The translations under genes were made by a program, and so were the position numbers. This document shows, piece after piece, positions 1 through 64,000 of a DNA stretch of 64,000 nt (the first letter of the stretch is position 1; each line of letters begins with the position of its first letter). This DNA is from Candidatus Multivorans sp. (GTDB taxonomy: Bacteria; Acidobacteriota; Thermoanaerobaculia; Multivoradales; Multivoraceae): positions 1,056,001 to 1,120,000 of the forward strand of contig OZ251997.1 in NCBI GenBank assembly GCA_965247095.1. The letters are read 5' to 3'. The notes beneath the pieces were generated by a model. That model did no database searches. It was given only the letters and a program-made list of their open reading frames with translations, and had not been told where the DNA came from.

Positions 1-2
1 CG

Positions 3-1241
3 GGGTTCACTCTGTGGCTGCGGCGGCGCCCGGCAGCGCCGCTCGAGAGCTGGTCGCTGCGCGCCGGTTCGCGGATGGCGGCGGCGAACGCTTCTCTCAA
101 CCCGGGCCGGAGCCTGCTCTGCGCGGCGCTGGTGGCCAGCGCGTCGTTCGTGATCGTGGCGGTGGGCGCCTACGGCCTGCGCTTCGGCGAGGAAACGCGG
201 GACCTGGACTCGGGGGCCGGCGGCTTCGACCTGGTCGCGGAGGCGGATGTCTCGATTCTCGCCGACCTGAGCAGCGTGGACGGTCGTTTCGATTTGGGTT
301 TCGGGGAAGAGGCCTCCGAGCTCATCGGACAAAGCCAGATCGTCGCCTTCCGCACCGTGCCCGGGGACGACATCAGTTGCCTGAACCTGTTCCAGCCGGA
401 GCGTCCACGGCTGCTCGGAGCGCCGCCGGAACTGATCGAGCGCGGCGGCTTCCGCTTCCAGTCGCTCGTAGATGAGGCCGGGGAGGATCCCTGGAGGCTG
501 CTGGAGCAGGATCTCGGTCCGGGAGTCATCCCCGCGATCGGCGACTTCAACTCGGTCATGTGGATTCTGCACTCGGGCCTGGGCCAGGGGATCGAAATCG
601 AGACGGAGCGCGGCGAGACGGTCGAACTGCGGCTGGTCGGGCTCCTGCGAAAGAGCGTGTTCCAGAGCGAACTCGTGATCTCGGGAGCGAACCTAGCGAA
701 GCACTTCCCGAGCCGGACCGGCGCCTCCTACTTCCTGTTGCGGACACCGCCCGGCGAGCAGGACCGCACGATGCAGGAGCTCGAGCGAACGCTGGGCGGC
801 TTCGGCTTCGATGCGGTCCCCACGGCCCAACGGTTGCAGGCCTTCCAGGCGGTGGAGAACACCTATCTCGGCACGTTCCAGACCCTGGGCGGACTCGGCC
901 TCCTGCTCGGCACGCTGGGACTGGCGGTCGTCCTGCTCCGGAACCTGCTGGAGCGCCGGGGAGAACTTGCCACCCTGCAGGCGATCGGCTTCTGGCGGCG
1001 GGCCCTCGCCTGGCTCGTTGTGGCCGAGAACGGGCTCGTCCTGACCGCGGGCGTAGCCGTCGGCGCCGCGTCGGCGCTGGTCGCGGTGAGCCCGCACCTG
1101 CTCGGCGGACACGCACTCGTGCCGTGGCTCTCCCTCGGCCTGACTCTGGTTCTGGTGATGGCCGCTGGAACCCTGGCCAGCCTGGCCGCGGTTCGTCGGG
1201 TGACGCGGGAGGAGCTGTTGCCTGCGCTCCGGGGGAGCTAG
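3..1241 (+). CDS. ABC transporter permease, FtsX/MacB-like (5'-truncated by window edge)
   Basis: Frame open from position 3; C-terminal FtsX-type TM block LGGLGLLLGTLGLAVVLLRNLLERRGELATLQAIGF. Confidence 0.85.
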   Translation, partial: GFTLWLRRRPAAPLESWSLRAGSRMAAANASLNPGRSLLCAALVASASFVIVAVGAYGLRFGEETRDLDSGAGGFDLVAEADVSILADLSSVDGRFDLGFGEEASELIGQSQIVAFRTVPGDDISCLNLFQPERPRLLGAPPELIERGGFRFQSLVDEAGEDPWRLLEQDLGPGVIPAIGDFNSVMWILHSGLGQGIEIETERGETVELRLVGLLRKSVFQSELVISGANLAKHFPSRTGASYFLLRTPPGEQDRTMQELERTLGGFGFDAVPTAQRLQAFQAVENTYLGTFQTLGGLGLLLGTLGLAVVLLRNLLERRGELATLQAIGFWRRALAWLVVAENGLVLTAGVAVGAASALVAVSPHLLGGHALVPWLSLGLTLVLVMAAGTLASLAAVRRVTREELLPALRGS

Positions 1242-1284
1242 CGCGGCAGTATCGTCGCCGCTTCGCGGCGCGTTTCTTCTCGGA

Positions 1285-1311
1285 AGCCGGCGGGGACGCC
1301 GGCGCACCCAG
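1285..1311 (-). repeat. REP-like hairpin (CTGGGTGCGCCGGCGTCCCCGCCGGCT on - strand)
   Basis: GCCGGCG-GGGA-CGCCGGC stem with CTGGG foot; inverted relative to the similar REP at 2988-3013. Confidence 0.6.
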
Positions 1312-1380
1312 TTTCTGCCGCGCAGGCTTGCATGGAACAAAGTAGCGAAACGGCGGTGGTTCAAGAGGATGCGGGGGTTT

Positions 1381-2700
1381 TCATGCGGCTTGTTCAACGG
1401 CCACGAGCTTCAGGTTGAGGCGTCTGGCCTGTCGCTGGAGGTTCTTGAGTTGGCGTTCGCGCCGGACGGCCTCCATTTCGGCGAGGTCGCGTTCGACGTA
1501 CTCTTCGCCGTGAGTGAGCATGGCGAAGATCGTGCGGCCGAGCTGGTGGGCGGTTGCCTTGACCGCCCTCGCGGTGTCCATGCGGTGCATTCGGCGTCGG
1601 TGGGATGCGCCGATGGCGGTCTTGCTGTTGCGGGCGGTGGTTGCGGCCATTCGCAGCGCCTGGCCGACCCGGTTGGTGTGTTGTCTGGGCTTGCCTTTGA
1701 GGCGTTTGTCGCCGCTGATGTTGGTCGGCGGAGCCAGACACAGCCACGAGCAGAAGTTGCCCTGCGAGGGAAACCGGGACAGGTCCGGGCCGATCTCAGC
1801 GGCAAACGTCAGCGCCGTTTCGACGCCAATGGTCGGGATGGCGACCAGGTCCACTCCGAGCATGCGGTGCAGCCGCTGGCGCAGGGCGTGCTCGCGGACC
1901 TTCGAGTCCGGCGGCGAAGCCTCCCCTGCGCCGTCCTCAGCCAGCTTGTCGAGTTCGGCGTCGATGCGCTCCTCGCACATCTCGATCTGGCCCTGCAGCA
2001 TGTCGTGGCGCGCCAGCGCCTGCCTGAGGGCGAACAGATGCTCGTCGCGCCAATTGCCCTCGAGACTCGCTGCGATCGTCGCCGCGCTCGCCTTGCACCG
2101 GCCGTCACGGTGGCGGGCCAGCACCTCGCCGTCCCGCTCGCCGGCGACGATCGCGCGCACGATGAGCTGGCCGGTCTTGCCCATGATGTCGCTGAGCACG
2201 TTGTCCAACTGCACGTTCATCTGCAGGAGCGCCTTCTGAACGTGCTGCACCGAACGGCTGCGGTCGCGGATCAACTGCCCGCGCTGACGCGTATAGGAAC
2301 GCAGCGGGCACAGCGCGTCCGGCGCACGAAACGCGCTCCGCAGCAACCCGTAGCTCATCAACTGCCGGATCCACTGACAGTCCAACACGTCGCTCTTGCG
2401 ACCGCTCACCTGCTTCGTCGCCTTCGGATTCACCAGGTAGACCTCGAAACCCGCTCGGTCGAGCACCTCGAACACCGGGATCCAGTACACGCCCGTGGAC
2501 TCCAACGCCACCTGCCGCACGCCGTGCGCCTCAAGCCACGACGCCATCGCCTCAAGATCGCATGTGAACGACCCGAAGCTGCACACCGGGCGCTCGAAAC
2601 GCGACGGGGCCACCGCCACGTAGTGCTTGCGCTTGCCCACGTCGATCCCCGCACAATCCGGGTGAACGACCTCCAGACTCTCCGCCTTCCTGCTCGCCAT
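1381..2700 (-). CDS. IS110-family transposase/recombinase (DEDD RuvC-like + Tnp20 domain)
   Basis: GIDVGK, ALESTGVYW, KSDVLDC (D-E-D-D), IPTIG, SWLCLAP-x-N-I-SG serine motif; AGGAGG RBS before ATG 2700. Confidence 0.95.
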   Translation of the reverse strand: MASRKAESLEVVHPDCAGIDVGKRKHYVAVAPSRFERPVCSFGSFTCDLEAMASWLEAHGVRQVALESTGVYWIPVFEVLDRAGFEVYLVNPKATKQVSGRKSDVLDCQWIRQLMSYGLLRSAFRAPDALCPLRSYTRQRGQLIRDRSRSVQHVQKALLQMNVQLDNVLSDIMGKTGQLIVRAIVAGERDGEVLARHRDGRCKASAATIAASLEGNWRDEHLFALRQALARHDMLQGQIEMCEERIDAELDKLAEDGAGEASPPDSKVREHALRQRLHRMLGVDLVAIPTIGVETALTFAAEIGPDLSRFPSQGNFCSWLCLAPPTNISGDKRLKGKPRQHTNRVGQALRMAATTARNSKTAIGASHRRRMHRMDTARAVKATAHQLGRTIFAMLTHGEEYVERDLAEMEAVRRERQLKNLQRQARRLNLKLVAVEQAA

Positions 2701-2727
2701 CTCCAGCACCTCCTGTACCATTCAAAT

Positions 2728-2890
2728 GGTCGCGCTGGACAGAGACCGCGGCGGAAACGTCACTCTTGCATACGGGGTCGCGGCAAAAGCCGCGCCGCCA
2801 GCGTCAGAACGCCGATCACGGTCCGGGCCAAACTTGCATTGCGGGTGCGAACACACCAGTGCTTCGACGGCCTCGCTGCCCAGCGCGACC
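2728..2890 (-). ncRNA. Putative IS110 bridge RNA
   Basis: ~21-bp closing stem (2728-2748 with 2868-2890), two internal hairpins (2779-2794, 2844-2857), each beside a CTTGCAT copy (2765-2771, 2833-2839); A.C mismatches on + become G.U on -; TAGAGT -10-like box at 2893-2898 (-). Confidence 0.7.
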
Positions 2891-2930
2891 CAACTCTACG
2901 CCTCCTGCAACGACCGCAGAATCCACCACC

Positions 2931-3126
2931 CGTTCCCTGCGCGACAGCGCAGCGATACCGCTGTGGGTACTTGCATGGAACAAGCCCCTGGGAACGCGGG
3001 CATCCTGCCCGCATCCGGACGCCGCGTCGTTCCCTGCGCGCCAGCGCAGCGACCTCGCTGTCCCTACTTGCATGGAACAAGCCCTGGTCCCTGTGCGTCA
3101 GCGCGGCACGGACGCCGCGACTCGAC
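2931..3126. repeat. Two tandem ~97-bp imperfect units, each containing CTTGCATGGAACAAG and a REP-like hairpin
   Basis: CGTTCCCTGCGCG(A/C)CAGCGCAGCGA...CGCTGT...TACTTGCATGGAACAAGCCC at 2931 and 3028; both units end in CGGACGCCGCG. Confidence 0.85.
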
Positions 3127-3172
3127 ACCTAGCCCGCATATTTTCCGGACGGTCTGGTCGGGGTCGGCCTGA

Positions 3173-3197
3173 GGGGTGAAGCGCAGCGCTTCACTCC
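3173..3197. terminator. Strong hairpin overlapping the stop of the metallopeptidase gene
   Basis: GTGAAGCGC-A-GCGCTTCAC inverted repeat; no clear U-tract. Confidence 0.4.
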
Positions 3198-6100
3198 ACG
3201 TCGAAGTGGATCACTTCGGTGAAGTCGTGCTGCACGAAGTTGTGGGCCCGGTCGTAGAGCGTCATGTCCGAAACACCCCAGATCCCCGGCGGCGAGCCCG
3301 GCGGCAGGACATGCACCACCAAGTGCTCCTTCCACTCGTCGGGATCATCCTGTGGAAAAACTGAACCTCCCTCGTCATCAGAGGTGTAGACGAGGTGGGT
3401 GATGCCCTGTGGATCGAGAAACTTGATTGCTCCGAAGGTGTAGCCCGAGATGTTGTCGCGGATGCGAAGGCTCAACCTGACGATCGTCTCACCATACGGT
3501 TTATCGATGTTCGTGGGCTCCGCGTCGACCCTTAGCCTGTTCAAGTCGAGCTCAGGCGCCTCGGTGTCCGGGTTGGCAGTGTCGAGTCGGATGCGTTGAG
3601 GCGCTTCGTCCCGTGCCTCCTCGGTGAACCTGGCGGGAGTCCAATTGCCGGCCCGATCACTCATATGAATGAAGTTCAGGGAGTAGGTCGAAGACGGCAT
3701 GTAGTCCGGCATGATAAAGACCACTTCGCACAGCTTCTCGGCAGGTCGAAAGTCACCGTACGCATTCAGCCGATACGTGGTGGCAATCTCGTCGTTGATG
3801 GCGGCCCAGCATGCGTTGTTCTCCAGCATCGCGTTGCTTTCGTCCACCTGCCAACGCGCCTCGATCGACTGAACAACCCGGCCCTCTCGCACCTCCTGGC
3901 CCTTGCTCAACTGCGCCGATCCGGGAACATACTCAGGAGCCGTCCAGTCCTCGAGGGGGTTTTCCAAATACAGTTTCCAGCCGAAATCGTCACCCCTCTC
4001 GAATCGCTCATTGCCGACCCGGTCGGCAATGACGAGCTGCGTTGGAAGCCAGTATCCCGCCTTGCTGTACTTGCTCAGCGTCTCCGTGCCTACAAGGATG
4101 GTGCTCGCTTCGACCGGGTTGCCGTTCTCGTCTACAGAACCGAGATCCAGGTCAAAATACCTACCGATACTGCTGTTCACCCGCGTGCTTGCAGAGGCGG
4201 CGCCCTCGAGAACCCGGTCGAGGGCATGCAACTCGATTACAATGCGGAATTCCTTGTCCTCCTGAGGTCCGCCCGTCACGGTGATGTCCACCCGACGAAC
4301 CTTGCCGGGAAACACGTAGTCCGGAAACAAGTTATAGACCGGAAACGTCAAGTCCTCCCGGATCTGCGTGAGGTACAGATTCCCCTGCATGATCCGGTCC
4401 CGCACGAACTCGTACTTGGCAACGGATCGGGACCTCAGCTTGTCCGGCTCGATGATGAAGTACGAGATGGTCTCGGCCATGTCCTCGTTGGGGTTTTTCT
4501 GGTGCCCGTAGGCCGAAACGAACTCCGTCTGCTTGGTAGTGGACCAGCCCGAGGGGCTCTCCGGATCCTGATACCAGCCGCCAAGTTCTATCCAGTCGTC
4601 CAAGGTCGGTTGGTCGAAAACATGAGCCCAGAGGAAGTGCGCTTTCTCGTGGATCACCAGGCGTTGGACGTGGTCGACGTCACGCGAAAGGAAGGCTCTG
4701 TCCATGAACTCGATGTAGCCCGCGTCCGGCCAGGCGACGGCTGGGGCCGCCGGGTACAGGGGATGAGGCGTGCCGTCGAGGCGCGCCGGATGACGTGCCT
4801 GAGGCCCTGCGTCTTGTGCATGCCGCTTGGAAACTCCTCAAGCATGTTGAGCAAGGTGATGATCTCCTCGGCGTGGAAGCGCTGGAAACGGCCCGCACCT
4901 TCGTTGCCGGTCGGCCACGTCAGGCCTGCGTAGTCGGTTACCTCCGTCGTGACGCCGTACCGTTCCCGGAAGATCCTCTCGTAGGCGACTCGGTCACGGC
5001 CGTTGTCCGTCAAGTAGCGCACGACAGCGTGGTGCAGTCGTTGCGAGAACCAGGTTCCCCGCTTGCCGTCCACGGTCACCACGCGTGGATTGGCATTGAC
5101 GAAGGCGGCTTCGGAGATGAAGACGGTGGGGGAACCCCGGTGCGTCCCGATCTGGATGTCGCCGTGAATGAAGCTGGGCGTCAGAAGCCACTGAGAAGGG
5201 ACCAGAGACTGTTTGCCGTATGGGTTCCTTAGGTCCTGCGGGATGGAACGCATGGTCGTCAGCAGCCGCCAAGCGTGTTCCTGCGACCAGGAAGCGTCGT
5301 CGGAATCCACAAGCAGGAGGTTGTAGTCATACGCCAGGATGTTCGCGGACGAGTTGTCGGCCACCCGGACCGTCTCACCCTCGAACTCGACCTCGAGCGG
5401 TCTGTTCACGGCCGCCGAGTACTCGGTGCCGGCGGTGCTCTGATCCTCTTCCCAGTGGAAGACGAACGGGTCCGAAGGAATCGGCGTCAGGTCGAACGGT
5501 TCGACGAGGCCCGTATGCGGAAGCTCGATCAGCCGTGCGGGCGTGGCGCGATAGCCCTCGGCGCGCGCTTTGACGGCGTACTTGCCGGCGGCGAGGTCGT
5601 GGAATCCGAACCAGCCGGAGGCGTTCGGGTTCGTGACCTGGAGAACGCCCTTGGCGGTAAGCAGTACTTCGACATCCTCGTAGGCGCCGAGATAGCCGAT
5701 GACCTGGCCCTCGAACGAGTGTTCTCCTTTGACAGGGTCATCGTCGGCACAAGCGAACGCCTCGAGGTCGCTCGTCGCCGCGGCGGTCTGGTTGAAGCGG
5801 TTCGTGTGCGTCCAGGGGACGTCGCCGCCGGGGGACTCGATCGAGAGGTTGAACGCGAGGGTCGTCACCGGCCCGACGAACACCCAACGGTGGCCGTTCA
5901 CGGCACACCCGTCGAGCACCTTGATCAGCACCTCCGCATTGTCGCGATGGAAGAAGTACAGGATGGCGGATTGCTCGGAGTTCAGACCGTAGTCCCGCAC
6001 CTCCTCAAGCACCGATTCGCCCTCTCTGACGTGTTCGACCCACATGTTGACCGTGAAGCCCGGTCGCCGTATCGTCGACGCGCAAGTTAAACGCCAGCGT

Positions 6101-6499
6101 CGTCACCGGCGCCACGAACACCCACCGGTGGTTGTTTACCGCACAGGCGTCGAGCACCTTGATCAGCACCTCGGCGTTGTCGGCATCAAAGAAGTAGAGA
6201 AGGCCCGACTCCCGCGACCCGAGCCCGAAATCGAACGCGTCCGCCTGCACCAACTCGCCGTCTCTTTCGTACTCGATGCACATGCTCACCGTGTACCCGT
6301 GTTCAAACGTGATCTGCGGCGCCGACGGCCTGCAGTCGGTGTACTCCCCTCCGGTCGCATCCGTCGAGGTGGCGTACGTCGTTGGTTTCGCGGCCGACAG
6401 CAACGTGCCGCCGGTCTCATTGCCCAAGGTCAGACCCTGAACGGCGCCTGCGCCCGTCAACGCCAGCACCCACACCGCGACAAGCTTCGTCTTCCGCAT
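3191..6499 (-). pseudogene. Large secreted Zn-metallopeptidase-like protein broken into three ORFs (6005-6499, 4654-6045, 3191-4705)
   Basis: Signal peptide MRKTKLVAVWVLAL with GGAGGAG RBS; two LIKVLD(A/G)CAVN modules; Ig/carboxypeptidase-regulatory-like domain; HEKAH...NPNEDMAE zinc motif; frameshifts near 6060 and 4783. Confidence 0.75.
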
Positions 6500-6791
6500 A
6501 GTGCAGCTCCTCCCTACTTTGAACCCTAGGCCAAGCAATGCCAACGGCTCTACCGGGCACCCTACCGGCACGACCCACCGAGCAACCAGCTAAGTTGCGT
6601 TGGACACAGAGCGGTACGCCCTTCTCCTTCCGGGCGCCCTCAACTCAAGGGGGATGATGACAAACAAACTATACGCAGAGCGGCACGCGCGTCACCTACA
6701 AAACTGAGGGGTTCTGACGACAGGACGGTGCCCTGCCGGGCTCTTCGGAAAGAGGGGCGCGTTGTACCCGCCTTCTACCGGAACGCGAGGC

Positions 6792-9272
6792 TCAGCGCCG
6801 CAGGTGCCTTTCGAACAGCTTGAGGACGCGGCGATACTCGTCGAGCCAGCTCGCCGGTTCGACGAAGCCGTGGGCCTCTGCCGGGTAGACGGCGAGTTCC
6901 CAGTCTTCCTTGCCGAGCTCGATGAGGCGCTGGACCAGACGGACGGAGTCCTGGAAGAGGACGTTGTCGTCGAGCATGCCGGTGCAGATCAGGAGCGGCT
7001 TCCGGAGGCCCTCGGCGAACTCGATCGGCGAGCTGCGCTCGTAGGCCTCCGGGTCGAGTTCCGGCGTGTTCAGGATGTTCGACGTGTAGCCGTGGTTGTA
7101 GTGGGCCCAGTCGGTGACCGGACGCAGCGCGGCGCCGGCGGCGAACAGTTCGGGGCGGCGGAACATGGCCATGAAGGTCACGAAGCCGCCGTAGGAGCCG
7201 CCGTAGACGCCGATCCGCTGCCGGTCGACACCGTGCTCGGCGACCAGGTAGTCGATGCCGTCGGCCAGGTCCTTGAGTTCCGGCGTACCCATCTGGCGAT
7301 AGATCGCGGTGCGCCAGTCGCGCCCGTAGCCGGCGGAGGCGCGGTAGTCCATGTCCAGGACCACGTAGCCGCGGCGGGTGAGCAGGGTGTGGAACATGAA
7401 CTCGCGGAAGTACGAGGACCAGCCCTGGTGGGCGTTCTGCAGGTAGCCCGCGCCGTGCACGAAAACGACGGCGGGCCGGACGCCGGGCGCGGGTTCGGAT
7501 GGCTCGTAGAGCCGGGCGTGAATCGGGCGATCCACGTGAGTTGACGGAACTTCGACGAACCGCGGCGCCTCCCAGTCGATGCCCAGGAACTCCGGCGACA
7601 CGGTGTCGGTCAGGCGGACCGGGTCGCTGCCTGGAGCGGCGTCCTGGCGCCACAGTTCCGGCGGCCGGGTGGCGGTCGAATGGACGATCAGGAGCTGGTT
7701 GTCGTCGGGCGAGAGCCGGAAGGAGTTCAGGCCGCCGAGGTTCGTGATCTGCTCGATCTCGCCGACGCCGGGCCTGGACGTGTCCGTGCGGTAGACCTCG
7801 AAGACGCCGGGGTGGCCGCGGTTCGCCTCGAAGTAGAGAAACTCTCCATCCGCGGACACCTGGGGCGAGCGGACGACGAACGGACCCCCGGTCACCTGCT
7901 CGCGCTCGCCCGTCGCGCTGTTCATGAGGGTCAGGTGGGAGTAGCCGGTCTCCTCCGACAGGAAGAAGACCGTCCGATCGTCCGGCATCCAGCCGAGGTC
8001 GCGGAAGGCGTAGTTGATCCAGGCCGGATCGGAGATCCGGTGCAGCGGGCGGAGTGCGCCCTGCTCCAGGTCGATCGCCGCGATCCAGCGATCCTTGTTG
8101 TCGGTGGAGTAGATCTGGGCGACGGCCCGGCTGCCGTCGCGGTTGAACGACACGGGTCCGAAGCGGACCGTGCGCGGTTTCGGCTCGGCCTCGTCTCCGC
8201 TTTCGCCCTTGTCGTCGCTTTCAGCGTCGCTCGCTGGGTCGCCGGCCTCGTCCTGCTTTGCCGGGGCCTCGCGCTGGCGCTTCCGCTCCTGAGCCGCCTC
8301 GCGCAGCGCCGCCAGCGGATCGTCCGCGATGCCCGGGAGGACCGAGACGTCCAGAGTGATCGGCTCGGGGTCGCCCCGACGAAGCAGCACCAGGAATTCA
8401 GCGGTCGGCTCGGCGGCGCCGACCTTCATGCGGACCTCTTCGAGCTCGACCAGACCGCTGCGGGTCACGTAGTTCGGCATCTTGTCCTTGAGCCCCTCGT
8501 CCCGCTCGCTGGGTCGCTGCCGCAGGACCAAGTGGTCCAGCGCCGGGGAGAGGTAACTGCCCGCGGCCTCGACGTCCTTGCCGAGATAGTGAGGCAGGGC
8601 CGTGCGGCTGGAGTCGGCGGCCTGGCGTTCCCTGGACACTTCGGTTCGCCGTTCGCCGCGCTCGCGCCGCAGCCGGACGATATCGAGCAGGCGCGGCTGC
8701 TGGCGCTCCAGATAGCCGGCCTCCAGGTCCTTCTTCGCGCGGGCGGCTTCGGGATCCTCTTCCGCGCGAACGTCGAACGGCTGCCACACCAGGCCCGTGT
8801 CCCGATCGCGCACGAGCCAGGCGCCGCCACGACGAAACGCAACATCTCCGGTGACGGTGAAGAAGGGGGCGCTCTCGTTCGCTGCCGTACGGGTGAGCTG
8901 GGTCAGGCCGCCGTCCGCGCCGAGATCGCGCACGAAGATGTCGCCCGCCTTGGCGAAGGCGCGGCGCCGTCTCGCGCGGTCCCAGTTGCCGCCGGGAGCC
9001 TCCGCAGCGCCACGGTCGCCGTCGGCGACGAGGCTCGTCTGCCGGTTCTCGAGATCGACCCGGTAGAGATCGCGGGCCTCTTCACCCTCCCGCTTGCGCA
9101 GGAAGTACGCGCTGCCGCTGTCAGTGCTCCAGTACGGACCCTCCGGCTGGCGTCCGAGCCAGTCCGGATGGGCCATGATCCGCGTAAGATCGAGATCGTC
9201 CTGGGCCCCGGCGGGAAGGACGGGTAGCAGCAGGCCCGCGGACAGGACAGCCGCAAGCGGCCGAATGCACAA
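6792..9272 (-). CDS. S9 family (prolyl oligopeptidase / DPP-IV-like) secreted peptidase
   Basis: Signal peptide, beta-propeller, triad GGSYGG / GMLDDNV / EAHGF. Confidence 0.93.
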   Translation of the reverse strand: MCIRPLAAVLSAGLLLPVLPAGAQDDLDLTRIMAHPDWLGRQPEGPYWSTDSGSAYFLRKREGEEARDLYRVDLENRQTSLVADGDRGAAEAPGGNWDRARRRRAFAKAGDIFVRDLGADGGLTQLTRTAANESAPFFTVTGDVAFRRGGAWLVRDRDTGLVWQPFDVRAEEDPEAARAKKDLEAGYLERQQPRLLDIVRLRRERGERRTEVSRERQAADSSRTALPHYLGKDVEAAGSYLSPALDHLVLRQRPSERDEGLKDKMPNYVTRSGLVELEEVRMKVGAAEPTAEFLVLLRRGDPEPITLDVSVLPGIADDPLAALREAAQERKRQREAPAKQDEAGDPASDAESDDKGESGDEAEPKPRTVRFGPVSFNRDGSRAVAQIYSTDNKDRWIAAIDLEQGALRPLHRISDPAWINYAFRDLGWMPDDRTVFFLSEETGYSHLTLMNSATGEREQVTGGPFVVRSPQVSADGEFLYFEANRGHPGVFEVYRTDTSRPGVGEIEQITNLGGLNSFRLSPDDNQLLIVHSTATRPPELWRQDAAPGSDPVRLTDTVSPEFLGIDWEAPRFVEVPSTHVDRPIHARLYEPSEPAPGVRPAVVFVHGAGYLQNAHQGWSSYFREFMFHTLLTRRGYVVLDMDYRASAGYGRDWRTAIYRQMGTPELKDLADGIDYLVAEHGVDRQRIGVYGGSYGGFVTFMAMFRRPELFAAGAALRPVTDWAHYNHGYTSNILNTPELDPEAYERSSPIEFAEGLRKPLLICTGMLDDNVLFQDSVRLVQRLIELGKEDWELAVYPAEAHGFVEPASWLDEYRRVLKLFERHLRR

Positions 9273-9275
9273 CGG

Positions 9276-10343
9276 CTACAGCGACTTGAAGTAGTCGACC
9301 ATGGCGTGGGCGGTAGCCGCCTCGGGATGGTCGGGCGCCACGCTCAGGAACTTCTCGAAGGTCTCCAGTGCTTTGTCGTTCTCCGAGAGGGCGGCGTAGC
9401 ACAGGCCGAGCATGTTGAGCGCTTCGGGTTGATTCGGGTTCGACGCGACCACCTCCTCCAGCCTTACCCTGGCTTCCGCGATGTTACCGGCGTTGTAGAG
9501 GTCCGCGGCCTCGTTGTAGACGTTCTTCGCCGCCTTCTCCGGGTCCGCGGCCTGGAGCGCGGCGAGCGCTGCTTGGGCCTTGTCCTCCATGCCGAGAGCG
9601 TCATAGCCGGCGTAGAGGATCTGGTTCATGTTCTCCAGATCCTCGCCTTCGGCTGCGACCTGCTCGGCGTACTCGACCGCCCTGACATGGTCGCCACGTT
9701 GCGAGAGGACTTTCGCCAGTCCACCCAGGGCAGACACCAGATCGGGCTTCTTTTCGAGTGCGTTCGTGAAGAAGAGCTCGGCGGTGTCGTAGTCGCCTGA
9801 GTTGAAGGCGTTGCTGCCCTGGTTGTAGAGCTTGATCGCACTGCCGCCCGCCTGCGCTTCGAGGTCGATTTCCGGTGCCGCTCCGAGATCGCCGCCCAGG
9901 GCCGCCTGGGCCTTCTGGGCCTCATCGATAGAGGTGAGGTTCCAGTCCCCGCCTCCCGAAAGCTGGCTGAGCCTCGTCTCCCGGCGGGCGGGAATCCGCA
10001 CGTTGCCGACGCGCCGGGTGACGTAGCCTTCCTTCTTCAGCTCGACGTTGAAGCCCGACCGTTCGTGCTTGACGACATTCTTGAGCATGATCCGGAAGCG
10101 TCCGTTCTTGCCGGACAGGTGCTCTGCGCGGAAGTTCGGCGATTCGGGATCCGTGAAGATGATCTGGACGCCCTCGATCGCTTCGTCGGTGCTGGCGTCG
10201 AAGATCTGTCCGTACACGGTGCCCGGCAGTTGTGCCGCTGCGGGCGCGGCTACAAACAGGGAAAGACCGGCCATGAGCGCCGCGAGCACGATGGCGCGCC
10301 GCACCCTCAGCCCCATGGTCCACGATTCGCGAATCGACTTCAT
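9276..10343 (-). CDS. Secreted TPR protein with N-terminal carboxypeptidase-regulatory-like domain
   Basis: Signal peptide, GTVYGQIFD...GRFRI domain, several TPR repeats (YNQG, YNEAA, ALNMLG); AAGGAGG RBS. Confidence 0.85.
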   Translation of the reverse strand: MKSIRESWTMGLRVRRAIVLAALMAGLSLFVAAPAAAQLPGTVYGQIFDASTDEAIEGVQIIFTDPESPNFRAEHLSGKNGRFRIMLKNVVKHERSGFNVELKKEGYVTRRVGNVRIPARRETRLSQLSGGGDWNLTSIDEAQKAQAALGGDLGAAPEIDLEAQAGGSAIKLYNQGSNAFNSGDYDTAELFFTNALEKKPDLVSALGGLAKVLSQRGDHVRAVEYAEQVAAEGEDLENMNQILYAGYDALGMEDKAQAALAALQAADPEKAAKNVYNEAADLYNAGNIAEARVRLEEVVASNPNQPEALNMLGLCYAALSENDKALETFEKFLSVAPDHPEAATAHAMVDYFKSL

Positions 10344-10429
10344 GGTTTCCTCCTTCGGCCGCTCAGACTAGTAGCGGATCTCTAGTGGCGGATCTCCAGC
10401 CGCCGGAAGCGTCTTAGAATAGCAGAGCC

Positions 10430-11839
10430 GTGGTTCGGGATCCTGGCTCAGGCTTCGAGCGAAATCCGGCCTGGCCGAGGGTGCTGGACATCTGCCGGGC
10501 CGCGGCGGCGGGAGGCGGCGCCATGCGCCTGGTCGGAGGCTGCGTTCGGGACGCGTTGCTCGGCCGCGAGTTTCGCGAGTTCGACCTCGAGGCGTTCCGA
10601 CTCACGCCCGAGGCCCTGCACCGGGTGCTGAAAGGTCTCGGCCTGCAGGTCGACCAGGTGGGGCGGGCGTTCTCCGTCGCCAAGCTGCGGGGCCTTCCGA
10701 TCGATATCGCCCTGCCCCGGCGGGAACGGAAGGTGGGGAAGCGTCACCGGGACTTCGTCGTCGATGCGGATCCGGAGATGAGCGTTGCGGCCGCGGCCGA
10801 GCGCCGGGACTTCACGATCAACGCGATCTCGTACGACCCCCTGGCCGGACGGATCGATGACCCGCTGAACGGAAGGGCGGACCTGGAACGGCGGCGGCTC
10901 CGTCATGCCTCGCAGCGCTTCGCGGAGGACCCGTTGCGGGTGCTGCGCGGCATGCAGTTCATCGCCCGCCTGGAACTGGAGCCGGATCCGGAGACGGAAG
11001 CTCTCTGCTCCGGGATCGACTGGACCGACCTGAGTGTCGAGCGGGTGTTCGAGGAGTGGCGCAAGATGCTCCTTGGGGGCGTCGAGATCGGGCGCGCACT
11101 CCGGTTCCTGCAAACGGTGGGGTGGCTGCGGGCGTATCCCGAACTGGAAGCTCTTGTCGGCTGCGAGCAGGACCCGGAGTGGCACCCTGAAGGCGACGTC
11201 TGGATCCACACCGGGCACGTCCTCGACGCCTTCGCCAGGGAGCGCCTCGATGACGAGGAAGAGAACCTGGTGGTGGGACTCGCCTGCCTCTGCCACGACC
11301 TCGGCAAGCCGGCGACCACGCGTTTCGTGGACGGTCGGGTGCGGTCCCGGGGACACGAGGCCGCGGGCGAGGGGCCCACGCGCACACTTCTCGCGCGGTT
11401 GACCAAACGAACTCACCTCGTCGACGATGTGGTGCCCTTGGTGGTCGATCACCTGAAACCGCGCCAGCTCTACCTGGGCGGCGCCGGCGACGCGGCCGTG
11501 CGCCGTCTCGCTCACCGGGTCAAGCGGATCGACCGCCTGGTGCGGGTGGCGCGCGCGGACGCGCTCGGGCGTCCCCCGCTGAAGCCGGTCGAGTGCTGCG
11601 ACTGCGACTGGCTGCTGGCGCGCGCCGAGGCGCTGCGGATCCGGGATCAGGCGCCCGAGCCGATGGTGGGGGGCCGCGACCTGATCGCCCGCGGCGTGGC
11701 GCCGGGCCCGGCGATCGGCGCCCTGGTCGAGCGCTGCTACCAGGCCCAGTTGAACGGCGACTTTCAGGCCAGGAGTGAGGGCCTGCGCTACCTCGACCGG
11801 CTGCTGCGGCGCAGACCCGGCGCCAGCGGGCCGAGATGA
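10430..11839 (+). CDS. cca: CCA tRNA nucleotidyltransferase with HD domain
   Basis: VGGCVRD, RRDFTINA, FAEDPLRVLR, HPEGDVWIHT, CHDLGK. Confidence 0.88.
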   Translation: MVRDPGSGFERNPAWPRVLDICRAAAAGGGAMRLVGGCVRDALLGREFREFDLEAFRLTPEALHRVLKGLGLQVDQVGRAFSVAKLRGLPIDIALPRRERKVGKRHRDFVVDADPEMSVAAAAERRDFTINAISYDPLAGRIDDPLNGRADLERRRLRHASQRFAEDPLRVLRGMQFIARLELEPDPETEALCSGIDWTDLSVERVFEEWRKMLLGGVEIGRALRFLQTVGWLRAYPELEALVGCEQDPEWHPEGDVWIHTGHVLDAFARERLDDEEENLVVGLACLCHDLGKPATTRFVDGRVRSRGHEAAGEGPTRTLLARLTKRTHLVDDVVPLVVDHLKPRQLYLGGAGDAAVRRLAHRVKRIDRLVRVARADALGRPPLKPVECCDCDWLLARAEALRIRDQAPEPMVGGRDLIARGVAPGPAIGALVERCYQAQLNGDFQARSEGLRYLDRLLRRRPGASGPR

Positions 11840-12480
11840 ACGAAACAAGGATTGGCGGCGAGTCGTCCCTGCACCCAGAGGACGATGGCTTGCCAGCACA
11901 CAAACCGGCCGTCCGGGGCTCGGCCAGTGGCCCGGTCGATGGCCCCGAGGACGGTCAACTCGTTCGCCGTGCCGCGGCCGGCGACCGGGATGCGTTCGAA
12001 ACCCTCGTCGTGCGCTACGAGACGCCCCTGCGCAAGCTGGTCTACGGCTATGTGCTCGACTGGGAGGTCGCCGAGGACGTGGCTCAGGATGCCTTCCTGC
12101 TGGCCTTCAGGAAGCTCGACCGGTTGGACGAGCCCGCGGCCTTCAAGAGCTGGCTCTACCGGATCGCAATCAACCGGGCTCACGACGAGCTGCGGCGCAA
12201 GTCCCGCTGGGGACGCCGGCTGGACCGCAACGTGGATGACGAGGCGCTTGCCGAACTGCCGGCGGCCGGCGCCGAGTCCGCGGTGGAGTCGCGGCTCCTG
12301 CGCCGTGCTCTGGTGCGGGCGCTGGCCGAACTGCCGAAAAGCCAGCGCACGGCGGTGGTGCTGAAGGACCTGGTGGGGATGAAGTACGTCGAGATTGCGG
12401 AGCTCCTGGACTGTCCGATCGGGACAGCGCAGATCCGGGTGCATCGGGGCCGCCGCCAGTTGCGGCGTCGGCTCGGCTAG
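11836..12480 (+). CDS. ECF RNA polymerase sigma factor
   Basis: AEDVAQDAF, FKSWLYRIAIN (region 2); YVEIAELLDCPIGT (region 4). Confidence 0.93.
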   Translation: MNETRIGGESSLHPEDDGLPAHKPAVRGSASGPVDGPEDGQLVRRAAAGDRDAFETLVVRYETPLRKLVYGYVLDWEVAEDVAQDAFLLAFRKLDRLDEPAAFKSWLYRIAINRAHDELRRKSRWGRRLDRNVDDEALAELPAAGAESAVESRLLRRALVRALAELPKSQRTAVVLKDLVGMKYVEIAELLDCPIGTAQIRVHRGRRQLRRRLG

Positions 12481-12482
12481 GA

Positions 12483-12542
12483 GTCGAGTCGCGGCGTCCG
12501 CGCCGCGCTGACGCACAGGAAACATGGCTTGTTCCATGCAAG
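12483..12542 (-). repeat. Dispersed 60-bp repeat carrying the IS110 junction motif
   Basis: Reverse complement is 56/60 identical to 3067-3126 and begins CTTGCATGGAACAAG. Confidence 0.9.
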
Positions 12543-12560
12543 GATTGGAAAGGAGAAACG

Positions 12561-12983
12561 ATGCAGGTCGAAGACAGAACCGGACGGTTTGAAGCCGCAG
12601 GGAAGCGGCTGGCAGGGGCGCTCGAGGCGCTGCGCGAGGAGTGTTGCGTGCCGCCGGAGGCGCCGGGATTCCTGGCCGGGTTCCGCGCCCGGCGCGACGC
12701 CTGGCGCGAGCGCGGGGCGCAGGCCGCTGCGTGGCGGATTCTGGCGTTGCGCTTGGCGCCTGTCGGGGGGCTCGCGGCTATCGCGGCGATGGTGCTGACT
12801 GTGGGTCTGGACTCCTCACCAACCGCTCCAGAGACGGCTGCGAGCGATCCGACGGTCTTTGACTACGAGGATCCTCTTGCTGCGGGCCTTGAAGAAGCAG
12901 GCGTTGCCACGGTGGCGATGAGCGGCGACGAGCCCGGCTACGAGCTCCTGGCCGTGCTGTACGAGCCCCTGGGGACGCGGTGA
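12561..12983 (+). CDS. Probable anti-sigma factor (single TM)
   Basis: Follows the ECF sigma; AAGGAG RBS; one TM segment and acidic C-terminus. Confidence 0.6.
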   Translation: MQVEDRTGRFEAAGKRLAGALEALREECCVPPEAPGFLAGFRARRDAWRERGAQAAAWRILALRLAPVGGLAAIAAMVLTVGLDSSPTAPETAASDPTVFDYEDPLAAGLEEAGVATVAMSGDEPGYELLAVLYEPLGTR

Positions 12984-13558
12984 TGAGCAACGGACGCATG
13001 CGAATCTGGATGTGGCTCGCTCTGGGATCCGTCCTGTTGCTGGGCTTGAGCGCCGGTCTTCTCGCCGATCGGCTGCTGGGCGAGCGCGGCGGCAAAAGGA
13101 CCGGGGCGCCGGCCCACCCTCAGGCGCACGCCCCCCGCCCGCCGATGTTCCATTTCGATTGCCGGGCCTGGGAGGAGAGCGAAGGGGCGGCGGCCGCGGA
13201 TGCAGGAGGGGATGGGCAAACCGAAACTGCGCCAACGGACCGACTCCGCGAACATAGCTCCAGAGCGACGAACCGGTTCGCTCGGCGCCTGGAACTGGAT
13301 CCGGAGCAGATCGAGGCGTTGGCGCCCATCGTCGCCGACGCCATGAACCGGAGCCGGGTCTACTGGATCGGGGCCCGGGATGAGTTCTGCGCGATGCAAG
13401 GGGACTTTCACCAGGGGATGAGCGAGTTGCTGCGGCCGGAGCAGGCCGAACGCTTCGACGAGTGGAGAAGCGAACTGGCCGAGCGGAGCCGGCGCCATAC
13501 AAACGGTCATCGCGGCGAACATCCGGGCAATGGGCCGGAGACCGGAGGTTGCCGCTAA
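12983..13558 (+). CDS. Periplasmic Spy/CpxP/ZraP-like helical protein
   Basis: N-terminal TM, RRLELDPEQ and LLRPEQAERFDE repeats (LTxxQ-like); TGATG coupling. Confidence 0.65.
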   Translation: MSNGRMRIWMWLALGSVLLLGLSAGLLADRLLGERGGKRTGAPAHPQAHAPRPPMFHFDCRAWEESEGAAAADAGGDGQTETAPTDRLREHSSRATNRFARRLELDPEQIEALAPIVADAMNRSRVYWIGARDEFCAMQGDFHQGMSELLRPEQAERFDEWRSELAERSRRHTNGHRGEHPGNGPETGGCR

Positions 13559-16500
13559 TGACACCGGAGAAGGAAACGGACCAGCAGGCACGCCTGCCGT
13601 CTGAACCCGCGGGCGAGACCACGTCGCCGGACGAAGTAGACATCCATCGGCACGTTCATCCGATCGTCCGCTTCGCGGTCGAGCGTCGGGTGACGATGTT
13701 CATGGCGACTCTCGGCGTACTGGTCCTGGGTTGGCTCTCCCTCTCGCGGCTGCCGCTCGAATTCCTGCCGCTGTTCCAGTCGTCGAACATCTCGGTCTGG
13801 GTTCCCTACCAGTCGTCTTCTCCAGAAGAGGTCGAACGCTCGATCGTATGGCCCTTGGAGGACAGCCTGGGGACGATCAACGGCGTCCGGCTGCTGCGGT
13901 CGCGGGCGAGCGGGAGTTCCGCTTCGATCGATATCGAGTTCCAGGACGGGACCGACATGGAGTTGGCGACCGTCGATGTCCGCGACCGCGTCGATCGGGT
14001 GCGCGACGACCTGCCCAGCGACGTGGAGCGGATCAGCATCCGCCGCTTCGAGAGCACGGACATTCCGGTGCTGCGGAGTGTTCTGAGCGCGCCGTGGACG
14101 CAGGACGAACTGAACGACTTCGTGGAAGATGTCCTGCTGCCGCGGATCGAGAGGCTGGAAGGGGTGGCGCAGGCCGAAGTCCGGGGCATGATGAGCCGGG
14201 AACTGCGAATCGAGCTCCTGCCCGAACGGATGGCGGCCCACGGCGTGGATGTCCGCGAGTTGGCGCAGGTTCTGCGAGACAACCACGTCAACGTTGCCGG
14301 CGGCTACCTGCGTGAGCGCAGCCGCCGGCTCTTGGTGCGCACCGTCGGCGAGTTCAAGACGGCCGACGAGATCCGCCGGCTGCCGATTCGCGGCGACGGC
14401 CTGCGGGTGAGCGATGTCGCCGATGTCCGCTTCGGCTATCCCGACAAGCATGAGTACAGCTTTCTGAACGGCGTCGAGGCGATCAGCCTGAGCATCAACA
14501 AGCAGTCGGACGCGAACCTCCTGGGGGTGGTGAACCGGGTCAAGGAGGAGTTGGAGGCGATCCAGCAGACCCCCGAGGGTGCGGGTTTGTCGGCGCGGCA
14601 TTTCCATGACACATCCGTCGACGTGAAGCAGGGGTTGTCCGAACTGGGTCGTAGCGGGCTGATCGGCGGCGGTCTGGCGATCGTCTTCATGTTCCTGTTC
14701 CTGCGCAAGTTCCGAACCACGTTGCTGGTGGCTCTGGCGGTGCCGCTGTCGCTGGTCATGACCTTCGTGATGATGTACCTCGGCCGGCAGGCGGGAGTGA
14801 CGGAAATCACGCTGAACGTGATGAGCCTGATGGGGCTGATGCTGGCGATCGGGATGCTGCTGGACAACTCGATCGTGGTCATCGAGTCGATCTTCCGCCA
14901 CCGCCAGGAACTCGGCGCCGACGCAAAGACCGCTGCTCTCTGCGGCGCCAGCGACGTGGCGATGCCGATCATCGCTTCGACCGCCACCACGATGTGCGTC
15001 TTCGTGCCCCTGATCTTCTTCGGCAGCGGCGGCGGCGGCCCTGGCAGCTTCTCGCGCTTCATGGGCGACATCGGCACGACGGTGTGCCTCGTCATGCTCG
15101 GTTCGCTGGTCATCTCGCTGACCGTGGTGCCGATGATCGCGGCGATCCTGTTGCGCTCGGAGAGCAAGCGTCGATTCAAGCTGTTCGACCGGATCGGTGA
15201 GATGTACGGCTCGACGCTCGGCTTCACGCTCCGCCATCGCTTCATCTTCACGGTGGTGATCGGCGGCCTGCTCTACGGCTCGTGGGTGCTCTACAACGGC
15301 ATCGAACGCAGTTTCACCCCGCCCTCCCAGGGCAGGGCGTTGACGTTGTTCGTCGATACGCCGCGGCAGATGGGAACCGACGAGCGGCTCGCGTTCTACG
15401 GTGAGGTCTATGACCTGCTCGATGTCAAGCGCGACGAGTGGGAGATCGCCGACATCGCCCATTCGGTCCGCCGTGGCGGCGGCAGGAGCAGGTCGTACGG
15501 CGGCGGCAACCGGTTCGAGCTCTACCTCAAGCCGGAAGAGACATCGGAACTGACCACGGACGAGATCCAGGATCTGGTCCGGGAAGCGCTACCGCAGCGG
15601 GTCGGCGTGGTGTTCAGGATCGCCCGCGCGGAGTTCGGGCGGCATGGCTCCGGACGGTCGGGAATCGAGATGGAGCTGATCGGCGACGACCTGGACATCC
15701 TAGAACTCCTGATACCCCGGGTGACCGACCGTTTGGAACAGATCCCCTTCATTACCGACATCGACAACTCGCTCGAGAGCGGCGATGACGAGATCCGGGT
15801 CTCGGTGAACCGGGAGCGCGCGCTGCAGGGTGGTCTCTCCAGCCAGGCCGTTGCGATGACGGTGAGCGGTGCGCTGTCCAGCCGTTCCCTCGCCTACTTC
15901 AAGAGTGCCGAGCGCGAGATCGGCATGGTCATGCAGTACCGGGAGGAGGATCGCGAGACCCTCGATCAACTGAGGAAGATGCAGGTGTTCGTGTCCAACC
16001 CGGACGGTGAGGGCGCCCCGGTGTCGTTGCCCATGTCGAGTCTGGCGTCGTTCGAGGTCGGGTACGGAGCGTCCCGGATCGAGCGGGAGAACCGGCGTTC
16101 CAAGGTTGAGATCGAAGCGAACACGATCGGCGGGACGCCGTCCTACATGTTGCGGCGGCCGGTCCAGGAGGCGCTGGCTTCGGTCTCCCTGCCGCCCGGC
16201 TACGAGTGGTCCTTCGGCCGGAGGTTCATGGAGGGCGAAGAGGACGCCGCTCGAGCAATCATCGCCATGATTCTGGCGGTGGTGCTGATCTACATGATCA
16301 TGGCGGCCCTGTTCGAGGACTTCCTGCAGCCCTTCACGATCATGCTGTCGATTCCCTTCGCCTTCATCGGCGTCGGCCTGATCATGGCGCTCGCCGGACA
16401 GCCGAAGTCGGATTCCTCGAACATGGGGCTCCTGATCCTGGCCGGGATCGTGGTGAACAACGCGATCGTGCTGATCGACCACATCAACCGGTTGCGCCGG

Positions 16501-16821
16501 GAGGGCCTGAGCCGTTACGACGCGATCGTCCTGGGCGGCAGGCACCGGCTGCGACCGATCTTGATGACCGCAGTGACGACAATCCTCGGCCTGTCGCCGA
16601 TGGTGGCGCCGTTCTTCCTGCCCGAAGTGTTCGGGCAACCCGAGGGCAGGGCCTCCTATTGGGCGCCGGTGGGACTTGTGATTCTGGGGGGGTTGACGAC
16701 CTCGACCTTCCTGACCCTGCTTGTGATTCCGACGATCTACTCGCTCGTGGATGACGCGAAGCTGTTCATCCGGCGGGTTGTGCGGACGGCGTTGAACCGT
16801 CCGCGGAGAGAGATGGCATGA
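13558..16821 (+). CDS. RND efflux transporter permease (AcrB/D/F family)
   Basis: GMLLDNSIVVIE, RLRPILMT, GGLTTSTFLTL; TAATG coupling. Confidence 0.95.
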   Translation: MTPEKETDQQARLPSEPAGETTSPDEVDIHRHVHPIVRFAVERRVTMFMATLGVLVLGWLSLSRLPLEFLPLFQSSNISVWVPYQSSSPEEVERSIVWPLEDSLGTINGVRLLRSRASGSSASIDIEFQDGTDMELATVDVRDRVDRVRDDLPSDVERISIRRFESTDIPVLRSVLSAPWTQDELNDFVEDVLLPRIERLEGVAQAEVRGMMSRELRIELLPERMAAHGVDVRELAQVLRDNHVNVAGGYLRERSRRLLVRTVGEFKTADEIRRLPIRGDGLRVSDVADVRFGYPDKHEYSFLNGVEAISLSINKQSDANLLGVVNRVKEELEAIQQTPEGAGLSARHFHDTSVDVKQGLSELGRSGLIGGGLAIVFMFLFLRKFRTTLLVALAVPLSLVMTFVMMYLGRQAGVTEITLNVMSLMGLMLAIGMLLDNSIVVIESIFRHRQELGADAKTAALCGASDVAMPIIASTATTMCVFVPLIFFGSGGGGPGSFSRFMGDIGTTVCLVMLGSLVISLTVVPMIAAILLRSESKRRFKLFDRIGEMYGSTLGFTLRHRFIFTVVIGGLLYGSWVLYNGIERSFTPPSQGRALTLFVDTPRQMGTDERLAFYGEVYDLLDVKRDEWEIADIAHSVRRGGGRSRSYGGGNRFELYLKPEETSELTTDEIQDLVREALPQRVGVVFRIARAEFGRHGSGRSGIEMELIGDDLDILELLIPRVTDRLEQIPFITDIDNSLESGDDEIRVSVNRERALQGGLSSQAVAMTVSGALSSRSLAYFKSAEREIGMVMQYREEDRETLDQLRKMQVFVSNPDGEGAPVSLPMSSLASFEVGYGASRIERENRRSKVEIEANTIGGTPSYMLRRPVQEALASVSLPPGYEWSFGRRFMEGEEDAARAIIAMILAVVLIYMIMAALFEDFLQPFTIMLSIPFAFIGVGLIMALAGQPKSDSSNMGLLILAGIVVNNAIVLIDHINRLRREGLSRYDAIVLGGRHRLRPILMTAVTTILGLSPMVAPFFLPEVFGQPEGRASYWAPVGLVILGGLTTSTFLTLLVIPTIYSLVDDAKLFIRRVVRTALNRPRREMA

Positions 16822-18212
16822 AACGCGAAAGACAACTGCTCGCGGCTCGGGGAACCGGCGCCGTCTTGCTGGTTCTGGCCCTGGCCGCCGCGAGCCTGGG
16901 GTGTGGACAGTCGAACGCCGAAGCCCCTGGAGGCGGTCCGCGTGGCGGCCCCGGCGCTCGGGGCCCGGGCGGTCCCGGCTTTGGCGATTCATCCGGCGGC
17001 GCCACGATTTCGGTCAAGGTGACGGCGGTCATCCGCCGCCAGATTGCCGACTACCTGGAGACGAATGGCTCGCTGGAGGCGGAGAACGAGGTCGACATCG
17101 TGGCCCGGACGACCGGTCCGATCGTTGAACTGAACGTCGAGGAAGGCGACTTCGTGCGCGCCGGTCAGGTGCTGGCGCGGATCGACGCCGCCGAGATCGA
17201 GGCCCAGCTCGGTATTGCCCGCGTGACCCTGGCGGAGGCCGATCTGGCCTGGAAGCGCGCCCAGGACTCCTACCGCGAGGAGGTGATCAGCCAGGAGGCG
17301 TTCGACCTGGCGAAGTCGAACTACGACGGCGCCGCGGCGCAGATTGTCGGCACCGAGATCCTGCTGAACTACACGGTGATCCGGGCGCCGTTCGACGGAC
17401 TGATCATCGAGCGGGTGATCAAGAACGCGGAACACGTGGGCGCCAACGCGCGCTTGTTCCGGATCTCGGACTTCGACCCGCTGCTGTGTCCGATCCAGCT
17501 TCCCGAGAAGGATCTGACGCGGTTGAAGCTGGGACAGCCTGCCTACCTGACTGTCGAGGCTTTCACCGACGTGCGTTTCCCCGCCCGAGTGCTCCGGATC
17601 AGTCCGGTCGTCTATGCAGCGACCGGCACGGTGAAGGTCACCCTGGAGGTCCAGGGCGAAGGTCGTCTGCGGCCGGGGATGTTCGCGAGCGTGTTCGTCG
17701 AGACCGATGTCCATGACAACGCCGTGGTGGCGCCGAAGCAGGCCCTGGTCCTGGAGAGCACAGCCGATACCGTCTACGTGGTCGTCGACGACGGCGAGGG
17801 CGGCAAGATTGCACAGCGCCGCCAACTGGAGCTCGGTTTCGAGGAGAGTGATCACATGGAGGTGCTCTCCGGCGTCGCGGAGGGCGAGGATGTCGTGACC
17901 ATGGGGCAGGACAGCCTGTCCGACCAGACGCCGGTGGTGATCCTGGAACGCGAGGGGCCGGCCCCGGCGGCCACCATGTTCACATCGCAACCGGACGCCG
18001 CGGCGTCGCCGGCCCAACTGGCGGATCAGCGGGCTGGCGCGCCGTCAGACGGTGCGGCCGGCGCTCAGCCGACACAACGGGGCCCAACGCCCGAGCGCAT
18101 CGAGATGATGCGTTCACGGATGAAGGAACGGGGCATGGCCGACGAACAGATCGACCAGGCGATCGAGCGGATGAAGAGCGGCCAGGCGCCGCCGCGCCGT
18201 CCCCCGGCCTGA
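16818..18212 (+). CDS. RND membrane fusion protein (lipoprotein)
   Basis: Lipobox SLGC; VEEGDFVRAGQVL, IRAPFDG, LRPGMFA. Confidence 0.93.
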   Translation: MKRERQLLAARGTGAVLLVLALAAASLGCGQSNAEAPGGGPRGGPGARGPGGPGFGDSSGGATISVKVTAVIRRQIADYLETNGSLEAENEVDIVARTTGPIVELNVEEGDFVRAGQVLARIDAAEIEAQLGIARVTLAEADLAWKRAQDSYREEVISQEAFDLAKSNYDGAAAQIVGTEILLNYTVIRAPFDGLIIERVIKNAEHVGANARLFRISDFDPLLCPIQLPEKDLTRLKLGQPAYLTVEAFTDVRFPARVLRISPVVYAATGTVKVTLEVQGEGRLRPGMFASVFVETDVHDNAVVAPKQALVLESTADTVYVVVDDGEGGKIAQRRQLELGFEESDHMEVLSGVAEGEDVVTMGQDSLSDQTPVVILEREGPAPAATMFTSQPDAAASPAQLADQRAGAPSDGAAGAQPTQRGPTPERIEMMRSRMKERGMADEQIDQAIERMKSGQAPPRRPPA

Positions 18213-18245
18213 GGCCGGATCCGAGGCCCACCCAAGAAACTCGAC

Positions 18246-21200
18246 ATGCGGGTTGTTTCCTTCGCCACCCGGCGGCCGGTCACGGTGTTCATCTTCGCGC
18301 TTGCCGCGGTGGTGTTCGGCGTTGTGGCCTTTCGCGAACTCGCGGTCGACCTGCTGCCCGATATCACCTACCCGTCGCTCACGGTGCAGACCGAGTACGA
18401 GGGGGCGGCGCCGGTCGAGATGGAGACGCTGATCACCCGGCCGGTCGAAGACGCGGTCGGGGTCGTCAACGGGGTCAATCGGGTCATCTCGAGTTCGCGC
18501 GCGGACACCAGTGAAGTCACCCTTGAGTTCTCCTGGGGCACGAACATGGACTTCGCCTCGCTCGATGTGCGCGAACGTCTGGATCAGGTGCGGTTGCCGA
18601 CCGAGGCCGAGCGGCCGGTGCTGCTGCGCTACGACCCCTCGCTCGACCCGATCCTGCGCATGGGTCTGACCGGGGGCGGCGGAGATCTGATCGCACTGCG
18701 GCTCCTCGCCGAGGAGGACCTGAAGCGGAAGATCGAGCGCCTGGAGGGCGTCGCCGCGGTGGTCGTGAGCGGCGGTCTGGAAGAGGAGATTCAGGTCGAG
18801 ATCGACGAACGCCGCCTGACCAGTCTCGGGTTGACGATGAACCAGGTGACCAACCGCCTGGCGCAGGAGAACGTGAACCTGACCGGCGGGCGGTTGCGCG
18901 ACGGCCAGACCGAGTACACGGTGCGAACGATCAACGAGCTGCTGCGCCCGGAACAGATGCGGGAGATCGTGATCGACCGGTCCCAGGGCGCCATCGTCCG
19001 CCTGGAGGACATCGCCCTCGTCTACCAGGGCGCCCGGGAACGGGAGGTGATCACCCGCATTGACGGCCGCGAGAGCGTCGAGATCGCGGTCTACAAGGAG
19101 GGCGGCACGAACACGGTGACCGTCGCTTCCGCGGTTCTCGACAGGGTGGAGGAGCTGGAGCGGGATCTCAAGCAGATCGGCCCCCAGCTCAAGCTGAGCG
19201 TTCTCGCCGACCAGTCGCGCTACATCCGCGAGTCCGTGTCGGCGGTGATCGAGACGGCTCTCATCGGCGGCTCACTTGCGATCGTCGTTCTCTTCCTCTT
19301 CCTGCGCAGCGCGCCGAAGACGCTGATCATCGGTATCTCGATCCCGGTCTCGGTAGTGGCGACCTTCTTCTTGATGTACGTCTCCGGCGTGTCGCTCAAC
19401 ATCATGTCGCTGGGCGGCATCACGCTTGGCATCGGTCTGCTGCTGGACAACTCGATTGTTGTGCTGGAGGCGATCCAGCGCCGGCGCGATCAGGGAGTAG
19501 GTGTCGTCGAAGCCGCCCGCGACGGCGCCTCGGAAGTCGGCCGGGCGGTGATCGCGAGCACCATCACCACGGTCTGCGTGTTCGTGCCGATCGTCTTCGT
19601 CGAAGGTGTAGCCGGGCAGATGTTCGGGGATCAGGCATTGACCGTCACGTTCTCGCTGCTCGTGTCGTTGGGGGTTGCCCTGACCGTGATCCCCATGCTC
19701 GCTTCGCGCAAGTTCTTCAGCGACTCGGACAAGCTGGAAACGGTCGAGAGCGTTGGGCGTTCCAACGTGGTCGTGCGCGGCCTTTCCGCCTTCTTTGGCG
19801 CCGTGGGTCTTGGGATCGCCGTGGGGGTCAGGTACGGGTTCCGCGGGGTCTCCACGGTGCTGTCCTGGTTGCTGCGGCCGGTCCTCGGCGGCTTCGATGC
19901 CCTGCTCAGGGCTGTGACGGCTGTCTATGCGGGCATTCTGGATCGGGCGCTGCGCTATCCCGCAGTGGTCGTTCTGGTGGCGGTCGCCCTCCTTGCAGGC
20001 AGCGTCCCGCTGGTCGGCAATCTGGGCAGCGAGCTGGTGCCCGAGTTGATCCAGGGCGAGTTCTACGTCGACGCCGAATTGGCGCCCGGCAGCCGTCTGG
20101 AAGTGACGGATCGCCGGCTGGGAAAGGTGGACGAGTTCGTGCGCGAGATCCCGGGTGTCGAGTCGGTCTACACCGTCGTCGGTACCTCGAACGAGCAGGG
20201 CGGCGCCGCCGGTGAGAAGCGCGAGAACATCGGCCAGGTGAACGTTCGCATGGAACCGCCGATCGACCCCGAGCGGGAAGAGGCGGTGATGAGCCGGATC
20301 AGGGATCTGATCGAGACCCAGAATGCGTCGTTCGCCTCTGGTACCGCTCCGGTCGCGGGCGCCGGGCCGCCGACAGCGGATAACAGCCTCAAGTACCGGT
20401 TCGGAAGGCCGACGTACTTCAGTTTCCGGAGTCCGGTGGAGGTTCAGATTCGCGGCCACAACCTGGCCTTGCTGGAGGTCCTTGCCGATCAGGTGGTGTC
20501 GCGGATGCGCGAGGTCGAGGGGCTGGTCGACGTCAAGTCGTCGACCGAAGGCGGCAACCCGGAGTTGCAGATCGTCTTCGACCGGGAGCGCCTGGCGGCC
20601 TTGAACTACACCGTCGCCCAGCTCGGCGGCGTGATTCGCTCGAAGGTGCAGGGCGACATCGCCACGGACATCGTCCGGGAGGACCGGAACATCGAGGTCC
20701 GGTTACGCACCGCCGAGAGTTTCCGTGACTCCGTCCGCGATTTGCGGAACCTGAACATCCGGCAGAGCGGCACCACGCCGTTGCCCCTGTCCGCCGTTGC
20801 CGAGGTGATCGAGACCGAGGGGCCGGCTGAGATCCGGCGCAGCGACGGGGGCCGCGTGGCGCTGATCGAGGCGAACATCGTCGGCCGCGATCTCGGCAGC
20901 GTCTCCGACGACATCCAGCAGATCCTCGACTCCACGCGGTTCCCGGCCGGTTTCGACTACTGGGTCGGCGGCCAGCGCCAGGAGATGGAGCGATCCTTCG
21001 ACAGCATGCGACTGGCGATCCTGCTGGCGGTGTTCATGGTCTACCTGGTCATGGCGTCGCAGTTCGAGTCTCTGCTGCACCCGTTCGTCATCCTCTTCGC
21101 GGTGCCGTTCTCCGTCATCGGCGCGATCGGCATCCTGTACCTGACGCGGACGCCGGTCAGCATCGTCGTCCTGATCGGCGGCATCCTGCTGGCCGGAATC

Positions 21201-21488
21201 GTGGTGAACAACGCGATTATTCTGGTCGACTACACGAACCGGTTGCGGCGCGAGGGAAGGGCGAAGGTGGAGGCCCTGCGAGAAGCCTGCCTGGTGCGGC
21301 TGCGGCCGATCCTGATGACCTCGTCGACGACCGTGCTCGGCCTTCTGCCGATGGCACTGGGGTTGGGCGAGGGCGCCGAGCTGCGGACGCCGATGGCGCT
21401 GACGGTGGTCGGCGGGCTCATGACCTCGACCCTGCTCACGTTGCTCGTCATTCCGTCCCTCTACACGCTCCTCGACCGGCGAGCGTAG
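18246..21488 (+). CDS. RND efflux transporter permease (second paralogue)
   Basis: VDLLPDITYP, GLLLDNSIVVLE, RLRPILMT. Confidence 0.95.
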   Translation: MRVVSFATRRPVTVFIFALAAVVFGVVAFRELAVDLLPDITYPSLTVQTEYEGAAPVEMETLITRPVEDAVGVVNGVNRVISSSRADTSEVTLEFSWGTNMDFASLDVRERLDQVRLPTEAERPVLLRYDPSLDPILRMGLTGGGGDLIALRLLAEEDLKRKIERLEGVAAVVVSGGLEEEIQVEIDERRLTSLGLTMNQVTNRLAQENVNLTGGRLRDGQTEYTVRTINELLRPEQMREIVIDRSQGAIVRLEDIALVYQGAREREVITRIDGRESVEIAVYKEGGTNTVTVASAVLDRVEELERDLKQIGPQLKLSVLADQSRYIRESVSAVIETALIGGSLAIVVLFLFLRSAPKTLIIGISIPVSVVATFFLMYVSGVSLNIMSLGGITLGIGLLLDNSIVVLEAIQRRRDQGVGVVEAARDGASEVGRAVIASTITTVCVFVPIVFVEGVAGQMFGDQALTVTFSLLVSLGVALTVIPMLASRKFFSDSDKLETVESVGRSNVVVRGLSAFFGAVGLGIAVGVRYGFRGVSTVLSWLLRPVLGGFDALLRAVTAVYAGILDRALRYPAVVVLVAVALLAGSVPLVGNLGSELVPELIQGEFYVDAELAPGSRLEVTDRRLGKVDEFVREIPGVESVYTVVGTSNEQGGAAGEKRENIGQVNVRMEPPIDPEREEAVMSRIRDLIETQNASFASGTAPVAGAGPPTADNSLKYRFGRPTYFSFRSPVEVQIRGHNLALLEVLADQVVSRMREVEGLVDVKSSTEGGNPELQIVFDRERLAALNYTVAQLGGVIRSKVQGDIATDIVREDRNIEVRLRTAESFRDSVRDLRNLNIRQSGTTPLPLSAVAEVIETEGPAEIRRSDGGRVALIEANIVGRDLGSVSDDIQQILDSTRFPAGFDYWVGGQRQEMERSFDSMRLAILLAVFMVYLVMASQFESLLHPFVILFAVPFSVIGAIGILYLTRTPVSIVVLIGGILLAGIVVNNAIILVDYTNRLRREGRAKVEALREACLVRLRPILMTSSTTVLGLLPMALGLGEGAELRTPMALTVVGGLMTSTLLTLLVIPSLYTLLDRRA

Positions 21489-21492
21489 GGAG

Positions 21493-23796
21493 CTACGGAG
21501 GGAAGGCCGCCTCCAGCTCCTCGACGGTCCAGACCTCCCGGCGCCCTTCGGTTTGCCGGCGGACGCCGGTCACCAATTCGGAGGAGACCGGAGATGCTGT
21601 GTTGCCCCAGCTTCGCCGCACATAGGTCAGTAACGCCGCGATCGCCGGATCGGGGAGCCGGGGATCGACGGCGAAGCCGGGCATCATGTCGTCCCAGGTC
21701 TGGCCGTGGACTTCGATCGGGCCTTCCATGCCGTGGAGGACGAGGGCGGTGAGGCGTTCGGGCGAACCCAGGACCCAGAGGGAATCGACCAGGCTCGGGG
21801 CCAGGCCGTCCTGGCCGCGGCCGTCGTCGTTGTGGCAGGAGCGGCAGGCGCGGTAGTGGCGCCGGCCGTTGGTGAACTGAGCCGCTTCGGCGGCGGTCAG
21901 GGCGGGCGCGGCGGCCGGCGCCTCCGGCGCCTCGCCGGCGCTGGCGCCGTCCAGGTTCGCGGCGAGCGCGACCTGGCTGTGAAAGGGATCGTCGGGCCGC
22001 GCGGCCAGCCGCTCGGCCAGAGTGGCTCTCGCCCATGACACTTCGCGGGCTGCGGCGCCGAGAGTCAGCAGCGCCTGGGTACGAACCGGGGGCGACGACG
22101 AGTCGAGCAGTTCGGCGATCGCGGCCTGACCGGCGCCGCTTCTTGTGAGCGTTTCCTCGCCCGCGCGCAGGCCGTGGACGACGAGCCAGGGGTCGCGGTC
22201 CCGGATCGCCGCTTGCGCCGTCGCCGCGTCGAGCGCGCCGTGGCCGCTGAGTGTCCACAGCGCGTGGATGCGCGCCAGGGAGTTGTCGCCGGAGCGGGCG
22301 AGTTCCCGCAGTGCGTCACGGGTCGCGTCGTCGAGTTGGCGCTCGACCAGCAGGCGCTGCGCATTGTCGCGGTACCAGCCGTTCGGGTGGGACAGGGCGG
22401 CGATTCGGTCGGCGGCGGCCTCGAGGTTCGGCGGGTCCCGGCGGATTGGTGCGGGCTCTTCGCCTCCGCCCTCCCAGACCACGCGATAGATGCGGCCCAT
22501 GCCGATCGGGCGATCCAGCCCGTGTTCGAGGATGTACTCGCGCAGGTAGGTGGTCACGTACCTCACGTGCTGCAGGATGCCGCGGTACATGTCGATCACG
22601 TACAGCGCGCCATCGGGCCCGACCTTCGCGTCCACGGGCCGGAAGCGCTCGTCGGTCGAGGCGAGGAACTCTCGCTCCACCCAGTCGGGATCGCCGTAGA
22701 GCCGGTGCTCGGCGACCAGGGTCGGGACGCCGTTTTCGACCGGGCCGGGCGCGAGGTCGAAGTGAGCCACGACGTTGCCGGCCGGCTCCGGCACGAAGAC
22801 GTCGCCGCGCCAGGTCGCCGGGAACTGATCGCCCCGGTACACGGTCAGGCCGCTGACCGAGGTGGTCACCGCGAGCCGGCCGTCCTCGCGCAGCATGTTG
22901 TTCACGTAGCCGCGGTTGATGCCGGGGTTGACCCGGATCGAATAGACGCTCTCGTCCAGCACCAACCGTTCGCTGGCGCCGTGCCCGCCGCCCCGGGGCT
23001 GGTGCGCGGGATCGAGCAGGGCGTAGTCGGCCGGGATCAGATCCACGAACAGATAGCGCGAGTTGGTGTTGTAGTAGAGGCGGCCGTAGTCGTCCTGAGC
23101 GATGCCCCACTGGCCGCGGAAAAGGGTCGGATCGACCTCGACGGAGACGCCGCCGGAACCCCGCCGAAGCCGGAACCTGCGATCGGACTTCGCGTTGTAG
23201 ATCCAGTTGTCGAGCGCCCACAGCAGACCGTTCTCGGTGTGCTCGAGCAGATCGGGATCGGCGTCCCCGTAGTCGAGCACGCGCTCGCGGCTCGCGCAGC
23301 GGGGCAGCCTGCCCGCCTCCGCCTCGCTCTTGCACAGCCAGAGGTTGGGCGGTTCGCCGACCAGGATGCCGCCGGAGACGGCCGCGATCGCGCGCGGGTT
23401 GACCAGGCCCTCCAGGTAGATCCCGCTGCGGTCCATCGCGCCGTCATGGTCGGTGTCCTCGAGCACGACGACCCGGCCGACCGGCGCCTGTTCGCCCTCG
23501 CCGTCGACGGTCGGCATGAAGCCGCGCATCTCGACCACGTAGAGCAGGCCCCGTTCGTCCCAGGCGATCGCCACCGGATCCTCGACCAGGGGCTCGGCAG
23601 CAACCAGTTCGACCCGGAAGCCGGGGGCTGCACGGAGCGTCGCCATCGCTTCGGGCGGCGCCAGCGGCGGTGCCTCCGGCACCTCGAACCGGCGCCACAC
23701 CTGGTCCATGACGTGGCCCTCGCGGTCGCCGCGCTGGGCCGCACCCGGCGACGCCGTCAGGACCAGCAGGACCAACAAGAGCGCTCGCCAGTTCAT
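21493..23796 (-). CDS. PVC-type membrane-bound dehydrogenase-like beta-propeller + HEAT repeats + cytochrome c
   Basis: GFRVELVAAEPLVEDPVAIAWD, STDERFRPVD, GPDGALYVIDMYRG, C-terminal CRSCH with distal Met. Confidence 0.85.
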   Translation of the reverse strand: MNWRALLLVLLVLTASPGAAQRGDREGHVMDQVWRRFEVPEAPPLAPPEAMATLRAAPGFRVELVAAEPLVEDPVAIAWDERGLLYVVEMRGFMPTVDGEGEQAPVGRVVVLEDTDHDGAMDRSGIYLEGLVNPRAIAAVSGGILVGEPPNLWLCKSEAEAGRLPRCASRERVLDYGDADPDLLEHTENGLLWALDNWIYNAKSDRRFRLRRGSGGVSVEVDPTLFRGQWGIAQDDYGRLYYNTNSRYLFVDLIPADYALLDPAHQPRGGGHGASERLVLDESVYSIRVNPGINRGYVNNMLREDGRLAVTTSVSGLTVYRGDQFPATWRGDVFVPEPAGNVVAHFDLAPGPVENGVPTLVAEHRLYGDPDWVEREFLASTDERFRPVDAKVGPDGALYVIDMYRGILQHVRYVTTYLREYILEHGLDRPIGMGRIYRVVWEGGGEEPAPIRRDPPNLEAAADRIAALSHPNGWYRDNAQRLLVERQLDDATRDALRELARSGDNSLARIHALWTLSGHGALDAATAQAAIRDRDPWLVVHGLRAGEETLTRSGAGQAAIAELLDSSSPPVRTQALLTLGAAAREVSWARATLAERLAARPDDPFHSQVALAANLDGASAGEAPEAPAAAPALTAAEAAQFTNGRRHYRACRSCHNDDGRGQDGLAPSLVDSLWVLGSPERLTALVLHGMEGPIEVHGQTWDDMMPGFAVDPRLPDPAIAALLTYVRRSWGNTASPVSSELVTGVRRQTEGRREVWTVEELEAAFPP

Positions 23797-23819
23797 CGCG
23801 GTGGAGTAGCCTAGCCCAG

Positions 23820-25241
23820 ATGCCGGAGGCTCTATCTGCTGCCGAGCGGGCCGACCTGCAGGTCGGTCTGCGCATGGCCCATCCCCCTGATCCGGCGGCC
23901 CTTGGGGCGGAACGGCAGCGCCTGTCCGATCTCGAGGCAGGGCCCCGGACGACCCGCTGGCGCGCCTTTGCCGGGCTGATCGGCCCCGGCTACATGCAGA
24001 GCGCGATGACGCTCGGCAGCGGCACCGCGGCTTCCGCCCTGTTCGCGGGTGCGGTGTTCGGCTACGAACTCCTCTGGGTCGCGCCCCTGGCCATGCTTCT
24101 GGGCATGGTCATGCTCTCCGCGGTGGCCCACCAGACGCTGTCCACGGGGCTGCGGCCGTTCGACGCCATGCGGCGGTTTGCCGGGGCGCCGCTGGCCTGG
24201 AGCTGGGCCCTCGGGGCCCTGATCGCATCGATCGTCTGGCACTTCCCGCAGTACGCGCTGGCGTCCGCCGTGCTGGTCGACCTCGGTGAGGCCGCGGGTG
24301 TCGAGGGATTGCCGGCGCCGCTTCTGGGTTTCCTGGTCCTGTTCTGGGCGATCCTCGTCTCGTCGCTCTACGGTCGCCGGCCGGAACTCATCCGCGTCTA
24401 CGAGCGGCTGCTGCGGTACATGGTGTGGGGAATCGTCCTCTGCTTCGGGTGGGTCGTCGCGCGGACCGGTATTGCGGACTGGGGAGCTCTCTTCCGCGGC
24501 TTCGTGGGCTTCGCGGTGCCCGGCGAGCGCAACGGCGTGCTCGGCGTCACGGTGATCCTGAGCGGGCTGTCGGCGGCGGTCGGAATCAACATGGTGTTCC
24601 TGTATCCGTACTCGCTGCTGGCCCGCGGCTGGTCGCGGGAACACCGCTCGCTGGCGAGGTTCGACCTCTGGACCGGCACCTTCATCCCCTATGTGCTCGC
24701 GGCGAGTCTGATGGTCATCGCGGCGGCGAACACGATCCACCTCGATCCCGCCTACGAGGGCGTGCGGTTGGGCCCGGTGGAGGCGGCGAAGTCGCTGGCG
24801 GCGGTGGCCGGCCCGGCGGCGGGCCGCGTCGTGTTCGACCTCGGCGTGCTGGGGATGGCGCTGTCCACGATCACCCTTCACATGCTGGCGACCGGTTTTG
24901 TCGCGTGCGAGCTCTTCGGTTGGCGGTTCGGCGGCCGCAAGCATCGGCTGGCGATGCTGCTGCCCGCACCCGGGGTCCTCGGACCCGTGTTCTGGGGCGA
25001 CATCGCGGTGTGGCTGGCGGTGCCGACGAACATCGTCTGCGGGCTGTTCCTGCCCGCCGCCTACATCGGCTTCGTCATTCTGCAGCGAAAGCGGGGCTAC
25101 CTGGGCGCGGACCGCGCGGACGGCGTCCGCGGTTGGCTCTGGTGGGGCGCGATGGTCGCAGTGACGGCCTTCCTGACCGGCTTCATGGCCTGGTACGTCT
25201 GGACTCAGGGCGCGGGCTACCTGGGACGTCTGGCGGGCTGA
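23820..25241 (+). CDS. NRAMP/APC-like membrane transporter
   Basis: GPGYMQSAMTLGSG, GAVFGYELLW, ~11 TM segments. Confidence 0.75.
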   Translation: MPEALSAAERADLQVGLRMAHPPDPAALGAERQRLSDLEAGPRTTRWRAFAGLIGPGYMQSAMTLGSGTAASALFAGAVFGYELLWVAPLAMLLGMVMLSAVAHQTLSTGLRPFDAMRRFAGAPLAWSWALGALIASIVWHFPQYALASAVLVDLGEAAGVEGLPAPLLGFLVLFWAILVSSLYGRRPELIRVYERLLRYMVWGIVLCFGWVVARTGIADWGALFRGFVGFAVPGERNGVLGVTVILSGLSAAVGINMVFLYPYSLLARGWSREHRSLARFDLWTGTFIPYVLAASLMVIAAANTIHLDPAYEGVRLGPVEAAKSLAAVAGPAAGRVVFDLGVLGMALSTITLHMLATGFVACELFGWRFGGRKHRLAMLLPAPGVLGPVFWGDIAVWLAVPTNIVCGLFLPAAYIGFVILQRKRGYLGADRADGVRGWLWWGAMVAVTAFLTGFMAWYVWTQGAGYLGRLAG

Positions 25242-25255
25242 GGCCCCCTTTCTCG

Positions 25256-25990
25256 ATGCTCCAACTCCGATCGGTCGGCATGCTGTTCGGCGCCGTCGAG
25301 GCGCTTCAGGCCGTCGACCTGGAACTCGTCCCCGGCGAAGTCGTCGGGCTGATGGGCGACAACGGGGCCGGCAAGTCGACCCTGCTCAAGATCGTCGCCG
25401 GCAACTTCGCGCCGACGTCGGGTGAGATCCACTGGGACGGCGGGCCGGTCGAGCTGTCTCCGCTGTCGGCGCGGGAGCACGGGATCGAGGCCGTGTACCA
25501 GGACCTCGCCCTGTGCGACAACCTCTCGGCGGCAGCGAACGTGTTCCTGGGCCGCGAGCTGAGCCGCAGGGTGTTCGGGATTCTGCCGGTGCTCGACCAC
25601 GCCGGGATGCGGCGGAGGTCGGCGAAGCTGTTCGAGCAACTCGGTTCCGACACGCGACCGGACGACCTCGTGCGGAGGATGTCGGGCGGGCAGCGGCAGG
25701 CCATAGCACTCGCCCGGGCGCGCCTCAGTTCACCACGACTCATGCTGCTCGACGAACCGACCGCGGCCATCAGCGTGCGCCAGATCGCCGAGGTGCTGGA
25801 GTTGATCCGTAGCTTGCGCGACCAGGGCGTCTCCGTGCTGCTGATCTCCCACCGGATGTCGGACGTGTTCGCGGTGGCGGACCGCGTCGTCGTGCTCAGG
25901 CGGGGGCGGAAGGTGGCCGACAAGGCGAGCGGGGATTCGTCGCCCGAGGAGGTCACCGCGCTGATCACCGGCGCGATCGAAGGCGCGTGA
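25256..25990 (+). CDS. Sugar ABC transporter ATP-binding protein
   Basis: GDNGAGKST, MSGGQRQ, MLLDEPT, ISH. Confidence 0.93.
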   Translation: MLQLRSVGMLFGAVEALQAVDLELVPGEVVGLMGDNGAGKSTLLKIVAGNFAPTSGEIHWDGGPVELSPLSAREHGIEAVYQDLALCDNLSAAANVFLGRELSRRVFGILPVLDHAGMRRRSAKLFEQLGSDTRPDDLVRRMSGGQRQAIALARARLSSPRLMLLDEPTAAISVRQIAEVLELIRSLRDQGVSVLLISHRMSDVFAVADRVVVLRRGRKVADKASGDSSPEEVTALITGAIEGA

Positions 25991-26943
25991 AGAGGTTCCT
26001 CCGTTCGCAGCCCCAGTCGCTCTGGGTGATGCTGACGGTCGCCGGTCTGGCCGGCGCGATGAGCCTGGTCTCGGCGCCGTTCGCGAGCGGCGACAACATC
26101 TTCAACATCAGCCGCAACTTCGCCTTCATCGGGCTGATCGCCCTCGGCCAGACCGCGGTGATCGCGACCGGTGGGATCGATCTTTCGGTCGGCTCCGTCA
26201 TGGGCCTCGCAGGAATAGTGACGGGGCTCGTTCTGGCGTCGGGCCAACCGCTGTTCCTCGCCGCCGCCGCGGGACTTGCGTGTGCGCTCGCGTGCGGGTT
26301 GGTGAACGGTGTGCTGGTCGGCTACCTGCGCCTCTCGCCCTTCGTGGTCACCCTGGGCATGCTCAGCATCGCCCGCTCGCTCGCTCTGGTCATCTCGAAC
26401 AACAAGATGATCCACGATTTCGGCCCCGACGAGGGTCTGCTGCTATCGCTCGGCGGCGGGCGCACCCTGGGGCTCGCGAACCCGGTCTGGCTGCTCCTTG
26501 CGGCGGCACTCTCCGCCGCGGCCTGGTTTCGCTACAGCCGTCTGGCGCGTCACGTGCTGGCGGTCGGCGGCGACGAAGTCTCGGCCCGGCTGGCGGGAGT
26601 GTCGGTGGCCCGGGTCAAGCTCACGGTCTACGTTCTGAGCTCCCTGCTCGCGGGGGTGTCGGCGATCCTGATGATCGGCTGGCTGGGGGCGGTGACGAAC
26701 GCGCTTGGCCAAGGCTACGAACTGCGCGTCATCGCTTCGGCGGTGATCGGCGGCGCCAACCTGATGGGCGGGGAAGGCGGCGCCTTCGGCGCGGTGGCCG
26801 GCGCGGCGCTGATCGAGTTGATCCGCAACAGCCTGCTCCTGCTCGGTGTCGATCCATACTGGCAGGGGGCCTTCGTCGGCGGCTCGATCATCGTCGCTAT
26901 GCTGGTCGAACGAGTGAGACGGGCCGGTCCGGCCGGCGGTTGA
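25987..26943 (+). CDS. Sugar ABC transporter permease (RbsC-like)
   Basis: GGIDLSVGS, PFVVTLG, YELRVIASAVIGG. Confidence 0.93.
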   Translation: MKRFLRSQPQSLWVMLTVAGLAGAMSLVSAPFASGDNIFNISRNFAFIGLIALGQTAVIATGGIDLSVGSVMGLAGIVTGLVLASGQPLFLAAAAGLACALACGLVNGVLVGYLRLSPFVVTLGMLSIARSLALVISNNKMIHDFGPDEGLLLSLGGGRTLGLANPVWLLLAAALSAAAWFRYSRLARHVLAVGGDEVSARLAGVSVARVKLTVYVLSSLLAGVSAILMIGWLGAVTNALGQGYELRVIASAVIGGANLMGGEGGAFGAVAGAALIELIRNSLLLLGVDPYWQGAFVGGSIIVAMLVERVRRAGPAGG

Positions 26944-26986
26944 ACATTGACCCTGGAGTTGCCGGCGGTCGGGAGTTCTGGCTGGA

Positions 26987-28048
26987 ATGGAGTTGCAAGT
27001 GAGTTCGAGGATGAGATCTGAAGGTGAGCGGCACGCAGGCCAGGCATGTCTCCCGACCGTTCTGTGTCTGGCCCTGGCGTTCTCGGTCGGGGGCTGTGCT
27101 CAGGAGGACACCGGCTACACCTTCGCCCTGGTGCCGAAGGCCATGAACAATCCGTTCTTCGACTACGCCCGCGACGGCTGCATGCAGGCTGCCGCGGATC
27201 TCGAGGATGTCGAATGCCTCTACATCGGCCCCAGCGAGCACACGGAGGCGGACCAGATCCAGGTCGTCGAGGACCTGATCACCCGCCGCGTGGACGGCCT
27301 GGCGGTGTCGCCGTCGAACGCGAGCGCGATGGCGCGGGCGCTCGTGCGGGCAAAGGAGGTCGGCATCCCCGTGATCACCTGGGATTCCGACCTGCTGGCC
27401 GAGGATTCCGGCTTGCGCACGACGTACGTGGGTACGGAGAACCGCGCGATGGGGGTGGAGCAGGCGAAGCTGCTGCAGGGATTGAAACCGGACGGGGGCG
27501 CCATCTGCATCCAGTCGGGCGGCGCCGCGGCGATGAATCACAACGAGCGGATGCAGGGACTCCGGGACACTCTGGCCGGCGTCGAGTCGAGCGAGCCGCC
27601 GGGGGATCGCCTCGAAGGCCGGAACGGTTGGACCGAGGCGGCGGCCTGTCCCCTCTACACCAACGACGACTTTCCGCTCGCCGTTCAGCAGATGGCCGAC
27701 GTGCTGGCCTCCCAGCCGGACCTGGACGTCTTCTCGATCACGGGCGGATTCCCGCAGTTCGTCGACCAGGCGTACCGGCAGGCCGTGGCGCCGTACCGGG
27801 ATCGGATCGACTCGCGTGATCTCGTGATCATCGGCGCCGACGTCCTGCCGATGCAACTGGACCTGCTGGCCGAGGGACTGAGTCACGGCCAGGTGGGGCA
27901 GCGCCCCTACGCGATGGGCTACCGGTCGATGGAGGTCCTGCTGGAGCTCGTGGGCGGCGGCACGGTCGAGGATCCGATCCACACCGGTCTCGATGTGCTG
28001 ATCAGCGCCGAGGATGTCGAGGCGTTCCGGGCAGGGCGGGGCGAGTGA
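26987..28048 (+). CDS. Sugar ABC transporter substrate-binding lipoprotein (start uncertain)
   Basis: Lipobox VGGC; VPKAMNNPFF, GIPVITWDSD, GQRPYAMG. Confidence 0.9.
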   Translation: MELQVSSRMRSEGERHAGQACLPTVLCLALAFSVGGCAQEDTGYTFALVPKAMNNPFFDYARDGCMQAAADLEDVECLYIGPSEHTEADQIQVVEDLITRRVDGLAVSPSNASAMARALVRAKEVGIPVITWDSDLLAEDSGLRTTYVGTENRAMGVEQAKLLQGLKPDGGAICIQSGGAAAMNHNERMQGLRDTLAGVESSEPPGDRLEGRNGWTEAAACPLYTNDDFPLAVQQMADVLASQPDLDVFSITGGFPQFVDQAYRQAVAPYRDRIDSRDLVIIGADVLPMQLDLLAEGLSHGQVGQRPYAMGYRSMEVLLELVGGGTVEDPIHTGLDVLISAEDVEAFRAGRGE

Positions 28049-28055
28049 CGCGGGC

Positions 28056-29861
28056 TCAGCGGGCGGAATCGTTGATCCGCGGCAGCTCGATGTCCCGGAC
28101 CAGATAGCTGCTGCGCCCCGACGCTTCGTCCCGGACGCCGACCGCGACCGCGAAAGTGCCGGGTGGCAGATCGACGTTGACGACCACGACAGCGTTCCCA
28201 TCCGGCGGCGGCAGTTGAGCCTCGCTCAAGGTGAGCGTCTTCTGGCGCATCGGCGTGCGGTCGCCGTCCTCGTTCTCGGCCACCAGGAAGATCCTTACGG
28301 CGCCCGCCCGGCCGGACGGACCGGGCAGGAGAGTCACTTCGGAGAACGGCACGTGGACCTCCACCGGCAGCGTGAACTGCTTTGAGCCGACCGCCGCCTC
28401 CATCTCGCCGAACGTCACGTCGATGGCCAGGGGATTGCTCTGCTCGTTGAGCTTCAGGGCGGCAAACAACCGGTCAGCCAGCCGCTGCTCCTCGGACTTG
28501 AGGATGTAGGAACGGCGGTAGCGCAACCGCCAACCCTTTCTGGGTTGTTTCAGCCGGACATCGATCTGCCTGATGGGGTGACGGCGCTCGGGCAGTGCGG
28601 CGTAGCCCAGCGAATAGTAGGAACCGAAGTCGGCGGCGATTTCCTCCAGGGACGCCGCCGGGTGCGCCTGGTTGAACACGGCCCGGCCGCCGGTCTCATC
28701 GGCCAGCAAGCTCAGGGTCGCCTGCAGGTTGTCAACCCTGAGGCGATCGTTCTGGCTACTGGGAACGAGAACGGTGGAAAGGCGCAGGCCTCCGGCGCCG
28801 CCGCCGTCCGCGGCGCCGATCGGGCCCGAGAGACTCGGGTCCACCGAAGAGGATGCGCGAATGCCGCCGGCGTCCACCGGATAGATGGTGACCCGGTTCG
28901 CGTTGCTGAACGCGCTGAGGCGATTGAATCGCGTCGTGTCATCCCATTCGCGCTCCAGTGCATCGGTTTCCGACTGCCGTTCGGGGCATACCTCGCCCAG
29001 GTAGTGGTACAGCTCTGCCCCCGGCCGCTGAGGCAGGCCGTCACTGACATAGATCAGCGCTTTCGGCCCCGGCAAGCCGCCGAGAGCCGTGATCAGCTCG
29101 GCGAGAGCGGACGCCGAAACCGCACTCCGGGACTGCATCTCGGCGGCGTAGTGGTTCGCCGAGCCGAGAAAGTTGGGCCACAGGTCCACGCAGGGCACGC
29201 AGCCGGGAGCGAGGGGGCTTGCCGTCGGCTGAGCGCACGCCTCGTAGCCGCGGCGCACCTCACGGACGATCTGCCCCCGAAGCAACTGGTCGTCATGGGC
29301 GGGAGAACGCGGTTCCGAACGGAGTTCTTCCAGGGCGCCGAGGAGTTCTCGCGGATCGGTCGTGAACGGCACGCGAATGTTCAGCTCCGGGTCGGCCGTA
29401 GCGAGAAGAAACCGGATACCCCGACTCTGATCGCCGCGACCGCTCAGGAAGGACGCCAGGTCACCGTCGATGCGGAGCAGGTTGCCGTGAGTGGTTCGGT
29501 AGCGGTCCACATGGAGCGCCACCATCAGGGGGGCCTCGGCGTCGGTCAGCTCTTCCAGTTCGTCTCCCTCGGTCCACTCGAGGCCGTCACGCGTCGCGGC
29601 GCTCAGGAAGTTCGTGACTTCCACCTGCTCGCCTTCCTCGTAGACCTCGAAGTCGGCGGCCGTGAGGTCCGCTATCGGTTCCCCCCGGCGGTTCGTCACG
29701 TGAACGTCGATGTTCACGACATTGACTGTCACCTGGTCGACGACCGTCGCCGCCGGCGAGTCCGGGCTCTCCGGCTGCTGTGGGGGGACTTGAGAGACGG
29801 CCAGCGCTGGAACCGCTACGAAGACGGCCGTCAGCAGAAACGCGCGGCGGTGTGAAGCCAT
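28056..29861 (-). CDS. Acidobacterial-type VWA domain protein
   Basis: VNVVNIDVHVT-x-RGEPIADLTAADFEVYE, PGPKALIYVSDG, LADETGGRA, YYSLGY. Confidence 0.85.
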   Translation of the reverse strand: MASHRRAFLLTAVFVAVPALAVSQVPPQQPESPDSPAATVVDQVTVNVVNIDVHVTNRRGEPIADLTAADFEVYEEGEQVEVTNFLSAATRDGLEWTEGDELEELTDAEAPLMVALHVDRYRTTHGNLLRIDGDLASFLSGRGDQSRGIRFLLATADPELNIRVPFTTDPRELLGALEELRSEPRSPAHDDQLLRGQIVREVRRGYEACAQPTASPLAPGCVPCVDLWPNFLGSANHYAAEMQSRSAVSASALAELITALGGLPGPKALIYVSDGLPQRPGAELYHYLGEVCPERQSETDALEREWDDTTRFNRLSAFSNANRVTIYPVDAGGIRASSSVDPSLSGPIGAADGGGAGGLRLSTVLVPSSQNDRLRVDNLQATLSLLADETGGRAVFNQAHPAASLEEIAADFGSYYSLGYAALPERRHPIRQIDVRLKQPRKGWRLRYRRSYILKSEEQRLADRLFAALKLNEQSNPLAIDVTFGEMEAAVGSKQFTLPVEVHVPFSEVTLLPGPSGRAGAVRIFLVAENEDGDRTPMRQKTLTLSEAQLPPPDGNAVVVVNVDLPPGTFAVAVGVRDEASGRSSYLVRDIELPRINDSAR

Positions 29862-29867
29862 GCCTTC

Positions 29868-29875
29868 ACTATACT
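29868..29875. promoter_or_regulatory. Overlapping bidirectional -10 elements (TATACT + / TATAGT -)
   Basis: Each hexamer lies 6 nt from a divergent ATG (29882 +, 29861 -). Confidence 0.65.
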
Positions 29876-29881
29876 GACGCG

Positions 29882-30769
29882 ATGTTCCGGGCGGGCTTGA
29901 GCGCCACGAATCAGGTGCTCCCTGCCGCGGCGGGGGCGTTCCTGACCGTCTGCCTTGGCGTCGGCCTCGCGGCTGCTCCGGCAGCCGCCCAGATATCCCG
30001 CCCCGAACCGGAGTACACGGGGTCGGACCGGATCGAGGAGTGGTCCGGCCGCCGCGTCCTCGTCGTCACCCCGCATCCGGACGACGAGACCTTCACTTCG
30101 GGCGGCACGCTGGCGCTCCTGACGGCAAACGGGAACGACGTCCAGGTGGTGATCTTCACCACGGACAACGCCGGTTCGCGCGACCCGGAGATGACGAAGG
30201 ACCGATTGAAGGCGATCCGCCGGGCCGAGGAAGAGGAAGCCTGCCGCATTCTCGGTATCCCGAAGGAGAACATCCACTGGCTCGGACACGACGACGGAAT
30301 GCTGGAGTACGTGGACCGGCGGGAACTGACCCGGCAGGTGGCGCGGGAGATCCGGCGGTTCAAGCCCCACGCCCTGTTCTCGGTGGATCCCGGATCGCCC
30401 TACGAGCAGTACCACAAATCGGACCACCGCTCGGGGGCGATCATCACCGTGGACGCGATCCGGGCCGCGCGCTGGCGCCTGTACTTCCCGGAGCTCGAGG
30501 CGGAGGGCCTCGAGGCCTGGAGCGTGCCGCTCGTGTTCTTCTACTACAGCGCGAGCCCGAACTACACGGTCGACATCACCGACGTGGCGGAGAAGAAGGC
30601 GCGCTCGTCGGCGGCCCATATCAGCCAGTTCGGCGCCCTGGTCGATCACTACGATCCCGGGATCGTCGACGAGCAACGGAAGGAATGGGCCGCGAGGCTC
30701 CTGGCGCGGGTCGAGCGCGACGGCGACGGCCGGGTGGTGGAACGCTTCAGGCGTTCCGGGGCCTACTGA
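29882..30769 (+). CDS. PIG-L/LmbE family deacetylase with signal peptide
   Basis: TPHPDDE, IRRAEEEEACRILG, HKSDH. Confidence 0.9.
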   Translation: MFRAGLSATNQVLPAAAGAFLTVCLGVGLAAAPAAAQISRPEPEYTGSDRIEEWSGRRVLVVTPHPDDETFTSGGTLALLTANGNDVQVVIFTTDNAGSRDPEMTKDRLKAIRRAEEEEACRILGIPKENIHWLGHDDGMLEYVDRRELTRQVAREIRRFKPHALFSVDPGSPYEQYHKSDHRSGAIITVDAIRAARWRLYFPELEAEGLEAWSVPLVFFYYSASPNYTVDITDVAEKKARSSAAHISQFGALVDHYDPGIVDEQRKEWAARLLARVERDGDGRVVERFRRSGAY

Positions 30770-31843
30770 GTGCCGGCCGCGGGACCGGCTTCGAGCCGGG
30801 ACCTGCCGGCGCTGGCGCTGAGCGTTCTGGACCAGTGTCCGGTGCGCGCCGGCGTCACCGCAGCAGACGCGATCCGGGAGGCTGTGAAACTGGCGCAGGC
30901 CGTGGACCGACTCGGCTACAGGCGCTACTGGCTGGCGGAACACCACAACTCGGAATCCCTCGCCTGCGCCGCTCCCGAAGCCCTGATCGGGCAGGTCGCC
31001 GCCGCGACGAAGAGGATGCGGGTCGGTTCCGGCGGCGTGATGCTGAGCCACTACAGCGCACTCAAGGTGGCCGAAGTGTTCCGGATGCTGGAGACCCTGT
31101 ACCCCGGGCGAATCGACCTGGGCGTAGGCCGGGCGCCGGGTTCGGACCGCTTGACCGCCAGGATCCTTGCGCACGGCCCGGGCCGACTGGGTGTCCAGCA
31201 CTACCCGGAGCAGGTCGCCGACCTGCTCGGGTACCTGGGCCGTGGCCACGAGGACGAGCGCCTGAACGGAGTCCGCGCCATGCCCCAGGGCCACACGCAG
31301 CCGGATGTGTGGCTGCTCGGCTCCAGTCTCGGTTCGGCCCGCTTCGCCGCCTGGTTCGGCTGTCCCTACAGCTTCGCCCACTTCATTCAGCCCGGGGACG
31401 CCGAAGCCGCGCTCGACCTCTACCGGAGCGAGTACCGGCCCTCCGAGCGTCATCCCGAACCGCAGGCAAGCGTCGGCGTCAGCGCGATGGTCGCTGAGAC
31501 GGAGGAGGAGGCGCGCCGGCAGTCGCTCAGCCGCTTTCTGTGGTGGATCCGTTTGACGCAGGGGCGTCCGGGGCCCTTTCCGAGCCTGGAGGAGGCCGAA
31601 GCGTACGAGTTCACGGATCGGGACCGGGTTGTCATGGAGAGGATGCAGGCCCGCAGTCTGATCGGTTCGCCGGATGCCGTGCGGACACGGGCGCAGGAAC
31701 TCGCCGGCCGCCTGGGGGTGGAGGAGCTCGTCGTGCTGACGATCTGCCCCAGTTTCGAGGCCCGCGTCCGTTCGTACGAGCTGCTGGCCGGGGCGATCGG
31801 GCTGAGGGCTACTTCGGTTGACAGCCGCGCCCCTGAAGCCTGA
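30770..31843 (+). CDS. LLM-class flavin-dependent oxidoreductase (luciferase-like)
   Basis: LSVLDQ, YWLAEHH, RVGSGGVML, GRIDLGVGRAPG, WLLGSS. Confidence 0.92.
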   Translation: MPAAGPASSRDLPALALSVLDQCPVRAGVTAADAIREAVKLAQAVDRLGYRRYWLAEHHNSESLACAAPEALIGQVAAATKRMRVGSGGVMLSHYSALKVAEVFRMLETLYPGRIDLGVGRAPGSDRLTARILAHGPGRLGVQHYPEQVADLLGYLGRGHEDERLNGVRAMPQGHTQPDVWLLGSSLGSARFAAWFGCPYSFAHFIQPGDAEAALDLYRSEYRPSERHPEPQASVGVSAMVAETEEEARRQSLSRFLWWIRLTQGRPGPFPSLEEAEAYEFTDRDRVVMERMQARSLIGSPDAVRTRAQELAGRLGVEELVVLTICPSFEARVRSYELLAGAIGLRATSVDSRAPEA

Positions 31844-31859
31844 GGATCCACGACGGCGC

Positions 31860-31934
31860 GGCGAGAATGGACTGTGACAGGCGAGAATGGTCCGTGACAG
31901 GCGAGAACGGACTGTGGCTCGGCGAGAATGGACT
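31860..31934. repeat. 20-bp tandem repeat, about 3.7 copies (GGCGAGAATGGACTGTGACA)
   Basis: Units at 31860, 31880, 31900, 31921; no spacers. Confidence 0.9.
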
Positions 31935-31966
31935 CGCGATGTTCGAGTCCGCGGAGGTGTGCGACG

Positions 31967-33502
<1,536 letters not shown>

Positions 33503-33586
33503 ACCTCAAGACCCAAGGGAGGAGACGCCCGAGCGATACCGCGGTGTGCTGCACAAGTCGTTGTTTCTCAGTAAGATACGGCTCTC

Positions 33587-35395
33587 ATGACGAAAACTCG
33601 TAGTAGCGCACTCTGGATACCTGCGCTGGTCTGCGGCGCGCTCGCAACACTCGCGGCGTCCGGGGCCCATGCCCAGGAGCGCTACCACCCCGCGATCGAC
33701 CCGGAGCTCTTCCCGGTGCCGGAGAGCCTGGAGGCGGCGGTGGAGTTCTGGCAGAAGGTGTTCACCGCCTACACCAGCGACCAGGTCGTCCTCCACGACG
33801 AGAGGCGCCTGGAGGTCATCTACAGCGTCGTCGACATGAGCGACCTGCGCATCCAGGGCGCGTCGGAGCTCCAGATCGACCGCGCCCGGATCAGGCGCGT
33901 CCGCGCCGAGATGAGCCGCATCTCCAAGGCCCTCCGGGATCTTGCGGCGGGACGGCCGGTGATGAACCTGCCGGCGGATCTGCGGTCCATACCCACCCGG
34001 ATGGAGCATGTGGCGGGCGGCAGGTCGAAGTACCGGCGGGCCGCGGGAATGGTCCGCGACCAGCGGGGGCTGCGCAACCGTTTCGAGGAGGCGATCGAGA
34101 TCTCGGGCATGTTCATGCCCGGCATCGAGCGAACGCTCGCGGAGTACGGCCTGCCGATGGAACTCCGTTGCCTGCCGTTCGTGGAGTCGATGTTCAACTA
34201 CCGGGCACGCTCGAAGGTCGGAGCTTCCGGTGCGTGGCAGTTCACCGCCTCGACCGGCCGGTTCTTCCTGCAGATGGACGAGGCGGTCGACGCGCGGTCG
34301 GACGTGCTCCTGGCCGCTGCCGGCGCGGCGCGCAAGTTGCGGCAGGACTACGAGTCGCTCGAGGCTTGGCCTCTGGCGTTGACTGCCTACAACCACGGCG
34401 CCGGCGGTATGACGCGGGCCGTGCGCCGGCTGGGGACGCGGGATATTGCGGTGGTGGTGGAGAAGTACAAGTCGCGGACCTTCGGCTTCGCCTCGCGCAA
34501 CTTCTACGCCGAGTTCATCGCGGCGGTGATTTCCTACGTCGAGCGTGAACGTCACTTCCCGAACGTCGAGCCGTTCCCCGAGATCCGATTCGATGTCGTC
34601 AACCGGGATCGGTACGTGGCCCTGACCGATCTGGCCGCGGCGACCGGCGTTGCGATCGACGCGCTCGCGGAACTCAATCCCGCGCTGGACCGGACCGTGC
34701 TGGCGGGCTCTCTCCTGGTGCCGCCGCGCTACCCGCTTCGGGTGCCGCAGGGCATGGCCGCGCAGTTCGAGCAGGCGTATGCCGAACTGCCGCCGGATCA
34801 TAAGGCCGACCGTCAGGCCGCATTCGGATACAGCGTTCGTCGGGGCGACACGTTGGGTGGGATCGCGCGCCGATTCGGCGCCAGCGTGGCGGAGCTCCAG
34901 CGCGCAAATCGCCTGCCGAGGGCGGACCGCATCTACATAGGCCAGCGGCTGCGAATTCCGCAGCGCGGTGCGGGGCCCGCGGCGCCGCGACCGGTCCGCC
35001 GGGCCGCGCTCGATCCGTCTGGTACGAACGAACCGGCGCGGACTGCGACGCCTTCGGCCCCCCAGGTGGCAAATAGAGGGGAGCAGCCGTCCGGGGACAC
35101 CGTCCACGTCGTCAGGAAGGGTGAATCTCTGCACCGTATCGCCAGGAAATACGGTACCTCCGTCAAGGTCCTGGCGGCGGCGAACAACCTGCGGCGGCCC
35201 GAACTGATTCACGCCGGCCAGCGCCTGGTGATTCCGCTGGACGGTGAGGAGATGTTCTACCGGGTCCGGCGGGGCGACACCCTGAGTCAGTTGGCGCGCA
35301 CGTTCCGGACCTCAGCCGCCAGGATCCGCCAGACCAACGGGCTGCGCGGCAACCTGATCGTCATCGGGCAGACGCTTCGCATACCGACAGGATGA
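33587..35395 (+). CDS. Lytic transglycosylase (MltD-like) with three LysM domains
   Basis: LPFVES, ASGAWQF, AYNHG; YSVRRGDTL, HVVRKGESL, YRVRRGDTL. Confidence 0.92.
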   Translation: MTKTRSSALWIPALVCGALATLAASGAHAQERYHPAIDPELFPVPESLEAAVEFWQKVFTAYTSDQVVLHDERRLEVIYSVVDMSDLRIQGASELQIDRARIRRVRAEMSRISKALRDLAAGRPVMNLPADLRSIPTRMEHVAGGRSKYRRAAGMVRDQRGLRNRFEEAIEISGMFMPGIERTLAEYGLPMELRCLPFVESMFNYRARSKVGASGAWQFTASTGRFFLQMDEAVDARSDVLLAAAGAARKLRQDYESLEAWPLALTAYNHGAGGMTRAVRRLGTRDIAVVVEKYKSRTFGFASRNFYAEFIAAVISYVERERHFPNVEPFPEIRFDVVNRDRYVALTDLAAATGVAIDALAELNPALDRTVLAGSLLVPPRYPLRVPQGMAAQFEQAYAELPPDHKADRQAAFGYSVRRGDTLGGIARRFGASVAELQRANRLPRADRIYIGQRLRIPQRGAGPAAPRPVRRAALDPSGTNEPARTATPSAPQVANRGEQPSGDTVHVVRKGESLHRIARKYGTSVKVLAAANNLRRPELIHAGQRLVIPLDGEEMFYRVRRGDTLSQLARTFRTSAARIRQTNGLRGNLIVIGQTLRIPTG

Positions 35396-37127
35396 TTCTC
35401 CGGTCGGGCCGTTCGAGGCGTTTGGCGGCGCTCGCGGCGGTCACGGGATTCTTCCTTGCCGGCTGTGGTGACGAGGCAGGGCGGGCGGCGGATCTGGTTC
35501 TCCTGGGTGGCCGTCTGGTCACCCTGAGCGAAGACGTTGAGCGAGCTCCCGCCGAGGCGGAAGCGCTTGCCGCGGTGGATGGCCACATCGTGTTCGTCGG
35601 CGCCGACGAGACGGCCAGGAGTTGGGTCGGCCCGGATACGGAGGTGCTCGACCTGGAGGGCCGTCTGGCGGTGCCGGGTCTGATCGAGGGGCACGGACAC
35701 TTCTGGGGTCTCGGCGAATCGAAGCTCCAGTTGGCGCTCGAGTCCGCGTCATCCTGGGACGAGATCGTCGCCCAGGTGGCGGCCGCGGTCGAAGGAACCC
35801 CACCGGGCGCCTGGATCCTGGGGCGTGGCTGGCATCAATCCAAGTGGTCGGAACCGCCTGTTGCGAGTGTGCAGGGACTACCTGTTCATGCCGGCCTGAG
35901 CGCGGCGTCGCCAGAGAATCCCGTGCTCCTGACCCACGCGAGCGGCCACATGGCCTTCGTCAACGCACGGGCCATGGCGCTCGCCGGAATCGACGAGGCA
36001 ACCCCGGACCCGGACGGTGGCGAGATCGTGCGCGACAGAGCGGGGCAGCCGACCGGCGCGCTCAGAGAGACGGCGGAGAACCTGGTGGCGGGCCTGCGCG
36101 GCGAGACGCTGGAGTGGAACCACGTCCGGCGCGTGGTGCGCATCGCGGCTGAGGAATGTCTCGCCAAGGGCATCACCAGCTTTCAGGACGCCGGCTCAAG
36201 TTTTGAGCTGATCGACATCTATCGACAGATGGCGGACGAGGGGTCCCTTCCGCTGCGTCTGTGGGTGATGGTGGGGGAGGGCAACGAATCCCTGGCCGAG
36301 TCCCTGAGCCGGTACCGAATGATCGACCGCGGAGACGGCTTTCTGACCGTACGGGCCATCAAGCGATCCATCGACGGCGCCCTGGGTTCGCACGGCGCCT
36401 GGCTGCTTGCGCCCTACGAGGATCTGCCGCAATCCAGCGGTCTGAACACGACGAGCCTTGAAGCCATGGAGGAGACGGCACGGCTGGCGCGGGAGCACGA
36501 CTTCCAGCTCTGCGTCCACGCCATCGGCGACCGGGCGAACCGCGAGACACTCGACCTGTTCGAACGGGCGCTTGCCGGCGACCGGGACCAACGCTGGCGG
36601 ATCGAACATGCCCAGCACCTGCACCCGGACGATGTTCCACGCTTCGCCGGGCTCGGCGTCATCGCCTCGATGCAGGCGGTTCACTGCACATCCGACGGAC
36701 CCTGGGTGCCGGACCGGCTCGGGGAGGAACGCGCGGCCGAAGGCGCCTACGTGTGGCGAAGTTGATCGACTCCGGCGCCGTGGTGACCAACGGCACGGAC
36801 GCCCCGGTCGAGGATGTCGATCCGATCGCGTCCTTTTATGCCGCGGTCAGCCGCCGGATGGGGAACGGCGAGGTGTTCGAGCCAGACCAGCGGATGACCC
36901 GGGAAGAGGCGCTCCGTTCGTACACACTCGACGCGGCCTATTCGGCCTTCGAGGAAGATCGGAAGGGCAGCCTGGAGGTCGGCAAGCTCGCGGACGTGAC
37001 GGTTCTCTCCCGCGACATCATGACCGTGCCCGAGGAGGAGATTCCCGGTACCGAGGTCGTCTACACGATCGTAGGCGGCCGGGTGGCTTACCGCCATCCG
37101 TCGGCTTCGACTTCAGGCGACGGATGA
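35392..37127 (+). pseudogene. YtcJ-like amidohydrolase (amidohydro_3), frameshifted near 36760 (real or sequencing error)
   Basis: PGLIEGHGH, DGALGS, HAIGDRA, RIEHAQH in ORF1; GTDAPVE, KGSLEVGKLAD, TIVGGRVAY in ORF2. Confidence 0.8.
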
Positions 37128-37705
37128 GCCCTCGCAGGGCGGGTTCGGCGGTTCGCTCGGGTGAAGTGAAGTTGCTGGGCGGCCGCTGGCGGGGCCGCCG
37201 TCTCGCGACGCCGGCGGGCATTCGCCCCAGCCAGGCCCGGGTGCGCGAAGCGCTGTTCTCCCACTGGGGCGATCGCGTCCTCTGCTGCCGCTTCCTGGAG
37301 CTCTACGCGGGCTCCGGCTGCGTCTCGCTGGAGGCGTTGTCCCGGGGCGCCGGGTCGGCCCTCGCCGTCGATTGGGATCGAGGCGCCTTGGAGTGCATGG
37401 AAGGGAACCGGGAGCGCCTGGGCGCCGATGCGCTGCGCCTGGCCCGAGCGCGCCTTCCCGAGCGTCTGGGCGCCGCCACAGGCGGAGAGGCCGCCTTCGA
37501 CCTGGCCTTCATCGACCCGCCGTACGACGCGCCAGGGCTCGACGACCTCCTGGCCGCCGTTGCCGGGTTGATCGGGGACGGCGGGGAAGTCGTGCTGGAG
37601 CACTCGAGCCGGCGACGCCCGCCCGCGAGTGCGGGCCGACTCCGGCTCACTGGCGAGAGGCGCTACGGCGACAGCGCCCTGGCCTTCTACATCGCTAGCG
37701 GCTAA
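37124..37705 (+). CDS. rsmD: 16S rRNA m2G966 methyltransferase
   Basis: GGRWRGRRL, RVREALF, LYAGSG, EALSRGA, DPPY, RRYGDS. Confidence 0.92.
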   Translation: MSPRRAGSAVRSGEVKLLGGRWRGRRLATPAGIRPSQARVREALFSHWGDRVLCCRFLELYAGSGCVSLEALSRGAGSALAVDWDRGALECMEGNRERLGADALRLARARLPERLGAATGGEAAFDLAFIDPPYDAPGLDDLLAAVAGLIGDGGEVVLEHSSRRRPPASAGRLRLTGERRYGDSALAFYIASG

Positions 37706-37713
37706 GCGGGACC

Positions 37714-37800
37714 TGGTGCGAAAGGGGGGACTCGAACCCCCACGGTATTGCTACCACAAGATCCTGAATCTTGCGCGTCTACCAATTCCGCCACTTTCGC
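37714..37800 (-). tRNA. tRNA-Leu(CAG)
   Basis: GCGAAAG acceptor stem, CAAGA-TTCAGGA-TCTTG anticodon arm, long variable arm, GTTCGAG T-loop, encoded CCA. Confidence 0.97.
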
Positions 37801-37909
37801 AACGACCCGGAGGCTCCGCCGCTTTCGCGGCGGCCCATGGACCAGGCGGGGATTGTAACCGCATACCGGGGTTGCTGGCAGCCCCTCCACGAACTGCTAG
37901 GCTCGTTCC

Positions 37910-38437
37910 ATGAGCAGATCACTTCATCGGTGTGTGGCTCTCGTCGGCGGGACCTTGCGTGCCGCGCTTCCACTGTTGCTCGCCATCGCGTGTCTCGCAG
38001 GCGTGGCCGGTTGCGCCCAGACCGGGCCGGACGGGGCGAAGGACGAGGATCGGCTGGCGATCGAGGCCGTTCTCACGGACTACCTGCCGAAGCTCGGCGC
38101 TGCCTACGCGAGGGGAGATTTCGAGTCACTCGCTTCCGGGGCCGTACCGAAGGAGGTCGAGACGGTCAGAAGGCGGGTCTACGAGCTGGAAACGGGGGAG
38201 AGCCGTACTCTGCAACCGACGCTCAAGAGCTTCGAGATCGAGCGGATCGATGTCTGGCGCTACTCCAACGCGGTCGTGACCACCCTCGAGGTTTGGGACA
38301 TCCAGTCCCTGGCCAGCGGTACCGAGCAGGTACTCGCGTCGGCTATCGATCGCTACCGTGTGCGCTACCAGTTCAAGCGGCGCGACGAGGGTTGGATGGT
38401 GATCGACCGCCGGATCGAATACCAGTTCGAGTCATAA
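37910..38437 (+). CDS. Hypothetical lipoprotein (possibly NTF2-like fold)
   Basis: Lipobox VAGC; GC3-biased codons; beta-rich C-terminus ending GWMVIDR. Confidence 0.7.
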   Translation: MSRSLHRCVALVGGTLRAALPLLLAIACLAGVAGCAQTGPDGAKDEDRLAIEAVLTDYLPKLGAAYARGDFESLASGAVPKEVETVRRRVYELETGESRTLQPTLKSFEIERIDVWRYSNAVVTTLEVWDIQSLASGTEQVLASAIDRYRVRYQFKRRDEGWMVIDRRIEYQFES

Positions 38438-38453
38438 CGCGGGACTCCCTCTC

Positions 38454-39776
38454 GTGCCAGCCGCGATCGCGATCGTCGGTCGCCCCAACGTCGGCAAGTC
38501 GACACTCTTCAACCGGTTGATCGGCCGCCGGCAGGCGATCGTCCACGGAACGCCCGGCGTGACGCGGGACCGCCTGGTCGGCCGCTTCGAACTCGAAGGT
38601 CGCGGCGTCGTCGAGCTGATTGACACCGGAGGCCTGGTGCCGGGCGACGACCCCCTGGGATTGAACGCCCAGGTCGAGTTCGCGATCGAAGAGAGCGACT
38701 TGCTTCTGCTCGTTGTCGACGGCAGGGACGGGCTGGCCGCGGCCGACGAGCAGGTCATGGAGCGGCTTCGGGGTTACGACCGGCCGATCGTCATTGTCGT
38801 CAACAAGTCGGATACCCGGGCCGCACAGGAGGGATACCAGGAGTTCTACGCTCTGGGCGCCGATGGACTCGTTCTCGTGTCCGCGGAACATGGCACGGGT
38901 CTCGGATCGCTGCACGAAGAGGTCGCCCGGCATCTTGCCTGTGCGGCGCCGGCGCTCGAGCCCGAGGCCTCCGGGGTCGCGGTAGTGGGTCGGCCGAATG
39001 TGGGCAAGTCCTCGTTGATCAACCGGTTGCTGGGCCGGGAACGGACGCTCGTAGCGCCGACTGCCGGAACGACGAGAGATCCGATCGACAGCCTGCTGCA
39101 ACGCGCGGAAGGCCCGGACTACCTGCTCGTGGATACGGCCGGTATTCGCCGCCGTTCCCAGGTCCAGGACGTTCCGGAGGAACTGGCTGTGATGCTCGCC
39201 CAGAGGCAGATCGAGCGTGCCGAACTGGTGGTCCTCGTGGTCGACGTGAGCCATGGGATCACAACCGGTGATCTGGCCATTGCCAATGCAGCCTGGCAGG
39301 CCGGACGCTCGGCCGTCATCGCCTGCAACAAGTGGGATCTCCTGGACGGGGAGGGTCGGGAGCGGCTCGAAGCGGGCTGGGAGCGCGTGGCGGAGGTGTT
39401 CGCCAAGCCGCCTCGCGTCAACGTCTCCGCGTTGACGGGACGGGGCGTGGGCAGCATCCTGCCCGCTCTCGATCGGGTCCGGGAGCGCCACCGGTTGCGG
39501 GTCCCGACCTCCGAACTGAACCGGGTGACGCACCGCATCGTGGCCCGCCACCAGCCGCCCGCAGAACGGGGCAGACCCTGGCGATTCTTCTACGGAGCCC
39601 AGGTGCAAGGGACACCTCCGACGTTTCTGCTGTTCGCGAACCGGCGCCTGAAACGTGGGCACACCTACCGGAAGTACCTCGAAAACCAGCTTCGAGGAGC
39701 GTTCGATCTCGAGGGCGTTCCGCTTCGCATCGTGGTCAGGGAACGGCGCGGCGAAGCCGAGCCGGTACCGGGCTGA
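38454..39776 (+). CDS. der: Ribosome biogenesis GTPase Der
   Basis: Two GRPNVGKS G-domains, DTGG/DTAG, NKSD/NKWD, KH-like tail YLENQLR. Confidence 0.97.
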   Translation: MPAAIAIVGRPNVGKSTLFNRLIGRRQAIVHGTPGVTRDRLVGRFELEGRGVVELIDTGGLVPGDDPLGLNAQVEFAIEESDLLLLVVDGRDGLAAADEQVMERLRGYDRPIVIVVNKSDTRAAQEGYQEFYALGADGLVLVSAEHGTGLGSLHEEVARHLACAAPALEPEASGVAVVGRPNVGKSSLINRLLGRERTLVAPTAGTTRDPIDSLLQRAEGPDYLLVDTAGIRRRSQVQDVPEELAVMLAQRQIERAELVVLVVDVSHGITTGDLAIANAAWQAGRSAVIACNKWDLLDGEGRERLEAGWERVAEVFAKPPRVNVSALTGRGVGSILPALDRVRERHRLRVPTSELNRVTHRIVARHQPPAERGRPWRFFYGAQVQGTPPTFLLFANRRLKRGHTYRKYLENQLRGAFDLEGVPLRIVVRERRGEAEPVPG

Positions 39777-39916
39777 GCGGCGGCCAGGAGACCTGACTTT
39801 GCCGTTTTGGGGTTTCGTATAGTCTCCTACCGCGTTTTCCCTGACTCCAGAGATCCGGGTCGCCGCCGTTCCTTGGCCAACCCGGGGATCATCTGCGGAC
39901 CAGGAGGAGACCGGTC

Positions 39917-40471
39917 ATTCCCTCCAAGCAGCAGTACAAGATTGCCGATGTGTGCCGGGTGCTGGACATCCAGCCCTACGTTCTGCGTTACTGGCAGACC
40001 GAGTTTCCGGTTCTCGCCTCGAAGAAGAGCGCGGGCGGCCGTCGGGAATATGACGCCGAGGACCTGGAGACCATTCGCCGGATCAAGGAGCTTCTGTACG
40101 ACGAGGGCCACACGATCGCCAGCGCCAAGAAGAAGCTCGCCGCTGAACTCGAGGAGGGCGGTGTCCGCGGGCGCCCTCTGATGGTGACCGAGGCGCGGGC
40201 CAACGGCGGCGAGCTGCCGGCGGAGGCTGAGCTGCCGGCGGAGGAAGGGCAGGGAGACGACGCGGAGACGGAAGAGGCCGAAACGGAGGAACCGGAGGCG
40301 GAGGAGGCGCTGGACAGCTCGCCGGCGGGTGTGGAGGCCTCCGATGTCGGCGAGATAGGCGCTTTGACCCGCCGGGTCGAGAGGCTCGAGGGTGGGGTTG
40401 CGGCGCTCGTTTCGCAGGCGCGCCAGCTTGCGGCCGAGCTCAAGCCTGAGATGGGCGTCGAGGACGACTGA
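39917..40471 (+). CDS. MerR-family transcriptional regulator (start codon uncertain)
   Basis: IPSKQQYKIADVCRVLDIQPYVLRYWQTEF...GGRREY...IKELLYDEGHTI; acidic tail. Confidence 0.88.
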   Translation: MPSKQQYKIADVCRVLDIQPYVLRYWQTEFPVLASKKSAGGRREYDAEDLETIRRIKELLYDEGHTIASAKKKLAAELEEGGVRGRPLMVTEARANGGELPAEAELPAEEGQGDDAETEEAETEEPEAEEALDSSPAGVEASDVGEIGALTRRVERLEGGVAALVSQARQLAAELKPEMGVEDD

Positions 40472-40482
40472 TCGTGCGCCTG

Positions 40483-40511
40483 TTGCCAATCGCCGCGATC
40501 CAATAGAGAAT
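40483..40511 (+). promoter_or_regulatory. Probable sigma70 promoter of tRNA-Pro
   Basis: TTGCCA-N17-GAGAAT, 10 nt before the tRNA. Confidence 0.5.
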
Positions 40512-40521
40512 GCCCCTCGGT

Positions 40522-40598
40522 CGGGACGTGGCGCAGTCTGGTAGCGTACCTGAATGGGGTTCAGGGGGTCGCGAGTTCGAATCTCGCCGTCCCGACCA
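40522..40598 (+). tRNA. tRNA-Pro(GGG)
   Basis: CGGGACG acceptor stem, CCTGA-ATGGGGT-TCAGG anticodon arm, GTTCGAATC, CCA. Confidence 0.97.
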
Positions 40599-40665
40599 TT
40601 TGACGACTTGTCCAGCCCTGTAGCGCCCGGCCAGCCGCCAGTCCCGACATGCCGCCACTCCTGAC

Positions 40666-41124
40666 GTGAGGGCCGCCTCCGATGCGGCTGGTGTCAGGTT
40701 CGGCCTGGTGGCGGCGCGCTTTAACGGCAGCATCGTCGAGCGCCTGGTTGAGGGCGCCCGTGGGCGCCTGCTGGACCACGGGGCCAGGGCCGAAGACCTT
40801 CTGCTTGTCCGGGTTCCCGGCGCCTGGGAGATACCGGCGGCTCTCGATGCCCTGGCCGCCGGCGGAAGGGTCGATGCGCTGGTGGCGCTCGGCGCCGTGA
40901 TCCGAGGTGAGACACCACACTTCGAGTACATCTGCAACGCGTGCGCGGCAGGATGCGCCGGAGTCACCGCGCGAACCGGAATCCCCGTCGGGTTTGGCGT
41001 TCTCACCTGCAACGACGCGGAGCAGGCCGCTGCCCGCGCCGGGGGCAAGGCGGGAAACAAGGGCGAGGAGGCCGCTGAAGCAGCACTCGAGATGGTAAAT
41101 CTGCTGCGGTCGCTCAAGTCGTGA
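40666..41124 (+). CDS. ribH: 6,7-dimethyl-8-ribityllumazine synthase
   Basis: ARFN, VPGAWEIP, GAVIRGETPHFEY, FGVLT, GNKG. Confidence 0.96.
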   Translation: MRAASDAAGVRFGLVAARFNGSIVERLVEGARGRLLDHGARAEDLLLVRVPGAWEIPAALDALAAGGRVDALVALGAVIRGETPHFEYICNACAAGCAGVTARTGIPVGFGVLTCNDAEQAAARAGGKAGNKGEEAAEAALEMVNLLRSLKS

Positions 41125-41681
41125 CCAAGGCCGGCGAAGCGTCATCGGCGGAAGGCGTGCTTCCGGCGAGTGGCGATCGGCCCCGACGGGCCGGTGGCAA
41201 ACGCCGCCAGGCCAGGGAAATGGCGCTGCAGATGCTCTACCAGCGGGAACTGGGGGACGCGGAACCGGCTCAACTGCTCAGGGCATTCGACATCCACGCG
41301 TTCCGCGCCGAGACCGCGGACGCCGGCGCCAGCCCGCAGGTCTCGGAGTTGGCGCTCGACTATGCCCGCACCTTGGTGGAGGGCAGTCTCGCCCACAAGG
41401 AGTCGATCGATCGTCTGGTCGCGGACCAGGCGGACAACTGGAGACTGGAGAGGATGCCCGTGGTTGATCGCAACGTCCTGCGTCTGGCGGTCTACGAGAT
41501 GCGCTTCCAGTCCGACGTGCCCGCGGTGGTGGTGATCGACGAAGCGATCGAACTGGCCAAGAAGTTCGGTTCCGAGCAGTCGGGGCGTTTCGTGAACGGA
41601 ATCCTCGACGCGCTGCGCACGACGCTGGCGGCCCGTGGTGGGAGTCCGTGTCGCACCGAGAGCGGCGAGGCGCGCGGCTGA
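41121..41681 (+). CDS. nusB: Transcription antitermination factor NusB
   Basis: RRQAREMALQMLY, WRLERM, DRNVLRLA, IDEAIELAKKFG, FVNGILD. Confidence 0.96.
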   Translation: MTKAGEASSAEGVLPASGDRPRRAGGKRRQAREMALQMLYQRELGDAEPAQLLRAFDIHAFRAETADAGASPQVSELALDYARTLVEGSLAHKESIDRLVADQADNWRLERMPVVDRNVLRLAVYEMRFQSDVPAVVVIDEAIELAKKFGSEQSGRFVNGILDALRTTLAARGGSPCRTESGEARG

Positions 41682-41776
41682 CAACGCGCGGCTGACAGGC
41701 GCGGCTGACAGGCGCGGCAGACAAGGCGCGGCTGACAGGCGCGGCAGACAAGGCGCGGCTGACAGGGCGCGGCAGG
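41672..41776. repeat. 13-14-bp tandem repeat, 8 copies (GCGCGGC[T/A]GACA[A]G)
   Basis: Units at 41672, 41686, 41699, 41712, 41726, 41739, 41753, 41767. Confidence 0.92.
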
Positions 41777-41793
41777 CTGGTACGCTGACACCT

Positions 41794-42345
41794 ATGCGGA
41801 GCACTCCTCCGAAGCGACTTAGCGAGGCAGCGGCATTGCTACCGGTGCTGCTCCTGGCCGGCTGCGGCTACGCGCTCGTTGGCAAGGCGTCCAACATTCC
41901 CGACGACGTGCAACTGGTGTTCCTGCAGCCGTTCGAGAATCGGACCGCCCGGGCGGAGGTCGAGCAGTTCCTGACGCAGGCGATCGCGGACGAACTCGTG
42001 ACCCGTCGCCGCTTCGAACTCGTTTCCACCGAAGCGGAGTCGGATGCCACCATTCGCGGCGCGGTTACATCCTTCCGGGTCGCGCCCATCACCTTCACGA
42101 ACGACGGTCGTGCCCAGGAGTACGAACTGGCAATCGTCGCCGATGTCTCCTTCCGCCGCAGCGTCAAGACACCTGGCGGAGAAGAAGGGGAAGTGATCTG
42201 GGCGAATGACCGCTACCAGTTCAAGGAGAGCTACGAGGTCGAGAGCGCGGACAGCGACTTCTTCGACCGCGAGAACATCGCCATCGAAGACAGTGCGGAA
42301 CGGTTTGCCGACACGATGGTGACGGATCTGCTCGAGGGCTTCTGA
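41794..42345 (+). CDS. lptE: LPS assembly lipoprotein LptE-like
   Basis: Lipobox LAGCGY, FENRT, C-terminal helix ending LLEGF. Confidence 0.8.
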   Translation: MRSTPPKRLSEAAALLPVLLLAGCGYALVGKASNIPDDVQLVFLQPFENRTARAEVEQFLTQAIADELVTRRRFELVSTEAESDATIRGAVTSFRVAPITFTNDGRAQEYELAIVADVSFRRSVKTPGGEEGEVIWANDRYQFKESYEVESADSDFFDRENIAIEDSAERFADTMVTDLLEGF

Positions 42346-42368
42346 GGCCCACACCCCCGGAGAGGGGA

Positions 42369-42677
42369 TTACCCTGCCTGGGTCACCTCGGTAGCTGCTT
42401 CCGCCGCGGCTGCAGCCTCGGTGCGGCGGTTCACGAGCCGGGTGAGTCTCGACTTACGGCGGGCGGCGGCGTTCGCGTGGATGGCGCCCTTGCGCGCTGT
42501 TACGTCGATCAGGCTCAACGTCCCGGGAAGCAGTTCCCGGGCACGCTCCACGTCGCTGTCGGCGGCTGTACGCAGCGCCTTGACCGAAGTACGGAGCTTC
42601 GACATCGCGGCGCGGTTGCGGTCCCTTCGGACTCGCGACTGCCGGATGCGCTTCTCTGCCTGTTTGCTGTTCGCCAT
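42369..42677 (-). CDS. rpsT: 30S ribosomal protein S20
   Basis: MANSKQAEKRIRQ, KGAIHANAAARRKSRL. Confidence 0.96.
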   Translation of the reverse strand: MANSKQAEKRIRQSRVRRDRNRAAMSKLRTSVKALRTAADSDVERARELLPGTLSLIDVTARKGAIHANAAARRKSRLTRLVNRRTEAAAAAEAATEVTQAG

Positions 42678-42749
42678 ATCGTCTTCTCTCACCCTTGGCC
42701 TGTACGTCATCCTATGCGGCCCGGGACACGGCGCCACCGGCGGCGCAGT

Positions 42750-43613
42750 TTACTGTTCGGCGCCCAGGTTGTCGAGTTGCTGGAGCGCCAGGATCGCCTC
42801 GTCGGTGCCGGGATAGCTGCCTCGAACCCGAAGGAACATCTCGATTGCGCGTTCGCGGTCGCCCAGCTCGGTCAGAGCGACCCCGATCTTGAGCATGGAA
42901 CTCGCGACCTTGTCGCTTTCCGGGTACAGCTCTCGGACCAGGCTGAGCTCTTCGATCGCTGCCCGGTATCGCCCTTGGCCCAGATGGGACTCGCCGAGCC
43001 AGTACTGGGCGCTGCCCGCATCGACGCCGTCCGGGAACGTGTCGAGGTAATCGCGAAAGCCGGTGATTGCCCGCTCATACCTGCCCTCGGAGTAGTCCCG
43101 GTACGCGGCGTCGTAGAGGCTCTTCGGATCGACCGTCTCAGCCGCGGGCGTCGGCCGGTTGGTTTCCCGCAACTGATCGAGAGCCGCAAGGTACGCCTCC
43201 TGGCGTTCGAGTCGGACCTGGATCAGGGCAACATCCGTACTCGTCTCCTCGAGGCGTTCCTTCGAAGCGTTGAGGATCTGGCGCTGCTCCTGGATCAGGT
43301 TTCGCAGCGCTTCGAGATCAGAGATGATCTGCCGCAGATCCTCCTTGAGATCCGCGTTCGCGGTCACATCGCTGTCGACCTGACGCTCGAGCGCTTGAAC
43401 GACCGTGGCCAGATCCTGGCGCGTCGGTGTCTGCGATCGGAGCTCGTCCAGCCGCCGTTCAACAGCGGCGAGACCGGTCTCCAGGTCGGTCAACTGCGTG
43501 GACGAGGAGGCACAGGCCACCGCCAGCAGCGCCAGAACCGAACCGGCGAGCACCAGCAAAACGCCCGTTTGACCGGTCCGGTTGGCGGGCGTTCGAGCTT
43601 CTGACCGCCACAT
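42750..43613 (-). CDS. cpoB: Tol-Pal system protein CpoB/YbgF
   Basis: Lipobox, coiled coil, TPR with LYDAAY, AQYWLGE, YPESDK; downstream of pal. Confidence 0.88.
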   Translation of the reverse strand: MWRSEARTPANRTGQTGVLLVLAGSVLALLAVACASSSTQLTDLETGLAAVERRLDELRSQTPTRQDLATVVQALERQVDSDVTANADLKEDLRQIISDLEALRNLIQEQRQILNASKERLEETSTDVALIQVRLERQEAYLAALDQLRETNRPTPAAETVDPKSLYDAAYRDYSEGRYERAITGFRDYLDTFPDGVDAGSAQYWLGESHLGQGRYRAAIEELSLVRELYPESDKVASSMLKIGVALTELGDRERAIEMFLRVRGSYPGTDEAILALQQLDNLGAEQ

Positions 43614-43693
43614 GCTCAGAACCGCGGCTATCGACTAGGGCGTCTTGCGGCGAAGGTGCAGCGACCGGCCGGCGCCTGAGGCGCCTCCCTGAC

Positions 43694-44272
43694 TCAACTG
43701 AAGTCGGTGACCCGGAAGTAGGCGCGACGGTTCAATTGCCAGCAGTCCTCGTTCGAGCCCTCGCACTGCGGACGCTCCTCGCCGTAGCTGATCGTCTTGA
43801 AACGATCGCCCGAAACGCCCAACGACAAGAGGTAGTCCTGCGCGGCGTTGGACCTGCGGTCGCCAAGGGCGAGGTTGTAGTCGTTCGTGCCCCGCTCGTC
43901 GCAGTGGCCCTCAATCGTGATCATGAGGTTCTCACCGTCCCGGGTCTTGAGGAAGTCGGCGTTCTTGCTGAGCTGAGAACGCGTCATGTCGGTCAGTGTG
44001 GCCTTGTCGAACTCGAAGTAGACATCGCCCAGGAAACCCTTCTCGTGGACCTCCCGGTTCGCCTCTACGATGTCCTCGGACCAGGGCGACACGTACTCGG
44101 GTACAACCGGCGGCGCCGGCGGCGGCGGCACCGGCGCCGGCGGCGGAGGCTCCTCAACCGGCGGCGGCGGAGGCGGTGGCGTTGGGGGCTTGGGCTCCAC
44201 CTTCTTGCAGGCGCCAACGGCCAGCAGCACAAGAGCCGGGAGGATGAATGCGGGGAACCTTCTGGCCAACAT
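43694..44272 (-). CDS. pal: Peptidoglycan-associated lipoprotein
   Basis: Lipobox VGAC, VYFEFDK, IEGHCDERGT, YNLALG, ISYGEERP, NRR; GAGGAG RBS. Confidence 0.95.
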   Translation of the reverse strand: MLARRFPAFILPALVLLAVGACKKVEPKPPTPPPPPPPVEEPPPPAPVPPPPAPPVVPEYVSPWSEDIVEANREVHEKGFLGDVYFEFDKATLTDMTRSQLSKNADFLKTRDGENLMITIEGHCDERGTNDYNLALGDRRSNAAQDYLLSLGVSGDRFKTISYGEERPQCEGSNEDCWQLNRRAYFRVTDFS

Positions 44273-44379
44273 ACCGGGACTTCTCCTCAAACCTGAAAGC
44301 TGGATTTTGTGAATGCGGGGAAACAGTACCAAAGCGAGGCGGGCACGGCAACCGCTTTCTGCGGTGGGGCCCCTTCGAA

Positions 44380-45765
44380 TCAGTCGAAGTAGTCCGACCA
44401 GGAAGGATGGGAGTTGTTGCCGCGGGTGGTCACCTGGCGGGTGTACCTGCCGTCCTGGCTCATGATGTAGATGTGCCGGCGACCTCCACGGCGGCGGGAA
44501 TCGAAGATGATCCACTCGCCGTTCGGCGAGAAGGACGGATTCTCGTGACTTCCGGGACCGGTCGTCAGGAGTTGATCCTGGCCGGTGACCAGGTCGACGA
44601 CCGCGATGTTGTGGCGGTCGCCCCGGTCGGCGCGGCGGGAGTAGACGACCCGGCTGCCGTCCGGGTGCCAGGATGCGCCCTCGTTGTACCGGCCCTCGAA
44701 CGTCACCCGTTGCAGGTCGGCGCCGTCGATGCCCATGAGGTAGATCTGCGGGGTGCCGGAGCGGCTCGAGGTGAAGGCGATTCGCTTGCCGTCGGGCGAG
44801 CACTCCGGGTTCGTGTCGATACGGCTCGACCGGGTGAGCTGCCGGGGAGTTCCGCCGCTGCGTGACACCGCGAAGATCTCCATGTTGCTGGTTCGGCGCG
44901 CAAAGAGGACCGTGTCGCCGTCCGGGCAGAGGCTGGGGGAGTAGGCGGGCTGTTCCCCAGCGATCACCGGCGTCTTCCTGCCGGTTACGAGATCGGCCCA
45001 GTAGACGCCCGGACTGCCCTCGAAGAAAGAAAGGTACAGGAGCCCGCTACCGTCCCGCGCCCAGACGGGCGAGAGGCTGGTCGAGATATGCCCGGTGATC
45101 CGCCGCTGGGCGTGACCGTCGTAGTCCATCAGGAAGATCTCCTTGCTGGACTGGCCTTCCCGGTCCGAGACGAACGCGATCGCGGTCATTGCGATGCCCC
45201 GGCGGCCAGTGAAGTAGAGGACGATCTCGTCGGACATCGCATGGGCGAAGCGGCGCGCGAGGTCGATTCCCCCGTTGAAACGCTTCCCCAGAATGAACTG
45301 CCCGCTCGCCAGGTCGTAGACCCGTCCCTCGAGGATCAGCTCCTCGCCGTCGAGCTTGAACTCGGTGAGCAACGCGACTTCGTTGCCGTAGGCGCGGTAC
45401 TGCTCGAGATCCTTGGCTCGGTCGCCGGTGAGAAGAACCGCCGAAAGGACCTCCGGGCCCTGGACGTCGAAGAGTTGAGAAAAGGCCAGATCCTCCCGGA
45501 GGGTCTGTTCCACTTCGCTCATCGCGTCGAGAAACTCCGGCCTGGCGCCCGGCGGGCGCCAGGATCGAGGTACGGCGAGATTCAGGCGCACGGCCGCGTC
45601 GCGGTCGAGGACCACTTCGACATCGGAAGGCAGTTGCCCGGCGGGAAGCGGCGTTTCCGGTCCTTGCTGCGCGCCCAGGGACAGTGCCCCGCAGACGAGG
45701 GCCGCGACCACGGCCCTGGCGATTTGAACCGGCGGAATCGTTGGATGGAGGCGCTGCATGGTCAC
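44380..45765 (-). CDS. tolB: TolB
   Basis: AHAMSDEI, IAFVS, DYDG, repeated SPDG/PD40 motifs. Confidence 0.93.
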   Translation of the reverse strand: MTMQRLHPTIPPVQIARAVVAALVCGALSLGAQQGPETPLPAGQLPSDVEVVLDRDAAVRLNLAVPRSWRPPGARPEFLDAMSEVEQTLREDLAFSQLFDVQGPEVLSAVLLTGDRAKDLEQYRAYGNEVALLTEFKLDGEELILEGRVYDLASGQFILGKRFNGGIDLARRFAHAMSDEIVLYFTGRRGIAMTAIAFVSDREGQSSKEIFLMDYDGHAQRRITGHISTSLSPVWARDGSGLLYLSFFEGSPGVYWADLVTGRKTPVIAGEQPAYSPSLCPDGDTVLFARRTSNMEIFAVSRSGGTPRQLTRSSRIDTNPECSPDGKRIAFTSSRSGTPQIYLMGIDGADLQRVTFEGRYNEGASWHPDGSRVVYSRRADRGDRHNIAVVDLVTGQDQLLTTGPGSHENPSFSPNGEWIIFDSRRRGGRRHIYIMSQDGRYTRQVTTRGNNSHPSWSDYFD

Positions 45766-46553
45766 CGTATCCTCATCGTCACGCCGAGACTCGGTTTGCG
45801 GAAGCTGCGCGGCAGCGGCGGCACCGGCGACGCCAGTTCGATGGCCCGCAGGCCGGCGTTGTCGAAACGGGTGACGCCCGAGGACTCGATCAGTTGGAGT
45901 TCGCTCACGGTGCCGTCACTCGCGATCCGGAAACGGACGAGGGCTTCGACGCCGTCGATCGGCGGCCTCGTCCAGCGCGCCCTGATCGCGGCGACCAGGC
46001 GTGTCGTGTAGTAGGCGTAGGTGAAGTCCTCGGCGTCGTAGCCGACCACCGGCGCTGCCGCGTCGTCGCTCCCGGCCAGCGAGTCGTCGACGGTCCGGGT
46101 GCGTTGGAAGGGACGTTCCAGCCTGGGCCGCGGTTCGGGCGCCGGCTCGGGCGGAGGAGGCGGCGGCGCCGGCTCGGACGCCGGCTCTTCGGGCTTTTCC
46201 TCGGCGAGCACCGGCACATCCGGCGGCGGCGCCTCCGGCGGCGGTTCGGGCTCGGGTTCCGGCGCCGGTGCGGGCGGCGGCTCTTCCTCCGGGGGCGGAG
46301 TCACTGGGATCGGCTTCGGCCGGATCGTCGGCATGCGGACCAACTCGACCGTCTGGCGCTCCAGGTAGGTCGGTTCGGCGAACAGACTGGGCCCGAAGAG
46401 AATCCCTCCAAGAACAGCGAGATGGAGGGTCACGGACAGGGCAAAGCACAGCCGGTTCAGGCCGGCGCCTCGGCGCTCCCGGCGCGTGAGAGCCCACTCG
46501 ACTGGAGGCGTGGGGGCGTCCTGACTCGGCACCTGGCTGGGTCTCCGTGACAA
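45762..46553 (-). CDS. tolA: TolA/TonB-family energy transducer
   Basis: TM with SVTLH (SHLS-type), Pro-rich linker, C-terminal SSG-x-FD-x-A-RAI; sits between tolR and tolB. Confidence 0.8.
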   Translation of the reverse strand: MSRRPSQVPSQDAPTPPVEWALTRRERRGAGLNRLCFALSVTLHLAVLGGILFGPSLFAEPTYLERQTVELVRMPTIRPKPIPVTPPPEEEPPPAPAPEPEPEPPPEAPPPDVPVLAEEKPEEPASEPAPPPPPPEPAPEPRPRLERPFQRTRTVDDSLAGSDDAAAPVVGYDAEDFTYAYYTTRLVAAIRARWTRPPIDGVEALVRFRIASDGTVSELQLIESSGVTRFDNAGLRAIELASPVPPLPRSFRKPSLGVTMRIR

Positions 46554-46559
46554 CGACCA

Positions 46560-46988
<429 letters not shown>

Positions 46989-47009
46989 TTCCGACTCCTG
47001 GATCGCTGG

Positions 47010-47732
47010 TCAGCCGAAGTTGCGCTCGGCCAGATTCAAGAACTCGAGTGTGAAGTCGTCCATTTCCGCGCGGAGTTGCCGCAGCCTGGTGGCGAGATAG
47101 TTGTACCCGACGAGCGCGGGGATGGCCGCGACCAGACCGGCGGCTGTATTGACCAGCGCCTCGGCGATGCCCGGGGCGACCGCCGTGATGCTCGCCGTAC
47201 CCGAGGTTCCAATGTCGTTGAAGGCGATCATGATTCCCCAGACCGTCCCGAACAGGCCGATGAAGGGCGCCGCCGCGGCGGTGGTCGCCAACCAGGACGT
47301 GTTCCGGGCGAGAACGCGAAGTTCGACGTTCGCGGCCCGGTGAAGGGTCCGCTCGAGGCCCATCAACGACTGGAGGCGGAAGTTGTCCTCGTCTCCCCGA
47401 GGCTCCTTGAGGGCCTTGATCTGGGTGTCGATCTCGAGGTACCCGGCCTGGAACAGGCCGACCAGCGACGACGCGCGATGGTCGGAAGCGGCCTTGCCGA
47501 TGTCACTGAAGCGGGCGGCCTTGCGGAACACATCGAGAAAGCCCTGGTTCTGCCTCGCGGTGCGCCGGAAGAGCACCAAGCGCTGCAGCAGCACATACCA
47601 GGAAGACAACGACATCAGGACCAGGATCCCGAGCACGATCTTCGCCACCGGGCCCGAACGGAGAAAAAAGTGCACCACCGCCGTGTCGCCGGTGGCCATG
47701 AGCGTGGCGATCGGGATGGCGAACGAAGGCAC
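47010..47732 (-). CDS. tolQ: TolQ/ExbB proton channel
   Basis: APFIGLFGTVWGIM, VAPGIAEALVNTAAGL. Confidence 0.93.
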   Translation of the reverse strand: MPSFAIPIATLMATGDTAVVHFFLRSGPVAKIVLGILVLMSLSSWYVLLQRLVLFRRTARQNQGFLDVFRKAARFSDIGKAASDHRASSLVGLFQAGYLEIDTQIKALKEPRGDEDNFRLQSLMGLERTLHRAANVELRVLARNTSWLATTAAAAPFIGLFGTVWGIMIAFNDIGTSGTASITAVAPGIAEALVNTAAGLVAAIPALVGYNYLATRLRQLRAEMDDFTLEFLNLAERNFG

Positions 47733-47861
47733 CGCCGCGAGAAAGTATCAGACAGATAGCCAAAGGTCTATTCCTCTAGATTCGCGGGCAGGCCGAGGCG
47801 CAAACGACACGCGGGGAGGGGCGGTATGCTGCCGCGCCTGCAACTGAGGGGAACTAAGGGG

Positions 47862-48674
47862 TTGAGGATCGGCGTCTGCATCAAACAGGTCCCGGATACC
47901 GATGCACACCTGCGGATCGCGGACTCGGGCCGCCACATCGACGACGGCGATGTGAACTGGGTCATCTCGAGCTGCGATCTCTGCGCGCTCGAAGAGGCCC
48001 TGCTGCTCGTCGAAGCGGCCGAGGAGGCCGGGGCGAGCCGGCCCGATCTCGTCGCCTTCAGCCTTGGCCCCGCACGGGTCGAGGAGGCGCTGCGAAAGGC
48101 GCTGGCGCTGGGGGCCGACCGCGCTGTGCACCTCGCGGATGAGGGCTTCCAGGGCGGCGACGCACTGGCTGACGGTCGTGCTCTGGCCGCGGCCGTCGGC
48201 CGGGAGGAATGCGATCTCGTCCTTGCGGGCGCCCAGTCCGACGATCTTGGACAGGCCGCGACCCCGGCGGTCGTCGCGGAGATGCTTGGCCGGCCCTACG
48301 CCTGGCTGGTGATGGCGGTCGAGCTGGAGGCGGACAACCGCTCGGTACGCGTCGTGCGTGAACTCGAGGGTGGGATGAACGAAGTCCTCCGGTTGCACCT
48401 GCCGGCCGTGCTCGCGGTGCAGGCCGGAATCAACAAGCCCCGGTTCGCCTCGCTGCGCGGTACGCTGCAGGCCCGCAGGAAGCCGCTGGAGCACCTCGAT
48501 TGCGCGAGCCTCGGCGTCGATCCGCGGCTGGTGGGGGAGGCCGGCGCCCGGATCGAGACGATGGCGATCCGTCTTCCTCCGACCGGTGTCGGCGGAGTGT
48601 TGATCGAGAATGCCGCCCCGGAGGCGGCAGCGGCGGAACTCATCGCGCACCTGGAGCGGGAGGCTCTGTTGTGA
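47862..48674 (+). CDS. etfB: Electron transfer flavoprotein beta subunit
   Basis: VCIKQVPD, ALEEAL, ALALGADRA, GAQSDD, INKPRF; TTG start. Confidence 0.93.
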   Translation: MRIGVCIKQVPDTDAHLRIADSGRHIDDGDVNWVISSCDLCALEEALLLVEAAEEAGASRPDLVAFSLGPARVEEALRKALALGADRAVHLADEGFQGGDALADGRALAAAVGREECDLVLAGAQSDDLGQAATPAVVAEMLGRPYAWLVMAVELEADNRSVRVVRELEGGMNEVLRLHLPAVLAVQAGINKPRFASLRGTLQARRKPLEHLDCASLGVDPRLVGEAGARIETMAIRLPPTGVGGVLIENAAPEAAAAELIAHLEREALL

Positions 48675-49630
48675 GCGGCCCGGCTGTGCCCCCCACCGAA
48701 ACGGTGGTCTGGATCGTGGAGAACGCCGGCTCGGGCCCCGGATCCCGGGAGGCCCGTGTCTGCGGGCAGGCGCTCGGGTCCGACGTGCGGCTCGCCCTGC
48801 TCGACGAGGAACGGCTCGGGCCCTATTCGCCGGAGCTCTACGCCGAGGCCCTCAGCACTCTGATCGCGCGGGAGGGCGGCGACGGAGCGGCGCCGATGAC
48901 GGTGATTCTCCTGCCGCACACGTACCAGGTGGCGGAGTTCGCTCCGCGCCTTGCCTTGCGGCTCGGCGCCGCCTATGTCCCGTCGATCAGCGGGGCGGAC
49001 AAAGTCGACGAAGGCGGCCTGCACTTCCGGCGATCGATCATGCAGGCCAAGTTCCAGGCCGAGGTCCGCCCGAAGGCGCGTACTGTCGTCGCCACCGTGC
49101 AGAGCGGGGCCTTCAGCACCGACGAGCCGCCGGCGCCGCCGCGACAGGTCCTCGAAGTCTGTCTGCCGGCCGACATCGAACGGCAACACGAACGGGAGAT
49201 TCTGGGGCGCGAGGCGGCAAGTGCCGGCGGCGTCGACCTGGCGGGCGCCGAACGGATCGTGACCGCAGGGAGGGGCGTGGGCGGAGCGGACCAGGTGTCG
49301 GTAGCGGCCGACCTGGCCGCGGCGCTCGGCGCCGAACTCGGCGCGAGCAGGCCGGTGGTGGACAACGGCTGGCTGCCGCGCGAGCACCAGGTCGGATCGA
49401 GCGGGCACACGGTGGCCCCGAACCTCTACGTGGCGCTCGGGGTATCCGGCTCGATCCAGCACCTGATGGGCATGAGCGGATCACGAGTCATCGTGGCGGT
49501 GAACAAGGATCCGGAAGCGCCGATCTTCAGCGTCGCGCACTACGGCATCGTCGGCGACCTGCACGAAGTGGCGCCGGCGCTGACCCGCTTGCTGAACGAG
49601 CGGTCAGGGACTCATCCCACGCAGCCGTAG
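48671..49630 (+). CDS. etfA: Electron transfer flavoprotein alpha subunit
   Basis: GASRPVVDNGW, QVGSSG, GVSGSIQH, AVNKDPEAPIF. Confidence 0.93.
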   Translation: MSGPAVPPTETVVWIVENAGSGPGSREARVCGQALGSDVRLALLDEERLGPYSPELYAEALSTLIAREGGDGAAPMTVILLPHTYQVAEFAPRLALRLGAAYVPSISGADKVDEGGLHFRRSIMQAKFQAEVRPKARTVVATVQSGAFSTDEPPAPPRQVLEVCLPADIERQHEREILGREAASAGGVDLAGAERIVTAGRGVGGADQVSVAADLAAALGAELGASRPVVDNGWLPREHQVGSSGHTVAPNLYVALGVSGSIQHLMGMSGSRVIVAVNKDPEAPIFSVAHYGIVGDLHEVAPALTRLLNERSGTHPTQP

Positions 49631-50455
49631 CAGCTCGAACAGGGCCAGGGAGGCGGCGACCGCAGCGTTCAGGGACTCGACGGCGCCGGCGGTGGGAACC
49701 GTCAAGAGCATGTTCGCCCGATCGAGAACCGGGCTTGAGACTCCCTGGCTCTCGTTGCCCACGGCGAGGACGATCTGATCGGCACAAAGCAGGTGGGTAA
49801 GCCTCTGATCGGGAGCGTTGGCCGAGAAGATCGGAGCGATGGGCCGTTCTTCGTTCTCCTCATGATGGGACGTCAGTGCAAGCCAGCGTGCGTTCGCGGG
49901 GATCTGGTCCGCTCGAACCCCGGTCCAGACGGGGATGCGGAGCAGACTGCCTGCTGAGGCGCGGAGGGCTCGGGGCTGGCTGGGGCGGGCCGTGCCGTCG
50001 GCGAGGAGGAGGGAGGCAGCGCCTGCGGCTTCGGCCGATCGGGCCATGGCGCCCAGGTTGCCCGGGTCCTGAATGCCGTCGACGTAGAGGTGGAGCCCGG
50101 AGGACAGGGTGAGGGGCCGGCTCTCTGCTGCGCGCGCGGAGATCCAGCCGGGAGGCGGATCGACCAAGGCGGCGATGCCCTGGGGAGCGTCGGCGTCGGC
50201 TTGCTCCCGCAGTCGATCGGGGTGGATGAGGTCGGCCGTGGTCCGTGAACGATCTTCCAACTGCTGGATGAACTCGGCATGAGTCGCCTCGAACTCCGGC
50301 GTCACCAGGAGGTGGTGGAACTCGAGCCCGGCCCCGGCCGCAGCGTCCACCAGGTGCCGGCCCTCAAGCAAGAGCATGTCGGTGTGGCGACGTGCGTGAG
50401 CGTTACGGAGCCGGCGAATCGTTCGCACCTGGGGGTTGTTCCGGCTGCGGATCAT
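49604..50455 (-). CDS. TrmH/SpoU family RNA methyltransferase
   Basis: IRSRNN, LEG, IQDPGNLG, RASAG, GNESQG, VESLNAAVA. Confidence 0.92.
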   Translation of the reverse strand: MIRSRNNPQVRTIRRLRNAHARRHTDMLLLEGRHLVDAAAGAGLEFHHLLVTPEFEATHAEFIQQLEDRSRTTADLIHPDRLREQADADAPQGIAALVDPPPGWISARAAESRPLTLSSGLHLYVDGIQDPGNLGAMARSAEAAGAASLLLADGTARPSQPRALRASAGSLLRIPVWTGVRADQIPANARWLALTSHHEENEERPIAPIFSANAPDQRLTHLLCADQIVLAVGNESQGVSSPVLDRANMLLTVPTAGAVESLNAAVAASLALFELLRLRGMSP

Positions 50456-50535
50456 CGCTGCGTGATGTTACGCACTGGCCGAAGCAAGCGGTGGGACCTT
50501 ACGGGATGCCGATGAATTGGTAAGGTTCGCTGCCG

Positions 50536-51702
50536 ATGAGCACCAGTGGGAGTGGAATGCGCCGTCTGTTCACGTCCGAGTCGGTGACCGAGGGTCATCC
50601 CGACAAGGTCGCCGATCAGATCTCGGATGCCGTTCTCGATGCCGCGCTGCGCCACGATCCGCAAGCGCGGGTGGCATGCGAGACACTGGTCAACACCGGC
50701 CTGGTCCTCATCGCCGGCGAGATCAAGCTGAAGCCCGGCGCGGGAATCGACTACGCGACTTTGGCGCGGCAAACGATCCGTGACATCGGCTACACCGATG
50801 CGAAATCCGGCTTCGCCGCCGACGACTGCGCCGTGCTCTGTGCTCTCGACCCACAGTCCGAAGACATCGCTCTCGGCGTCAACACCGGCGGCGCAGGGGA
50901 TCAAGGTCTGATGTTCGGCTATGCGTGCCGGGAGACCGAAGAACTCATGCCGCTGCCGATCGAACTCGCGCATCGCCTGACCCGGCGCCTCGCTGAACTG
51001 CGGCGCTCGGGAACATGCGACTGGCTGAGACCGGACGGCAAGTCGCAGGTCACCGTGCAGTACGACCAGCACGAACAGGCCGTGCGGGCGCATACGATCG
51101 TCGTGTCGACACAGCATGCCCGGGAGGTGGGGCAGGACGAGATCAGGCGGGTCGTGCTGGAGCAAGTCGTCAGACCGTCGGTTCCGGGCCACCTCCTCGA
51201 CGACGACACGATCTTCCATGTGAATCCGACAGGTCAGTTCGTGGTCGGCGGTCCACAGGGAGATTGCGGACTCACCGGCCGCAAGATCATCGTCGACACC
51301 TACGGTGGCGTCGGCCACCATGGCGGCGGCGCCTTTTCGGGCAAGGACCCGACAAAGGTGGACCGTTCCGCCAGCTACATGGCGCGTTACGTGGCGAAGA
51401 ACCTCGTCGCGGCCGGCATGGCGGATCGCCTCGAGGTCCAGTTGGCCTACGCCATCGGTGTAGCGGAGCCCGTGTCGGTGCACGTCGATTCGTTCGGTAC
51501 CGCGCGGGACGGAGTATCCGATCGCTTTCTCGAGGAACTCGTACGGAGTGAGTTCCCGCTGCAGCCCCAGGCGATCATCGAGGAGCTCGATCTGCGTCAG
51601 CCACGCTACCTGCAGACGGCGGCCTACGGCCACTTCGGCCGATCGGAGTTCCCCTGGGAACGGACCGATCGCGCGGCCACTCTCCGCCTGGCCGTCGCGT
51701 AG
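50536..51702 (+). CDS. metK: S-adenosylmethionine synthetase
   Basis: [35 protein letters not shown]. Confidence 0.98.
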
Positions 51703-51733
51703 CAGAGCAGCCCGGCGTTCCGGCCACAGCCCG

Positions 51734-54172
51734 TCAGGTGCGCACGCCGAGGAACAGGTAGAGCGCCAGCGTCCCGAACAGCGCGTTCGGGCTCCAGGCC
51801 GCGATCAGGGGGGGCAACGCCTCCGACTGGCCGAGGGTCACGAACACGCTGATCACGGTGTAGTACACGATTCCGAGCATGATCGAGATGCCGATTCCGT
51901 AGAGCGCTCCCTGGCGGCCGAGCCGGAAGGCGAAGGGCAGTGCAACAAGGCCCATGACCAGGCAGACGACGGGCAGCGCGGTCTTGTTGTGGAGCTGCAT
52001 CTGAAGGTCCGGCACGGAGTTACCGGCTGCCATCAGGTCCCGGACGTGCCGCCTGAGTTCCCGACGGTTCATCTGGTCGGCGTACTTGACCTCGGTGTCG
52101 AAGAACTCGGGTTCCTCGGGTAGATCGACGGGCTGAGGTCCCGCGAACCGGCTGCTGTTGGTGGTCGTGAGACCGTCGAACTCGCGGACCCAGGCGTCGA
52201 GCAACTGCCAATCGCCGGTCTCCGCTTCGTTGCCCGGCACATACCGGGCCGCGGCGGCGTACAGGCGTCCGATCAACCGGTGTTCGGGGTCGAAGCGGAA
52301 CACCTGCAGGCGCTGCAGGGTCTGGCGGTCGGCATCGTAGTGGCGGTAGTTGTATATGTAGCCGCCGCCGGTGTCGTCCTGGGCGTAGCGCCACTGGCGA
52401 TCGGCGCTGTGGTAGCTCTTGATCGGTCCCGCATTGCCTCGGATCCGGTCTTTCAACTCGGCGACCTTGGCGTTGGAAGCCGGCAGCACCGAGTTCTCAA
52501 GGGCCGCGCTGAGCAGGGCGATTCCGGCCGCCGCGACCAGGGCCGGCATCGCCAGCCGGAACAGGCTGAAGCCAAGGGCCTTGGCGGCCACGACCTCATT
52601 GCGCTGCGAAAGGAGGCCGAAAGTGACCAGAGTGGTCACCAGGACGAGGACCGGCGCCACGTCGTAGAAGATCTGCAGCGAAAGATAGGGGTAGTAGACC
52701 GCGAAGACGCTCGATGGGACGTCGTTCTCGAACATCTCGTCGATGAGCTGGGTGAAGTCCGACACGATGTAAATGGCGAGAGCCGCGAGGACCGTAATCA
52801 CGAAGACCCGCACGAAGACGCCGAAGATGTAGCGGTCCATGACACCCGGGAAACGAAAGCTGAACGGTTCGATCCGCAACCGCAGCCGGGGCCGGGCGGG
52901 GGCGCCGCCCAACGCGAGCGACTGGGTCTGAGCACGCGCGAGACGATCCTCGAGCGCACGCTTCCGGCGGCCCCTGACCTTCCTCCGTCTGCCGAGACGC
53001 AGAATTCGCCGCCAGATGTGCTCCCGCAGGTAGCGGTCGACCGCGCCGATCATCAGGCTCTTGTCCCGGTTTCTGCGCCAGAGCAGAAACGTGCCGAGAA
53101 CGAGGAGGAGGATGTTTGGCGCCCACATCGCCAGCCAGGGCGGGATCTGCCCGTTCACGGCCGCTTCCTCTCCGTTGCCCAGCATGACGTAGTAGAAGAG
53201 GAACATCGTGACCGAGATCAGGAAGCCCGAGGACCGGCCGCTGCGGCGGTTCCGGAAGCCGAGGGGAATCCCGTAGAGGCCGAACACGAGGCAGGCGCCC
53301 GGGATCGCGAACTTCTTGTGGATCTCGACCAGGGCCTTGTTGCGCTCGTCGTCGGCAAGCCCGGGTTCTTCGGCGCGCTCGACCAACTCCGAAAGCGTCA
53401 TCGAGCGCACGCCCTTGGCCAGCACCAGCCCCTCGTTGTGGCGCAACAGGCTGTCCTCAATCACGATGTTCGCATCCCGGAGGCGCTGCAGCCGGTAGGT
53501 ACTGGGATCATTCGTGTTCACCTCATGCACGTCGGCGAGACCGAACATCAGGACCGGGGGACGGCCGTTGCCAGGAGTCACGTTGATGCGCCCGGTTTCG
53601 CCTACGATGACCTGCTGTTCGGGACCTGGAACGGCGTCGGCCAGGAACACGCCGCGCCAGCCGTCCTCGTTCTCGGACGACTCGAAGACGTAGAGCACGC
53701 GCTCCTGGAGGCCGTCGTAGAACACCCTGGGCTTCACCTGCTGGTTCACACTCCGCTTCAGGATCTCCAACTGCAGTTCGCTCGTCGCCTTGTTGCCCGC
53801 CGGCAGAGTGACGGTCATCAGGTATGTGGTTACCGCGGCCAGCAGCAGACTCATGAACAGGATCGGCCGGTAGACCGAGAACAGGCTGATTCCCGAGGCC
53901 CGCATGGCAACCAGCTCGCTGTCGGCAGCCATCCGGCCGATGGCCAGCAGGATGGCGAACAGGAACGCCATCGGAATCGTCAGGACGATGATCTGCGGCA
54001 GGTTGTACGCGAGGAGTTGGAGCACGACCCGAACCTCGACGTCGCGCTCGATGATCAGTTCGGCGAACTGGAAGAGCTTCTGCAGCAGGGCGAGGAACGT
54101 GAACACGAGAAGGCCCAGGGTGAGTGGGCCAACCGTCTCGCGCACGAGGTAGCGGTCGAGGAGGCGGAACAT
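51734..54172 (-). CDS. Fused LptF-LptG LPS export permease
   Basis: Two YjgP/Q halves: LLDRYL...DSELVAMRASG and MDRYI...NEVVAAKALG...AAWSPN. Confidence 0.92.
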   Translation of the reverse strand: MFRLLDRYLVRETVGPLTLGLLVFTFLALLQKLFQFAELIIERDVEVRVVLQLLAYNLPQIIVLTIPMAFLFAILLAIGRMAADSELVAMRASGISLFSVYRPILFMSLLLAAVTTYLMTVTLPAGNKATSELQLEILKRSVNQQVKPRVFYDGLQERVLYVFESSENEDGWRGVFLADAVPGPEQQVIVGETGRINVTPGNGRPPVLMFGLADVHEVNTNDPSTYRLQRLRDANIVIEDSLLRHNEGLVLAKGVRSMTLSELVERAEEPGLADDERNKALVEIHKKFAIPGACLVFGLYGIPLGFRNRRSGRSSGFLISVTMFLFYYVMLGNGEEAAVNGQIPPWLAMWAPNILLLVLGTFLLWRRNRDKSLMIGAVDRYLREHIWRRILRLGRRRKVRGRRKRALEDRLARAQTQSLALGGAPARPRLRLRIEPFSFRFPGVMDRYIFGVFVRVFVITVLAALAIYIVSDFTQLIDEMFENDVPSSVFAVYYPYLSLQIFYDVAPVLVLVTTLVTFGLLSQRNEVVAAKALGFSLFRLAMPALVAAAGIALLSAALENSVLPASNAKVAELKDRIRGNAGPIKSYHSADRQWRYAQDDTGGGYIYNYRHYDADRQTLQRLQVFRFDPEHRLIGRLYAAAARYVPGNEAETGDWQLLDAWVREFDGLTTTNSSRFAGPQPVDLPEEPEFFDTEVKYADQMNRRELRRHVRDLMAAGNSVPDLQMQLHNKTALPVVCLVMGLVALPFAFRLGRQGALYGIGISIMLGIVYYTVISVFVTLGQSEALPPLIAAWSPNALFGTLALYLFLGVRT

Positions 54173-54281
54173 CGTGATCTCCGAGTCGATTCGGACCGAT
54201 CGGAGCGCGTTAGGGGCAGCCTGGCCGGGGATGCCACGAGCCTGGCCTTCCGCGGTTGTTGCTTGGCGCCTTGGTGAATGG

Positions 54282-54309
54282 AGTTGACATAATGGACATT
54301 ATCAGACCT
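54282..54309 (-). other. dif site (XerC/XerD chromosome dimer resolution)
   Basis: - strand AGGTCTGATAA-TGTCCA-TTATGTCAACT: 11-6-11 layout with ATAA...TTATG core like E. coli GGTGCGCATAA-TGTATA-TTATGTTAAAT; intergenic. Confidence 0.85.
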
Positions 54310-54386
54310 GAGATACGGCAGCGCGCGACGGGATCGAGCGTCGCCGCGAACCTTCGGGGCCCCGCGTCAAAGCTGACATAGCCTGC

Positions 54387-55226
54387 CTAGAAGGTCGCCG
54401 TCGTGTCCCGTTGGCGCCGGAGCGCCGCGAGCAGTTCCTCAAGGGCCCGGATCAGATCGTCCTCCTCGACGACGCTCTGGCGGAAGCTCAGGGAGACGCT
54501 GTAGCGCTCGTCCGGCGCCTGGAAGCGGAATACATGCGGCTTCGCGCCTGCCGCGCCACCGTCGGTCGACTCCTCGGCCTCCTTCGGGCTCGCGTCCTGT
54601 TGTCGGTCGGATTGACGCGCGCGCACTTCAGTGCGCACATCGGCTCGTTTGAGACCGAGGTCGGCAATGCGCTCAAGCATCTCGATCATCTCGCTCTCCG
54701 AACCCAGCTTCAGGACCTCCAGGAGAATCGACTTCCTCGCCGAGACACCCAGCGCGAGCGCCCTGTCGCGCACGGCCCGGGGCAATTTCAGCAGGGCCAG
54801 GGACTCGGTCACACTGACCCGGGAGCGGCCGAGCGCCGCGGCGACCTGTTCGTGGGTGCAGCCGTGCTCCTCGACCAGCGCGCTCAGGCCGTCAGCCTCC
54901 TCGAATGGGGTCAGGTCGACCCGTTGGAGGTTCTCGACCAGCGCGATCTCGAGCGCCTCGCTGCGAGTGACATCCATCTCGATCAACGGAATCTCGTTGA
55001 CTCCGGCCTGTTGGGCGGCGCGAAAGCGGCGCTCGCCGGAAATGATCCGGTACCGCTGCTCTCCGGCGCCGCCCAGGTCCGCTCGAGGTAGCGGCCGGGC
55101 CAGGATGGGTTCCAGGACGCCCTTGGTGCGGATGGAAGCGGTCAGCTCCTCCAGGCCTTCCAGTTGCTGCCTGGGCTGATCGGGGTCCGGCTCGATCCGG
55201 GAAAGAGGGACCATTCGGATGTTCAT
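54387..55226 (-). CDS. ParB/Spo0J-family protein (orphan)
   Basis: PDQPR, GVLEPI, ISGERRFRAA, ENLQRVDLTPFEEA, HTH THEQVAAALGRSRVSV. Confidence 0.92.
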   Translation of the reverse strand: MNIRMVPLSRIEPDPDQPRQQLEGLEELTASIRTKGVLEPILARPLPRADLGGAGEQRYRIISGERRFRAAQQAGVNEIPLIEMDVTRSEALEIALVENLQRVDLTPFEEADGLSALVEEHGCTHEQVAAALGRSRVSVTESLALLKLPRAVRDRALALGVSARKSILLEVLKLGSESEMIEMLERIADLGLKRADVRTEVRARQSDRQQDASPKEAEESTDGGAAGAKPHVFRFQAPDERYSVSLSFRQSVVEEDDLIRALEELLAALRRQRDTTATF

Positions 55227-55239
55227 CGACCGCGCCCTG

Positions 55240-55827
55240 TTACATCTCGTACTTGCCAAGTGCCTTCGGATCGAGCTCTTCGAGCCACTCCTTCATCTTC
55301 TGTTCGTCCATGCCGGCCGCGGGCGCTTCGGTTGCCTCGCCCTCCGTCGTCTGCTGCCTGACGCGGGCGAGATCGGCCACCGACTGCCGCACGAAGAGCG
55401 GCGCGCCGGCACGGAGAGCGAGTGCGATCGCGTCGCTCGGCCGTGCGTCGAGGAGACGATGCTCGCCGCTCCGCTCGACGAGTTCGACCACCGCCAGGAA
55501 GGTGTTGCCCTCGATCGCCCGCACGACGACCTCGATCACCTCGGCCCCGACCAGGTCGAGCGCGTTCTTCAGCAGGTCATGGGTCATCGGCCGGCCCGGA
55601 TCCTTGCCCTCGATGGCGAGTTGAATCGCTCCAGCTTCGAAGATACCGATCCAGATCGGGACGACCGAGCTCTCGTTCGCGTCCTTCTCGTGCAGGCGCA
55701 GAATCACAATCGGCTGGTTCGAGTTCGGCTCCATCATGAGGCCGTGGACCTCTGCCGGGATCTTCCGATCCACCGTGTCCTCCCGGGCCGCCGGGACCCT
55801 GCCGCCGTCCGTCGCCATTCCCGGCAT
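55240..55827 (-). CDS. Bifunctional nuclease (DUF151)
   Basis: PIWIGIFEA, RPMTHDL, DARPSDAIALA. Confidence 0.92.
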   Translation of the reverse strand: MPGMATDGGRVPAAREDTVDRKIPAEVHGLMMEPNSNQPIVILRLHEKDANESSVVPIWIGIFEAGAIQLAIEGKDPGRPMTHDLLKNALDLVGAEVIEVVVRAIEGNTFLAVVELVERSGEHRLLDARPSDAIALALRAGAPLFVRQSVADLARVRQQTTEGEATEAPAAGMDEQKMKEWLEELDPKALGKYEM

Positions 55828-55828
55828 C

Positions 55829-57160
55829 CTACGCCAGTCGCCCGAGCAGAGAATGGTCGTAGGCCTCCAGAGTCCGGATGCGCGTCAATGTCCCCGCCTT
55901 GACCGGCGCCCCTTCGACCGGGAAGTGGACGATCCGGTGACAGTCCGTTCGCCCGGCCTGGTAGCCCGGGCGCCGGCTCCAGCCGGTGACCAGGAGGTCG
56001 AACTTCCTTCCCACCAGCCCCTCGTTCAGCTCGCGCTGGATCACCGACTGGGCCGCGAATACGCGCTGGAGCCGCTCGTCGGCAACTTCCCGGGGAACCT
56101 CGCCCGCGGCGGGCAACCGGATCGCGGCCGTATTCGGTCTGGGGCTGTACTTGAACGCGAACATGGAGGCGAAACGGACCGTCTCGATCAGATCGAGGGT
56201 GCGCTGAAAGTCCTCCTCGGTCTCGCCCGGAAAGCCGACGATCAGATCGGTGGACAGGGCCAACCCGCCGCGGGCGGCGCGCAGCCGATCGACCAGGCCG
56301 AGGTACTCCTCCACCGTATAGCCGCGTCCCATACGCCGCAGAACCCGGTTCGAGCCCGACTGAACCGGCAGGTGCAGGTAGGGCGAGATGTTGTCGTGGG
56401 TGGCGACGGCCGCGATCATCGCGTCGGTGAAATCGCGCGGGTAGGAGGTCACGAAACGCAGCCGCTTCAGCCCTGGCAGCACGGCCGCCGCGTTCAGCAG
56501 ATCGGCGAAGTCCAGAGCCCGGCCGCTTCCCAGGGGCGGCGCCGGCTCGCGCCAGTGGTTCACGGTCTGGCCGAGCAGCTCCACTTCGAGGAAACCGTAT
56601 TCGAGAAGATGCTCGATCTCGCTCAGGATCTCCGCCATCGGCCGGCACCGCTCCGGTCCTCGAGTGTTCGGCACAACGCAGAATGTGCAGCGCTTGTTGC
56701 AGCCCTCGATGATCGTGACCATCCCCTTGTGGACGCTGTCCCGGCTGATGGCCTCGAAGTCGTACGGCCGCTGCTCGGGAAACCCGACCGCCAGGACGCG
56801 CTCGCCGCGCCGGCTGCGCTTGAGAACGGACCCGATTTCGCCGACCCGGCCGGTGCCGACGACGAAGTCGATGTCGGGGTTGCGCCGCAGGGCCTCCTCG
56901 CCCTCCTGCTGCGCGACGCAGCCGCAGAAGCCGATTCGGAGGTTCGTCCGTTCGCGCTTCAGCAGCCGGTACTGCCCCAATCGGGAGTAGGACTTCTGAG
57001 CGGCCTTCTCGCGCACGGAGCACGAGTTCAGAAGGATCAGGTCCGCCTGCTTCAACTCGCGCGTCGGCACGAGGCCCTGCTGCATCAACTGGCCGGCCAT
57101 GCGCTGGCTGTCCAGCTCGTTCATCTGGCAGCCCCAGGTCTCGATGTAGAAGCGCTCCAC
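55829..57160 (-). CDS. miaB: tRNA 2-methylthio-N6-isopentenyladenosine synthase MiaB
   Basis: TWGCQMN, NSCSVRE, GCVAQ, CNKRCTFC radical-SAM motif, VGFPGET, TRAM domain. Confidence 0.96.
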   Translation of the reverse strand: MERFYIETWGCQMNELDSQRMAGQLMQQGLVPTRELKQADLILLNSCSVREKAAQKSYSRLGQYRLLKRERTNLRIGFCGCVAQQEGEEALRRNPDIDFVVGTGRVGEIGSVLKRSRRGERVLAVGFPEQRPYDFEAISRDSVHKGMVTIIEGCNKRCTFCVVPNTRGPERCRPMAEILSEIEHLLEYGFLEVELLGQTVNHWREPAPPLGSGRALDFADLLNAAAVLPGLKRLRFVTSYPRDFTDAMIAAVATHDNISPYLHLPVQSGSNRVLRRMGRGYTVEEYLGLVDRLRAARGGLALSTDLIVGFPGETEEDFQRTLDLIETVRFASMFAFKYSPRPNTAAIRLPAAGEVPREVADERLQRVFAAQSVIQRELNEGLVGRKFDLLVTGWSRRPGYQAGRTDCHRIVHFPVEGAPVKAGTLTRIRTLEAYDHSLLGRLA

Positions 57161-57174
57161 GGCGATGGAGACTA

Positions 57175-58971
57175 CTACCCTGTCCGGGCCGGCGCCCGCC
57201 GGTGCACGACGGGCGCGCCGGCTGCGGCGAGCAGGCCCTCGACCTCGTCCGCCGTCGACGCAGTGACACACCGGCGCGCGAGTTCCTCGGCGTCGCAGAT
57301 ATCGAGCGAACGCACGACCTCCTTGACGCCGGGAAGGCTCCGGGGACTCATCGAGAGTTGCCGCAACCCTAGTCCGAGCATGAGCGGCACGTACTCCGGG
57401 TTCGCCGCCATCTCGCCGCACAGGGCGACTGGAACCCGCTGCCTCCGGCCCGCCTCCACAACGAGTTGAATCATGCTCAGGACGGCGGGATGCATGGGTT
57501 GATAGAGGTCCGCCACGTGTTCGTTCGTCCGATCGACCGCCAGCGTGTACTGGATCAGGTCGTTTGTGCCAATGGAGAGAAAGTCGACTTCGGCCGCGAG
57601 CTGGCGGGCGATCATCACCGCGGCCGGCACTTCCACCATGGCGCCCAGCTCCACGTCCCGCTGGTACTCGGCGCCCTCGGCCTCGAGTTCGGCGCAAACG
57701 TCGTCGCAGAGACGGCGCAACGCCCGGATCTCATCGACCGTGGTCACCATCGGGGCCATGATGCGCAGGTTGCCGAAGGGCGCGGCGCGGAACAGGGCGC
57801 GCAACTGGACACGGAACACATCCACGCGCGCCAGGGTCAGCCGAATGCCGCGCTGACCCAGAACCGGGTTCTCCTCGTCCTGCGGCACGAGGCCGCGCGC
57901 CACCTTGCCGCCGCCGAGGTCGAGGGTCCGCACCACGACCGGTTGGGGCGCCAGGGTCTCCAGGAGCTGCCGGATCACGGCCACGTGCTCTTCCTCAGAT
58001 GGCAGCTCGGGGCTCTTCTCGAGATACAGGAACTCGCTTCGGTAGAGGCCGATACCGGAGGCGCCGAACCGCCGCACGTCGTCGAGTTCCTCGGGCAACT
58101 CCACGTTGGCCAGCAGCTCGACCTCCGCCCCGTCGACGGTTCGGGCCGGAAGATCTCTTCTGGCCGCGGTCGACTGCGCCTCCTCGTTGCGCCGCCGCCG
58201 GCGCTGAAGGCTGCGGTACTGATCGAGCATCTCCGGCGTGGGATGGAGAGTGAGGCGTCCCTCTTCCCCGTCCACGATCACGGGGTCATCGTCGGCAACG
58301 CGGTTCGTGATGTCCACGATGCCGGTCACCAACGGTACGTCCAGCGCACGCGCCACGATGGCGGTGTGCGAGTTGGCGCCGCCGACTTCGATCGCGAATC
58401 CCACCGCCCCGCGGCGCCCCAGGCGCAGCACTTCGTCCGGTGTCAGCTCATGACTGACAACGACCACGTTGCGGTCGAAGTTCTCACCGACACCCGGCGA
58501 AGATCGCTTCCCCGCCAGTGCCCGGAGCAGGTAGCGGGTGACGTCGCGAAGGTCCTCGCCCCGCTCGCGCAGGTGCTGGCTCTTGACCTGGGCGAACTTC
58601 TCGCCGAGATCGTCGGCCACCGCCTGCACCGCCCACTCCGCATTGACCCGATCGCTGCGGATCATCTGATCGATGCGGCGGGCGAAGGACGAGTCCCGCA
58701 GGATCACCGAGTGAGCATGGAAGATGGAGGCCAGGTCGCTGCCGAAGGTCTCGGCGATCCGGCTTTCGGTGGCCTCGAGTTCCGCCTCCACAGTGCGTAC
58801 GGCCGCACCGAAGCGCTCGACCTCGCGGTCCAGGCCGCCCCTCCGGATCGTCACCCGCAGCACCTCGACGCCGTGGCCGCGAAGGCAGACCGCGGGGCCG
58901 ATGGCGACTCCCGGCGCGGCGGCAGCGCCCTGAAGGGCCTCCTGCGGTTTCGTGTTGTCCGGCCGGCTCAT
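57175..58971 (-). CDS. ptsI: PTS enzyme I
   Basis: GGANSHTAIVAR phospho-His, GLYRSEF, RTLDLGG, SIGTNDL, CGEMA. Confidence 0.96.
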   Translation of the reverse strand: MSRPDNTKPQEALQGAAAAPGVAIGPAVCLRGHGVEVLRVTIRRGGLDREVERFGAAVRTVEAELEATESRIAETFGSDLASIFHAHSVILRDSSFARRIDQMIRSDRVNAEWAVQAVADDLGEKFAQVKSQHLRERGEDLRDVTRYLLRALAGKRSSPGVGENFDRNVVVVSHELTPDEVLRLGRRGAVGFAIEVGGANSHTAIVARALDVPLVTGIVDITNRVADDDPVIVDGEEGRLTLHPTPEMLDQYRSLQRRRRRNEEAQSTAARRDLPARTVDGAEVELLANVELPEELDDVRRFGASGIGLYRSEFLYLEKSPELPSEEEHVAVIRQLLETLAPQPVVVRTLDLGGGKVARGLVPQDEENPVLGQRGIRLTLARVDVFRVQLRALFRAAPFGNLRIMAPMVTTVDEIRALRRLCDDVCAELEAEGAEYQRDVELGAMVEVPAAVMIARQLAAEVDFLSIGTNDLIQYTLAVDRTNEHVADLYQPMHPAVLSMIQLVVEAGRRQRVPVALCGEMAANPEYVPLMLGLGLRQLSMSPRSLPGVKEVVRSLDICDAEELARRCVTASTADEVEGLLAAAGAPVVHRRAPARTG

Positions 58972-59234
58972 GAGTCCTCGCCGAACCGGGTCTCGATCAG
59001 GTCGCATACCGCCGTCATCGCGGCCTGCTCGTCCTCACCCAGGCAGCGCACGGTCAACCTGGCGCCCCGTCCGGCCCCCAGGAGCAGGACGCCGAGGATG
59101 CTCCGCGCCTCGGTTTCGCGGCCGTTGGCACGCAACACCACGTCGGACCGGAACTGCTTTGCCGTCTGCACCAACCTGGCGGCCGCGCGCGCGTGCAGCC
59201 CCAGCTCGTTGACAACCTCGACCTCGCGTTCCAT
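58968..59234 (-). CDS. ptsH: Phosphocarrier HPr/NPr
   Basis: NELGLHARAA, ARSILG. Confidence 0.94.
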   Translation of the reverse strand: MEREVEVVNELGLHARAAARLVQTAKQFRSDVVLRANGRETEARSILGVLLLGAGRGARLTVRCLGEDEQAAMTAVCDLIETRFGEDS

Positions 59235-59665
59235 CACTTCGACTGCTGCGGACTGCCGCTCGCGGCGAGCTGAATGCTCTTGCGTCCATTGCTCCAGATC
59301 CAGTCCGCCAGGTCCGGCAGGTCGAGATCCGGCGCTTCGCAGCAGAGGCTGAGCACCATCGGCAGGTTGACCCCGGTCACGACCGCGGCGTTCGCTACTC
59401 CCGACGCTCGCAGCGCGCTGTTGGAGGGCGTGTCACCGAACATCTCGGTCAGGATCAGAACGCCCGCTCCGTGCTCCTCGTCAAGCCCCCGGACTTTGGC
59501 TTCAATCAGGTCCGCTGCCTCGGCGGCGTCGACGAGCCAGTCGATGCAGAGCGCGTAGACCGGTATCGGACACGTGTCCCGATCCTGGCCGGAGATAGCG
59601 CGCGCGGAGTCGAGCAGTCGCTGGGCGAGTTCACCATGCGAAACGATGAGCACGGGGACGGTCAC
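59234..59665 (-). CDS. PTS EIIA, mannose/fructose family
   Basis: LIVSHG, LTEMFGDTPSN, TGVNLPM. Confidence 0.9.
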   Translation of the reverse strand: MTVPVLIVSHGELAQRLLDSARAISGQDRDTCPIPVYALCIDWLVDAAEAADLIEAKVRGLDEEHGAGVLILTEMFGDTPSNSALRASGVANAAVVTGVNLPMVLSLCCEAPDLDLPDLADWIWSNGRKSIQLAASGSPQQSK

Positions 59666-60558
59666 GAGACGTTCGCCGCCCGCGACCGGTGGCGCTCCAC
59701 GTCCCGGTGCTGCAAACGGATCTGCCAGGCGTCGGCGGCGAGCCGGTCCGCCACGGCTTCCGAGATCGCGACCGACCGGTGCCGCCCGCCGGTGCAACCG
59801 ATCCCGACGGTCAGGTAGCTACGGTTCTCGTCCCGGAACCTCGGCAGGAGATAGGCCAGAAGACCCTCGAGCCGGTCGACCAGTTCGCCGAAAGCCTCGT
59901 GTCCGTGCAGGAACTCCTGGACCGCGCGGTGGGTCCCGGATTTCTCCCGCAGTTCGGCGACGAAGTACGGATTCGGCAGAAACCGGACATCGAACATCAG
60001 ATCGACGCCCGCAGGGACACCGAACTTGAAGCCGAAGCTGACGATGTTGACGGTCAGACCGCCCGCATCACTCGAGCCGAACTCGTTGTAAATCGCGGCA
60101 CGGAGTTCATGGATCGTCGAGTCCGTGGTGTCGAACACGCGCGAGGCGCGCCCCCGCAGTTCCAGGAGCATCTTCCGTTCGCGCCGAATGCCGTCGATCA
60201 CGCGCTCCCCCTCGCCCGTCAGGGGGTGCCGACGCCGCGTCTCCGAGTACCTCCTGACCAGCACGTCGTCGGAGCTGTCGAGAAAGATGAGCACCGGCTC
60301 GACCAGGCCCGGATCCGCTTCGTCGAGCAGGCGCGGCAGTTCCTCCGCCAGGCCGGGAGTGCGCAGGTCCGTGACCAGAACGATCGCCTCGAGCTCCGGC
60401 GCGGCGGCAGCCGGCTCGCGGACGAGGTGCCTCAGCAGAGGCAGAGGCAGGTTGTCGATGCAGTGATGACCCAGGTCCTCGAAGCATCGGGCAACCGTGC
60501 TCTTGCCCGACCCTGAAAGGCCGGTGATCACGAACAGACGGACCGGCGGCTCAGACAC
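59662..60558 (-). CDS. rapZ: RNase adapter RapZ
   Basis: TGLSGSGKS, CIDNLP, SFGFKFG, DVRFLPNPY, GCTGGRHRSV. Confidence 0.96.
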   Translation of the reverse strand: MSEPPVRLFVITGLSGSGKSTVARCFEDLGHHCIDNLPLPLLRHLVREPAAAAPELEAIVLVTDLRTPGLAEELPRLLDEADPGLVEPVLIFLDSSDDVLVRRYSETRRRHPLTGEGERVIDGIRRERKMLLELRGRASRVFDTTDSTIHELRAAIYNEFGSSDAGGLTVNIVSFGFKFGVPAGVDLMFDVRFLPNPYFVAELREKSGTHRAVQEFLHGHEAFGELVDRLEGLLAYLLPRFRDENRSYLTVGIGCTGGRHRSVAISEAVADRLAADAWQIRLQHRDVERHRSRAANVS

Positions 60559-61006
60559 GCCCGTTGGCGCGCAGCAGCTCGTAGATCTCCTGCGGCTTGG
60601 ACACCCTGCGCAGGCGCTCCCGGCCGCCGTTGCTCACCCACTCGGAAATGGCTGCCAGGGCCTTGAGGTGACGGCCGGCGCTCTCCCGGGGCGAAAGCAG
60701 AACGAAGAAGAACCGGACCGGAACGCCGTCATCGGCGCCGTAGTCGACACCGCGCTTCGACACCGCTACAGCCAGCACGATGTCCCGCAAACCGCGGATC
60801 CGTCCGTGCGGGATCGCCATGCCACCGCCCACGGCCGTCGAGCCCAACTCCTCCCGCTCCTGCAGGGCGGCGAGGACCGCATCCGAGTCGGAGAGGCCGA
60901 GTACACGGCAGATTCGCTCTGTAAGAATTCGCAGCGCGTCGTCGCGGCTCTTCGCCTCGACATCGGAGAAGATCAGTTGCGGCTTCGCCAGACTTGCCAG
61001 ATCCAT
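60551..61006 (-). CDS. ptsN: PTS EIIA-Ntr
   Basis: REELGSTAVGGGMAIPH, GVDYGADDG, HLKALA. Confidence 0.9.
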   Translation of the reverse strand: MDLASLAKPQLIFSDVEAKSRDDALRILTERICRVLGLSDSDAVLAALQEREELGSTAVGGGMAIPHGRIRGLRDIVLAVAVSKRGVDYGADDGVPVRFFFVLLSPRESAGRHLKALAAISEWVSNGGRERLRRVSKPQEIYELLRANGRV

Positions 61007-61046
61007 CTTGGTTCGGCGGCCTCCCCTTTGCCCCGTAGCTGCTGTC

Positions 61047-62732
61047 TCAGAAGATCCGTCTGCGGTCGGTCGAGGACGGAATACCGAGTTCATCCCGGTA
61101 CTTGGCGACAGTTCGCCGGGCGATGTTAATGCCCTCCTGTTGCAACTCGCGTGTCAGCGCCGAATCCGATAGCGGCCTGCGGCCGTCCTCGTCGCCGATC
61201 CGGTCGCTCAGCATGCGCTTCACCCTCAACGAGGAGATCTCCCCGCCCCGGTAGCGGTCGATGCCGCTGTGGAAGAAGAACTTCATCGGCAACAGGCCGC
61301 GCGGCGTGTGAATGTACTTGTTGGACACGACGCGACTCACCGTCGACTCGTGCATGCCGATGTCGTCGGCCACGTCCCGCAGCACCATGGGTCGTAGTTC
61401 GTCGAGACCGTGGTCGAAGAACCCCCGCTGCTGCCGCAGAATGGAGTCCGCAACCTTGTAGATCGTTCTCTGACGCTGGTCCAGACTCTTGATGAGCCAC
61501 ATCGCCGAACGCATCTTGTCCTTGAGGAAGTCCCGCGCCTCCGTCTGGTTACCGTCTCGCTGCGTTCGTCGCAGCATCCTGCGGTAGGCGCGGCTGACGC
61601 GCAACTTGGGCAGGCCGTCGTCGTTCAACTGGATCGCCCACTCGCCACCGCTCTTGACCGCGACCACGTCGGGCTCGACGTACTCGGCGCGGTCATTGGA
61701 GTACTGCCGGCCCGGTCGAGTTTCCAGCGCCTTGATCTCTTCGACCGGCGCCTCGAGTTGCGCCAACGGAGTCCGCAGGCGGCGCGCGACGAGCCGGAAC
61801 TGCCGTCGAGTGAACTGTTCCCAACATTCGCTGACGATGCGGTGGGCCAGTCCCTCCATGGCGTCCTTCGCCTCGAGTTGCGCCAGCAGGCACTCCTGAA
61901 GCGAGTGCCAGGCCACGCCGGGCGGATCGAAACTCCGGACCAACTTGAGCGCCCGCTCCACCAGTTCGACGCGATACCCGGGAACCGGAACCGAACGGGG
62001 CGCCAGGTCCAGCGCCGCCCCGTCGGGAACTGACGGAGCGCCGCCGTTGTCGAGGTGGCGGTCGGCCACCGCTTCGTCCATCTCCCGAGCCATCGCGACC
62101 TCCGAGCGGTAGCGCTCCGCCTCCCGTTCCTCCGCACCCAGAAGCTGAATTTCCTCGACCGATGCGCGCAGGAAGCCGTCCGCATCGAGATTGCCGACGA
62201 TCAACTCGGCGACCTCCCGAAGAAGCGGTGATGCGTCGGACATGCGCAACTGCCAGAGCAGGTGGTCGTAGAGATCCGGCGCCCGGCTGATGTTGTTCTC
62301 GATCGGCGAGAACTCGCGGCTCTCGAAGGTGTTCGCGACCGTCGAATCAGGCCCGAGGTAGTCGTTGAAGTACGCGTCGAGGTCGATGTCCGCCATCGAG
62401 GGCTCTTCCGGGTCCCCGGGGTCGGGATTGTCGACCTCCGCCCCATCCTCGGCGCCGTTCAGCCTCGCCGTCTCGTCGGCCGGGCCGGCGGGAGCATCGC
62501 CGTCGGCGGCGCCGGCAGCCTCGGCGGCAGTTCCCTCTTCGGGATCCTCATCTTCGCCGTCCTCGCCATCCTCGCCGCCATCCTCGAGCATCGGGTTCTC
62601 GACGATCTCCTGGTTGAGCACGCCTTCCAGCTCGAGGCGGGTCATCTGCAGCAGCTTGATCGCCTGCTGCAACGCCGGCGTCATGACCAGCCGCTGGGCC
62701 AGTTTGAGCGAGAGCCTCTGTTGGAGCACCAT
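61047..62732 (-). CDS. rpoN: RNA polymerase sigma-54
   Basis: MTPALQQAIKLLQ, ENPMLE, HESTVSR, RpoN box ARRTVAKYR. Confidence 0.97.
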   Translation of the reverse strand: MVLQQRLSLKLAQRLVMTPALQQAIKLLQMTRLELEGVLNQEIVENPMLEDGGEDGEDGEDEDPEEGTAAEAAGAADGDAPAGPADETARLNGAEDGAEVDNPDPGDPEEPSMADIDLDAYFNDYLGPDSTVANTFESREFSPIENNISRAPDLYDHLLWQLRMSDASPLLREVAELIVGNLDADGFLRASVEEIQLLGAEEREAERYRSEVAMAREMDEAVADRHLDNGGAPSVPDGAALDLAPRSVPVPGYRVELVERALKLVRSFDPPGVAWHSLQECLLAQLEAKDAMEGLAHRIVSECWEQFTRRQFRLVARRLRTPLAQLEAPVEEIKALETRPGRQYSNDRAEYVEPDVVAVKSGGEWAIQLNDDGLPKLRVSRAYRRMLRRTQRDGNQTEARDFLKDKMRSAMWLIKSLDQRQRTIYKVADSILRQQRGFFDHGLDELRPMVLRDVADDIGMHESTVSRVVSNKYIHTPRGLLPMKFFFHSGIDRYRGGEISSLRVKRMLSDRIGDEDGRRPLSDSALTRELQQEGINIARRTVAKYRDELGIPSSTDRRRIF

Positions 62733-62837
62733 GATCGCGTTCGAACGGCAGCGGTTCCTGGGGCCAGGCCGGTCCCGCTCGAAGCCATCGCACCGTGCCA
62801 CCGCGCTCGGAGTCTGACCGTGCGCCAACGGCGTTCC

Positions 62838-62854
62838 AGCAAAACCAATGCCAA
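62838..62854 (-). promoter_or_regulatory. Sigma-54 -24/-12 site upstream of rpoN
   Basis: TTGGCATTGGTTTTGCT, exact GG-N10-GC spacing. Confidence 0.75.
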
Positions 62855-62877
62855 GGTGAAGCTATCACCTTGAGCTG

Positions 62878-63621
62878 CTAGAGCGTGAACTCGGCGCCTA
62901 GGTAGATCTTACGGACCGTCGGATCGGCCGAGAGTTCCGCCGGCGTCCCTGTGCGGAGGATTCTGCCGTCATTGATGATGTATGCGCGGTCCGTGATCTT
63001 CAGGGTCTCCCGCACGTTGTGATCCGTGATCAGAATGCCGATGCCCATGTCACGAAGCTGCCGGATGATCGCCTGGATGTCGAGTACCGCGATCGGATCG
63101 ATACCGGCGAACGGCTCGTCGAGGAGGATGAAGCTGGGACTGATCGCGAGCGCGCGGGCAATCTCGAGCCGGCGTCGCTCGCCCCCGGAAAGCTGGTTCC
63201 CCCTCGAGCGCCGGACAGCCACGAGATCGAAGTCTCCGACCAACTGGTTGATTCGGCGGCGCTGCTCGGCGCGGCCCAGGCCTAGTGTCTCGAACACCGC
63301 ACGCAGGTTGCCTTCGACGGACAGCCGCCGAAACACCGAGGGTTCCTGCGGCAGGTAGCTGATGCCCTGCTGCGCTCGCAGGTACATGGGAAGGTCGGTG
63401 ATGTCCACGTCATCGAGGAAGACGCGACCGCCGTCCGGCCGGGTCAGGCCCACGACCATGTAGAACGTGGTCGTCTTGCCGGCGCCATTCGGTCCGAGCA
63501 GACCCACCACTTCGCCCTGCCCGACCTCGACCGACACGTCCTGGACGACTGGTCGCCCCCGATAGACCTTCCGCACATCCAGCGTCCGGATGCGATGGCC
63601 TGAGGCCGGCCGCTCGGTCAC
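62878..63621 (-). CDS. lptB: LPS export ABC ATPase LptB
   Basis: [51 protein letters not shown]. Confidence 0.97.
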
Positions 63622-64000
63622 GGGTTGCCGGCGCCGGCAGCCGCGCTGCCGGACGGCCCCATCTCGTAGCGGCCCTCATCGAGCCAGTAGAGCAGGCGTG
63701 ATCCTCTCAGGAGATCCCCTCCGTTGCGGATGACAACGCCGCCGGTGAGCCGGATCACGCGATCCGCTACGACATAGACGGCTCGGTCGGCGCCGACCGA
63801 GAGGTTCTGGGCGACATCCTCGAGTCGAGCGTTCCCCAGGCAGTACAGCGCCTGCGTCTGGACATCCTCCGATCCATCGTTCGCAGCCGCCGTTTCGACC
63901 GTCAACTCGTCGCAGTTCAGGCGCTGGTCTCCCAGGACCGCCGAGGTTCCACCGCTGTAGCGCAACTCGCCGTCGTCCTCAGAGAAGCTCAGCCTCTCCG
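63618..64000 (-). CDS. LptA/OstA-like protein, C-terminal part (5'-truncated by window edge)
   Basis: Beta-jellyroll-like ADRAVY...IRLTGG...LRGSRLLY directly upstream of lptB. Confidence 0.75.

Follow-up and report, generated by a model that had tools for sequence, protein, structure and literature searches.

An IS110-family insertion sequence with one guide in both bridge RNA loops, probably retargeted to the right end of its own family

An IS110-family insertion sequence (IS) was recognized at positions 1327-2969, minus strand, of the window (the whole stretch of 64,000 nucleotides that was analysed), where a recombinase gene is accompanied by a left-end bridge RNA; the assignment is based on Pfam matches, RNA fold and covariation of guides with junctions. 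Both loops of this RNA carry the same heptamer, AUGCAAG. We put a probability of roughly 0.7 on the reading that loop 1 of the element has been retargeted to the family's own right-end (RE) terminus and that the element stacks on resident MITEs. To judge from sequence, it would land next to the tail of related elements and build head-to-tail stacks. RNA-guided recombination itself is already known; the use of one guide in both loops is what is unusual here.

The recombinase gene (1381..2700, minus strand; 439 aa) was delimited by Pfam matches and by comparison of copies. PF01548 (N-terminal DEDD domain, DEDD_Tnp_IS110) is matched at residues 24-168 with E 5.3e-25, and PF02371 (C-terminal Tnp domain, Transposase_20) at residues 294-367 with E 2.7e-12; as far as domain matches tell, this is the architecture expected of IS110-group recombinases. 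The start is probably the ATG at 2700; comparison with genome copy 2 shows that the alternative ATG at 2721 is ATC there. Only two autonomous copies of the IS were found in its own genome (tblastn). The left-end (LE) terminus, named R (2932..2969, minus strand; copy comparison), begins on the tnp strand with TACCCACAGCGG... right after the core; R is common to both IS copies and to the X and Y MITEs, and relatives have homologous LE starts.

The bridge RNA core (2728..2889, minus strand) consists of a closing stem around a 5' loop of target-binding type (loop 1) and a 3' loop of donor-binding type (loop 2). A preliminary description of this DNA had read two hairpins in a closing stem, each with CTTGCAT beside it (2765-2771 and 2833-2839), and folding of 2720-2900 agrees: the minus strand forms a closing stem of 15-17 bp that encloses two hairpins, with an MFE of -86.4 kcal/mol (z = -3.0; 0/200 shuffles fold as well), and the plus strand reaches -78.8 kcal/mol. 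For the consensus fold, the window copy was aligned with 23 of 28 distinct non-own RNA regions; rows omitted were relatives L035 (3' part missing), L062 (5' half replaced) and L068 (distant, poorly aligned) and, as near-copies, L051 (of L049), L061 (of L046) and genome copy 2. The 24 RNAs have 41 consensus pairs, 26 of them with compensatory changes on both sides; 95.1% of cells are paired, against 85.9% in shuffles (0/500 as high), and slid-partner controls gave 37-43%. The predicted fold is supported by covariation across 24 distinct RNAs. One consensus pair is U.G in 24/24 RNAs and another is G.U in 19/24; such pairs would become mismatches on the opposite strand, which marks the recombinase strand as the structured one. 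The earlier reading as an IS110 element whose two-loop bridge RNA is encoded on the recombinase strand is upheld by the Pfam matches and by these pairs. A scan of 1-6000 against Rfam gave nothing at gathering score (best E = 0.75, other strand, unrelated family).

The loop-1 3'-strand guide AUGCAAG (2833..2839, minus strand) matches the 7 nt flanking the left end, that is, target half-site and core; the loop-2 3'-strand guide AUGCAAG (2765..2771, minus strand) matches the RE terminus, that is, donor half-site and core. The identity of the two heptamers had been noticed before and is confirmed here, and co-variation of loop and junction sequences among homologues, earlier put forward as a test, is observed as well. 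Of 24 distinct bridge RNAs, 20 have a loop-1 heptamer identical to the 7 nt 5' of the LE start, and the other four have one mismatch; 11 different heptamers occur, e.g. CCAGGAG, ATGAAAG, ATGCGAG, ATTGTAG and GAGGGAG. For loop 2, 23/24 RNAs have a heptamer identical to the final 7 nt of the RE and the remaining RNA has one mismatch, with nine different heptamers. Loop-to-target-flank and loop-to-own-end covariation, both expected of IS110 bridge RNAs, thus appear in these alignments. All 48 loop heptamers end in AG, and at both junctions the core reads AG on the tnp strand (CT on the plus strand). The base that comes after the loop-1 heptamer varies with the first nucleotide of the LE: U/T in most relatives, and C with C as first LE nucleotide in L044, L046, L064, L069 and L072. 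A loop-2 guide for the LE half was sought by eye in the aligned RNAs and junctions, and no consistent register was obtained.

The 14-mer M (CTTGCATGGAACAA) had been reported at both junctions of the element, and its copies at 1327-1340 and 2970-2983 were recovered together with those at 3067-3080 (plus strand) and 12529-12542 (minus strand): M thus occurs four times without mismatch in the window, where 0.09 occurrences are expected, a count reached by 0/100 shuffles. The first copy (1327..1340) is the RE terminus of the IS, with TTGTTCCATGCAAG on the tnp strand, minus, ending in core AG. The second had been counted to the IS as well and has to be reassigned, as it belongs to a neighbouring Y MITE. 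There are 28 exact copies of M in the genome (35 allowing up to one mismatch), so M is not private to the IS at 1327-2969. Relatives have an RE that closes with this 14-mer or with one nearly identical to it, irrespective of the left flank, and by this comparison M is the conserved right-end terminus of the family. Both junctions share the core dinucleotide, and no target-site duplication is made by the element, the direct repeat of M being explained by homologous right ends.

The stack is made up as follows. On the host side of the right-end junction lies A-REP (1237..1326), a palindromic REP-like repeat (...CTGCCGCGCAGG) that flanks the stack, has genome copies of 85-97% identity and is of a type found beside M at many sites. 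The IS is followed by the Y MITE (97 bp; 2970..3066, minus strand), with an R-like LE start at 3029-3066, an internal REP and M at 2970-2983, the last being, from its position, the landing site of the IS; two more Y units in the genome each lie between an M and a T element. Next comes a T MITE (66 bp; 3067..3132, minus strand) with M at 3067-3080, an LE-like body and CTAGGTG at its far end (plus strand CACCTAG); homology links the T body to the LE of relatives, and the far end of the MITE matches CTAGGAG, which most relatives target. A second T MITE (12477..12542, plus strand) has its M end unoccupied and is a paralogous 'empty' landing site. T-bodied M sites number 23 in the genome.

Unit order is T MITE, Y MITE, then IS in the window. 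In the element's own genome, all ten IS, X and Y units lie directly after another unit's M (10/10), and in 7/7 stacks the T unit adjoins CTAGGAG and the X, Y and IS units are distal to it; this order fits insertion after M rather than after CTAGGAG. At two 'Z' junctions M is joined straight to the start of a T body (GACTCGA|CT, plus strand), which places the crossover at the core. M|LE-start junctions are present also in genomes whose element has unequal loop guides, and the stack alone is therefore no evidence for retargeting.

The proposed explanation is that the heptamer on the 3' strand of each loop has the sense of the tnp-strand DNA ending in core AG, loop 1 specifying the flank joined to the left end and loop 2 the element's own RE terminus. 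In the window element, loop 1 would have been changed from the relatives' usual guide to AUGCAAG and would thus be guided to the RE terminus (...TTGTTCCATGCAAG) of resident family members, chiefly the 66-bp T MITEs; the retargeted guide would then have driven these insertions. Insertion after a resident RE terminus would put the newcomer's own right-end 14-mer downstream of the resident one, so that the 14-mer brackets the IS, and the local array would have grown in the order T, then Y, then IS. The left junction (M|LE start) would coincide with the circle (donor) junction at the positions that the guides read, and the right junction (M|host flank) would again be a target-type site, so integration would leave its sites intact. 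The earlier suggestion that every insertion leaves two reusable sites follows from this anatomy. Sites kept after integration should relax the bias of insertion over excision, with loss of directionality, and repeated stacking and M-to-M exchange may be possible.

The distribution of guides among relatives bears on this reading. In most relatives loop 1 has CUAGGAG and loop 2 has AUGCAAG; an identical heptamer in both loops was found in 3/24 RNAs, those of the window element, L033 and L038. In the protein tree these same-guide elements sit among relatives with different guides, and between L033 and its sister L034 (support 97) the loop-1 heptamer and the left flank differ together. The loop-1 heptamer matches an RE-type terminus in 7/24 RNAs, in at least three places on a quick tree; the label 'RE-end targeting' changes four times on that tree, or three times if the frameshifted L049 is discounted. 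Four rows of the quick tree (L049, L059, L069 and L072) rest on translations that run through frameshifts or stops, and two of them, L049 and L072, have long branches.

The alternative that survives best is that the stacks came from half-match recombination through loop 2 only, or from homologous exchange between copies of M, the loop-1 identity being incidental or the mark of a decayed, unused loop. We consider it improbable. Half-match events and tandem units with LD-only boundaries are described in the available parts of two preprints (10.64898/2026.08.31.748434, 10.64898/2026.08.14.744561), and stacks occur, as noted, in genomes with unequal guides. The 5' strand of loop 1 also speaks for it. 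Its variable 7-mer GUCGAAG (2863..2869, minus strand), a candidate guide for the other target half, fails to match the flanks of the window element: it is complementary to the right flanks of both copies at 3/7 positions (4/7 with wobble). Among relatives not targeting RE ends, the corresponding 7-mer is complementary to the right flank (at least 5/7) in 13/34 guide/flank combinations; in the RE-end-targeting class, window element included, 5/7 is reached in 0/8. Either the other target half is unread here, or these insertions were half-match events. Against this alternative stand loop-1 flanks and stems that remain conserved, a heptamer that elsewhere tracks the left flank (20/24), its match to an RE-type terminus in at least three places on the tree, and the order of units in 7/7 stacks, which fits insertion after M.

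It had also been proposed that donor equals target, the two looking nearly the same over 14 bp, and that any two genomic copies of the motif could be recombined; taken in full, this would make the enzyme a symmetric, 'lox-like' recombinase. The identical 14-mer at both junctions, the equal heptamers and the 28 exact genome copies would suit such an enzyme, and one half-site and the core are indeed shared. The common part ends there: beyond the core the donor goes on with TACCCACAGCGG... (TACCCAC..., the LE start), and targets continue with CCTGCGC..., CGTGCGC... or the start of another unit. The 5' strands of the loops differ likewise (GUCGAAG-CACU in loop 1, GUUCUGA-CGCU in loop 2) and stand in different structural contexts, and relatives have the 14-mer at the right end only, with CTAGGAG as left flank. 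Full symmetry is unlikely, somewhat more so than the half-match alternative; the identity over 14 bp arises because the target is the homologous RE terminus of a resident sister element. That the 14-mer is a target-site duplication, or a mere REP motif unrelated to the element, is very improbable: it does recur in direct orientation at both junctions and is abundant in the genome, but relatives carry it on the right only, with other left flanks, T MITEs have it at one end only, and loop 2 covaries with it.

The retargeting reading can be extended, more tentatively and at somewhat less than even odds, to a target loop rewritten to the element's own donor half, so that both sites are rebuilt on integration and the reaction is without built-in directionality. 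The element would then be an RNA-guided cassette stacker, somewhat integron-like, in which 14-mer-ended units are added, removed or exchanged at any 14-mer, and which would have arisen at least three times among elements shared by Acidobacteriota and Gammaproteobacteria genomes.

With IS621 and the IS110 group (Durrant 2024, PMC11208160; Hiraizumi 2024, PMC11208158) the window element shares a recombinase with DEDD and Tnp domains, a non-coding RNA at the left end whose two internal loops read target and element ends, and a core dinucleotide common to both loops; the nucleotide beside the loop-1 guide resembles the handshake positions (PMC11208158). The LT- and LD-sense guides of IS621 are placed 5' of each stem-loop, and its tnp-strand core reads CT (PMC11208158), whereas the corresponding guides of the window element lie 3' of the stem-loop and its core is AG on that strand; polarity is thus reversed relative to IS621, and the shared guide may be the structural counterpart of RTG and RDG. 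Donor and target of IS621 share the core only; those of the window element also share the 7-nt guided half (14 bp of DNA), and the window element, unlike IS621, would keep its integration sites.

ISPpu9/MITEPpu9 and ISPpu10 (PMC12288879; 10.64898/2026.03.19.712850) resemble it in having AG at both ends in tnp orientation and REP-associated targets, modular circles being a feature of theirs; ISPpu9/MITEPpu9 also has MITE derivatives with IS ends, in tandem with the IS, and reversed guide strand polarity is reported for ISPpu10 (same sources). Their targets are REP sequences, and in the text available from these sources the target guide is not described as equal to the donor guide; in the window element the two are equal, so that its landing site is the family's own right end. 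The closest Pseudomonas match to the window element is L050, with 57% identity, and ISPpu9 and ISPpu10 are likened to it by description only. Expanded IS110 loci (Hu et al., 10.64898/2026.08.14.744561) are similar in their tandem non-coding units or whole modules beside IS110 transposases; unit boundaries there keep donor-half (LD-only) matches, and the pattern is attributed to half-match tolerance. The target loop of the window element encodes the donor half, so both sites would be regenerated. Among the papers listed by literature searches, no title or abstract opening describes a naturally occurring bridge RNA whose two loops bear one guide; supplements may bear on this.

Bridge recombinases are under development as programmable genome-writing tools. 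Their bias of insertion over excision has been attributed to the splitting of donor and target into hybrid junctions (Nature 2026, PMC13626964; Hu et al., 10.64898/2026.08.14.744561). A natural element with one guided half common to donor and target is a ready-made test of that idea: with a left junction equal to the donor and a right junction equal to the target, the insertion and excision reactions should become equivalent. An RNA-level explanation is also offered for tandem IS110/MITE arrays, and retargeting of a guide to the family's own end would be a recurring evolutionary move, for which a landing site that disrupts no gene is a plausible reason.

We infer that the bridge RNA is made and used. 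A weak hint of transcription comes from RNA runs in two studies, whose contigs extend over 2743-2900 and 2703-2985; a promoter scan gave 0 sigma-70-like sites. No circle junction or excised site was present in the contigs of four runs, which drop rare forms and cannot show absence. Joints in reads (e.g. 1326 to 3067, 1308 to 3080) were considered as excision products and rejected: they fit paralogous A-REP|M-T sites, each side having three other letters and the letters in between agreeing with genome site 3965946. An orthologous empty site was not found in G016, the closest relative looked at; the flanking gene at 1-1239 has a 92% orthologue there, and the region downstream of that orthologue differs, leaving no empty site to compare.

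A minor observation concerns the non-coding RE spacer between stop codon and M (1341..1380, minus strand; ~39 nt), which is conserved with L001. Genome copy 2 has an unrelated sequence of equal length in this place. A variable 'cassette' was considered and dropped, since the spacer versions recur, that of copy 1 being kept in L001 and that of copy 2 being partly like L002; from these resemblances the difference is read as an exchange between sub-lineages.

The insertion sequence (IS) at 1327-2969 (-) is a bridge-RNA element of the IS110 type with reversed polarity, in a layout like that of ISPpu9 and ISPpu10, and its target guide is identical to its donor guide. The observation made in the preliminary description is confirmed, and its interpretation, a recombinase for which donor equals target, is partly supported. 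The ORF at 1381..2721 (-) encodes an IS110-family recombinase (Pfam PF01548 and PF02371); since position 2721 is ATG in this copy and ATC in the second genomic copy, and relatives use the following ATG as their start codon, the gene probably occupies 1381..2700 (-) and encodes 439 aa. In the source genome (single contig, 4.62 Mb, GC 67.7%), tblastn found only two copies of the gene, the second at genome positions 4033500-4035107 with 99.4% identity to 1380-2987 of the window.

The 14-mer M, CTTGCATGGAACAA, is present at both junctions as originally described (1327 and 2970, both +), and again at 3067 (+) and 12529 (-), giving four matches in the window against 0.09 expected; it has 28 exact copies genome-wide, and a system of repeats is built around it. 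In both IS copies M lies exactly 39 nt past the stop codon, and at the other end it stands directly beyond the 38-nt left-end terminus R (GTTCCC...GGGTA, + strand). The 39-nt spacers are equal in length and unrelated in sequence (window 1341-1379 vs. genome 4033461-4033499); the first matches L001, the closest relative, and the second partly resembles the relative L002, which suggests that right ends have been exchanged between sub-lineages. Element ends were defined from multi-copy families. Members of a family from Ca. Multivorans with 86% identity begin immediately behind a variable flank whose last bases are CTAGGAG, and end in ...TTGTTCCATGCAAG, followed by a variable flank; M is therefore the terminus that the family conserves at its right end, and not a duplication.

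Scanning species-representative genomes turned up 77 loci of recombinase relatives (31-94% identity), hosted by Ca. Multivorans (labelled Acidobacteriota) and several gammaproteobacterial MAG lineages. The close relatives (57-94%) span Ca. Multivorans and several gammaproteobacterial MAG lineages (Foliamicus, Azotimanducaceae, Pseudomonadales), a distribution that implies transfer across phyla. L001 (94% at the amino acid level) keeps the gene and right end, and lacks the bridge-RNA region in the 340 nt upstream; it is probably a truncated copy relying on RNA in trans, or dead.

The closing stem with two hairpins, proposed earlier for the recombinase strand, was recovered at 2720-2900 on the minus strand (-86.4 kcal/mol, z = -3.0; plus strand, -78.8 kcal/mol); no Rfam family matches it. 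An alignment of 24 distinct upstream regions, namely the window copy and 23 of the 28 that were found, gave a consensus fold of 41 pairs, with compensatory changes in 26; 95.1% of all cells pair, against 85.9% in shuffles and 37-43% in slid-partner controls, and on no measure did any of 500 shuffles score as high as the alignment itself. One U.G pair occurs in all 24 RNAs and one G.U pair in 19, so that the structured strand is the recombinase strand.

CTTGCAT stands beside both hairpins (2765-2771 and 2833-2839), as had been noticed, and the loop heptamers do follow the junctions in homologues: the heptamer on the 3' strand of loop 1 (the 5' hairpin, target-binding type) is identical to the 7 nt that abut the left-end start on its 5' side in 20/24 RNAs, with one mismatch in the other four, and that of loop 2 (3', donor-binding type) is identical to the final 7 nt at the right end in 23/24. 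There are 11 distinct heptamers in loop 1 and nine in loop 2, all ending in AG. The nucleotide after the loop-1 heptamer tracks the first left-end nucleotide (U with T in most, C with C in five lineages; exceptions L050, L052 and L055), and resembles a handshake position.

In most relatives the loop-1 heptamer is CUAGGAG and the loop-2 heptamer AUGCAAG; the two are identical in three of the 24 (the window element, L033 and L038), and loop 1 of L036, L049 and L039 carries the right-end heptamer of another lineage, the left end of L049 starting after the right end of L044 in the same genome. A quick protein tree pairs the window clade with a CTAGGAG element as its sister, pairs L033 with L034 (CTAGGAG; support 97), and groups L036, L038 and L039 apart from these in a clade of their own (support 99); right-end targeting, mapped as a label on this tree, takes four changes, or three without L049, which is frameshifted.

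The guide of the window element would thus direct it to the terminus that members of its own family carry at their right ends, which would account both for the M copies bracketing the IS and for the way units are ordered in the stacks described below. Donor (circle junction) and target have the guided half and the core in common, and it is to this extent that donor equals target; since the two are right ends related by homology, the DNA they share extends to 14 bp. Past the core the donor reads TACCCAC... and the targets CCTGCGC..., CGTGCGC... or the start of another unit, and the 5' strands of the two loops differ. Given the shared half and core, an integrated copy would present a donor-type site at its left junction and a target-type site at its right. 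Insertion bias is tied, in the abstract of a 2026 structural paper (PMC13626964), to hybrid junctions binding across both loops; for the window element the asymmetry should largely vanish. Junctions of M with a left-end start are present also in genomes whose elements carry unequal guides.

On its 5' strand, loop 1 carries a variable 7-mer. In elements not targeting right ends this 7-mer tends to be complementary to the right flank: of 34 distinct guide/flank combinations, 13 pair at 5/7 positions or better (mean 3.76 vs. 2.9 for mismatched pairs). In the window element the 5'-strand segment matches the right flanks at only 3/7 positions, and none of eight combinations in the right-end class reaches 5/7; the other half of the target may therefore go unread, or these insertions may be half-match events, as reported for IS621 in a preprint (10.64898/2026.08.31.748434).

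The family follows the bridge-RNA logic of Durrant 2024 (PMC11208160) and Hiraizumi 2024 (PMC11208158); IS621 has its LT- and LD-sense guides 5' of the stem-loop and a CT core (PMC11208158), whereas here they lie 3' of it and the core is AG on the recombinase (tnp) strand. The same core on that strand is reported for ISPpu9 (PMC12288879), and reversed guide polarity for ISPpu10 (preprint 10.64898/2026.03.19.712850). RNA-library contigs from two studies cover 2743-2900 and 2703-2985; no circle joint was found in contigs of four runs, no promoter-like site in a promoter scan, and no orthologous empty site in the one relative inspected. Two large ORFs, of 504 and 463 aa, lie downstream at 3191-6045 (-) and have several paralogue-like matches (76-80%), clustered, in relatives.

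Three kinds of MITE unit carry M: T (66 bp, 23 in the genome; M, a body, then CTCCTAG), X (144 bp, five clear copies) and Y (97 bp, three copies), the latter two with R at the start and M at the end like the IS. Seven stacks occur in the genome, in the + strand order host palindromic repeat (A-REP), M-bounded X, Y or IS units, T, CTCCTAG; that in the window comprises A-REP (1237-1326), IS (1327-2969), Y (2970-3066) and T (3067-3132). Each of the 10 units of the X, Y or IS type comes after the M of another unit, and the unit adjoining CTAGGAG is T in 7/7 stacks. With a left-end-like body and a right-end terminus after CTAGGAG, T units look like MITEs of a CTAGGAG-targeting form, of which tblastn with the recombinase found no autonomous copy left in this genome. 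In a 'Z' arrangement, at genome positions 2035507-2035625 and 196511-196630, a T body lacking CTAGGAG directly follows the M of another T, the junction lying exactly at the core; T units thus occur inserted, or duplicated, at M sites as well. A very abundant REP-like repeat, some 36 bp long (GGGAACGCGGGC...GCCCGCATCC), lies at 2987-3022 and at about 60 or more genome sites; it is embedded in X and Y units, and is found also downstream of the orthologous gene in a relative's genome (G016). The genome of L036 (G035) has arrays of M-type junctions with left-end starts at 498357-498594 and 1769741-1769867, with a period of 111 nt, which are tandem MITE stacks in another lineage.

Follow-up and report, generated by a model that had tools for sequence, protein, structure and literature searches.

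In a 64,000-nt stretch of a Candidatus Multivorans genome (the window, by which we mean the whole stretch that was analysed), a gene-less unit of 97 bp, m97, stands in tandem with an intact IS110-family element. We consider it probable that this unit is a MITE-like, non-autonomous derivative of such a bridge-RNA-guided element, supplied in trans and stacking beside its kin through a guide that matches in the target and donor loops of the bridge RNA. The observations behind this proposal are the anatomy of the units, their census in the genome, insertion polymorphism exact to a CT dinucleotide, covariation between guides and flanking DNA, and the order in which units follow one another in arrays. 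An earlier reading, made from the letters of the window only (the sequence-only reading), had suggested a mini-IS110 with arrays arising from a match between donor and target; that suggestion is supported by the comparative evidence, which favours it and from which we infer transposition.

At the bridge-RNA end of the element lies a 57-nt direct repeat, 88% identical between 2931-2987 and 3028-3084 and thus 97 nt from start to start, which bears out the recurrence of the IS end and its junction motif 97 bp further on that the sequence-only reading had described. Two further details of that description are confirmed: the stem of the hairpin is kept while its loop changes (CAGCG-ATAC-CGCTG at 2950-2963, CAGCG-ACCT-CGCTG at 3047-3060), and different DNA follows the two junction motifs, the first leading into a REP hairpin common in the genome (GCGGGCATCCTGCCCGC) and the second into the hairpin of an older 59-bp unit, R. 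The motif itself, the 14-mer CTTGCATGGAACAA, has exact matches in the window at 1327, 2970 and 3067 on the plus strand and at 12529 on the minus strand, four copies against an expectation of 0.09 and a number reached in 0 of 100 shuffles. Because these 14 nt are common to both junctions, the point of crossover is unreadable from the window locus alone, and it was comparison with relatives that placed the core, CT, at positions 1-2 of the 14-mer. The unit proposed at 2977-3073 accordingly retains its period of 97 bp and has its limits moved to 2972-3068, and it is, as had been supposed, a gene-less unit with IS ends, made up of a 12-nt distal end, a REP and a proximal end module without any ORF. 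The features of the locus, and the units and arrays found elsewhere in the genome, are collected in Table 1.

Table 1. Features of the window locus (window positions) and related units and arrays in the whole genome (positions marked genome).
Feature	Position	Strand	Basis or remark
T-REP, palindromic REP-type repeat	1239..1326	+	Its right end, ...GCCGCGCAGG, supplies the left half of the IS clade's primary target
Core CT, outer junction, regenerated target A-N-G-CT-TGCAT	1327..1328	+	Single CT in G050 empty site
Full IS110-family element, 1643 bp including terminal CT	1329..2971	-	Second genomic copy
Recombinase ORF, 439 aa	1384..2700, stop 1381-1383	-	Intact in both genomic copies
Putative bridge RNA core, 161 nt, 12-bp outer closing stem	2729..2889	-	RNAalifold covariation
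Loop 1 5' arm, RNA GUCGAAGCAC, putative left target guide	2859..2868	-	Homologous arms against flanks in two lineages
Loop 1 3' arm, RNA AAUGCAAG, putative right target guide, complementary to CT+TGCAT	2833..2840	-	Flank covariation
Loop 2 3' arm, RNA UAUGCAAG, putative right donor guide, complementary to CT+TGCAT at the transposase-distal IS end	2765..2772	-	Distal-end match
Terminal module, bridge-RNA-proximal IS end: sub-terminal hairpin 2950-2963, then GCGCTGTCGCGCAGGGAAC	2932..2969	-	Kept in every mini unit
Core CT, IS/m97 junction; same sequence as the circle (donor) junction	2970..2971	+	Direct reading
m97, 97-bp non-autonomous unit	2972..3068	-	3 full-length copies in the genome
m97 parts: distal IS end, 12 nt; REP; proximal module, 38 nt (hairpin 3047-3060); terminal CT	2972-2983; ~2986-3018; 3029-3066		
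R, older 59-bp mini unit: 12-nt distal end and ~45-nt proximal-end-like module	3069..3127	-	31 copies in the genome
CCTAG, right half of primary target	3128..3132	+	G050 empty site (as CCTGG); 15/15 OZ245033.1 IS copies
Full IS, 1643 bp, 2 copies	second at genome 4033479-4035096		Second 98.95% identical over 1620 nt (BLAST)
m97, 3 full-length copies at 3 loci			Two identical, differing from the window copy at 8/97 positions
m144, 5 full-length copies at 4 loci and 2 degenerate			100, 100, 100, 99.3 and 99.3% identity
R-R tandems	genome 2035514/2035573 and 196518/196578		
Array IS-m97-R	window		Read on window plus strand
Array m144-IS-R	genome 4033303		
Array m144-m144-R	genome 2636724		
Array m97-R	two loci		
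Array m144-R	two loci		

The parent element has the features by which the IS110 family is recognised. Its recombinase combines a DEDD domain of the IS110 N-terminal type (DEDD_Tnp_IS110, PF01548, 5.3e-25) with a C-terminal Transposase_20 domain (PF02371, 2.7e-12); it has no terminal inverted repeats, carries CT at both junctions and occupies a site that shares only the core dinucleotide with the circle junction, and in its putative bridge RNA both 3' arms covary, as does the 5' arm of loop 1 in two lineages. The recombinase ORFs of the two genomic copies are both intact and lie 3 aa apart. The copies, both of 1643 bp, are wholly different over some ~16-23 nt inside the distal end (window 1334-1356, genome 4033454-4033476). 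The idea that stacking beside a resident end recreates a junction promoter was dropped, a sigma-70 scan of 1250-3250 having returned 0 sites.

The 14-mer has 28 copies in the whole genome (G000; a single contig of 4.62 Mb with 67.7% G+C), and consecutive copies are spaced in four classes only: 59 bp once, 97 bp three times, 144 bp five times and 1643 bp twice. Exact 14-mers give the 59-bp spacing only at 2035507/2035566; the other R-R tandem, at 196511, is linked through a motif with one mismatch. All three mini units, m97, m144 and R, share a common build that consists of the 12-nt transposase-distal IS end, a filler and about 40 nt of the bridge-RNA-proximal end, bounded by CT. In seven mini-unit copies a stretch of 45-46 nt agrees with the IS end at 100% identity, compared with 84.8% in the window m97, and the three m97 and five m144 copies are without exception at R junctions. 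These units therefore resemble MITEs in that they carry both ends of a parent without its transposase and are dispersed as copies at the parent's target site. Extracting what lies between consecutive motifs genome-wide, as the sequence-only reading had proposed, thus returned classes of units, and neither arrays longer than three units nor cargo genes: the mini units contain no ORFs and the recombinase is the sole gene in any array. Arrays of motif, unit and motif were a further prediction of that reading; a half match predicts them too, and seven arrays with IS-type units, none of more than three units, are present in the genome. Its loose analogy with integron or CRISPR arrays is not supported for a system of four unit types (59, 97, 144 and 1643 bp) that lacks cargo genes and does not exceed three units per array.

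The interiors of m97 and m144 are an abundant REP, of which BLAST finds 172 interior-only matches. The sequence-only reading had supposed that the unit might spread such repeats, but 172 solitary copies against 3 within m97 units lead us to the opposite relation, in which the REP was captured by the unit and not spread by it. The genome has no second copy of the subtype to which the window m97 belongs, so that its mobility at present is doubtful. Two longer, degenerate m144-like units were also seen, at genome 1283531-1283736 and 1045985-1046084; the former is situated directly within a CT-CCTAG site, without R, and the m144 family would therefore be older than the present IS variant. Separately, a repeat of ~1.14 kb, 98-100% identical, occurs in at least four places in G000 (one of them 2635257-2636399) and also in relatives G024, G049, G050, G053 and G056, and is probably another mobile element.

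The ends and the core were placed with the help of an IS that is 83% identical in DNA and present in many copies in G024, of the same genus, and in the Candidatus Multivorans record OZ245033.1. On the window plus strand the junctions of this G024-type IS read ...GCCGCGCAG(T/G)-CT-TGCATGGAACAA...(IS)...GCTGCGGACA-CT-CCTAG, and the flank CTAGG-AG is found at all 15 IS copies in OZ245033.1 and at 12 of the 13 in OY762279.1. On the basis of these junctions and their constant flank we take the core to be CT, which reads AG in transposase orientation. R is an exact miniature of the G024-type IS, with CT, TGCATGGAACAA, a proximal-end-like ~45 nt, CT and CCTAG in the same order; in the window its terminal CT has mutated to CA. 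T-REP has the primary target, GCGCANN-CT-CCTAG, at its right end, and 29 such sites are still unoccupied in G000. T-REP adjoins IS copies at non-orthologous loci of G024, and a G024 locus (L014/L114), considered as the orthologue of the window locus, was rejected when BLAST showed only T-REP to be in common. The presence of T-REP itself varies between species, right after a TAG stop codon: G050 has it, and it is absent from G055 and G056.

A series of states comes from the orthologues of the 2636724 locus. G055 and G056 are without any repeat there, T-REP included; G050 has T-REP with an empty site, ...gttctgcggcgcacg-CT-CCTGG, in which CT is single; G049 has a 57-bp unit followed by R, the 57-bp unit being composed of the 12-nt distal end, filler and the proximal end of the window IS; and in G000 two m144 units and R add 347 bp, exactly from CT to CT. 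At the window's own locus, metagenome contigs from other studies hold only R. In a contig of run X7 (depth 55.8) position 1326 is joined to 3067, which omits 1740 bp, the sum of 1643 and 97, with 14 nt of ambiguity; on its right this contig covers 534 nt of unique flank, in which there are 6 differences, and on its left only 31 nt, in repeat, and the depth of the IS in the same run is ~2. Run X1 gives a similar join; the assemblies of X3 and X5, two runs that probably represent the source sample, are interrupted at the repeats. The comparison of unit number that had been proposed for strains or reads, made here between relatives and metagenome contigs, revealed polymorphism of whole arrays and of IS and m97 together, and none of m97 by itself. 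At locus 3612064 the relatives offered no intermediate state, only other repeats or none, and a genus-wide search with the window flanks returned no syntenic orthologue with both flanks together. The assembled contigs gave no direct view of a circle junction, of an excision product or of a change in unit number.

The unit is also not confined to the window, since it occurs at three loci in the genome and in other species, whereas the sequence-only reading had named restriction to this one place, as a simple local duplication, as what would count against it. Units related to m97 were found in G016, G013 and G053, and related mini units in G016, G013, G019 and G049; in G016 the m97-like units are directly in CT-CCTAG, as expected for the other guide type. 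In Candidatus Foliamicus (loci L064 and L067) an IS is followed by a tandem unit of ~125 bp and then the usual flank, the unit being an internal deletion of that IS which retains ~45 nt of one end and ~70 nt of the other. Recombinases with 75-78% protein identity occur in records titled Pseudomonadales, Candidatus Foliamicus and Azotimanducaceae (Gammaproteobacteria; loci L044-L107), and their presence there and in an acidobacterial host suggests that the IS clade has spread across phyla.

To examine the RNA, the 5' UTRs of 17 related IS lineages, out of 77 loci, were aligned and 14 of them folded with RNAalifold. The fold is closed by a stem of 12 bp and comprises two modules, both of which contain an internal loop, and 13 of its 52 pairs show compensatory changes; it was adopted because folding the single 5' UTR sequence did no better than shuffles (z = -1.49). 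An Rfam scan of 1200-3300 at E <= 1 returned no bridge-RNA family and only gntR-DTE, at 22.2 bits against a gathering score of 63.6. Leaving out three of the 17 lineages, whose flanks are unreadable, the 3' arm of loop 1 equals the 7-nt flank at the proximal IS end exactly in 12 of 14 and with one mismatch in the other two, over six different 7-mers (CTAGGAG, CCAGGAG, ATGCAAG, ATGAAAG, ATGCGAG and ATGGAAG). At the distal IS end it is the 3' arm of loop 2 that equals the terminal 7 nt, with three 7-mers represented (ATGCAAG, ATGCGAG and ATGGAAG). On the left side, the 5' arm of loop 1 reads GCGCAGGC in the G024-type IS, where the flank is GCGCAGG-CT, and CGCGGGC in the OY762279 IS, where it is GCGCGGG-CT; that of the window IS, GUCGAAGC, matches its flank weakly, at A-N-G only, in 7 of 7 arrays. 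Visual inspection of the 5' UTR alignments revealed no left donor guide, the 5' side of loop 2 being almost invariant, and ACGCU (DNA 2800-2804), considered as the right target guide, was rejected because it is nearly invariant and on the 5' side of loop 2.

In the window IS the 3' arms of loop 1 (AAUGCAAG) and loop 2 (UAUGCAAG) both carry AUGCAAG and specify CT+TGCAT, and so the right half of the target is the right half of the donor. The match between donor and target claimed by the sequence-only reading is therefore present in one half, the right. A loop-1 arm resembling an IS end is found in 7 of the 17 aligned lineages. It is the lineage's own donor arm in the window IS, in Candidatus Foliamicus L066 (next to a mini unit) and in L101, and corresponds to the end of another lineage in L063/L081, L069 and L089. 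The last two are reciprocal: AUGCGAG, the donor arm of L089, forms the loop-1 3' arm of L069, which in turn has as its donor arm the AUGGAAG that L089 carries in loop 1. As a separate observation, at the distal junction of L055 (OY762279.1) an IS copy abuts ...TTTGGCCCGGACCGTGATCGG, the DNA after the loop-1 guide within another IS copy, and this IS has apparently inserted into guide-encoding DNA, a target mimic.

The proximal termini are more variable, reading TACCCAC, TAGGGAC (the window m97), TCGAGTC (R), TGTCCGC and TTCTCGC. As the first three differ although their units would be expected to share one donor loop, the window m97 may be a poor substrate or the relic of another sub-lineage. 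What all units keep, over 12 aligned sequences, is the sub-terminal hairpin followed by the block GCGCTGNCGCGCAGGGAAC. The five pairs of this hairpin are formed in 91.7% of cells, against 11.7-60% when it is slid along the alignment; two pairs show compensatory change, and the covariation score was reached in 0 of 500 shuffles. A stem-loop has been described in the targets of ISPpu10 (bioRxiv 10.64898/2026.03.19.712850), and by analogy with it the hairpin may replace sequence recognition on the proximal side.

Together these data suggest how stacking could proceed. m97 would keep only what is needed in cis, which on the plus strand is the 12-nt distal end TGCATGGAACAA, a filler (the captured REP), a proximal end of ~40 nt with its hairpin, and CT, and the neighbouring IS would provide the recombinase and RNA in trans. 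Given that the 3' arms of the target and donor loops share AUGCAAG, the preferred target of the window IS would be A-N-G-CT-TGCAT, the outer junction of any resident R, m97, m144 or IS. Insertion of a predicted circle, LD-CT-RD, into a target LT-CT-RT in which RT equals RD would leave LT-CT-RD on the outside, which is the target again, and LD-CT-RT, a donor-like sequence, at the inner junction. With the target rebuilt outside and a donor-like junction inside, units would stack head to tail, the matching guide being the presumed cause, and excision could follow between any two junctions.

The order of units in the genome is consistent with this scheme. In each of the seven arrays the IS-type units are found beyond the distal end of R, and in none between R and CCTAG, and the three bases before the outer CT are A-N-G in all seven, compared with 2 of the 9 unoccupied R copies that have the exact motif (Fisher one-sided p = 0.003). 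This A-N-G matches the last bases of the 5' arm of the window IS, GUCGAAG. That R copies with a mutated 14-mer are unoccupied also fits. Against the scheme, one perfect site, at genome 296187, is unoccupied. An R unit elsewhere in the window (12482-12542, minus strand) is unoccupied and has the exact 14-mer, and its flank, GAT in transposase orientation, misfits A-N-G. An IS of the other guide type can be accompanied by tandems too (G019 L029/L030; OZ245033.1 L032), from which it follows that a matching guide is not required for stacking. More tentatively, and with the balance tilting slightly against it, the target loops of this sub-clade may have evolved to aim at the ends of their own family, those of the same lineage in some cases and those of a sister lineage in others, giving self-extending stacks with gene-less satellites of 57-144 bp.

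That tandems exist in genomes whose IS has a CUAGGAG guide raises the alternative that stacking is a by-product of donor-loop recombination at sites with a half match (RD-only), the identical loop-1 arm being incidental. IS621 does recombine at sites that match the core and one arm, RD-only sites included, and RD-only insertions account for 3.6% of reads and LD-only insertions for 1.1% (Xie et al., bioRxiv 10.64898/2026.08.31.748434), and one-sided donor matches have been reported at the boundaries of tandem units (Hu et al., bioRxiv 10.64898/2026.08.14.744561). The half match in IS621 is off-target activity of the donor loop; in the window IS it is the natural target loop that specifies the donor's right half. 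In 7 of 7 cases the arrays of G000 extend in the direction expected from the AUGCAAG target arm, whereas the single IS-R tandem of OZ245033.1 (L032) is on the opposite side, and a target arm that resembles an IS end in 7 of 17 lineages, at times aimed at the end of another lineage, looks selected and not incidental. We therefore regard the incidental by-product as unlikely.

The abundance of the interior REP, with its many solitary matches, and the likeness of the IS end module to R would both be accounted for if the units were REP/REPIN-type repeats spread by another enzyme, for example a RAYT, and the IS merely targeted them, its end being derived from or mimicking the target. Such repeats would not be expected to resemble the IS at both ends with the similarity stopping exactly at CT, to share 45-46 identical nt with the IS end in seven copies or to be found only at the IS target junction, and the mini units of Candidatus Foliamicus (L064, L067) bear the ends of their own lineage's IS, ~70 nt of distal end included, so that this explanation appears very improbable. 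Finally, the identity of the two tandem m144 copies, the status of the window m97 as a diverged single copy of its subtype and the view of the CazIS110 preprint that tandem repeats are transient by-products might point to local duplication, or unequal crossing-over between short repeats, with nothing mobile any longer, but this is hardly credible for mixed arrays (IS+m97+R, m144+IS+R and, in G049, 57+R), for the same units at unlinked loci and for a unit that is unlike the IS except at its ends.

Derivation of m97 from the IS, which we continue to favour, places it beside systems already in print; the phenomenon in general is known from MITEPpu9 and the 2026 preprints, and no new kind of system is involved. 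The closest precedent is MITEPpu9 (the ssr9 module) of ISPpu9 in Pseudomonas putida KT2440, a non-autonomous unit that has copies of both IS110-family element ends as its borders; it is found in tandem beside the IS, occupies REP-type targets on its own as well, and is tandem-duplicated in some strains (Pares-Guillen et al., NAR 2025, PMC12288879). Minicircles of the IS, of IS plus unit and of the unit alone depend on the transposase, and the crossover at AG in transposase orientation (PMC12288879) has the same strand relation as in the window IS. MITEPpu9 differs in having an sRNA gene, whereas the present units are gene-less and of 57-144 bp, and the arrays here hold up to three units of mixed types. 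In the parts of that account drawn on here no identity of target and donor guides is reported, whereas in the window IS the right arms of both loops match; and the mobility of MITEPpu9 has been demonstrated, whereas that of m97 is deduced. Hu et al. (bioRxiv 10.64898/2026.08.14.744561) describe tandem non-coding units beside IS110 transposases (n = 468) with one-sided donor matches, and the units of G000 are like these in being non-coding and stacked at an IS110 end with boundaries of that kind. Insertion is said in the cited part of that preprint not to regenerate the target, whereas the sequence logic of the window IS predicts that it would, and the present units are, in addition, found alone, far from any IS, and in species in which no IS match was found.

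For the RNA the reference is IS621, in which a 5'-UTR bridge RNA has two internal loops and the core is CT, the left guides being the sense of the left half and core and the right guides, on the 3' side, complementary to the core and right half (Durrant et al., Nature 2024, PMC11208160). The putative RNA of the window IS fits this architecture on the strand on which the core is CT. Compared with what is described there, the gene is inverted relative to the CT strand, with the core reading AG in the transposase direction, the right guides are of 7 nt, and there is neither a recognisable left donor guide nor an Rfam match. In the literature searched, with preprint supplements outside its scope, we found no natural target loop specifying the donor's right half, no targeting of kin between lineages and no units of so small a size as 57-59 bp.

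Should this interpretation be correct, the DNA that a bridge recombinase needs in cis could be as little as 12 nt at one end and ~40 nt with a hairpin at the other, in whole units of 57-59 bp. The identity of the right target guide with the right donor guide would constitute a natural target-recreating configuration, contrary to the current IS110 literature, and a serial-insertion mode that regenerates its landing pad, which we did not find described for IS110 in the literature searched, would be of practical interest for the serial stacking of payloads at one site. For the organisms themselves, small repeats in these genomes would be the layered products of one RNA-guided system, with a REP-type target, then the 59-bp unit, and then the 97- and 144-bp units together with the IS, a view that would help in annotating them.
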